From Escherichia coli (GTDB lineage: Bacteria > Pseudomonadota > Gammaproteobacteria > Enterobacterales > Enterobacteriaceae): DNA of 64,000 bases. Shown here piece after piece: positions 1-64,000 of this stretch. The notes beneath the pieces are model-generated. The model did not search any database. It worked only from the letters and a program-made list of their open reading frames with translations, and was not told the origin of the DNA. The DNA lies in NCBI RefSeq assembly GCF_003790525.1, contig NZ_CP033635.1, one strand, 5' to 3'. The position numbers were made by a program, and so were the translations under genes. Positions within the stretch are counted from its first letter, which is position 1; each line of letters starts with the position of its first letter.

Positions 1-324
1 GAAGCTTATAGCAAGTTTATTGGGCATGAACAGCACGTTGCGCTGGATACATTACTGCCCGCGCCAGAGTTTGGTCGCATTACGCTGCATGGCCCGCTCG
101 ATCAGCCAACGCTGAAAAGGCTGGTGCATTTGGTGTATGATGTGCGCCGCGATGACGCGCCACTGCGTAAAGTCGCCGGGATACCGGGTGAGTTCGATAA
201 GCTGCGCAAAAACTATCTTGAGCGCCGTGAATGGTCATCTCTGTATGTAATTTGTGATGACGCCAGTGCGGCATCATTGCTGTGTAAACTGGGTTTTAAC
301 GCCGTCCATCATCCGGCACGTTAA
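1..324 (+). CDS. pdxB: erythronate-4-phosphate dehydrogenase, C-terminal fragment (5' end lies outside window)
   Basis: Open frame from position 1 to TAA at 322-324; C-terminal peptide ...[27 protein letters not shown] recognised as PdxB; sits immediately upstream of usg as in K-12. Confidence 0.8.
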
Positions 325-389
325 TCTCTTCTTCATGCTCTCTGCTGTAATATTGGCAGGGAGCTTTGCTATTTCTGGAGTAAACCACC

Positions 390-1403
390 ATGTCTGAAGG
401 CTGGAACATTGCCGTCCTGGGCGCAACTGGCGCTGTGGGCGAAGCCCTGCTTGAAACGCTGGCTGAACGTCAGTTCCCGGTTGGGGAAATTTATGCACTG
501 GCACGTAACGAAAGCGCAGGCGAACAACTGCGCTTTGGTGGTAAGACAATCACCGTGCAGGATGCCGCTGAATTCGACTGGACGCAGGCGCAGCTGGCGT
601 TTTTTGTTGCAGGCAAAGAAGCTACCGCTGCCTGGGTTGAAGAAGCGACCAACTCAGGTTGTCTGGTGATCGACAGCAGCGGATTGTTTGCTCTCGAACC
701 CGACGTACCGCTGGTGGTGCCGGAAGTAAACCCGTTTGTACTGACCGATTACCGCAACCGGAATGTCATCGCCGTACCAGACAGTCTGACCAGCCAGCTG
801 CTGGCGGCACTGAAACCGCTAATTGATCAGGGCGGTTTATCACGTATCAGCGTTACCAGCCTGATTTCAGCCTCCGCCCAGGGTAAAAAAGCGGTCGATG
901 CGTTAGCGGGGCAGAGTGCTAAATTACTCAATGGCATTCCGATTGACGAAGAAGATTTCTTCGGGCGTCAACTGGCATTCAATATGCTGCCGTTACTGCC
1001 GGATAGCGAAGGTAGCGTGCGTGAAGAACGTCGTATCGTTGACGAAGTACGCAAAATCCTGCAGGACGAAGGGCTGATGATTTCGGCAAGCGTCGTCCAG
1101 GCACCGGTATTCTATGGTCATGCCCAGATGGTCAACTTTGAAGCACTGCGTCCGCTGGCGGCAGAAGAAGCGCGTGATGCGTTTGCTCAGGGCGAAGATA
1201 TTGTGCTCTCTGAAGAGAACGAATTCCCGACTCAGGTGGGGGATGCTTCTGGTACGCCGCATCTTTCCGTTGGCTGCGTACGTAATGATTACGGTATGCC
1301 GGAGCAAGTTCAGTTCTGGTCGGTGGCCGATAACGTTCGCTTTGGCGGCGCGCTGATGGCAGTAAAAATCGCCGAGAAACTGGTGCAGGAGTATCTGTAC
1401 TAA
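390..1403 (+). CDS. usg: USG-1 protein (aspartate-semialdehyde dehydrogenase paralog)
   Basis: 337-aa ORF with N-terminal NAD-binding motif VLGATGAVG; recognised as E. coli Usg; stop overlaps truA start (TAATG). Confidence 0.9.
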
Positions 1404-2215
1404 TGTCCGACCAGCAACAACCGCCAGTTTATAAAATTGCGCTGGGCATTGAGTACGACGGCAGTAAGTATTACGGCTGGCAACGGCAGAACGAAGTCCG
1501 CAGTGTGCAGGAGAAGCTGGAAAAGGCGCTCTCCCAGGTGGCGAACGAACCCATCACCGTCTTCTGCGCCGGGCGTACTGACGCAGGTGTACACGGCACC
1601 GGGCAGGTTGTGCATTTCGAAACGACCGCGCAGCGCAAAGACGCTGCGTGGACGTTGGGCGTAAATGCGAATTTACCTGGTGACATCGCCGTGCGTTGGG
1701 TTAAAGCTGTACCTGATGATTTTCATGCCCGATTTAGCGCCACGGCTCGCCGTTATCGCTACATCATCTACAATCATCGGCTGCGCCCGGCGGTATTGAG
1801 TAAAGGAGTAACCCATTTTTACGAACCGCTGGACGCTGAACGGATGCATCGGGCTGCGCAATGTTTGCTGGGCGAGAATGATTTCACCTCGTTCCGTGCG
1901 GTGCAGTGTCAGTCCCGGACCCCGTGGCGCAACGTTATGCATATTAATGTCACGCGTCACGGTCCTTATGTGGTGGTAGATATCAAAGCGAATGCCTTTG
2001 TACATCATATGGTCAGGAATATTGTCGGCAGCCTGATGGAAGTCGGTGCCCACAACCAGCCGGAGAGCTGGATAGCAGAGTTGCTGGCGGCAAAGGACAG
2101 AACGCTGGCGGCAGCAACGGCAAAAGCGGAAGGGCTATATCTGGTCGCGGTGGATTACCCTGACCGATATGATCTTCCAAAACCGCCAATGGGCCCGCTA
2201 TTTCTGGCGGACTAA
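1403..2215 (+). CDS. truA: tRNA pseudouridine(38-40) synthase
   Basis: 270-aa ORF recognised as TruA; conserved usg-truA-dedA order. Confidence 0.9.
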
Positions 2216-2297
2216 CGAGAATAACGCTCGGAACATTTCAGGCTGTAGCCAACGTAGTTACAGCCTGAAAGATGACGAGTACAAGGCATAGGCAAAT

Positions 2298-2957
2298 ATG
2301 GACCTGATTTATTTCCTCATCGATTTTATCCTGCACATTGACGTGCATCTGGCAGAACTGGTCGCGGAGTATGGCGTCTGGGTTTATGCCATTTTGTTCT
2401 TAATTTTGTTCTGTGAAACCGGTCTGGTGGTAACGCCGTTTTTACCGGGTGATTCATTGCTGTTTGTTGCCGGTGCGTTGGCATCACTGGAAACCAACGA
2501 TCTCAACGTCCATATGATGGTGGTGCTGATGCTGATCGCCGCGATTGTGGGTGACGCGGTGAACTACACCATTGGACGGTTATTTGGTGACAAACTGTTC
2601 AGTAATCCGGATTCGAAAATCTTTCGTCGCAGTTATCTTGATAAGACTCATCAGTTTTATGAGAAACATGGCGGCAAAACGATTATTCTCGCCCGTTTTG
2701 TGCCGATCGTCAGAACGTTCGCGCCGTTCGTTGCGGGAATGGGCCACATGTCGTATCGTCATTTCGCCGCTTTTAACGTCATCGGCGCGTTGCTATGGGT
2801 ACTGATTTTTACCTACGCGGGTTATTTCTTCGGAACGCTCCCCTTCATTCAGAGCAACCTTAAACTGATGATTGTTGGCATTATTTTTGTTTCAATATTG
2901 CCAGGTGTTTTCGAATTTATTCGCCACAAACGCGCTGCGGCACGCGCCGCAAAATAA
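2298..2957 (+). CDS. dedA: DedA family inner membrane protein
   Basis: 219-aa hydrophobic ORF recognised as DedA. Confidence 0.9.
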
Positions 2958-3112
2958 AAAGTAACTCCGCGGTTCGACCACTTTTTTATCCAAAGTTTCG
3001 GGCTGTTATGTTTTAATGTGCAACATTCATGGTCTGTTGGGGGCAAAAATGGCATTATGCGTCCCCAAAGATAAAACTGGCATCGAACCAGGTTCAGACA
3101 GAAAGGTCCCTA

Positions 3113-4027
3113 ATGAGCTGGATTGAACGAATTAAAAGCAACATTACTCCCACCCGCAAGGCGAGCATTCCTGAAGGGGTGTGGACTAAGTGTGATAGCT
3201 GCGGTCAGGTTTTATACCGCGCTGAGCTGGAACGTAATCTTGAGGTCTGTCCGAAGTGTGACCATCACATGCGTATGACAGCGCGTAATCGCCTGCATAG
3301 CCTGTTAGATGAAGGAAGCCTTGTGGAGCTGGGTAGCGAGCTTGAGCCGAAAGATGTGCTGAAGTTTCGTGACTCCAAGAAGTATAAAGACCGTCTGGCA
3401 TCTGCGCAGAAAGAAACCGGCGAAAAAGATGCGCTGGTGGTGATGAAAGGCACCCTGTATGGAATGCCGGTTGTCGCTGCGGCATTCGAGTTCGCCTTTA
3501 TGGGCGGTTCCATGGGGTCTGTGGTAGGTGCACGTTTCGTGCGTGCCGTTGAGCAGGCGCTGGAAGATAACTGCCCACTGATCTGCTTCTCCGCCTCTGG
3601 TGGCGCACGTATGCAGGAAGCACTGATGTCGCTGATGCAGATGGCGAAAACCTCTGCGGCGCTGGCAAAAATGCAGGAGCGCGGCTTGCCGTACATCTCC
3701 GTGCTGACCGACCCGACCATGGGTGGTGTTTCTGCAAGTTTCGCTATGCTGGGCGATCTCAACATCGCTGAACCGAAAGCGTTAATCGGCTTTGCCGGTC
3801 CGCGTGTTATCGAACAGACCGTTCGCGAAAAACTGCCGCCAGGATTCCAGCGCAGTGAATTCCTGATCGAGAAAGGCGCGATCGACATGATCGTCCGTCG
3901 TCCGGAAATGCGCCTGAAACTGGCGAGTATTCTGGCGAAGTTGATGAATCTGCCAGCGCCGAATCCTGAAGCGCCGCGTGAAGGCGTAGTGGTGCCACCG
4001 GTACCAGATCAGGAACCTGAGGCCTGA
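3113..4027 (+). CDS. accD: acetyl-CoA carboxylase carboxyltransferase beta subunit
   Basis: 304-aa protein beginning MSWIERIK with CxxC...CxxC zinc finger (CDSCGQ / CPKC); ORF track's longer 3029 start rejected in favour of the ATG at 3113. Confidence 0.9.
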
Positions 4028-4037
4028 TAACTGATAA

Positions 4038-4065
4038 GGGCAGGGCCACTGGCTCTGCCCTTTTG
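4038..4065 (+). terminator. intrinsic terminator after accD
   Basis: GGGCAGGGCC-act-GGCTCTGCCC hairpin followed by TTTTG. Confidence 0.6.
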
Positions 4066-4096
4066 CTATTCTCACCGTAACGAATCAGCGGATACC

Positions 4097-5365
4097 ATGA
4101 TTATCAAACGCACTCCTCAAGCCGCGTCGCCTCTGGCTTCGTGGCTTTCTTATCTGGAAAACCTGCACAGTAAAACTATCGATCTCGGCCTTGAGCGCGT
4201 GAGCCAGGTCGCGGCGCGTCTTGGCGTTCTGAAACCAGCGCCATTTGTGTTTACCGTTGCGGGTACGAATGGCAAAGGCACCACTTGCCGTACGCTGGAG
4301 TCGATTCTGATGGCGGCAGGGTACAAAGTGGGCGTCTACAGTTCGCCGCATCTGGTGCGTTATACCGAGCGCGTACGCGTGCAGGGCCAGGAATTGCCGG
4401 AATCGGCCCACACCGCCTCTTTTGCGGAGATTGAATCGGCACGCGGTGATATTTCCTTGACCTATTTCGAGTACGGTACGCTGTCGGCGTTGTGGCTGTT
4501 CAAACAGGCACAACTTGACGTGGTGATTCTGGAAGTAGGGCTGGGCGGTCGTCTGGACGCAACCAATATTGTCGATGCCGATGTCGCGGTAGTAACCAGC
4601 ATTGCGCTGGATCATACCGACTGGCTGGGGCCAGATCGCGAAAGTATTGGTCGCGAGAAAGCAGGCATCTTCCGCAGCGAAAAACCGGCAATTGTCGGTG
4701 AGCCGGAAATGCCTTCTACCATTGCTGATGTGGCGCAGGAAAAAGGTGCAATGCTACAACGTCGGGGCGTTGAGTGGAACTATTCCGTCACCGATCATGA
4801 CTGGACGTTTAGCGATGCTCACGGCACGCTGGAAAATCTGCCGTTGCCGCTTGTCCCGCAACCGAATGCCGCAACGGCGCTGGCGGCACTGCGTGCCAGC
4901 GGGCTGGAGGTCAGTGAAAATGCCATTCGCGACGGGATTGCCAGCGCAATTTTGCCAGGACGTTTCCAGATTGTGAGCGAGTCGCCACGCGTTATTTTTG
5001 ATGTCGCGCATAATCCACATGCGGCGGAATATCTCACCGGGCGTATGAAAGCGCTACCGAAAAACGGGCGCGTGCTGGCGGTTATCGGTATGCTACATGA
5101 TAAAGATATTGCCGGAACTCTGGCCTGGTTGAAAAGCGTGGTTGATGACTGGTATTGTGCGCCCCTGGAAGGGCCGCGCGGTGCCACGGCAGAACAACTG
5201 CTTGAGCATTTGGGTAACGGCAAATCATTTGATAGCGTGGCGCAGGCATGGGATGCCGCAATGGCGGACGCTAAAGCGGAAGATACCGTGCTGGTGTGTG
5301 GTTCGTTCCACACGGTCGCACATGTCATGGAAGTGATTGACGCGAGGAGAAGCGGTGGCAAGTAA
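4097..5365 (+). CDS. folC: dihydrofolate synthase / folylpolyglutamate synthase
   Basis: 422-aa ORF with Mur-ligase-type P-loop GTNGKGTT; recognised as FolC. Confidence 0.9.
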   Translation: MIIKRTPQAASPLASWLSYLENLHSKTIDLGLERVSQVAARLGVLKPAPFVFTVAGTNGKGTTCRTLESILMAAGYKVGVYSSPHLVRYTERVRVQGQELPESAHTASFAEIESARGDISLTYFEYGTLSALWLFKQAQLDVVILEVGLGGRLDATNIVDADVAVVTSIALDHTDWLGPDRESIGREKAGIFRSEKPAIVGEPEMPSTIADVAQEKGAMLQRRGVEWNYSVTDHDWTFSDAHGTLENLPLPLVPQPNAATALAALRASGLEVSENAIRDGIASAILPGRFQIVSESPRVIFDVAHNPHAAEYLTGRMKALPKNGRVLAVIGMLHDKDIAGTLAWLKSVVDDWYCAPLEGPRGATAEQLLEHLGNGKSFDSVAQAWDAAMADAKAEDTVLVCGSFHTVAHVMEVIDARRSGGK

Positions 5366-6017
5366 GTTTCAGAATCGGTTAGTGGGCACGATCGTGCTGG
5401 TGGCGCTGGGGGTGATTGTACTTCCAGGGCTGCTGGACGGGCAGAAAAAACATTATCAGGATGAGTTCGCGGCTATCCCGCTGGTGCCGAAAGCGGGCGA
5501 TCGCGATGAGCCTGATATGATGCCAGCAGCCACTCAGGCGTTGCCGACGCAGCCGCCGGAAGGCGCAGCGGAAGAGGTGCGGGCAGGTGATGCCGCAGCA
5601 CCGTCGCTCGATCCGGCCACTATTGCAGCCAATAACACCGAGTTTGAACCGGAACCTGCACCGGTCGTCCCACCGAAGCCGAAACCGGTAGAGCCGCCTA
5701 AGCCAAAGGTTGAAGCACCACCTGCGCCGAAGCCAGAACCGAAGCCGGTCGTGGAAGAAAAAGCAGCGCCAACGGGTAAAGCTTATGTTGTGCAACTGGG
5801 CGCGCTGAAAAATGCCGATAAAGTGAATGAGATTGTCGGTAAGCTGCGCGGTGCCGGTTATCGGGTTTATACGTCGCCATCCACGCCAGTGCAGGGTAAA
5901 ATTACCCGTATTCTGGTTGGGCCGGATGCCTCGAAAGATAAGCTGAAAGGTTCGCTGGGTGAGTTGAAGCAACTTTCTGGCTTAAGCGGCGTGGTAATGG
6001 GTTATACACCGAATTAA
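5355..6017 (+). CDS. dedD: cell division protein DedD (SPOR domain, Pro/Lys-rich linker)
   Basis: 220-aa product from GTG at 5355 preceded by AGGAG; N-terminal TM segment, PKPEP repeats, C-terminal SPOR-like domain; overlaps folC 3' end by 11 nt. Confidence 0.85.
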   Translation: MASKFQNRLVGTIVLVALGVIVLPGLLDGQKKHYQDEFAAIPLVPKAGDRDEPDMMPAATQALPTQPPEGAAEEVRAGDAAAPSLDPATIAANNTEFEPEPAPVVPPKPKPVEPPKPKVEAPPAPKPEPKPVVEEKAAPTGKAYVVQLGALKNADKVNEIVGKLRGAGYRVYTSPSTPVQGKITRILVGPDASKDKLKGSLGELKQLSGLSGVVMGYTPN

Positions 6018-6026
6018 TATGGTCTT

Positions 6027-6112
6027 GCCTGATGCGATACTAACGCGTCTTATCTGGTACAGATAAGGCGTTCACGCCGCATCCGACACGCATTGCCCGA
6101 TGCCGCAAAGGC
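6027..6112. repeat. BIME (two or three REP units in alternating orientation) between dedD and cvpA
   Basis: GCCTGATGCGATACTAACGCGTCTTATCTGG and the inverted unit CAGATAAGGCGTTCACGCCGCATCCGACAC match E. coli REP consensus. Confidence 0.75.
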
Positions 6113-6180
6113 ATAAAAAGTCGATGGCGTTGAATATTTTTTCAGCGCCATTTTTATTGATGCGCGGGAAGGAAATCCCT

Positions 6181-6196
6181 ACGCAAACGTTTTCTT
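6181..6196 (+). promoter_or_regulatory. PurR operator (ACGCAAACGTTTTCTT) with a TAGAAT -10 hexamer at 6204-6209, upstream of cvpA-purF
   Basis: Exact match to the PurR box consensus aCGCAAACGTTTnCnT, 57 bp upstream of the cvpA start. Confidence 0.65.
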
Positions 6197-6252
6197 TTTC
6201 TGTTAGAATGCGCCCCGAACAGGATGACAGGGCGTAAAATCGTGGGACACAT

Positions 6253-6741
6253 ATGGTCTGGATTGATTACGCCATAATCGCGGTGATTGCTTTTTCCTCT
6301 CTGGTTAGCCTGATCCGCGGCTTTGTTCGTGAAGCGTTATCGCTGGTGACATGGGGTTGTGCTTTCTTTGTTGCCAGTCATTACTACACTTACCTGTCAG
6401 TCTGGTTTACGGGCTTTGAAGACGAACTGGTTCGAAATGGGATTGCCATCGCGGTACTGTTTATCGCTACCCTGATTGTTGGTGCTATCGTGAACTTCGT
6501 GATAGGCCAGTTGGTGGAGAAAACGGGGTTGTCAGGCACCGATCGGGTGCTGGGCGTCTGTTTCGGTGCGTTGCGCGGTGTGTTGATTGTTGCTGCCATT
6601 CTCTTCTTTCTCGACTCCTTTACCGGGGTGTCGAAAAGCGAAGACTGGAGCAAATCACAGCTGATCCCGCAGTTCAGTTTTATCATCAGATGGTTTTTTG
6701 ATTATCTGCAAAGCTCGTCAAGTTTCTTGCCCAGAGCGTAA
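6253..6741 (+). CDS. cvpA: colicin V production membrane protein
   Basis: 162-aa hydrophobic ORF upstream of purF; recognised as CvpA. Confidence 0.9.
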   Translation: MVWIDYAIIAVIAFSSLVSLIRGFVREALSLVTWGCAFFVASHYYTYLSVWFTGFEDELVRNGIAIAVLFIATLIVGAIVNFVIGQLVEKTGLSGTDRVLGVCFGALRGVLIVAAILFFLDSFTGVSKSEDWSKSQLIPQFSFIIRWFFDYLQSSSSFLPRA

Positions 6742-6777
6742 GTGCTCTGAGATGTGGCTTAACGAGGAAAAAGACGT

Positions 6778-8295
6778 ATGTGCGGTATTGTCGGTATCGC
6801 CGGTGTTATGCCGGTTAACCAGTCGATTTATGATGCCTTAACGGTGCTTCAGCATCGCGGTCAGGATGCCGCCGGCATCATCACCATAGATGCCAATAAC
6901 TGCTTCCGTTTGCGTAAAGCGAACGGGCTGGTGAGCGATGTATTTGAAGCTCGCCATATGCAGCGTTTGCAGGGCAATATGGGCATTGGTCATGTGCGTT
7001 ACCCTACGGCTGGCAGCTCCAGCGCCTCTGAAGCGCAGCCGTTTTACGTTAACTCCCCGTATGGCATTACGCTTGCCCACAACGGCAATCTGACCAACGC
7101 TCACGAGTTGCGTAAAAAACTGTTTGAAGAAAAACGCCGCCACATCAACACCACTTCCGACTCGGAAATTCTGCTTAATATCTTTGCCAGCGAACTGGAC
7201 AACTTCCGCCACTACCCGCTGGAAGCCGACAATATTTTCGCTGCCATCGCTGCTACAAACCGCTTAATCCGCGGCGCGTATGCCTGTGTGGCGATGATCA
7301 TCGGCCACGGTATGGTTGCTTTCCGCGATCCTAACGGGATTCGTCCGCTGGTACTGGGAAAACGTGATATTGACGAGAACCGTACAGAATATATGGTCGC
7401 TTCCGAAAGCGTAGCGCTCGATACGCTGGGCTTTGATTTCCTGCGTGACGTCGCGCCGGGCGAAGCGATTTACATCACTGAAGAAGGGCAGTTGTTTACC
7501 CGTCAATGTGCTGACAATCCGGTCAGCAATCCGTGCCTGTTTGAGTATGTATACTTTGCTCGCCCGGACTCGTTCATCGACAAAATTTCCGTTTACAGCG
7601 CGCGTGTGAATATGGGTACGAAACTGGGCGAGAAAATTGCCCGCGAATGGGAAGATCTGGAAATCGACGTGGTGATCCCGATCCCGGAAACCTCGTGTGA
7701 TATCGCGCTGGAAATTGCGCGTATTCTAGGCAAGCCGTACCGCCAGGGCTTCGTTAAAAACCGCTATGTTGGCCGCACCTTTATCATGCCGGGCCAGCAG
7801 CTGCGTCGTAAGTCCGTGCGCCGTAAACTGAACGCCAACCGCGCCGAGTTCCGCGATAAAAACGTCCTGCTGGTCGACGACTCCATCGTCCGTGGCACCA
7901 CTTCTGAGCAGATTATCGAGATGGCACGCGAAGCCGGAGCGAAGAAAGTGTACCTCGCTTCTGCGGCACCGGAAATTCGCTTCCCGAACGTTTACGGTAT
8001 CGATATGCCGAGCGCCACGGAACTGATCGCTCACGGTCGCGAAGTAGATGAAATTCGCCAGATCATCGGTGCTGACGGGTTGATTTTCCAGGATCTGAAC
8101 GATCTGATCGAAGCCGTTCGCGCTGAAAACCCGGATATCCAGCAGTTTGAATGCTCGGTATTCAACGGCGTCTACGTCACCAAAGATGTTGATCAGGGCT
8201 ACCTCGATTTCCTCGATACGTTACGTAATGACGACGCCAAAGCAGTGCAACGTCAGAACGAAGTGGAAAATCTCGAAATGCATAACGAAGGATGA
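6778..8295 (+). CDS. purF: amidophosphoribosyltransferase
   Basis: 505-aa ORF starting MCGIVGI (N-terminal nucleophile Cys); recognised as PurF. Confidence 0.95.
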
Positions 8296-8389
8296 TGCCT
8301 TCGCTCAGGGTGCCGTTCTGGCACCCTGACTTGCAACTCCCGCCGAAATCCTGCAAAGTCTGCCTGCAAGTCTGACAGGGCAACTATTT

Positions 8390-8959
8390 ATGAAACGACT
8401 CATTGTAGGCATCAGCGGTGCCAGCGGCGCGATTTATGGCGTGCGTTTATTACAGGTTCTGCGCGATGTCACAGATATCGAAACGCATCTGGTAATGAGC
8501 CAGGCAGCGCGCCAGACCTTATCCCTCGAAACGGATTTTTCCCTGCGCGAAGTGCAGGCATTAGCCGATGTGACGCACGATGCGCGCGATATTGCTGCCA
8601 GCATTTCTTCCGGTTCTTTCCAGACGTTGGGGATGGTGATTTTACCCTGTTCAATCAAAACCCTGTCCGGCATTGTCCATAGCTATACTGATGGCTTACT
8701 GACCCGTGCGGCAGATGTGGTGCTGAAAGAGCGTCGCCCGTTGGTGCTCTGCGTGCGTGAAACGCCACTGCACTTAGGCCATCTGCGTTTAATGACTCAG
8801 GCGGCAGAAATCGGTGCGGTGATTATGCCTCCCGTTCCGGCGTTTTATCATCGCCCACAATCCCTTGATGATGTGATAAATCAGACGGTTAATCGTGTTC
8901 TTGACCAGTTTGCAATAACCCTTCCTGAAGATCTCTTTGCCCGCTGGCAGGGCGCATAA
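8390..8959 (+). CDS. ubiX: flavin prenyltransferase UbiX
   Basis: 189-aa ORF recognised as UbiX; follows purF. Confidence 0.9.
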   Translation: MKRLIVGISGASGAIYGVRLLQVLRDVTDIETHLVMSQAARQTLSLETDFSLREVQALADVTHDARDIAASISSGSFQTLGMVILPCSIKTLSGIVHSYTDGLLTRAADVVLKERRPLVLCVRETPLHLGHLRLMTQAAEIGAVIMPPVPAFYHRPQSLDDVINQTVNRVLDQFAITLPEDLFARWQGA

Positions 8960-8967
8960 CTCCGCTG

Positions 8968-8990
8968 TTGCCCTGTTTCAGGGCAATTTT
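8968..8990 (+). terminator. intrinsic terminator after ubiX
   Basis: TTGCCCTG-ttt-CAGGGCAA hairpin followed by TTTT. Confidence 0.5.
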
Positions 8991-9140
8991 GCAACCGCGA
9001 TCAAATCCTCGACATTTTGTTTCTGCCATTCAATCGAAACGCTGCGATTCAACCGCTATACCTGCTATCTTCAACTTCATGACAATAATGCAACGTCTTA
9101 TTAACATATTTAACGTTGAATGTTACTGCTGTCGTCAAGA

Positions 9141-9157
9141 TGGCATAAGACCTGCAT
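9141..9157 (+). promoter_or_regulatory. candidate sigma54 (-24/-12) promoter for argT
   Basis: TGGCATAAGACCTGCAT has GG and GC at the correct 10-bp spacing of the TGGCAC-N5-TTGCA consensus, about 70 bp upstream of the argT ATG. Confidence 0.55.
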
Positions 9158-9224
9158 GAAAGAGCCTGCAAACACACAACACAATACACAACATAAAAAA
9201 GCCATTTTCACTTGAGGGTTATGT

Positions 9225-10007
9225 ATGAAGAAGTCGATTCTCGCTCTGTCTTTGTTAGTCGGTCTCTCCGCAGCGGCTTCCAGCTATGCGGCGCTACCGG
9301 AGACGGTACGTATCGGAACCGATACCACCTATGCGCCGTTCTCGTCGAAAGATGCTAAAGGTGATTTTGTTGGCTTTGATATCGATCTCGGTAACGAGAT
9401 GTGCAAACGGATGCAGGTGAAATGTACCTGGGTTGCCAGCGACTTTGACGCGCTGATCCCCTCACTGAAAGCGAAAAAAATCGACGCCATTATTTCGTCG
9501 CTCTCCATTACCGATAAACGTCAGCAGGAGATTGCTTTCTCCGACAAGCTGTACGCCGCAGACTCTCGTCTGATTGCTGCCAAAGGTTCACCGATTCAGC
9601 CAACGCTGGATTCACTGAAAGGTAAACATGTTGGTGTGCTGCAGGGATCAACCCAGGAAGCGTATGCCAATGATAACTGGCGCAGTAAGGGGGTCGATGT
9701 GGTGGCCTATGCTAACCAGGATTTGGTCTATTCCGATCTGGCTGCAGGACGCCTGGATGCTGCGTTACAAGATGAGGTTGCTGCCAGCGAAGGTTTCCTT
9801 AAGCAACCCGCCGGTAAAGATTTCGCCTTTGCAGGCCCATCAGTGAAAGACAAAAAATACTTCGGTGACGGCACCGGTGTAGGGCTGCGTAAAGATGATG
9901 CTGAACTGACGGCGGCCTTCAATAAGGCGCTTAACGAGCTGCGTCAGGACGGCACCTACGACAAGATGGCGAAAAAGTATTTCGACTTTAATGTCTACGG
10001 TGACTGA
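9225..10007 (+). CDS. argT: lysine/arginine/ornithine-binding periplasmic protein
   Basis: 260-aa ORF with signal peptide; paralog of the adjacent hisJ. Confidence 0.9.
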
Positions 10008-10065
10008 TACGTCGCAGGGAAGCTGTACCTGATGGAATGATCATCATGGTGCACGCCAGGTTTGT

Positions 10066-10082
10066 TGCACTATCGTGGTGCA
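10066..10082 (+). promoter_or_regulatory. NtrC-like palindrome (TGCACTATCGTGGTGCA) in the argT-hisJ intergenic region
   Basis: Matches the 17-bp TGCACC-N5-GGTGCA architecture; a second GGTGCAC half-site lies at about 10048-10054. Confidence 0.4.
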
Positions 10083-10227
10083 TTGAAATGCATACTTAAG
10101 CATTTTTAATGAAAAATAATACGTCTAACGGGGCGGGATATTTTGCCTTGATGGTCAATTTTATGGCACGATAAGTGTAACAAACCTGTAAATATTCCCT
10201 ATAAAAAGACAGTCAGTTGAGGACATT

Positions 10228-11010
10228 ATGAAAAAACTGGTGCTATCGCTCTCTCTGGTTCTGGCCTTCTCCAGCGCAACTGCGGCGTTTGCTGCGATTC
10301 CGCAAAACATCCGCATCGGTACCGATCCGACCTATGCGCCATTTGAATCAAAAAATTCACAAGGTGAACTGGTTGGCTTCGATATCGATCTGGCGAAGGA
10401 GTTGTGCAAACGCATCAATACGCAATGTACGTTTGTCGAAAACCCACTGGATGCGTTAATCCCGTCCTTAAAAGCGAAGAAGATTGACGCCATCATGTCA
10501 TCGCTTTCCATTACGGAAAAACGTCAGCAAGAAATAGCCTTCACCGACAAACTGTACGCTGCCGATTCTCGTCTGGTGGTGGCGAAAAATTCCGACATTC
10601 AGCCGACAGTCGAATCGCTGAAAGGCAAACGGGTAGGCGTATTGCAGGGCACCACCCAGGAGACGTTCGGTAACGAACACTGGGCACCAAAAGGCATTGA
10701 AATCGTCTCGTATCAGGGGCAGGACAACATTTATTCTGACCTGACTGCCGGACGTATTGATGCCGCGTTCCAGGATGAGGTCGCTGCCAGCGAAGGTTTC
10801 CTCAAGCAGCCAGTCGGCAAAGATTACAAATTCGGTGGCCCGTCTGTTAAAGATGAAAAACTGTTTGGCGTAGGGACAGGCATGGGCCTGCGTAAAGAAG
10901 ATAACGAACTGCGCGAGGCACTGAACAAAGCCTTTGCCGAAATGCGCGCTGACGGTACTTACGAGAAATTAGCGAAAAAGTACTTCGATTTTGATGTTTA
11001 TGGTGGTTAA
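10228..11010 (+). CDS. hisJ: histidine-binding periplasmic protein
   Basis: 260-aa ORF with signal peptide; highly similar to argT; followed by hisQMP. Confidence 0.9.
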
Positions 11011-11099
11011 TCGCCATCGGTGAAAGAAAGTCCGCTCCCTTCGGGTAACCGGAGGGAGACAAGAGGCGGTAATTCACCACACACGACAGGACAGGCAGC

Positions 11100-11786
11100 A
11101 TGTTGTATGGGTTTTCAGGTGTTATTTTACAGGGGGCGCTCGTCACGCTGGAGCTGGCTATCAGCTCTGTAGTGCTCGCTGTAATCATCGGTTTAATTGG
11201 CGCTGGCGGTAAGCTCTCGCAAAATCGGCTTTCGGGGCTGATTTTCGAAGGGTACACCACGCTGATTCGAGGCGTGCCGGACTTGGTGTTGATGCTGCTA
11301 ATTTTCTACGGTTTGCAGATTGCACTAAACACGGTGACGGAGGCGATGGGCGTCGGGCAGATTGATATTGATCCGATGGTCGCAGGTATTATCACTCTCG
11401 GTTTTATCTACGGAGCTTACTTTACCGAAACGTTTCGTGGCGCGTTTATGGCAGTGCCGAAAGGACATATAGAGGCGGCGACGGCGTTCGGTTTTACTCG
11501 TGGGCAAGTGTTTCGGCGGATCATGTTTCCGGCGATGATGCGTTACGCCCTGCCAGGCATTGGCAACAACTGGCAGGTGATCCTCAAATCTACCGCACTG
11601 GTTTCGTTACTCGGCCTGGAAGATGTGGTCAAAGCCACGCAGCTGGCAGGCAAAAGTACCTGGGAACCGTTCTATTTCGCTATCGTCTGTGGCGTGATTT
11701 ATCTTGTTTTCACCACCGTTTCCAATGGTGTGCTGCTGTTCCTTGAGCGCCGCTACTCCGTGGGTGTGAAGAGGGCTGACCTGTGA
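11100..11786 (+). CDS. hisQ: histidine ABC transporter permease
   Basis: 228-aa membrane ORF recognised as HisQ. Confidence 0.9.
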   Translation: MLYGFSGVILQGALVTLELAISSVVLAVIIGLIGAGGKLSQNRLSGLIFEGYTTLIRGVPDLVLMLLIFYGLQIALNTVTEAMGVGQIDIDPMVAGIITLGFIYGAYFTETFRGAFMAVPKGHIEAATAFGFTRGQVFRRIMFPAMMRYALPGIGNNWQVILKSTALVSLLGLEDVVKATQLAGKSTWEPFYFAIVCGVIYLVFTTVSNGVLLFLERRYSVGVKRADL

Positions 11787-12499
11787 TCGAAATCTTACAT
11801 GAATACTGGAAACCACTGCTGTGGACTGACGGTTATCGCTTTACTGGCGTGGCGATCACCCTGTGGCTGCTGATTTTGTCGGTAGTGATAGGCGGAGTTC
11901 TGGCGCTGTTTCTGGCGATTGGTCGCGTCTCAAGTAATAAATACATCCAGTTTCCAATCTGGTTATTTACCTATATTTTTCGCGGTACGCCGCTGTATGT
12001 TCAGTTGCTGGTGTTCTATTCCGGCATGTACACGCTGGAGATTGTTAAGGGAACCGAGTTCCTTAACGCCTTTTTTCGCAGTGGCCTGAACTGTACCGTG
12101 CTGGCGCTGACGCTTAACACCTGTGCTTACACCACCGAGATTTTTGCCGGAGCGATCCGTTCAGTGCCGCATGGGGAAATCGAAGCCGCCAGAGCCTATG
12201 GCTTCTCGACCTTTAAAATGTATCGCTGCATTATTTTGCCTTCTGCGCTGCGTATTGCGTTACCGGCATACAGCAACGAAGTGATCCTGATGCTGCACTC
12301 TACTGCGCTGGCGTTTACGGCCACTGTGCCGGATCTGCTGAAAATAGCCCGCGATATTAACGCCGCCACGTATCAACCTTTTACCGCCTTCGGCATTGCC
12401 GCGGTGCTCTATTTAATCATCTCTTATGTCCTGATCAGCCTCTTTCGCAGAGCGGAAAAACGCTGGTTGCAGCATGTGAAACCTTCTTCAACGCACTGA
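11783..12499 (+). CDS. hisM: histidine ABC transporter permease
   Basis: 238-aa membrane ORF; start overlaps hisQ stop by 4 nt. Confidence 0.9.
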
Positions 12500-12506
12500 G
12501 AATACG

Positions 12507-13280
12507 ATGTCCGAGAATAAATTAAACGTTATCGATTTGCACAAACGCTACGGCGAACACGAAGTGCTGAAAGGGGTTTCACTGCAAGCGAATGCCGGAG
12601 ATGTAATTAGCATCATCGGATCGTCGGGATCGGGGAAAAGTACCTTTCTGCGCTGCATTAACTTCCTCGAAAAACCGAGCGAAGGATCGATCGTGGTCAA
12701 TGGCCAGACGATCAATCTGGTGCGCGACAAAGATGGTCAACTCAAAGTCGCCGATAAAAATCAGCTGCGCTTACTGCGCACACGCCTGACGATGGTATTC
12801 CAGCACTTCAATCTCTGGAGCCATATGACGGTGCTGGAAAACGTCATGGAAGCGCCGATTCAGGTGTTGGGCCTGAGCAAGCAGGAAGCGCGCGAGCGGG
12901 CGGTGAAGTATCTGGCGAAAGTCGGGATAGACGAACGTGCGCAGGGGAAATATCCGGTGCATCTTTCCGGCGGTCAGCAACAGCGTGTTTCCATCGCAAG
13001 GGCGCTGGCAATGGAACCGGAAGTTTTACTGTTTGATGAACCTACCTCGGCGCTCGATCCTGAACTGGTAGGCGAAGTGTTGCGTATTATGCAGCAACTG
13101 GCAGAAGAGGGGAAAACCATGGTGGTGGTGACCCACGAAATGGGCTTTGCTCGCCATGTTTCTACTCACGTCATTTTTCTCCATCAGGGGAAAATAGAGG
13201 AAGAAGGCGCGCCGGAGCAGTTATTTGGCAACCCGCAAAGCCCTCGTCTGCAACAGTTCCTTAAGGGATCGCTGAAATAA
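12507..13280 (+). CDS. hisP: histidine ABC transporter ATP-binding protein
   Basis: 257-aa ORF with Walker [10 protein letters not shown] and ABC signature LSGGQQQR. Confidence 0.95.
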
Positions 13281-13286
13281 TTCCCC

Positions 13287-13316
13287 CTCCGGTAGCTAAC
13301 GCTGCCGGAGTATTTT
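13287..13316 (+). terminator. probable terminator after hisP
   Basis: CTCCGGTAGC...GCTGCCGGAG stem followed by TATTTT. Confidence 0.45.
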
Positions 13317-13476
13317 CAAGGGAAATTTGCGAGTCCGCTTCCGCTGAAATGTAAAAGTTGCAGCCCGCTAAAAATACTTCTGAATTCGCTGTCCAAAGAT
13401 AAAAACTGCCTGCTGCATTGGGTGTTAATCGTGGTTATTGTCGCGTCATCTTAAATTTGAGGGGTGACGGAACGCC

Positions 13477-14379
13477 ATGACAATATCGACAACTTCCACG
13501 CCGCATGATGCGGTATTTAAATCTTTTTTACGCCATCCAGACACCGCCCGGGATTTTATTGATATTCATCTCCCCGCGCCGCTGCGCAAACTGTGTGATT
13601 TAACGACGCTTAAACTGGAACCAAACAGTTTTATTGATGAAGACCTGCGGCAATATTATTCCGACCTCTTGTGGTCTGTGAAAACGCAGGAGGGAGCGGG
13701 TTATATTTATGTGGTGATAGAGCACCAAAGTAAGCCGGAAGAATTAATGGCTTTTCGCATGATGCGCTATTCCATTGCGGCGATGCAAAACCATCTTGAT
13801 GCAGGCTATAAAGAGCTTCCATTGGTGATCCCGATGCTGTTTTATCATGGTTGCAGAAGTCCTTATCCTTATTCACTCTGCTGGCTTGATGAATTTGCCG
13901 AGCCTGCTATAGCCCGCAAAATATATTCATCAGCTTTTCCGCTGGTGGATATTACCGTGGTGCCGGATGACGAGATTATGCAACATCGCAAAATGGCGCT
14001 GTTGGAGTTAATTCAGAAACATATTCGTCAGCGCGATCTGTTGGGATTAGTCGACCAAATTGTTTCGCTGCTAGTTACAGGAAACACTAATGACAGGCAG
14101 CTAAAAGCCCTGTTTAATTACGTATTACAAACGGGAGATGCCCAGCGTTTCCGTGCATTTATTGGTGAGATAGCGGAACGCGCACCACAAGAAAAGGAGA
14201 AACTGATGACTATTGCTGACAGATTACGTGAAGAAGGGCGGAATGATGGATTAATTCTGGGCAAACGCGAAGAAGCCCTGCGTATTGCTCAGGAGATGCT
14301 GGAGAGAGGTTTAGACAGAGAGTTAGTTATGATGGTGACCCGACTTTCACCAGACGATCTTATCGCGCAAAGCCACTAA
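13477..14379 (+). CDS. rpnB: recombination-promoting nuclease RpnB (YhgA-like, transposase_31 / PD-(D/E)XK family)
   Basis: 300-aa ORF recognised as YfcI/RpnB; N-terminal region has the D...E.Q.K-type nuclease motif (DLLWSV...VVIEHQSK). Confidence 0.8.
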
Positions 14380-14426
14380 TCCTGTAACACCGGGAGTTAA
14401 CTGGCGGATGTTTGCAGTAAACCACA

Positions 14427-15320
14427 TCAGCGAACAACATCCGCCAGCGCCTCTTCTAAATCGTACCAGCGAAACGCAAATCCCGCTTCTTCCAGCCGTT
14501 TAGGCAGCGCGCGTTGTCCACCTAATACCAGTACTGAAGATTCGCCCATTAACAGCCGAATGGCGGTTGCGGGGACGCGCAAAATAGCCGGGCGATGCAG
14601 CGCATGACCGAGCGCATGGGCAAATTGTTCATTGCGTACCGGGTAGGGCGAAACCATATTAAATGGCCCGCGCAGCTCGTTATCCAGCAGCCAGAGAATG
14701 CCGTTGACCATATCATCAATATGAATCCAGGCCAGATACTGCCGACCGGAACCAATCGGCCCGCCCAGGCCAAGACGAAACGGCGGCAGCATTTTACCGA
14801 GAATACCGCCATCCGGTGCCAGCACTACGCCGGTACGCAGCAGGCACACTCGCGTTTTGTCACTTTGTGCCCGACAGGCAATTTCTTCCCAGCGGGCGCA
14901 GAGTTTATGGGTAAATTCGTTATGCGGCGGTTCCTCTTCGGTAACCACCACTTCACCTAAGTCGCCATAATAGCCCGTTGCCGAGCCGGAAATGAGTACC
15001 GACGGTGGCGTGTCGCTGGCATTAATCAAATCGACCAGTTTTTGCGTGATATTCCAGCGGCTTTGGCAGAGACGCTCTTTTTGCTCGTGAGTCCAGCGTT
15101 TATCAGCAATCGGCTCTCCGGCCAGGTTGATTACCGCATCAAAGCCGTTGAGGTTACTTTGATCGGCAAGCCCTTGCCATAGTGTCACCCGAGGGCCGAG
15201 AACGGAACTGGCTTTCTGCGGGTTACGCGTCACTACCGTGATTTGATGGCCCAGATCCAGCAAACGCGGAATCAAATGGCGACCAATTAATCCCGTCCCT
15301 CCGGTGATCACTATCTTCAT
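14427..15320 (-). CDS. yfcH: epimerase family protein YfcH (NAD-dependent, SDR-like)
   Basis: 297-aa ORF with Rossmann motif ITGGTGLIG; recognised as YfcH. Confidence 0.85.
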
Positions 15321-15340
15321 GCAGCCTCCCGATATGGCGG

Positions 15341-15703
15341 TTAACGCTGCCAGCTTAAGGTCATGGATACCGAATCGGCGTAGCGCAGCGCGTGCAGTTT
15401 ATCGATCTCCACTTCAGCATACGTCACCCAGTGATGTTCACGTGCGATATCGAGCACATCCTGAGTTAATTTTTCCAGCAAAGAGAAACGGTTATTCTCT
15501 ACATGCTGAATAATGTTTTTCGTTACGGTGCGATAATTCAGCGCATCGTTGATATCTTCGCTAGTGCGCGCTTTATCGGCGGGGTAGTGGATCGTCACAT
15601 TGATAACAATATCCTGACGGTTGTTAATTTCTTCTTCCTTAATTCCGATAAACGTACGTAAACGAAGGTTCTTTATACGAATAATAGCGGCAGGTTGTGC
15701 CAT
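15341..15703 (-). CDS. folX: dihydroneopterin triphosphate 2'-epimerase
   Basis: 120-aa ORF recognised as FolX. Confidence 0.85.
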
Positions 15704-15759
15704 TGCAGGTTCTCCGTTGTTTTACTTAGGATGAAATAATACACGAGAACCTGTTTCTG

Positions 15760-17237
<1,478 letters not shown>

Positions 17238-17240
17238 TGA

Positions 17241-17795
17241 GTGATGAAACTGATGTTTGCATCGGACATTCATGGGTCGTTACCGGCGACGGAACGTGTT
17301 CTGGAGTTGTTTGCCCAAAGCGGTGCCCAGTGGCTGGTGATCCTTGGCGACGTGTTGAATCACGGCCCGCGTAATGCTTTACCGGAGGGTTACGCGCCAG
17401 CCAAAGTCGCTGAACGGCTTAATGAAGTGGCACATAAGGTTATCGCTGTGCGCGGCAACTGCGACAGCGAAGTGGATCAAATGCTGCTGCATTTCCCGAT
17501 AACCGCGCCGTGGCAACAGGTATTACTGGAAAAACAACGTCTGTTTTTGACGCATGGTCATCTTTTTGGCCCGGAAAACCTACCTGCTTTAAACCAGAAC
17601 GATGTGCTGGTGTACGGTCATACCCATCTGCCAGTGGCAGAACAGCGGGGGGAGATTTTCCACTTCAACCCCGGCTCGGTGAGTATTCCTAAAGGCGGTA
17701 ATCCGGCGAGTTATGGCATGCTGGATAATGACGTACTTAGTGTAATCGCACTCAATGATCAAAGTATCATTGCGCAGGTCGCGATTAATCCGTAA
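17241..17795 (+). CDS. yfcE: metallophosphoesterase (Mn-dependent phosphodiesterase) YfcE
   Basis: 184-aa ORF with calcineurin-like motifs (DIHGS, GDVLNHG, GHTH); recognised as YfcE. Confidence 0.85.
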   Translation: MMKLMFASDIHGSLPATERVLELFAQSGAQWLVILGDVLNHGPRNALPEGYAPAKVAERLNEVAHKVIAVRGNCDSEVDQMLLHFPITAPWQQVLLEKQRLFLTHGHLFGPENLPALNQNDVLVYGHTHLPVAEQRGEIFHFNPGSVSIPKGGNPASYGMLDNDVLSVIALNDQSIIAQVAINP

Positions 17796-17852
17796 TTTAC
17801 CCACAACTCAAAATGCGCCGTAAGAGCGCCAGAAAAAGAAGGTTTCCTGATA

Positions 17853-18395
17853 ATGGAACAGCGTCGTTTGGCAAGTACTGAATGGGTGGATATTGTCAAT
17901 GAAGAGAACGAAGTCATTGCACAAGCCAGCCGGGAACAAATGCGGGCACAGTGTCTGCGTCATCGTGCAACTTACATCGTCGTGCATGATGGCATGGGCA
18001 AAATTCTGGTCCAGCGTCGTACCGAGACAAAAGACTTTTTACCCGGCATGTTAGATGCGACCGCAGGCGGTGTGGTCCAGGCCGATGAGCAACTGCTGGA
18101 ATCCGCGCGTCGCGAAGCGGAAGAAGAGTTGGGCATTGCCGGTGTCCCCTTTGCCGAGCACGGGCAGTTCTATTTCGAAGATAAAAATTGCCGTGTCTGG
18201 GGCGCGTTGTTCAGTTGCGTCTCTCACGGTCCCTTCGCCCTACAGGAAGATGAAGTCAGTGAAGTTTGCTGGCTGACGCCGGAAGAAATCACCGCACGCT
18301 GCGATGAGTTCACTCCAGACTCGCTGAAAGCGCTGGCGTTGTGGATGAAGCGCAATGCCAAAAATGAAGCCGTAGAAACTGAAACGGCAGAATGA
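17853..18395 (+). CDS. yfcD: Nudix hydrolase YfcD
   Basis: 180-aa ORF with Nudix box (...[10 protein letters not shown]...); recognised as YfcD. Confidence 0.85.
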
Positions 18396-18422
18396 AAAAA
18401 GAGCCGCAATTGCGGCTCTTAA
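18393..18422. terminator. bidirectional terminator between convergent yfcD and yfcC
   Basis: Palindrome GAGCCGCAATTGCGGCTC flanked by A6 on one side and T-rich sequence on the other. Confidence 0.6.
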
Positions 18423-18427
18423 CATTT

Positions 18428-19948
18428 TTAGTGGTAGCCCATCAACTGAGCGCCGATCACCACGACGCTGGACATAATAAACAGCAGTCCAAGCAGTGTC
18501 GCGCCCACCTTCAGCCAGTTACGGAAGTCCACCCGGCAAACACCGAGCGTTGCCATTAACGAAGCTGAGGTCGGGTAAATGATGTGGCTGAAGCCATCAC
18601 CAAACTGGAACGCCAGCACGGTAACCTGACGGTTAACACCGACCAGATCGCCAAGCGGTGCCAGTAACGGCATGGTTAACGCCGCCTGACCAGAACCGGA
18701 CGTCACGAAGAAATTAAATACTGCCTGGAAGAGCAACATAAACCAGGCCGCGACCGCGTTATCCAGACCGCTAATGGCATTGGCAATGCTGTTGAGGATG
18801 GTATTTAACACGCTGGCATCACCCGCTTCACCATTACCGACCAGCAGCAAAATCCCTTTGGCGAAACCCACCAGCAGGGCAGGGGCGATCATCATTCGCG
18901 CCCCTTCGGTAAAGGATGAAGCCATGGTATTAACCGTCATGCCGTTAAGGCGGAAAACGACGCCGATGATGCCAATCACCAGACCCATGGTGAAGAACTG
19001 GCTGGCAATTTCTGGAATAAACCAGGCATTAACGATCACGCCCCAAATCACCCAGACCATTACGGCGGTCAGGACAATCAATACCAGCCAGTCACCAAAG
19101 GTAAACGGACGTTGTTCAACATCCGCCTGCTTTTCACGAAAGAAGCGGTCGGACTCATGCACGCGTGACAGAAGAGGATTCTTTTTCACTCGTGAGGCGT
19201 ACACCATGGTAAAGATCAGGCCAATCAGAGTGGCGATAACCCATACCACGATGCGCAACCCGGAGCCAGAAAGCACCGGAACGCCGGCAATCCCCTGAGC
19301 AACGACCACACAAAACGGGTTCATCCACGAACTGGCAAAACCGATTTGCGTGGCAATATAAGTCACCAGGACGGTGGTAATACTGTCATAGCCCAGCCGG
19401 ACCATTAGCGGTGCGATGATAATGGCAAAGGCGACGGCCTCTTCCCCCATACCAAATACCGCACCGCCAAGTGAAAACAGAATAAACAGCGCAGGAATAA
19501 AGAGAATTTCATTCCCGCGAGTATGGCGAATAAGCGCCAGGATACCGTTATCAATGGTTCCTGTACGCATCACAATGCCAAACGCGCCGCCAATCACCAG
19601 CATAAACATGATGATGCCAACGGCTGTCCCGTATTTCGATCCTGAGGTTAACCCTTCAAACGGGAAGTTCATCAGACCCGGGCGTTCATCGCCCGTCGTG
19701 AACAGTTGTACGCGGTGATACTCAGGTTCGCCTGCTTCGTTAGTCAGAATGCGGAATGAGTGTGGATCTACGACTTTGCGTGTTTTTGTTTGACCATCAA
19801 CCTGATACTGCACTTCCTGACTGTCAAACATGCCCACCGGAACTACCCAGGTGGCAAGGCTGGTTAAAATGGCAACAAAAAAGATAATCACCAACGTATC
19901 GGGCATTGCCCATCTTCTTGTTGGTTTAGATTCAGTGATTGCGGACAT
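18428..19948 (-). CDS. yfcC: putative inner membrane transporter YfcC
   Basis: Polytopic membrane ORF; start set at the ATG giving MSAITESK (506 aa) rather than the upstream GTG of the ORF track. Confidence 0.8.
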   Translation of the reverse strand: MSAITESKPTRRWAMPDTLVIIFFVAILTSLATWVVPVGMFDSQEVQYQVDGQTKTRKVVDPHSFRILTNEAGEPEYHRVQLFTTGDERPGLMNFPFEGLTSGSKYGTAVGIIMFMLVIGGAFGIVMRTGTIDNGILALIRHTRGNEILFIPALFILFSLGGAVFGMGEEAVAFAIIIAPLMVRLGYDSITTVLVTYIATQIGFASSWMNPFCVVVAQGIAGVPVLSGSGLRIVVWVIATLIGLIFTMVYASRVKKNPLLSRVHESDRFFREKQADVEQRPFTFGDWLVLIVLTAVMVWVIWGVIVNAWFIPEIASQFFTMGLVIGIIGVVFRLNGMTVNTMASSFTEGARMMIAPALLVGFAKGILLLVGNGEAGDASVLNTILNSIANAISGLDNAVAAWFMLLFQAVFNFFVTSGSGQAALTMPLLAPLGDLVGVNRQVTVLAFQFGDGFSHIIYPTSASLMATLGVCRVDFRNWLKVGATLLGLLFIMSSVVVIGAQLMGYH

Positions 19949-20066
19949 AGCGCAAATATTCCCTTGCACAAAACAAAGTGGTAAGTATGCAAAGTGAGAT
20001 GGCGCAATTCATTGATGCAGCGCAGTTAAGCAAGATAATCAGAAAGGATTAATGCAAATTAAGAGA

Positions 20067-20099
20067 ATAAAAAACCGGAAATAGTGACTATTTCCGGTT
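20067..20099 (-). terminator. intrinsic terminator after pta
   Basis: On the minus strand, AACCGGAAATAG-tca-CTATTTCCGGTT hairpin followed by T6; a second hairpin CCGCAGCGCAAAGCTGCGG lies at 20107-20125. Confidence 0.75.
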
Positions 20100-20137
20100 C
20101 CGATATCCGCAGCGCAAAGCTGCGGATGATGACGAGA

Positions 20138-22282
20138 TTACTGCTGCTGTGCAGACTGAATCGCAGTCAGCGCGATGGTGTAGACGATATCGTCAACCAG
20201 TGCGCCACGGGACAGATCGTTAACCGGCTTGCGCATACCCTGCAGCATCGGCCCGATGGAGATCAGATCGGCAGAACGCTGTACCGCTTTGTAGGTGGTG
20301 TTACCGGTGTTCAGATCCGGGAAGATGAACACGGTAGCGCGACCTGCAACCGGAGAGTTCGGCGCTTTGGATTTCGCAACGTCAGCCATTACCGCAGCGT
20401 CGTACTGCAGCGGACCGTCGATCATCAGGTCAGGACGTTTTTCCTGCGCCAGACGAGTTGCTTCGCGAACTTTTTCTACGTCGCTACCAGCACCAGAAGT
20501 ACCGGTGGAGTAGGAGAGCATAGCAACGCGCGGTTCGATACCGAAGGCCGCAGCGGAATCAGCGGACTGAATCGCGATTTCTGCCAGCTGTTCTGCAGTC
20601 GGATCCGGGTTGATCGCACAGTCACCGTAAACGTAAACCTGTTCCGGCAACAGCATGAAGAACACGGAAGATACCAGGGAGCTGCCCGGTGCAGTTTTGA
20701 TCAGCTGCAGCGGCGGACGGATGGTGTTTGCGGTGGTGTGAACAGCACCGGAAACCAGACCATCAACTTCATCTTGTTCCAGCATCAGCGTACCGAGAAC
20801 CACGTTGTCTTCCAGCTGTTCGCGGGCAACGGTTTCGGTCATGCCTTTGTTCTTACGCAGTTCGACCAGACGACCAACATAGCTTTCGCGAACCACTTCT
20901 GGATCAACGATTTCAATGCCTGCACCCAGTTCTACACCCTGAGACGCTGCAACACGGTTGATCTCTGCCGGATTACCCAGCAGTACGCAAGTTGCGATAC
21001 CACGTTCAGCACAGATAGCGGCTGCTTTAACGGTACGCGGTTCGTCACCTTCCGGCAGAACGATACGTTTGCCCGCTTTGCGCGCAAGTTCAGTCAGCTG
21101 ATAACGGAACGCTGGCGGAGACAGACGGCGGCTGCGCTCAGAAGTGGCAGTCAGAGAATCGATCCAGTCAGCGTTGATGTAGTTAGCAACGTATTCCTGA
21201 ACTTTCTCGATACGCTCGTGATCGTCAACCGGAACTTCCAGGTTGAAGCTCTGCAGGCTCAGAGAAGTCTGCCAGGTGTTGGTGTTCACCATAAATACCG
21301 GCAGGCCGGTAGCGAAAGCACGTTCGCACAGTTTAGAAATGCGCGCGTCCATTTCGTAGCCGCCAGTCAGCAGCAGGGCACCGATTTCTACGCCGTTCAT
21401 GGCAGCCAGGCACGCGGCAACCAGCACGTCAGGACGGTCTGCGGAAGTCACCAGCAGAGAACCAGCACGGAAGTGCTCCAGCATGTGTGGAATGCTGCGT
21501 GCGCAGAAAGTGACGGATTTAACGCGGCGAGTATTGATGTCACCTTCGTTGATGATGGTCGCATTCAGGTGGCGAGCCATATCGATCGCACGAGTCGCGA
21601 TCAGGTCAAAGCTCCACGGCACAGCGCCGAGAACCGGCAGCGGGCTGGATTCTTGCAGCTTCGCCGGATCAACGTTGTTCACTTTTGCTTTGGTGGAGTC
21701 GTCAAAAATCTCGGACAGATCCGGACGGGTACGACCCTGCTCATCAACCGGAGCGTTCAGTTTGTTAACGATAACGCCGGTAATATTGGTGTTTTTTGCA
21801 CCGCCGAAGCTGTTGCGAGTCAGTTCGATACGCTCTTTCAACTGTTCCGGAGTATCAGTGCCCTGAGACATAACGAAGACGATTTCCGCATTCAGCGTTT
21901 TAGCGATTTCGTAGTTCAGAGACTGGGCAAACTGGTGTTTACGTGTCGGGACCAGACCTTCAACCAGAACGACTTCAGCGTCTTTGGTGTTAGCGTGGTA
22001 GTTCGCGACGATCTCTTCCATCAGCACATCTTTCTGATTGCTGGAAAGCAGACCTTCAACGTAGCTCATTTTCAGCGGTTCAGCGGCCGTCGTGGTGGAA
22101 GAGTTCGCACGCACGATAGTCGTAGTCTGATCGGGCGCATCGCCACCGGTACGCGGCTGAGCGATAGGTTTGAAAACGCTCAGACGAACGCCTTTGCGTT
22201 CCATTGCACGGATCACGCCAAGGCTGACGCTGGTCAGACCGACGCTGGTTCCGGTAGGGATCAGCATAATAATACGGGACAC
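20138..22282 (-). CDS. pta: phosphate acetyltransferase
   Basis: 714-aa ORF recognised as Pta; followed on the minus strand by a strong hairpin and T-run. Confidence 0.95.
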
Positions 22283-22356
22283 GGTTTATCCTCTTTCGTT
22301 ACCGCCGATTTGGCGGGTTACAAAACAGCACCGCCAGCTTAGCTGGCGGTGTGAAA

Positions 22357-23559
22357 TCAGGCAGTCAGGCGGCTCGCGTCTTGCGCGATAACCAGTTCTT
22401 CGTTGGTTGGGATAACCACCGCAGGACGGGTACCTTCTTTGTTGATGAAACCAGATTTGCCGAAACGTGCAGCCAGGTTGCGTTCATGATCAACTTCAAA
22501 GCCCAGCACGCCCAGTTTGCCCAGAGACAGTTCACGAACCATCGCGGCATTTTCACCGATACCACCGGTGAATACAACAGCGTCCAGACGACCATCCATC
22601 AGCGCAGTGTAGGCACCGATGTATTTCGCCAGGCGGTGGCAGTAAACGTCCATTGCGCGCTTCGCGTCTTCTTTCGTCGCGTAGTTGTCTTCAACATAGC
22701 GGCAGTCGCTGGTCACTTCGGTCAGACCCAGCAGGCCAGACTCTTTGGTCAGCAGTTTGTTGATTGCGTCAACGCTCATGCCCAGGGTGTCGTGCAGGTG
22801 GAAGATGATCGCCGGATCGATATCACCAGAACGGGTACCCATGACCAGACCTTCCAGCGGGGTCAGGCCCATAGAGGTGTCAACGCATTTACCGTTGCGG
22901 ATAGCAGAAACGGAACCACCGTTGCCCAGGTGGCAGGTGATGATGTTCAGTTCTTCTACCGGTTTGTTCAGCATTTTTGCCGCTTCCTGGGTTACATAGA
23001 AGTGGCTGGTGCCGTGCGCGCCGTAACGACGGATGCCGTGCTCTTTGTACAGGTTGTACGGCAGGGCGTAGAGGTAAGACTCTTCCGGCATAGTCTGGTG
23101 GAACGCGGTGTCAAATACAGCAACGTTTTTGTCTTTCAGCTGTGGGAAAGATTTCAGAGCTTCTTCGATACCGATCAGGTGAGCCGGGTTGTGCAGCGGT
23201 GCAAAAGAAGCTGCATCTTTGATACCCTGAATAACAGACTCATCGATCACTACGGAGCTGGTATACTTTTCGCCGCCGTGTACGATACGGTGACCGATAG
23301 CAGTCAGCTGCGCAGACAGTTCTGGTTTTTGTGCCAGAATAGTATTAACGATAAAGTTGAGCGCTTCGCTGTGAGCGGCGCCTGCACCTAAAGCCGCTTC
23401 CTGTTTATTGCCGTCCATTTTCCATTTGATACGTGCTTCGGGCAGGTGGAAACATTCGGCTAAACCAGAAAGGTACTCTTCACCATTTACTGCATCGATG
23501 ATGGCAAATTTCAGTGAAGAACTACCGCAGTTCAGAACCAGTACTAACTTACTCGACAT
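22357..23559 (-). CDS. ackA: acetate kinase
   Basis: 400-aa ORF starting [20 protein letters not shown]; recognised as AckA; upstream of pta. Confidence 0.95.
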
Positions 23560-23896
23560 GGAAGTACCTATAATTGATACGTGGCTAAAAAAACGTCAGG
23601 GAGCCATAGAGCGTAGCGCATGATGACACCGACATTTATGATTAACATCATGCACTGCAAATTTTTTTTGCATGATGGAAGAAATATCTTGAGTCTATGC
23701 CATTTTGCGTAATTTTCAGCCAATGGCATAATGTATATGAATTTGACGACTCAATGAATATGTACTACTTAGGCCTTCAGGCTGCTAAAGGATACCTGAT
23801 AGTGGGTATGGAAGACAAAATGTTTTGAACGTTGTCCCGCTGAGTTGTGAATTTGCACAAATTTTTGAATCTTTATATGTGAAGTTGAGGTGAAGC

Positions 23897-24352
23897 ATGT
23901 CAACGCCGGATAATCGTTCTGTTAATTTTTTTAGCTTGTTTCGCCGGGGACAGCATTACTCAAAGACGTGGCCGCTGGAAAAACGCCTTGCCCCAGTCTT
24001 TGTCGAAAATCGCGTTATCAAGATGACGCGTTATGCGATCCGTTTTATGCCGCCGATCGCCGTATTTACTCTCTGCTGGCAGATTGCCCTGGGCGGTCAG
24101 CTTGGGCCGGCAGTTGCCACTGCGCTGTTCGCCTTAAGTTTACCCATGCAGGGATTGTGGTGGCTGGGCAAGCGTTCTGTAACGCCATTACCCCCTGCTA
24201 TCCTCAACTGGTTTTATGAAGTTCGCGGTAAATTGCAGGAGTCTGGACAGGTGTTGGCACCCGTTGAAGGCAAGCCTGATTACCAGGCATTAGCTGACAC
24301 GCTTAAGCGCGCCTTCAAACAACTGGATAAAACTTTCCTTGATGATTTGTAA
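23897..24352 (+). CDS. yfbV: UPF0208 membrane protein YfbV
   Basis: 151-aa ORF divergent from ackA; recognised as YfbV. Confidence 0.85.
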
Positions 24353-24356
24353 TTGA

Positions 24357-24929
<573 letters not shown>

Positions 24930-24939
24930 GGAGGCCCGC

Positions 24940-25590
24940 GTGCGGTGCAAAGGTTTTCTGTTTGATCTTGATGGAACGCTGGTGGATTCCCTGCCTGCGG
25001 TAGAGCGGGCGTGGAGCAACTGGGCCAGACGTCATGGGTTAGCGCCGGAAGAGGTGCTGGCTTTCATTCACGGTAAACAGGCGATCACCTCTCTGCGCCA
25101 TTTTATGGCGGGCAAATCCGAGGCTGATATTGCCGCCGAGTTTACGCGTCTGGAGCAAATCGAGGCCACGGAAACCGAGGGTATTACCGCGCTTCCGGGG
25201 GCAATCGCCTTACTCAATCATTTGAATAAAGCAGGTATTCCGTGGGCCATTGTGACTTCTGGCTCCATGCCGGTAGCGCGAGCGCGCCATAAAGTAGCTG
25301 GGCTTCCCGCACCAGAGGTGTTTGTAACCGCTGAGCGAGTGAAGCGCGGAAAACCAGAACCTGATGCGTATCTGTTAGGCGCGCAGCTGCTGGGGCTTGC
25401 GCCGCAGGAGTGTGTGGTGGTGGAAGATGCTCCCGCTGGCGTGCTTTCTGGCCTGGCGGCGGGGTGTCATGTCATTGCGGTTAACGCTCCGGCAGATACC
25501 CCGCGCCTGAATGAGGTCGATTTAGTCCTCCACAGTCTGGAGCAAATTACTGTGACCAAACAGCCAAATGGCGATGTTATTATTCAGTGA
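24940..25590 (+). CDS. yfbT: HAD-family sugar phosphatase YfbT
   Basis: 216-aa ORF with HAD motif FDLDGTLVDS; GTG start preceded by GGAGG. Confidence 0.85.
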   Translation: MRCKGFLFDLDGTLVDSLPAVERAWSNWARRHGLAPEEVLAFIHGKQAITSLRHFMAGKSEADIAAEFTRLEQIEATETEGITALPGAIALLNHLNKAGIPWAIVTSGSMPVARARHKVAGLPAPEVFVTAERVKRGKPEPDAYLLGAQLLGLAPQECVVVEDAPAGVLSGLAAGCHVIAVNAPADTPRLNEVDLVLHSLEQITVTKQPNGDVIIQ

Positions 25591-25609
25591 AACACCTGAT
25601 CATGATTTA

Positions 25610-25634
25610 GCCCCGTCTCGTCGGGGCTTTTTTA
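25610..25634 (+). terminator. intrinsic terminator after yfbT
   Basis: GCCCCG-tctcgt-CGGGGC hairpin followed by TTTTTTAT. Confidence 0.65.
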
Positions 25635-25676
25635 TGGCAGAATCAAGTCATCCCCCTCAATTAACAAGGATAAGTT

Positions 25677-27509
25677 GTGAACGGTGAATTGATTTGGGTT
25701 CTTTCATTACTGGCCGTTGCCATCGTCTTGTTTGCGACGGGCAGAGTGCGTATGGATGCGGTCGCTTTGTTTGTTATTGTCGCGTTTGCATTAAGCGGAA
25801 CGCTGACGGTCCCCGAAGTATTTTCCGGCTTTTCCGATCCTAACGTTGTCCTGATTGCCGCCTTGTTCATTATTGGCGATGGTTTGGTCCGTACCGGTGT
25901 TGCCACTGTAATGGGGACATGGCTGGTCAAAGTGGCGGGCAACAGTGAAATCAAAATGTTGGTTTTGTTGATGCTGACCGTCGCGGGGCTTGGCGCGTTT
26001 ATGAGTTCAACCGGCGTTGTCGCTATCTTTATTCCCGTGGTGTTAAGCGTTGCCATGCGTATGCAAACTTCGCCGTCGCGCCTGATGATGCCGTTGAGTT
26101 TTGCCGGGCTGATTAGCGGCATGATGACGCTGGTGGCGACGCCGCCGAACCTGGTAGTCAACAGTGAATTGCTGCGTGAAGGCTATCACGGCTTCAGTTT
26201 CTTTAGCGTAACACCTATTGGCCTGGTCGTGCTGGTGCTGGGTATTTTGTATATGTTAGTGATGCGTTTCATGCTGAAAGGGGATACCCAGACCCCGCAG
26301 CGCGAAGGCTGGACGCGTCGAACCTTTCGCGATCTTATCCGTGAATATCGACTGACCGGGCGTGCGCGTCGTCTGGCTATTCGCCCCGGTTCGCCAATGA
26401 TTGGTCAACGGCTGGACGATCTCAAATTACGTGAGCGTTATGGCGCTAACGTCATCGGTGTTGAACGCTGGCGGCGTTTTCGTCGCGTTATCGTGAACGT
26501 TAATGGGGTTTCTGAATTTCGCGCGCGTGACGTTTTGCTTATTGATATGTCTGCGGCTGATGTCGATCTCCGGCAATTTTGTAGTGAGCAATTGCTGGAG
26601 CCGATGGTACTGCGCGGCGAGTATTTTTCTGACCAGGCCCTTGATGTGGGCATGGCAGAGATTTCATTAATTCCTGAGTCTGAACTTATTGGTAAATCGG
26701 TGCGCGAAATTGGTTTTCGTACCCGCTACGGACTGAATGTGGTGGGGCTAAAGCGCAATGGCGAGGCGATGGAAGGTTCGCTGGCGGATGAGCCTCTGCT
26801 GCTGGGCGATATCATCCTGGTTGTGGGTAACTGGAAACTGATCGGTATGCTGGCAAAACAGGGGCGTGACTTTGTGGCGCTGAACTTACCAGAAGAAGTG
26901 AGTGAAGCATCGCCAGCACACAGTCAGGCACCTCATGCCATTTTTTGCCTGGTGTTGATGGTGGCGTTAATGCTGACCGATGAAATTCCTAATCCTGTTG
27001 CCGCTATCATCGCCTGCCTGCTGATGGGGAAATTCCGCTGTATAGATGCTGAAAGCGCCTATAAATCCATTCACTGGCCGAGCATTATTTTGATCGTTGG
27101 GATGATGCCATTTGCTGTGGCATTACAGAAAACGGGAGGTGTCGCGCTGGCGGTGAAAGGGCTGATGGACATTGGCGGCGGTTATGGGCCACATATGATG
27201 CTGGGGTGTTTGTTTGTCTTGTCGGCGGTTATTGGGCTATTTATTTCTAATACCGCGACGGCGGTGTTGATGGCTCCGATTGCGCTGGCTGCTGCCAAAA
27301 CGATGGGTGTGTCGCCTTATCCATTTGCGATGGTCGTGGCGATGGCAGCATCCGCCGCCTTTATGACACCGGTTTCTTCACCGGTTAACACACTGGTTTT
27401 AGGCCCGGGAAATTACAGCTTCAGTGACTTTGTGAAGTTGGGGGTACCGTTCACCATTATCGTGATGGCGGTTTGTGTGGTGATGATCCCGATGCTGTTT
27501 CCGTTTTGA
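25677..27509 (+). CDS. yfbS: putative transporter YfbS (two transmembrane blocks flanking TrkA-C-like domains)
   Basis: 610-aa ORF, GTG start preceded by AAGGA; hydrophobic N- and C-terminal halves with a soluble central region. Confidence 0.85.
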
Positions 27510-27516
27510 CAAGAGG

Positions 27517-27558
27517 CTGATGTCGCATCCGGCGCTTATTGCCCGATGCGACGCAGAC
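27517..27558. repeat. REP-like palindromic element between convergent yfbS and yfbR
   Basis: GTCGCATCCGGCGCTTATTGCCCGATGCGAC with REP-type GCATCCGGC / GATGCGAC arms. Confidence 0.6.
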
Positions 27559-27567
27559 TCCGGCTGC

Positions 27568-28167
27568 TTACAGCGGTGAATCCTGGCTAATCTCATCGAG
27601 CGAAAGATGGAAGCTGGGAACAAAGACTTCCATGAAGTAGTCCATCTCCTGGCTGCGGCGCGCTTCAAGCGTCGCTTCCAGTCGCGTTTTTGCCAGCAAG
27701 AATTCATTATTTCCCGCCGCGAGTTCTTCCAGACATTTCAGATATGCACAGAGTGCATCTGCCTGTTTCACCAGCGATTTTTCTTCATCGCTATATGCAT
27801 GCTCGTCAATTAACGGCGCAAAGATATCCCGCAGCTCTTCCGGAACCATATCGACCAGTTTTTGCTGAGCGATTTTTTCAATCGCCTTGTACTCCTGAGC
27901 GATTTGCGAATTGAAGTATTTCACCGGGGTAGGGAGATCGCCGGTAAGCACTTCTGAGGCATCGTGGTACATCGCCAGTAAAGCGATACGTTCGGCGTTG
28001 ACATTACCGCCAAATTTCCGATTTTTGATAGCAGCCAGCGCATGGGCGACCATCGCTACCTGCAAACTGTGTTCGGACACATTTTCCGTCCGCACGTTGC
28101 GCATTAGCGGCCAGCGGTTAATGAGTTTCAGGCGGGAGAGATGGGCAAAAAAATGGCTCTGTTTCAT
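27568..28167 (-). CDS. yfbR: HD-domain 5'-deoxynucleotidase YfbR
   Basis: 199-aa ORF recognised as YfbR; HD motif region ...[11 protein letters not shown]... Confidence 0.85.
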
Positions 28168-28250
28168 AGTGACCTTACGTATGATGACATCATCAGGTCA
28201 TTGTGGCGGGATAACACTGCCGGATGCAATCTCCGGCAGTGAAATTAAGA

Positions 28251-29468
28251 TTACAGCTGATGATAACCAGAAAGGAAACGCGCGAACTTACTCAAAGACA
28301 GCTCGATATCATCGACACGCGGTAGCGTGACAATGCGGAAGTGATCCGGCCACGGCCAGTTGAATGCCGTCCCTTGCACCAACAGAACTTTTTCCTGCAA
28401 CAGGAAATCCAGCACCATTTTCTGATCGTCGTGAATATTAAAGCGTTTGGCGTCGATTTTCGGGAACATGTACAGCGCACCACGAGGTTTCACGCAGGAA
28501 ACGCCCGGAATATCATTGATCAATTCCCATGCGCGGTTACGCTGCTCATAAAGACGACCGCCAGGGGTAATAAATTCACTGATGCTCTGATAACCGCCCA
28601 GCGCGGTCTGAATGGCGTGTTGCGCAGGAACGTTAGCACACAGGCGCATTGAAGCCAGCATTTCCAGACCTTCGATGTAACCTTTGGCGTGTTTTTTCGG
28701 CCCGTTCAACACCATCCACCCCTGACGGAAGCCAGCAACGCGGTACGTTTTCGACAGTCCGTTAAAGGTAATGGTCAGCAGATCAGGTGCCAGCGGCGCA
28801 ATTGAGTGATGCTCAGCGTCGTCGTAGAGAATTTTGTCATAAATTTCATCGGCGAAGATAATGAGATTATGCTGACGTGCAATCTCCACTATCTCCATTA
28901 AAAGCTCTTTGGAATATACCGCGCCGGTTGGGTTATTTGGGTTGATAATAACGATCCCACGCGTACGAGGCGTAATTTTAGCGCGAATATCATCAAGGTC
29001 CGGGAACCAGTCAGAGGATTCATCGCAAAGATAATGCACCGCTTTACCGCTGGAGAGCGAAACCGCCGCGGTCCATAGTGGGTAATCAGGTGCAGGAACC
29101 AACATTTCGTCCCCGCTGTTCAGCAATGCCTGCATTGCCTGAACGATAAGCTCCGATACACCATTGCCGATGTAAATATCTTCCACGGTAACATCACGCA
29201 TGCCACGAGCCTGGTAGTGCTGCATGATGGCTTTACGTGCGGAGTAAAGCCCTTTGGAATCGCAATACCCTTGAGCGGTAGGCAGGTTGCGAATCACGTC
29301 AACGAGGATTTCATCTGGCGCGTCAAAACCGAACGGGGCAGGATTGCCGATGTTCAGTTTCAGTACCTTGTTACCTTCTTCTTCCAGGCGTTTTGCTTCT
29401 TTCAGCACCGGACCACGGATGTCGTAACAGACATTCTCTAATTTGCTGGATTTTTCAATGGGGGACAT
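28251..29468 (-). CDS. alaA: glutamate-pyruvate aminotransferase (alanine transaminase)
   Basis: 405-aa class I/II aminotransferase recognised as AlaA (YfbQ). Confidence 0.9.
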   Translation of the reverse strand: MSPIEKSSKLENVCYDIRGPVLKEAKRLEEEGNKVLKLNIGNPAPFGFDAPDEILVDVIRNLPTAQGYCDSKGLYSARKAIMQHYQARGMRDVTVEDIYIGNGVSELIVQAMQALLNSGDEMLVPAPDYPLWTAAVSLSSGKAVHYLCDESSDWFPDLDDIRAKITPRTRGIVIINPNNPTGAVYSKELLMEIVEIARQHNLIIFADEIYDKILYDDAEHHSIAPLAPDLLTITFNGLSKTYRVAGFRQGWMVLNGPKKHAKGYIEGLEMLASMRLCANVPAQHAIQTALGGYQSISEFITPGGRLYEQRNRAWELINDIPGVSCVKPRGALYMFPKIDAKRFNIHDDQKMVLDFLLQEKVLLVQGTAFNWPWPDHFRIVTLPRVDDIELSLSKFARFLSGYHQL

Positions 29469-30384
29469 GAATCTTGACCTTTTTTGCTGTTATCGCCACT
29501 CCCTGCCGTGGAAGTCAGCTTAGAACAATGTACTCCCCCAGGACGGCGTTTTGAAGGTCTGCAGAATAAGATTTTGCCAGAGTGGAAGGCTTGATTGTGC
29601 TGTTAATAACTTAATAATGGCAAAATAATGAGGTGTATATGCTTAATAATTAATGTTATGTAGTGAATTGTTCTGATTCTTAATTGTGAGTGTGGTTTTT
29701 TTATCTGTAAGATAATTGTTTGAAAATGCCTCGTTTAAGAATTCACTAATGAATCGTGATGATGATATTTCCGCATTACGGAGAGTTTAACAGCGTGATG
29801 ATTTCCGAGGTGTCGTAATGGGTGCAAGGTGTGAAACTATTGTTAAGCGGGATTAATGAATGAGGATGATGCTAATTAATTATTATTTAATATTCAAAAA
29901 GGTTTTGTTGTGCTTATTAATAATAGAAGATTACTTTGCCTAACATAACATAACTTTGCATCAGATAATTCGCAATGACCCTTATAAATAAAAGGTTTTT
30001 GGGGTAAAATGCTCGCATAAATGACGGATCCCTGCTCTTGATGCCGCCTCACCATTGCTGTTTGTACGTGTTCGCGTATGACCAGCGATGCTGCACGAGA
30101 GTGGAACAAGGACTCACATTTACATTTATACAAACACGCGCATGTCATAAATACAAAAGAGTGAGTAACTTAATAGATATGCGATTCCTGAAGATATATT
30201 CTGTGATCTACTTCAGGCATTATAACGGAACAATGTGAGTCGCTTTTTTAGTGCAACTCATATGCATTTTTACTTTCGTCCGGGTTCCGGATGAAACTGC
30301 CAGGGAGGCACATTACAAATGGAATTGCTTGTTTGTGTGTGCACAGCATTAACCAGCTCAGTATGAGCCGCCAGTAAGTGATAA

Positions 30385-31326
<942 letters not shown>

Positions 31327-31370
31327 TCGACGGACCATAGATAATTTCTGAGACAATAGTGTAAAAACGA

Positions 31371-31408
31371 GCCGCTGGGGGTGTTTTAAACCCCAGCGGC
31401 TTTTTTTT
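31371..31408 (+). terminator. intrinsic terminator after lrhA
   Basis: GCCGCTGGGG-gtgttttaaa-CCCCAGCGGC hairpin followed by T8. Confidence 0.8.
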
Positions 31409-31955
31409 AGTAAAAAGCCTTCCTCGTATCGTGCAGAACGTACAAAACTGTTCGTTTTTCAATCACCAGAGATTCACGTCCCGAACGCACAAATAATCGC
31501 CTGAAAAAAATCACCTGCTACAATGATGTTAAAAAATACGTAAATTTGTTGCTGCGTTTTTGTTATGGAATGACAAAAGCGTGTCACAGATCAAGAAAAT
31601 ACTCTCTTTTGGGGGGAGGAATCGACACAAATTCCTGTCAAAATAGACCCGTATTTTTTCCATTGCTTCACAACGGACACGATTCAACAACATCTAATTA
31701 TCCTGGAGTCGTCAAGGATCTGGGGTGAAAGGGCATTAAATGCTAATGGTGTTGATATTATGTAAACTAATGTGAAGAAACTTTTGTTAAAGTTGACAAA
31801 AGGTTATAGAAAGGAGTAAAAGACCACATCAATTAGCTGTATAAAAGAATTTCTACAGTGATTGTAAGGTTTTTTTTATTCCTCCCCATGAATCGATGTG
31901 GCGTCCATCTGCCGTGAAGAGCAGTGAATCTGGCGCTACTTTTGATGAGTAAGCA

Positions 31956-32399
31956 ATGAGTATGTCAACATCCACTGAAGTCATCGCTCATCACTGGGCA
32001 TTCGCTATCTTTCTTATCGTTGCCATTGGCCTGTGTTGCCTGATGCTGGTAGGCGGTTGGTTTTTAGGCGGTCGCGCACGCGCAAGGTCGAAAAACGTTC
32101 CGTTTGAATCCGGTATCGACTCGGTCGGCTCCGCCCGCTTACGCCTGTCCGCCAAGTTTTATCTGGTGGCCATGTTCTTCGTTATCTTCGACGTTGAAGC
32201 GCTGTATCTGTTCGCATGGTCAACCTCTATCCGCGAAAGCGGCTGGGTAGGCTTTGTGGAAGCTGCAATTTTTATTTTTGTGTTACTGGCAGGTCTGGTT
32301 TATCTGGTGCGTATTGGCGCGCTGGACTGGACGCCCGCGCGTTCACGCCGCGAGCGTATGAACCCGGAAACGAACAGTATCGCTAATCGTCAACGCTAA
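31956..32399 (+). CDS. nuoA: NADH-quinone oxidoreductase subunit A
   Basis: 147-aa membrane ORF; first gene of the nuo cluster. Confidence 0.95.
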
Positions 32400-32414
32400 C
32401 CGCGAGGCATTAAG

Positions 32415-33077
32415 ATGGATTATACGCTCACCCGCATAGATCCCAACGGTGAGAACGACCGTTACCCCCTGCAAAAGCAGGAGATCGTAACCGACCCTCT
32501 GGAGCAAGAAGTTAACAAAAACGTGTTTATGGGCAAGCTCAATGACATGGTTAACTGGGGTCGTAAAAACTCAATTTGGCCGTATAACTTCGGTCTTTCC
32601 TGCTGTTACGTTGAGATGGTGACTTCGTTTACCGCGGTGCATGACGTGGCGCGTTTTGGCGCAGAAGTATTGCGTGCTTCGCCGCGTCAGGCTGACCTGA
32701 TGGTGGTGGCAGGAACCTGCTTTACCAAAATGGCACCGGTTATTCAGCGTCTGTATGACCAGATGCTGGAACCCAAATGGGTTATCTCAATGGGTGCCTG
32801 TGCCAACTCTGGCGGTATGTACGATATTTATTCCGTTGTGCAGGGCGTTGATAAATTCATCCCGGTTGATGTGTATATCCCGGGCTGCCCGCCGCGTCCT
32901 GAAGCGTACATGCAGGCACTGATGCTGTTGCAGGAATCTATCGGCAAAGAACGTCGTCCGCTCTCCTGGGTGGTTGGCGATCAGGGCGTTTATCGCGCCA
33001 ATATGCAATCAGAGCGCGAACGCAAGCGCGGTGAACGCATTGCCGTAACCAACCTGCGTACACCTGACGAGATTTAA
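32415..33077 (+). CDS. nuoB: NADH-quinone oxidoreductase subunit B
   Basis: 220-aa ORF with Fe-S binding cysteines (CCYVEM...GCPP). Confidence 0.95.
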
Positions 33078-33182
33078 TTTGCGCCTGTCGGCAAAGGGAT
33101 TTTTCTTCGCTTATTCCTAAATCTATTTCGCGAAGCTTACTGCGCCGACAGTCACCACGGACCATTTGCAATGGTGAACAAT

Positions 33183-34973
33183 ATGACCGACTTAACCGCG
33201 CAAGAACCCGCCTGGCAGACCCGCGATCATCTTGATGATCCGGTGATTGGCGAACTGCGCAACCGTTTTGGGCCGGATGCCTTTACTGTTCAGGCGACTC
33301 GCACCGGGGTTCCCGTTGTGTGGATCAAGCGTGAACAATTACTGGAAGTTGGCGATTTCTTAAAGAAACTGCCGAAACCTTACGTCATGCTGTTTGACTT
33401 ACACGGCATGGACGAACGTCTGCGCACACACCGCGAAGGGTTACCTGCCGCGGATTTTTCCGTTTTCTACCATCTGATTTCTATCGATCGTAACCGCGAC
33501 ATCATGCTGAAGGTGGCGCTGGCAGAAAACGACCTGCACGTACCGACCTTCACCAAACTGTTCCCGAACGCTAACTGGTATGAGCGTGAGACCTGGGATC
33601 TGTTTGGCATTACTTTCGACGGTCATCCTAATTTGCGCCGCATCATGATGCCGCAAACCTGGAAAGGTCATCCGCTGCGTAAAGATTACCCGGCACGCGC
33701 TACCGAATTCTCGCCGTTTGAGCTGACCAAAGCCAAACAGGATCTGGAAATGGAAGCCCTGACCTTCAAACCGGAAGAGTGGGGGATGAAGCGCGGCACC
33801 GAAAACGAGGACTTCATGTTCCTCAACCTCGGTCCGAACCACCCGTCTGCGCACGGTGCTTTCCGTATCGTTTTGCAGCTCGATGGCGAAGAGATTGTCG
33901 ACTGCGTACCAGACATCGGCTACCACCACCGTGGTGCGGAGAAAATGGGCGAACGCCAGTCCTGGCATAGCTACATTCCGTATACCGACCGTATCGAATA
34001 CCTCGGCGGCTGCGTTAACGAAATGCCTTACGTGCTGGCGGTAGAGAAACTGGCCGGGATCACCGTGCCGGATCGCGTTAACGTCATTCGCGTAATGCTT
34101 TCTGAGCTGTTCCGCATCAACAGCCATCTGCTGTATATCTCCACCTTTATTCAGGACGTCGGCGCGATGACGCCAGTGTTCTTCGCCTTTACCGATCGTC
34201 AGAAAATTTACGATCTGGTGGAAGCAATCACGGGTTTTCGTATGCACCCGGCGTGGTTCCGTATTGGCGGCGTAGCGCACGACCTGCCGCGCGGCTGGGA
34301 TCGCCTGCTGCGTGAGTTCCTCGACTGGATGCCGAAACGTCTGGCGTCTTACGAGAAAGCGGCGCTGCAAAATACCATTCTGAAAGGTCGTTCCCAGGGC
34401 GTTGCCGCCTATGGCGCGAAAGAGGCACTGGAGTGGGGCACCACTGGCGCGGGCCTGCGTGCTACCGGGATCGACTTCGACGTGCGTAAGGCGCGTCCGT
34501 ATTCTGGCTATGAAAACTTCGACTTTGAAATCCCGGTGGGTGGTGGTGTTTCTGACTGCTACACCCGCGTAATGCTGAAAGTGGAAGAGCTGCGCCAGAG
34601 TCTGCGCATTCTTGAGCAGTGCCTCAACAACATGCCGGAAGGCCCGTTCAAAGCGGATCACCCGCTGACCACGCCGCCGCCGAAAGAGCGCACGTTGCAA
34701 CATATCGAAACCCTGATCACCCACTTCCTGCAAGTGTCGTGGGGTCCGGTGATGCCAGCCAATGAATCTTTCCAGATGATTGAGGCGACCAAGGGGATCA
34801 ACAGTTACTACCTGACCAGCGACGGTAGCACCATGAGTTATCGCACCCGTATCCGTACGCCGAGTTATGCGCATTTGCAGCAAATTCCGGCGGCGATCCG
34901 CGGCAGCCTGGTGTCTGACCTGATTGTTTATCTGGGCAGTATCGATTTTGTTATGTCAGATGTGGACCGCTAA
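33183..34973 (+). CDS. nuoC: NADH-quinone oxidoreductase fused subunit C/D
   Basis: Single ORF spanning both NuoC-like and NuoD-like regions; start set at MTDLTAQ (596 aa); an upstream in-frame ATG at 33171 is possible. Confidence 0.9.
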
Positions 34974-34975
34974 TT

Positions 34976-35476
34976 ATGCACGAGAATCAACAACCACAAA
35001 CCGAGGCTTTTGAGCTGAGTGCGGCAGAGCGTGAAGCGATTGAGCACGAGATGCACCACTACGAAGACCCGCGTGCGGCGTCCATTGAAGCGCTGAAAAT
35101 CGTTCAGAAGCAGCGTGGCTGGGTGCCGGATGGCGCGATCCACGCGATCGCCGATGTGCTGGGTATTCCGGCGAGCGACGTCGAAGGTGTGGCAACGTTT
35201 TATAGCCAGATCTTCCGCCAGCCGGTTGGCCGCCATGTGATCCGTTATTGCGACAGCGTGGTCTGTCATATCAACGGTTACCAGGGCATCCAGGCGGCGC
35301 TCGAGAAAAAGCTGAACATCAAACCAGGACAAACGACATTTGACGGTCGCTTTACGCTGCTGCCAACTTGCTGCCTGGGGAACTGTGATAAAGGGCCAAA
35401 CATGATGATCGATGAGGATACTCACGCACATCTGACCCCGGAAGCGATCCCTGAACTGCTGGAGCGGTATAAATGA
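34976..35476 (+). CDS. nuoE: NADH-quinone oxidoreductase subunit E
   Basis: 166-aa ORF with 2Fe-2S cysteines. Confidence 0.95.
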
Positions 35477-36810
35477 AAAACATTATCCGTACTCCCGAAA
35501 CGCATCCGCTGACCTGGCGTCTGCGCGATGACAAACAGCCAGTGTGGCTGGACGAATACCGCAGCAAAAACGGTTACGAAGGGGCACGTAAAGCGCTGAC
35601 CGGGCTGTCGCCTGACGAGATCGTCAACCAGGTGAAAGATGCTGGCCTGAAAGGGCGCGGCGGCGCAGGCTTCTCGACGGGCCTGAAGTGGAGCCTGATG
35701 CCGAAAGACGAATCCATGAACATCCGTTACCTGCTGTGTAACGCTGATGAAATGGAGCCGGGCACCTATAAAGACCGCCTGCTGATGGAGCAACTGCCGC
35801 ACCTGCTGGTGGAAGGTATGCTTATCTCCGCGTTTGCGCTGAAAGCTTACCGTGGCTACATCTTCCTGCGCGGCGAATATATTGAAGCGGCAGTGAATCT
35901 GCGCCGTGCCATTGCCGAAGCCACCGAAGCGGGTCTGCTTGGCAAAAACATTATGGGAACAGGTTTCGACTTCGAATTGTTCGTCCATACCGGGGCAGGG
36001 CGCTACATCTGCGGTGAAGAAACAGCGTTAATCAACTCCCTGGAAGGGCGTCGCGCTAACCCACGCTCGAAGCCTCCATTCCCGGCAACCTCCGGTGCAT
36101 GGGGCAAACCGACCTGTGTCAATAACGTCGAAACCCTGTGTAACGTTCCGGCGATCCTTGCTAACGGCGTGGAGTGGTATCAGAACATCTCGAAAAGTAA
36201 AGATGCTGGCACCAAGCTGATGGGCTTCTCCGGTCGGGTGAAAAATCCGGGTCTGTGGGAACTGCCGTTTGGCACCACCGCACGCGAGATCCTCGAAGAT
36301 TACGCCGGTGGTATGCGTGACGGTCTGAAATTCAAAGCCTGGCAGCCAGGCGGCGCGGGCACCGACTTCCTGACCGAAGCGCACCTTGACCTGCCGATGG
36401 AATTCGAAAGTATCGGTAAAGCGGGAAGCCGTCTGGGTACGGCGCTGGCGATGGCTGTTGACCACGAGATCAACATGGTGTCGCTGGTGCGTAACCTGGA
36501 AGAGTTTTTCGCCCGTGAGTCCTGCGGCTGGTGTACGCCGTGCCGCGACGGTCTGCCGTGGAGCGTGAAAATTCTGCGCGCGCTGGAGCGTGGCGAAGGT
36601 CAGCCGGGCGATATCGAAACACTTGAGCAACTGTGTCGATTCTTAGGTCCGGGTAAAACTTTCTGTGCCCACGCACCTGGTGCAGTGGAGCCGTTACAGA
36701 GCGCCATCAAATATTTCCGCGAAGAATTTGAAGCGGGAATTAAACAGCCGTTCAGCAATACCCATTTGATTAATGGGATTCAGCCGAACCTGCTGAAAGA
36801 GCGCTGGTAA
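35473..36810 (+). CDS. nuoF: NADH-quinone oxidoreductase subunit F
   Basis: 445-aa ORF with NADH/FMN-binding glycine-rich motif and 4Fe-4S cysteines; start overlaps nuoE stop. Confidence 0.95.
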
Positions 36811-36862
36811 CCGAATTTCGATTAACGCTCAGTCTCTGACTGAGAAAACTGGAAGCATGCTA

Positions 36863-39589
36863 ATGGCTACAATTCATGTAGACGGCAAAGAATACGAGGT
36901 TAACGGAGCGGACAACCTGCTGGAAGCTTGTCTGTCTCTGGGCCTTGATATTCCTTACTTTTGCTGGCATCCGGCGCTGGGAAGCGTCGGTGCTTGCCGC
37001 CAGTGTGCGGTGAAGCAATACCAAAACGCGGAAGACACGCGTGGTCGCCTGGTGATGTCCTGTATGACACCGGCTTCCGATGGCACCTTTATTTCCATTG
37101 ACGACGAAGAAGCGAAACAGTTCCGTGAAAGTGTGGTCGAGTGGTTAATGACCAACCACCCGCACGATTGTCCGGTATGTGAAGAAGGCGGTAACTGTCA
37201 TCTTCAGGATATGACCGTGATGACCGGACACAGCTTCCGTCGCTACCGTTTCACCAAACGTACCCACCGTAATCAGGATTTGGGGCCGTTCATCTCTCAC
37301 GAAATGAACCGCTGCATCGCCTGCTACCGCTGCGTGCGTTACTACAAAGATTACGCTGACGGCACGGACCTGGGCGTTTACGGTGCGCACGACAACGTCT
37401 ACTTCGGTCGCCCGGAAGACGGCACGCTGGAAAGCGAATTTTCCGGTAACCTGGTCGAAATTTGCCCGACCGGCGTATTCACCGACAAAACGCACTCCGA
37501 GCGTTACAACCGTAAATGGGATATGCAGTTTGCGCCGAGCATCTGCCAGCAATGTTCCATCGGCTGTAACATCAGCCCCGGCGAGCGTTATGGCGAACTG
37601 CGTCGAATCGAAAACCGTTACAACGGTACAGTAAACCACTACTTCCTCTGCGACCGTGGTCGTTTCGGTTACGGTTACGTGAACCTGAAAGATCGTCCGC
37701 GTCAGCCAGTACAGCGTCGTGGCGATGATTTCATTACCCTCAACGCCGAACAGGCAATGCAGGGCGCAGCAGATATTCTGCGTCAGTCGAAGAAAGTGAT
37801 CGGTATTGGTTCTCCGCGTGCCAGCGTGGAAAGCAACTTTGCGCTGCGTGAGCTGGTGGGCGAAGAAAACTTCTACACCGGTATCGCTCACGGTGAGCAG
37901 GAACGTCTGCAACTGGCGCTGAAAGTGCTGCGTGAAGGCGGCATTTATACGCCGGCACTGCGCGAAATCGAATCTTACGATGCGGTACTGGTGCTGGGCG
38001 AAGACGTTACCCAGACCGGCGCGCGCGTCGCGCTGGCAGTTCGTCAGGCGGTAAAAGGTAAAGCGCGCGAAATGGCGGCAGCACAGAAAGTGGCTGACTG
38101 GCAGATTGCGGCAATCCTCAACATCGGTCAACGTGCTAAGCATCCGCTGTTTGTTACCAACGTTGATGACACCCGTCTGGATGATATCGCGGCGTGGACT
38201 TACCGCGCACCGGTTGAAGATCAGGCGCGTTTAGGTTTTGCCATCGCCCATGCGCTGGATAACTCCGCGCCAGCGGTTGACGGTATCGAACCTGAGCTGC
38301 AAAGCAAAATCGACGTCATCGTGCAGGCACTGGCTGGTGCGAAGAAACCGTTGATTATCTCCGGGACGAACGCTGGTAGCGCTGAAGTGATTCAGGCGGC
38401 GGCTAACGTGGCGAAAGCCCTGAAAGGTCGCGGCGCTGACGTTGGTATCACCATGATTGCCCGTTCCGTCAACAGCATGGGGCTGGGCATTATGGGTGGC
38501 GGTTCGCTTGAAGAAGCGTTAACCGAACTGGAAACCGGACGCGCCGACGCGGTGGTGGTGTTGGAAAACGATCTGCATCGTCACGCTTCTGCTACCCGCG
38601 TGAATGCTGCGCTGGCTAAAGCGCCGCTGGTGATGGTGGTTGACCATCAACGCACAGCGATTATGGAAAACGCCCATCTGGTACTTTCTGCTGCCAGCTT
38701 TGCTGAAAGCGACGGTACGGTGATTAACAACGAAGGCCGTGCCCAACGTTTCTTCCAGGTTTACGATCCGGCTTATTACGACAGCAAAACTGTCATGCTG
38801 GAAAGCTGGCGCTGGCTGCACTCGCTGCATAGCACCCTGCTGAGCCGTGAAGTGGACTGGACGCAGCTCGACCATGTGATTGACGCTGTTGTGGCGAAAA
38901 TCCCGGAACTGGCGGGTATCAAAGATGCTGCGCCGGATGCGACATTCCGTATTCGTGGGCAGAAACTGGCCCGTGAGCCGCACCGTTACAGCGGTCGTAC
39001 CGCCATGCGCGCCAATATCAGCGTTCATGAGCCGCGTCAGCCGCAGGATATTGACACCATGTTCACCTTCTCGATGGAAGGTAACAACCAGCCGACCGCG
39101 CACCGTTCGCAAGTGCCGTTTGCCTGGGCACCGGGCTGGAACTCCCCGCAGGCGTGGAACAAATTCCAGGACGAAGTGGGCGGCAAACTGCGCTTTGGCG
39201 ATCCGGGCGTGCGTCTGTTTGAAACCAGCGAAAATGGTCTGGATTACTTCACCAGCGTACCGGCACGCTTCCAGCCGCAGGACGGGAAATGGCGTATCGC
39301 GCCGTATTACCACCTGTTTGGCAGCGATGAATTGTCACAGCGTGCTCCGGTCTTCCAGAGCCGTATGCCGCAGCCGTACATCAAACTCAACCCAGCGGAT
39401 GCCGCGAAGTTGGGTGTGAACGCAGGTACACGCGTCTCCTTTAGTTACGATGGCAACACGGTCACGCTGCCGGTTGAAATCGCCGAAGGACTGACGGCAG
39501 GGCAGGTGGGCTTGCCGATGGGCATGTCCGGTATTGCTCCGGTGCTGGCTGGCGCGCATCTTGAGGATCTCAAGGAGGCACAACAATGA
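36863..39589 (+). CDS. nuoG: NADH-quinone oxidoreductase subunit G
   Basis: 908-aa product from MATIHVDG; N-terminal Fe-S cysteine clusters. Confidence 0.95.

Positions 39590-64000: not shown

Follow-up and report, generated by a model that had tools for sequence, protein, structure and literature searches.

The window, the whole stretch of DNA analysed here, comprises 64,000 nucleotides of Escherichia coli (GCF_003790525.1 NZ_CP033635.1), and in it purF, ubiX, argT, hisJ and hisQMP follow one another on the + strand in the K-12 order, as judged from their reading frames and from the annotation of K-12. A segment of 1.3 kb that holds the motifs discussed below matches several E. coli chromosomes at 100% identity, and 5425 of the 5426 complete genomes of this species contain it. 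The genes that frame the motifs are the following:

8390-8959, + strand: ubiX (open reading frames and K-12 annotation)
9225..10007, + strand: argT coding sequence, lysine/arginine/ornithine-binding protein (open reading frames and annotation)
10228..11010, + strand: hisJ coding sequence, histidine-binding protein, followed by hisQMP (open reading frames and annotation)

Compared with K-12, this part of the window has four differences, all of them non-coding (9080, 9129, 10016 and 10211), and zero insertions or deletions; inside each of the argTp, NtrC and hisJ motifs the K-12 sequence is unchanged. Given that there is no indel, published K-12 coordinates convert exactly to the window, the NC_000913.2 coordinate being 2435038 minus the window position, a relation that was checked with the published argT and hisJ coordinates and with the centre of the sigma-54 motif. 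For comparison, orthologous loci were taken from about 20 Enterobacteriaceae genera (n=80 for argTp, n=81 for the spacer and the hisJ element). With a probability of roughly 90%, we identify the locus as a well-studied one, namely the region that places the argT-hisJQMP amino-acid transporter cluster of E. coli under nitrogen control; several sources and databases count this cluster as a single operon, and there is no evidence that contradicts the core of this identification. Every element that was listed by an initial annotation of the window is already in the literature or in databases, and none is a new member or variant. Two features lie ahead of argT:

9141..9156, + strand: argTp, the -24/-12 element TGGCATAAGACCTGCA, of the form TGGCAT-N5-CTGCA (TGGCAT-AAGAC-CTGCA), from sequence, matrix score and published sigma-54 ChIP-seq
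9169..9199, + strand: C/A-rich stretch in the argT 5' untranslated region, a putative site of the GcvB small RNA target type, conserved across genera

The -24/-12 element TGGCATAAGACCTGCA lies 84 nt 5' of the argT ATG (9225). The pattern TGGCAY-N5-YTGCW has 4 occurrences in the 64 kb against 0.57 expected, a number reached in 1 of 100 shuffles. A position-weight-matrix scan for RpoN, which the initial annotation had proposed as a check, was performed over 128,000 positions with a sigma-54 matrix made from 27 published promoters (argT omitted); argTp scored 14.6 bits and ranked 2-3 among them, and its GG and GC dinucleotides are exactly 10 bp apart, as the sigma-54 class requires. The element is kept in all 80 orthologous loci, 66-105 nt before the ATG, with the spacer alone varying. 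The exact 17-mer ATGGCATAAGACCTGCA is the sigma-54 ChIP-seq site OS22, which was assigned to argT in vivo and whose listed distance of 58 nt agrees with the transcription start that we infer near 9167. Binding in vitro has also been reported, as a gSELEX peak of the RpoN holoenzyme at argT. The argT promoter of Salmonella (TGGCATAAGACCTGCATG) is identical and a constitutive activator raises Salmonella argT 3.5-fold, and argT is stated at review level to be sigma-54- and NtrC-dependent. Papers and sequence alike place sigma-54 at argTp, and TGGCATAAGACCTGCA at 9141-9156 is the published E. coli sigma-54 promoter of that name; the proposal of the initial annotation that a good -24/-12 element precedes argT is borne out by the matrix score, the OS22 match and the identity with Salmonella. 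An overlapping sigma-70 promoter has been reported at argT as well, with a start about 5 nt upstream of the sigma-54 motif, which then spans +6 to +22, and sigma-54 lowers argT expression to 23%. Further downstream in the leader, the C/A-rich stretch accords with the listing of argT as a GcvB R1 target.

The spacer between argT and hisJ harbors a cluster of NtrC sites:

10024..10053, no strand: 30-bp unit TGTACC-N18-GGTGCA, a probable overlapped double NtrC site (10024-10040 plus 10037-10053, offset 13 bp), from comparison, the glnHp2 layout and its place under the NtrC ChIP-seq peak
10066..10082, no strand: high-affinity NtrC palindrome TGCACTATCGTGGTGCA, 13 of 14 matches to TGCACCA-N3-TGGTGCA, under the ChIP-seq peak

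The palindrome TGCACTATCGTGGTGCA is the sole TGCAC-N7-GTGCA in the 64 kb, where 0.11 are expected, and at least one appeared in 10 of 100 shuffles; on sequence alone it is suggestive, and conservation together with a published ChIP-seq peak makes the case solid. In nitrogen-starved E. coli, NtrC ChIP-seq gave a 23.7-fold peak at 2424941-2425021 (NC_000913.2), the strongest published for this locus, which the authors assigned to hisJQMP and for which they reported higher hisJQMP polymerase occupancy and expression under starvation. This peak maps to 10017-10097 of the window, so that NtrC is seen on the spacer under nitrogen starvation over a segment that spans both the palindrome and the extra half-site. 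NtrC-like sites (at least 11 of 14 positions) occur in the spacer of 74 of the 81 loci as against 1% of shuffled spacers. The initial annotation had pointed to a 17-bp TGCAC-N7-GTGCA palindrome between argT and hisJ, to an additional half-site, and to the fit of these motifs with known Ntr regulation. The palindrome was found as described, at 13 of 14 consensus positions and under the ChIP-seq peak, and the half-site is present too (TGCAC, 10050-10054), being better read as TGGTGCA at 10047-10053, the right arm of the 30-bp unit; the regulatory fit is supported by published sigma-54 and NtrC binding and by the NtrC dependence stated in the literature. From its sequence, the unit at 10024-10053 can be read as two 17-bp NtrC sites offset by 13 bp, and units of the form TGCACCA-N16-TGGTGCA stand at the same place in 48 of the 81 loci. 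The centres of the double site are 29 and 42 bp from that of the palindrome, and the same three-site pattern recurs in other genera.

Between this cluster and hisJ, three further features have to be considered together:

10087..10125, no strand: putative ArgR operator of hisJ, two ARG boxes (10087-10104 and 10108-10125, 3-bp gap), each with 4 mismatches to wnTGAATwwwwATTCAnw, the exact placement being a prediction
10143..10172, + strand: hisJ sigma-70 promoter with predicted hexamers, -35 TTGCCT (10143-10148), 18-bp spacer and extended -10 TGnCACGAT (10164-10172)
10164..10179, + strand: hisJ-proximal sigma-54-like element TGGCACGATAAGTGTA, TGGCAC-N5-GTGTA, from matrix score and comparison

In the literature, hisJQMP is described as having a sigma-70 promoter and as being weakly repressed by ArgR, with an operator of two 18-bp ARG boxes 3 bp apart, located 17 bp upstream of the -35. 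In the window, the boxes at 10087-10125 are the best pair at the published spacing and are strongly conserved; TTGCCT at 10143-10148 lies seventeen bp past them, and TGGCACGAT, 18 bp later, is readable as an extended -10. Both TTTGCC and TGGCACGATA are conserved across loci, and sequence and papers agree on a hisJ sigma-70 promoter with ArgR boxes. A different published prediction for the hisJ promoter, TTGAAA-16-TTTAAT, corresponds to 10083-10110.

The sigma-54-like motif upstream of hisJ that the initial annotation had noted, TGGCACGATAAGTGTAA, was found starting at 10164. It had been described as having the -12 GC out of register, which did not hold: there is no displaced GC, the -24/-12 register is correct and the GG is present, and GT takes the place of GC at -13/-12, a T for C at -12 being the sole defect. 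The same deviation is found in accepted sigma-54 promoters (pspA TTGTA, pspG TTGTA, and hydN GTGAA/GTGTA). The matrix score of 14.0-15.4 bits is comparable to that of argTp and among the six best of the 128,000 positions; the higher value came from a first matrix that included hydN of Salmonella, a promoter similar to the hisJ motif, and without it the hisJ score fell from 15.4 to 14.0, which keeps it within the top 6 of the window. The distance between TGGCAC and the hisJ ATG is the same in 81 of 81 loci, and a GC exactly in register at -12 was counted in 44 of them, where chance would give about 6%. At -12, GTGTA is shared by all seven Escherichia loci, and the full consensus CTGCA or CTGCT is present in 23 loci of several genera; Citrobacter, Franconibacter and others carry the consensus TGGCACGATAACTGCA (CTGCA, 19 bits), and Salmonella has CCGCA or TCGCA. 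Given this excess of GC in register and the consensus in related genera, the element looks like an ancestral sigma-54 promoter; comparison of the sequences suggests that it probably decayed in some lineages, including Escherichia, and overlaps the sigma-70 -10, and its -24 half is possibly kept everywhere by doubling as the sigma-70 extended -10. Sigma-54 occupancy at the hisJ element is absent from published E. coli sigma-54 ChIP-seq tables and supplements, and no separate RpoN gSELEX peak has been reported at hisJ. The corresponding Salmonella sequence, TGGCACGATAGTCGCATC, was flagged in one study as a predicted sigma-54 promoter that, on the evidence, is inactive. The suggestion in the initial annotation that hisJ uses a different promoter type agrees with all of this, namely with the sigma-70 promoter and ArgR boxes of the literature, the inactive Salmonella element and the lack of a sigma-54 ChIP-seq site.

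The spacer NtrC cluster has two candidate targets, the hisJ sigma-54-like element about 90-100 bp downstream of it and argTp about 0.9 kb upstream. Across genera, the distances of NtrC-like sites from the hisJ TGGCAC are quantised, falling at about 88, 110, 140 and 152 bp, and in Escherichia a 21-bp deletion removes the region of the promoter-proximal site and shifts the 110-class site to 90, which equals two helical turns. Counted from the start predicted for the hisJ element, about 10190, the NtrC sites of E. coli have their centres at about -116, -145 and -158, and this is classical enhancer geometry.

Upstream of argTp, within 300 bp in E. coli, the best NtrC candidates match 8-9 of the 14 consensus positions. 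One palindrome is found directly beyond the ubiX gene:

8969..8985, no strand: palindrome TGCCCTGTTTCAGGGCA just after the ubiX stop, terminator-like in E. coli, with 8 of 14 NtrC matches

The palindrome TGCCCTGTTTCAGGGCA resembles a ubiX terminator and may also represent an upstream NtrC site that has degenerated; its counterpart in Klebsiella and Raoultella is TGCGCC-N5-GGTGCA, with 11-13 of 14 NtrC matches. In Enterobacter, Klebsiella, Raoultella, Pseudocitrobacter and others, a strong TGCAC-N7-GTGCA precedes the argT ATG by about 285 nt (and argTp by about 200 bp) and is followed 31 bp downstream by a second palindrome at what is the TGCCCTGTTTCAGGGCA position in E. coli. Escherichia is without the strong upstream TGCAC-N7-GTGCA, and in E. 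coli this first palindrome is missing because the ubiX stop abuts the second. Across the 81 loci, no clear association was seen between a strong upstream argT site and a GC at the hisJ -12 (12, 18, 32 and 19 loci in the four cells). The published NtrC ChIP-seq also contains a weak peak at 2425861-2425941 (5.4-fold, under the 9-fold threshold of the source paper), which corresponds to 9097-9177 of the window, over the argTp core.

A mechanism can be proposed in which sigma-54 polymerase would sit on argTp (9141-9156) as a closed complex, which would not fire until NtrC that has been phosphorylated in response to nitrogen limitation reaches it through a DNA loop and hydrolyses ATP. On the spacer, phospho-NtrC would oligomerise on the three sites and then loop to a sigma-54 closed complex; the cluster could either weakly activate the degenerate hisJ element or act on argTp from 0.9 kb downstream. 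The hisJQMP genes are reportedly read mainly from the weakly ArgR-repressed sigma-70 promoter that overlaps this hisJ element and, because no strong terminator follows argT, might also come under nitrogen control by read-through from argT. A strong argT terminator was considered and rejected, as a terminator scan gave just a weak 5-bp stem at 10122-10135. Published RNA-seq data from 42 °C show the RNA of the whole cluster to be 4-6 times lower with sigma-54 than without it (argT 127 vs 550, hisJ 109 vs 703, hisM 18 vs 64, hisP 16 vs 75), a drop that co-transcription would account for, as would occlusion of both promoters by sigma-54. An argTp-lacZ fusion relocated to lac keeps its response to glnK loss (2.4-fold, with 3.2-fold at the native gene), and activity is also seen from an argTp-gfp plasmid reporter; if these constructs exclude the argT-hisJ spacer, the spacer sites are dispensable for argTp.

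Several explanations of the spacer sites and of their target have to be weighed. That the cluster drives hisJQMP directly, with sigma-54 polymerase using TGGCAC-N5-GTGTA in nitrogen-starved cells and starting near 10190 atop a constitutive sigma-70 promoter, is a tentative proposal, with the odds somewhat against it. It draws on the enhancer geometry (centres at about -116, -145 and -158), on distances from sites to TGGCAC that are constant within 1-2 bp over about 20 genera, and on the Escherichia 21-bp deletion, which preserves the phase; the fixed spacing could nevertheless reflect chained local constraints (ARG boxes, -35/-10, NtrC-NtrC spacing). The hisJ motif scores as high as argTp does, a T at -12 is known from natural sigma-54 promoters (pspA, pspG and hydN), and the CTGCA consensus is retained in Citrobacter, Franconibacter and others, but the Salmonella version, which does have an in-register GC, is described as not active. 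Similarly, the ChIP-seq authors assigned their peak to hisJQMP, whose polymerase occupancy and expression starvation raises, whereas neither a sigma-54 ChIP-seq site nor a separate gSELEX peak has been reported at E. coli hisJ and the gene is described as sigma-70-transcribed. Alternatively, the cluster could be a remote enhancer about 0.9 kb downstream of argTp, with nitrogen control of hisJQMP coming only from argTp read-through, a reading that we hold to be rather unlikely. The only strong NtrC sites of the locus and its only strong NtrC ChIP peak sit in the spacer, Escherichia is without the strong upstream site of Enterobacter, Klebsiella and others, and the weak peak on the argTp core is what a looped contact would give; the absence of a convincing argT terminator and the one-operon view in databases agree with read-through. 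Reitzer and Magasanik reportedly found in 1986 that NtrC acts from kilobase distances on either side, which favours such a remote enhancer. Against it, the argTp reporters placed elsewhere are still responsive, the genera that have a strong upstream argT site retain the spacer sites too, and helical phasing relative to hisJ is irrelevant for a 0.9-kb loop. Besides direct action on hisJ and remote action on argTp, the remaining probability belongs to both acting, or to argTp being activated from weak local sites at high NtrC. It can be speculated that in Escherichia the spacer enhancer lost its hisJ partner, argTp lost its upstream enhancer, and the spacer enhancer was re-targeted to argTp, a sequence of events that we regard as doubtful and less likely again than the remote enhancer as such.

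Two further explanations concern what the conserved motifs are. The hisJ TGGCAC might be conserved purely as a sigma-70 extended -10 (TGnCACGAT), its likeness to sigma-54 being incidental and the element never having been a sigma-54 promoter; all 81 loci share TGGCAC(G/A)(A/T)TA, while the -12 part varies among 29 different pentamers, and a -35-like TTGCC is conserved 18 bp upstream. This is improbable, since 44 of the 81 loci have the GC exactly in register, where about 6% would be expected, and 23 have CTGCA or CTGCT; conserved NtrC sites, moreover, require a sigma-54 partner, and researchers of Salmonella predicted the same sigma-54 element. Least probable is that the dyads after argT are hairpins in RNA or DNA (a 3' stem-loop or terminator of argT) and not protein sites. 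Long stems are predicted in many genera and the inner complementarity of the 30-bp unit is kept by double changes (46 cells vs 23.6 +/- 4.2, with 0 of 500 shuffles reaching 46), but the outer arms are invariant NtrC half-sites and not covarying pairs, the region is occupied by NtrC in vivo, no T-run follows the dyads, and the E. coli fold is unremarkable (z -1.6). An Rfam scan of 8800-11300 at E <= 1 gave no family match, which also counts against a hairpin.

The motifs reported by the initial annotation are textbook nitrogen-control signals that were correctly picked from the sequence, and this finding itself brings no new biology. Two points are added by the present analysis, namely that the hisJ element has the features of an in-register, decayed sigma-54 promoter that still has the consensus in several related genera, and that the locus has no strong NtrC sites other than those beside this apparently decayed promoter, 0.9 kb downstream of the usually credited argTp. 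Given this position, the target of a classical enhancer becomes testable with a few simple mutants. If true, a re-targeted spacer enhancer would represent a natural bacterial enhancer that switched to the promoter of a neighbouring paralogue.

The closest known system is the orthologous locus of Salmonella typhimurium, argTr/dhuA (Ames & Nikaido 1985; Schmitz et al. 1988), where, as cited in later papers, an NtrC-binding site was first defined; its argT -24/-12 is identical. As in E. coli, an NtrC dyad is found in the Salmonella argT-hisJ spacer (TGCACCATTTTGGTGCA in S. diarizonae, 14 of 14), and the Salmonella hisJ element, beginning TGGCACGATAG, is a predicted sigma-54 promoter and reported as inactive. 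Salmonella differs by its GC at -12 (TCGCA/CCGCA) and by 21 additional bp that include another half-site, where Escherichia has GTGTA and the deletion. Overlapping sigma-70 and sigma-54 promoters, as in Salmonella glmY/glmZ and the class I/II sites of Schaefer 2015, show the same overlap that is found at argTp and, by inference, at hisJ, although hisJ differs from these in being without reported sigma-54 occupancy. The glnHp2 promoter of the E. coli glutamine ABC transporter is, like argTp, a sigma-54 promoter of a periplasmic binding-protein gene, and its -12 is non-consensus (TTTCA). In K-12, the sequence CGCACCAGATTGGTGCCCCAGAATGGTGCA (CGCACCA-N16-TGGTGCA), about 110 bp upstream of glnHp2, has the same 30-bp overlapped double NtrC layout as the argT-hisJ spacer. 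A difference is that glnHp2 is reported to need IHF, whereas no IHF consensus with at most 1 mismatch was found upstream of argTp or in the argT-hisJ spacer. Overlapping NtrC sites have been described at glnHp2, and the enhancer of E. coli glnAp2 consists of 17-bp NtrC dyads about 30 bp apart, which lie about 110-140 bp upstream of its -24/-12 promoter and act by looping. In contrast to glnAp2, the strong dyads of the argT locus are downstream of the gene that is usually credited and beside a second, degenerate promoter; in its way of working, the argT-hisJ locus is like glnAp2 and glnHp2.

The argT-hisJ spacer holds a 30-bp NtrC double site at 10024-10053. Complementarity within this unit was counted in alignment A1, which comprises 35 distinct orthologous sequences. 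Its inner positions remain complementary despite changes on both sides, with 46 complementary cells against 23.6 +/- 4.2 after shuffling, a count matched by none of the 500 shuffles. Such inner complementarity is not predicted by the overlapped NtrC sites alone, and a hairpin within the unit may therefore also be under selection.

The same spacer has been shortened in Escherichia, where alignment with Salmonella and Citrobacter reveals a 21-bp deletion at 10083-10086. Through this deletion the region of a third NtrC-like site was lost, and the distance from the main NtrC palindrome (10066-10082) to the TGGCAC of the sigma-54-like element near hisJ (10164-10179, +) fell from about 110 to 90 bp, a shift of two helical turns. 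A search for the IHF consensus, allowing at most one mismatch, found no site in this spacer or upstream of the argT sigma-54 promoter (9141-9156, +), and an action of Lrp on hisJ has been reported.

Differences among genera are also seen upstream of argT. In E. coli, the palindrome at 8969-8985, 3' of the ubiX stop codon, resembles a terminator. Klebsiella and Raoultella carry at the corresponding position an NtrC-like dyad with 11-13 of 14 matches to TGCACCA-N3-TGGTGCA, and another NtrC dyad, a strong one, lies 31 bp upstream of this position in many genera, Escherichia being without that dyad (orthologous loci named for this comparison: L023, L035, L037, L052, L059 and L060). Between this palindrome and the argT promoter, 8986-9125 contains several near-invariant blocks, such as GCGATCAAATCCTCGACATTT, CCTGCTATCTTCA and GACAATAATGCAACGTCTTATTAACATATTTAACG, among about 20 genera compared. 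Within the argT 5' untranslated region, a C/A-rich stretch, AAACACACAACACAATACACAACATAAAAA (9169-9199), is kept across genera in the alignment. Listed targets of the small RNA GcvB include argT and hisQ, via the R1 seed.

When the whole window was searched with the sigma-54 pattern TGGCAY-N5-YTGCW, TGGCATGGAGCCTGCA at 62215-62230 (-) was one of four matches; it is the published sigma-54 ChIP-seq site IS28, intragenic within arnT and upstream of arnE. Three further sigma-54-like motifs score 14.1-14.8 bits against a weight matrix from 27 published promoters (argT left out):

973-988 (+), sigma-54-like motif TGGCATTCAATATGCT
2876-2891 (+), sigma-54-like motif TGGCATTATTTTTGTT
62903-62918 (-), sigma-54-like motif TGGCACTATTTTTTCT

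The list of sigma-54 ChIP-seq sites published for E. coli contains none of these three.

Expression of the argT-hisJQMP cluster (9225-13280) at 42 °C was reported in the supplement of a published RNA-seq study. As far as its tables go, argT is the only gene of the cluster in the sigma-54-repressed table, hisJ appearing in the expression table only. When wild-type sigma-54 is present, expression of the whole cluster is 4-6 times below the level recorded in its absence, with RPKM values of 127 versus 550 for argT and 109 versus 703 for hisJ.

Follow-up and report, generated by a model that had tools for sequence, protein, structure and literature searches.

The rpnB gene of this Escherichia coli strain is best read as an intact gene-within-gene toxin–antitoxin module, fixed between hisP and yfcH, whose most likely role is phage defense; we put the probability of this reading at roughly 0.85. 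Its long product, RpnB_L, would be a DNA endonuclease of the PD-(D/E)XK fold with D63, E82 and Q84 as its active site, and if left unrestrained it is expected to cause DNA damage, SOS induction and cell death. Its short product, RpnB_S, would be translated in the same frame from an internal ATG at position 14206 of the window (the whole 64,000-nt stretch of DNA analyzed here) and would consist of the three-helix domain that also forms the C terminus of RpnB_L. By analogy with RpnA, RpnB_S would bind RpnB_L through this shared C-terminal domain and thereby block the nuclease, with the specificity of pairing presumably set by a four-residue repeat tract in the long first helix. The rise in RecA-independent recombination observed upon overexpression would be a by-product of DNA breakage, and the most likely physiological role would be a phage defense of the abortive-infection type.

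The published support for these steps comes from several family members. For the K-12 allele, which is 98% identical to that of the window and carries two repeat units, it has been shown that the product is toxic, that RpnB_S exists and that RpnB_S acts as a specific antitoxin (PMC5350276; PMC10327210; PMC10400941). Mg-dependent endonuclease activity with little sequence specificity has been reported in vitro for RpnA only (PMC5350276; PMC10327210; PMC10400941), complex formation likewise for RpnA only (PMC10327210; PMC10400941), and anti-phage protection for the plasmid-encoded RpnP2 only (PMC10327210; PMC10400941). We infer a phage-defense role for RpnB itself by analogy. PADLOC returned no matching defense model for rpnB, and in the annotation of strain 165 its neighbors are housekeeping genes, with no defense-island context.

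Because all of our findings fit published work, the rpnB feature is one that is already known; it is not a new kind of system, nor does it open a long-standing question. The constraint on the toxin, the diversification of the antitoxin and dimerization segment, and the toxin-targeted loss described below agree with the published model and extend it modestly to chromosomal rpnB. The sole mildly new observations are a second mosaic patch and a set of toxin-dead, antitoxin-intact alleles at this locus; published work covers repeat variation, but neither of these.

Identity and setting of the locus

An ATG-initiated open reading frame in the program-made list coincides exactly with positions 13477..14379 of the plus strand and encodes 300 aa. 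The initial annotation had named it rpnB (yfcI), next to the hisJQMP operon, and three lines of evidence bear this out. First, alignment with the K-12 paralogues gives the window protein 98% identity to K-12 RpnB (b2305). Second, the order hisP-rpnB-yfcH is found in K-12, in strain 165 and in E. marmotae, where the genes run argT-hisJQMP-rpnB-yfcH-folX as they do here. Third, the RefSeq annotation on identical DNA reads “recombination-promoting nuclease RpnB.” Along its whole length the window aligns collinearly with positions 1567399-1631398 of E. coli strain 165 (NZ_CP020509.1), with one mismatch in 64,000 positions, and its rpnB allele is 100% identical to that of SMS-3-5. Its gene content is pdxB-usg-truA-dedA-accD-folC-dedD-cvpA-purF-ubiX-argT-hisJQMP-rpnB-yfcH ... 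nuoA-N ... menFDHBCE-pmrD-arnFETD. When positions 13281-14430 were used as a megablast query, 5,424 of 5,426 complete E. coli genomes gave matches, all of them chromosomal. Proteins of Salmonella (P0081) and Citrobacter koseri (P0079) with ~66–68% identity were considered as RpnB orthologues and rejected, because they are encoded at the rpnA and rpnD loci.

The terminator-like hairpin found just past the hisP stop codon (Table 1) sets an upstream boundary, so that rpnB probably forms its own transcription unit, separate from hisJQMP. Consensus scans detected no sigma-70-like site in the upstream intergenic region (13311..13476) and none upstream of the internal start at 14206. Four promoter-like sites around 13653-13707 were set aside because their number is near chance (four found, 1.9 ± 1.2 expected). 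Downstream, the stable hairpin between the convergent genes is probably a shared transcript-end structure for rpnB and yfcH; its plus strand is without a good T-run. In K-12, yfcH-rpnB is among the overlapping convergent transcript pairs known as “excludons” (PMC12288877). No Rfam family matched positions 13000-14700 when both strands were scanned.

Table 1. Coordinates of rpnB, its neighbors and the features discussed in the text (window positions)
Feature	Position	Strand	Basis and remarks
hisP	12507..13280	+	Upstream neighbor of rpnB, after hisQ and hisM
Terminator-like hairpin and T-run, just past the hisP stop	13287..13310	+	Consensus scan; 10-pair stem with 7 GC pairs; putative function
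rpnB upstream intergenic region	13311..13476	+	Ordinary diversity (π 0.024)
rpnB, full-length coding sequence (RpnB_L, 300 aa), predicted PD-(D/E)XK DNA endonuclease toxin	13477..14379	+	98% identity to K-12 RpnB; PF04754 and TIGR01784 matches; RefSeq name
Transposase_31 / YhgA-like domain, residues 8-209	13498..14103	+	PD-(D/E)XK core roughly residues 8-125
Codon D11	13507..13509	+	Invariant in paralogue alignment; D11 essential in RpnA
Site of the nonsense codon 18 (L18*) of allele L013	13528-13530		L013 1748-1750; exact 60-mer in 123 genomes
Codon D63 (GAC), catalytic Asp on strand β2	13663..13665	+	Alignment; RpnA-D63A is without DNA cleavage
Site of the nonsense codon 66 (W66*) of allele L014	13672-13674		L014 1886-1888; exact 60-mer in 64 genomes
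Codons E82-H83-Q84 (GAG CAC CAA)	13720..13728	+	Alignment; (D/E)-x-K position, with Q for K
Codon R94	13756..13758	+	Invariant in both alignments
Codons P163-D164-D165-E166	13963..13974	+	Alignment; PDDE motif outside the nuclease core
Perfect Shine-Dalgarno sequence AAGGAG for the internal start	14194..14199	+	Sequence; 6-nt spacer; same in 8/8 alleles compared
RpnB_S, in-frame internal gene, M244 to stop (57 aa), predicted cognate antitoxin and dimerization domain	14206..14379	+	Sequence, homology
Four-residue repeat tract, residues 254-265, 3 units	14236..14271	+	12-nt insertion relative to K-12, with clustered substitutions
Second mosaic patch in RpnB_S, about residues 276-287	14304..14335	+	Two discrete haplotypes
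Stable hairpin with perfect 12-bp inverted repeat, between convergent rpnB and yfcH	14401..14447		ΔG −27.1 kcal/mol, z −4.07; overlaps the yfcH stop
yfcH, 297 codons	14427..15320	−	Converges on rpnB

The nuclease and its active site

The assignment of RpnB to the PD-(D/E)XK nucleases, already made in the initial annotation, is upheld, and two family profiles match the protein well above their cutoffs. Residues 8-209 match Pfam PF04754 (Transposase_31, YhgA-like) over positions 1-202 of the 203 in the domain, with E = 2e-91 and 305 bits (cutoff 21), and the NCBIfam Rpn family model TIGR01784 scores 189 bits (cutoff 52). The score of RpnB on the NCBIfam RpnA equivalog model lies under the cutoff of that model. 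RpnB has the α-β-β-β-α-β core fold of PD-(D/E)XK enzymes.

To locate functional residues, the window protein was aligned with the intact K-12 paralogues RpnA, RpnB, RpnC and RpnE; K-12 rpnD was left out as a pseudogene. Identity is 67% to RpnA, 51% to RpnC and 65% to RpnE. Loss of catalytic residues, the finding that had been named as speaking for an inactive remnant, was looked for in this alignment, and every residue is there: D11, D63, E82, Q84, R94 and the PDDE motif at 163-166 are all in the window protein and aligned with those of RpnA, RpnC and RpnE. The weight of these residues is known from RpnA, in which D11A, D63A, E82A and Q84K each lost all phenotypes, R94A lost recombination activity, and D165A, within PDDE, was hyperactive (Kingston et al. 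2017, PMC5350276). The catalytic triad had been anticipated as D-E-K. Its first two members are present as D63 and E82, but the family motif is D-E-Q, with Q84 at the position of the lysine. Since the third motif residue is natively Q in the Rpn family, the absence of K in RpnB is not a loss.

A second gene within rpnB

Two things escaped the initial annotation: RpnB_S, the gene internal to rpnB (14206..14379), and how markedly this locus varies, and is lost, between strains. In K-12, all five rpn genes contain an internal translation start that yields a small C-terminal protein, RpnS, and a short rpnS transcript is supported by dRNA-seq data from that strain (Zhong et al. 2023, PMC10327210; PMC10400941). 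The corresponding start in the window is the in-frame ATG that encodes M244, which aligns with the mapped start of RpnA_S. Across 24 aligned family members, E241 and M244 are invariant, and the residue designated “D29” in K-12 RpnB_S lands on an Asp only if translation begins at M244. The match before the outer start codon at 13477 is a weak Shine-Dalgarno sequence only, an arrangement that would fit the reported excess of RpnS over RpnL. A phmmer comparison aligned residues 1-56 of RpnB_S with residues 1-48 of RpnA_S in PDB 7TH0 (E = 8e-4). Pfam PF27070 (HTH_Rpn_C) is recorded on close relatives, and an AF2 model shows residues 237-299 as helical, at low confidence.

Published experiments address the function of the internal product in K-12. 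RpnB_L is more toxic without RpnB_S, and the SOS induction that depends on RpnB_L is blocked by RpnB_S but not by RpnA_S (Zhong et al. 2023, PMC10327210; PMC10400941). Neither of the cross pairs, RpnA_S with RpnB_L or RpnB_S with RpnA_L, neutralizes (Zhong et al. 2023, PMC10327210; PMC10400941). RpnA_S and RpnA_L form a 2:2 complex in which DNA cleavage is blocked, and the structure of RpnA_S (PDB 7TH0) is a dimeric three-helix bundle (Zhong et al. 2023, PMC10327210; PMC10400941).

It is useful to set rpnB beside the systems that it resembles. RpnA (YhgA) with RpnA_S has the same D11, D63, E82, Q84, R94 and PDDE residues, the same internal initiation site at M244 and a homologous three-helix C-terminal domain; it differs in lying at the feoC-bioH locus and in having one four-residue unit. 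Plasmid RpnP2_LS belongs to the same family and has the same gene-within-gene architecture, but unlike RpnB it is plasmid-borne, and it protects against T-even phages and is the sole Rpn with demonstrated anti-phage activity (PMC10327210; PMC10400941). In classical type II toxin–antitoxin systems and in the PD-(D/E)XK defense nucleases Shedu SduA, HamA and McrC, a toxic nuclease is likewise curbed by a small helical partner, and the fold of the nuclease core is similar. However, rpnB has no sequence-level relationship to any of these systems, and its antitoxin is not a separate upstream gene but an in-frame internal product identical to the C terminus of the toxin.

Several other matches to RpnB_S were not accepted. 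Those to the Cas3 C-terminal domain, RecX and DEP (Pfam, PADLOC) had E values of 0.02–0.05 and fell below cutoffs. Residues 14-46 (window 14245-14340) resemble the designer pentatricopeptide-repeat consensus GK.EEAL.I..EM.E.G, and structures of designer pentatricopeptide-repeat proteins (5i9h, 5i9f, 6een) matched with E values down to 4e-30. We rejected homology here and judge the resemblance to be a repeat-summing artifact: the low E values result from the summing of 8–10 identical synthetic repeats that share a generic helical-hairpin pattern, and with the full-length query each pentatricopeptide-like stretch scored only 4–7 bits, with an i-Evalue above 30.

The broader lesson concerns annotation. 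A label such as “putative transposase” or “recombination-promoting nuclease” here covers a two-product toxin–antitoxin gene, and the convention of one protein per open reading frame hides the rpnB antitoxin.

Recombination as a probable side effect

The two products also bear on the alternative in which rpnB has a single product, a domesticated nuclease akin to transposases that serves the cell by promoting RecA-independent recombination and the acquisition of genes. K-12 RpnB is toxic and SOS-inducing, and in a conjugal assay RecA-independent recombination rose 19-fold when RpnB was overexpressed (PMC5350276). “Putative transposase” is also still the wording of the Pfam and TIGRFAM names. However, deletion of rpnA-D left the basal frequency and distribution of recombination unchanged (PMC5350276), which fits recombination being a side effect of DNA breaks, and the overexpression constructs had unknowingly co-expressed RpnS (PMC10327210; PMC10400941). 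A gene that yields two products with opposing activities (PMC10327210; PMC10400941) is at odds with the single-product element of this alternative, an autonomous transposase with this fold is not known (Zhong et al. 2023, PMC10327210; PMC10400941), and a role in promoting recombination leaves a diversification confined to the C-terminal 57 residues unexplained. We consider the alternative unlikely. The initial annotation's picture of rpnB as a domesticated, transposase-like gene of a recombination-promoting family reflects the 2017 view, since replaced by a toxin–antitoxin view in which these proteins are very unlikely to be transposases (Zhong et al. 2023).

Diversification of the antitoxin segment

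Diversity was assessed in six further alleles that span the identity range, taken with their flanks, together with K-12. The nuclease part of rpnB (codons 1-243) has π = 0.0195 and pN/pS = 0.061, close to hisP (π 0.022, pN/pS 0.020) and yfcH (π 0.018, pN/pS 0.079). By comparison, the RpnB_S part (codons 244-300) has π = 0.078, about four times that of the nuclease part, and pN/pS = 0.565. These sequence comparisons indicate strong purifying selection on the nuclease part, which is constrained like its housekeeping neighbors, and amino acid replacements are concentrated in RpnB_S. In K-12 RpnB (YfcI, b2305; Kingston et al. 2017, Zhong et al. 2023), the locus, the catalytic residues and the internal Shine-Dalgarno sequence with an ATG at codon 244 are the same, and the nuclease part differs at V74A and L118I. 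RpnB_S differs at H264R and D276E and in having three four-residue units instead of two, and the window protein has 300 aa against the 296 of K-12.

The four-residue repeat tract is the first variable patch. Its first residue is residue 11 of RpnB_S, which falls within the range of 8-20 given by Zhong et al., and its two units in K-12 are GAMQ-GKHE. The three-unit segment of the window occurs in 1,224 of the 5,426 genomes (about 23%); every occurrence is in rpnB, with none in other paralogues or on plasmids. Homologue lengths rise in steps of four residues (296, 300, 304 and up to 320 aa); these steps and the difference in unit number are the repeat variation described by Zhong et al. The second patch, at 14304-14335, occurs as either the haplotype shared by the window and K-12 or the EKGFDHEVILTL haplotype, with differences between the two at about 13 of 32 nt; the EKGFDHEVILTL substitutions were seen in alleles L013, L014 and L015. 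The pattern in both patches suggests exchanged segments and not gradual drift. At least three RpnB_S types were seen: two units with the window/K-12 patch, three units with that patch, and two units with EKGFDHEVILTL. In RpnC, the addition of one repeat to one partner alone abolished neutralization (Zhong et al. 2023, PMC10327210; PMC10400941). By analogy, the three-unit allele may represent a specificity type other than that of K-12, so that its toxin–antitoxin pair may not be interchangeable with the K-12 pair.

Toxin-dead alleles

Two of the six sampled alleles, L013 and L014, are annotated as pseudogenes. Their nonsense codons (Table 1), whose occurrence in complete E. coli genomes was counted by exact 60-mers centered on the stops, are independent, and both lie in the toxin part, leaving the RpnB_S reading frame and its Shine-Dalgarno sequence and ATG intact. 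When these alleles are added to the 670 deletions described below, the share of complete E. coli genomes without a functional RpnB_L comes to at least about 16%. The nonsense alleles could be orphan-antitoxin alleles or could simply reflect decay. A more elaborate proposal holds that the hisP-yfcH locus maintains balanced, discrete RpnB_S specificity types that are exchanged as short mosaic patches, and that the toxin-truncated alleles are retained as “orphan antitoxins” against incoming rpnB alleles or as targets or decoys of phage counter-defense; we regard it as doubtful.

Separately, the pseudogene rpnD of K-12 (L006 2999-3919) is interrupted by an in-frame stop, at codon 104 in its nuclease part, and its C-terminal region is still readable, the same pattern as in the rpnB nonsense alleles.

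The window copy of rpnB is itself intact. That it might nevertheless be an inactive remnant, a reading frame kept after its function has gone, is suggested by the dispensability of the gene, which has been repeatedly lost or truncated in other strains, and by the inactivity of one K-12 paralogue, RpnE (PMC5350276). Against this, all 300 codons are open, all of the functional residues and the internal start signals are present, the nuclease part matches the housekeeping neighbors in its low pN/pS, and the K-12 allele, at 98% identity, encodes one of the most toxic paralogues (PMC5350276). A remnant is therefore very unlikely, and we retain the reading of rpnB as an intact toxin–antitoxin gene.

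Absence of mobility and origin of the rpnB-less allele

Between 13181 and 14530, a search for repeats revealed neither terminal inverted repeats nor target duplications around rpnB above chance, in agreement with the initial annotation. The sole flanking pair has 14 nt at 79% identity, with one arm within yfcH; such short imperfect pairs are of chance quality, and none was accepted as marking element ends. Across the 5,426 complete E. coli genomes, rpnB is present as a single copy per genome, always chromosomal and at one locus. From pdxB to arnD, the annotation of strain 165 contains no other insertion sequence, transposase or integrase, which leaves rpnB, as had been noted, the sole mobile-element-like gene of the window. 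Zhong et al. (2023) likewise found rpn regions without terminal inverted repeats or target site duplications and with variable ends, and judged it very unlikely that Rpn proteins are transposases (PMC10327210; PMC10400941).

Some genomes have no rpnB. In ~680 genomes the megablast match is limited to the first 106 bases of the 13281-14430 query, and in strain Esc8 (L001, NZ_OZ369299.1) yfcH comes 158 bp after hisP and rpnB is missing. Full-length matches to a 130-nt junction probe occur in 670 of the 5,426 genomes (~12%), which identifies one shared rpnB deletion allele. By alignment, its junctions lie after 13386 and at 14401, the latter being the 5′ foot of the downstream hairpin; they match no repeat pair and are unrelated to the ends of rpnB. 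The allele keeps a remnant of ~23–27 nt from inside rpnB (window 13919-13945; L001 4106-4132). This remnant matches rpnB 13919-13941 at 20 of 23 positions, a score reached by 0 of 2,000 shuffles, and rpnB is a better match than any paralogue. The motif CTGG is present both at the end of the remnant and at the right junction. Because an rpnB-internal fragment is retained, the rpnB-less allele is a secondary deletion and not an unoccupied target site, and this rules out the view of these genomes as ancestral empty sites. The retained fragment also makes the loss in the 670 genomes a two-part or complex deletion.

The evidence thus supports the initial annotation's view of rpnB as a stand-alone host gene, fixed in place and not an active element. 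The name shared with the ISNCY/Transposase_31 insertion sequences is historical, and some paralogues are so annotated; unlike those elements, rpnB has no terminal inverted repeats, target site duplications, multiple copies or defined ends, and its locus is fixed. That rpnB is a current or recent autonomous ISNCY-like insertion sequence between hisP and yfcH, with the rpnB-less genomes as unoccupied sites, is extremely improbable, since the presence/absence polymorphism, a score of 465 bits on the NCBIfam “ISNCY family transposase” model (NF007418) and the description of rpn genes as horizontally mobile (Zhong et al. 2023, PMC10327210; PMC10400941) are set against an “empty” allele that carries a 23-nt rpnB fragment, junctions unrelated to the gene ends, a 583-bit equivalog cutoff that the NF007418 score does not reach, and one chromosomal copy per genome at the same locus, E. 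marmotae included.

Two minor observations concern other rpn genes. The transposase label lingers on genes that are not transposases, as some E. coli and Salmonella Rpn paralogues are named “ISNCY family transposase” (P0027, P0081). A P22 pac-like site has been described in one Salmonella rpn gene (PMC11260489), which is incidental to the rpnB discussed here.
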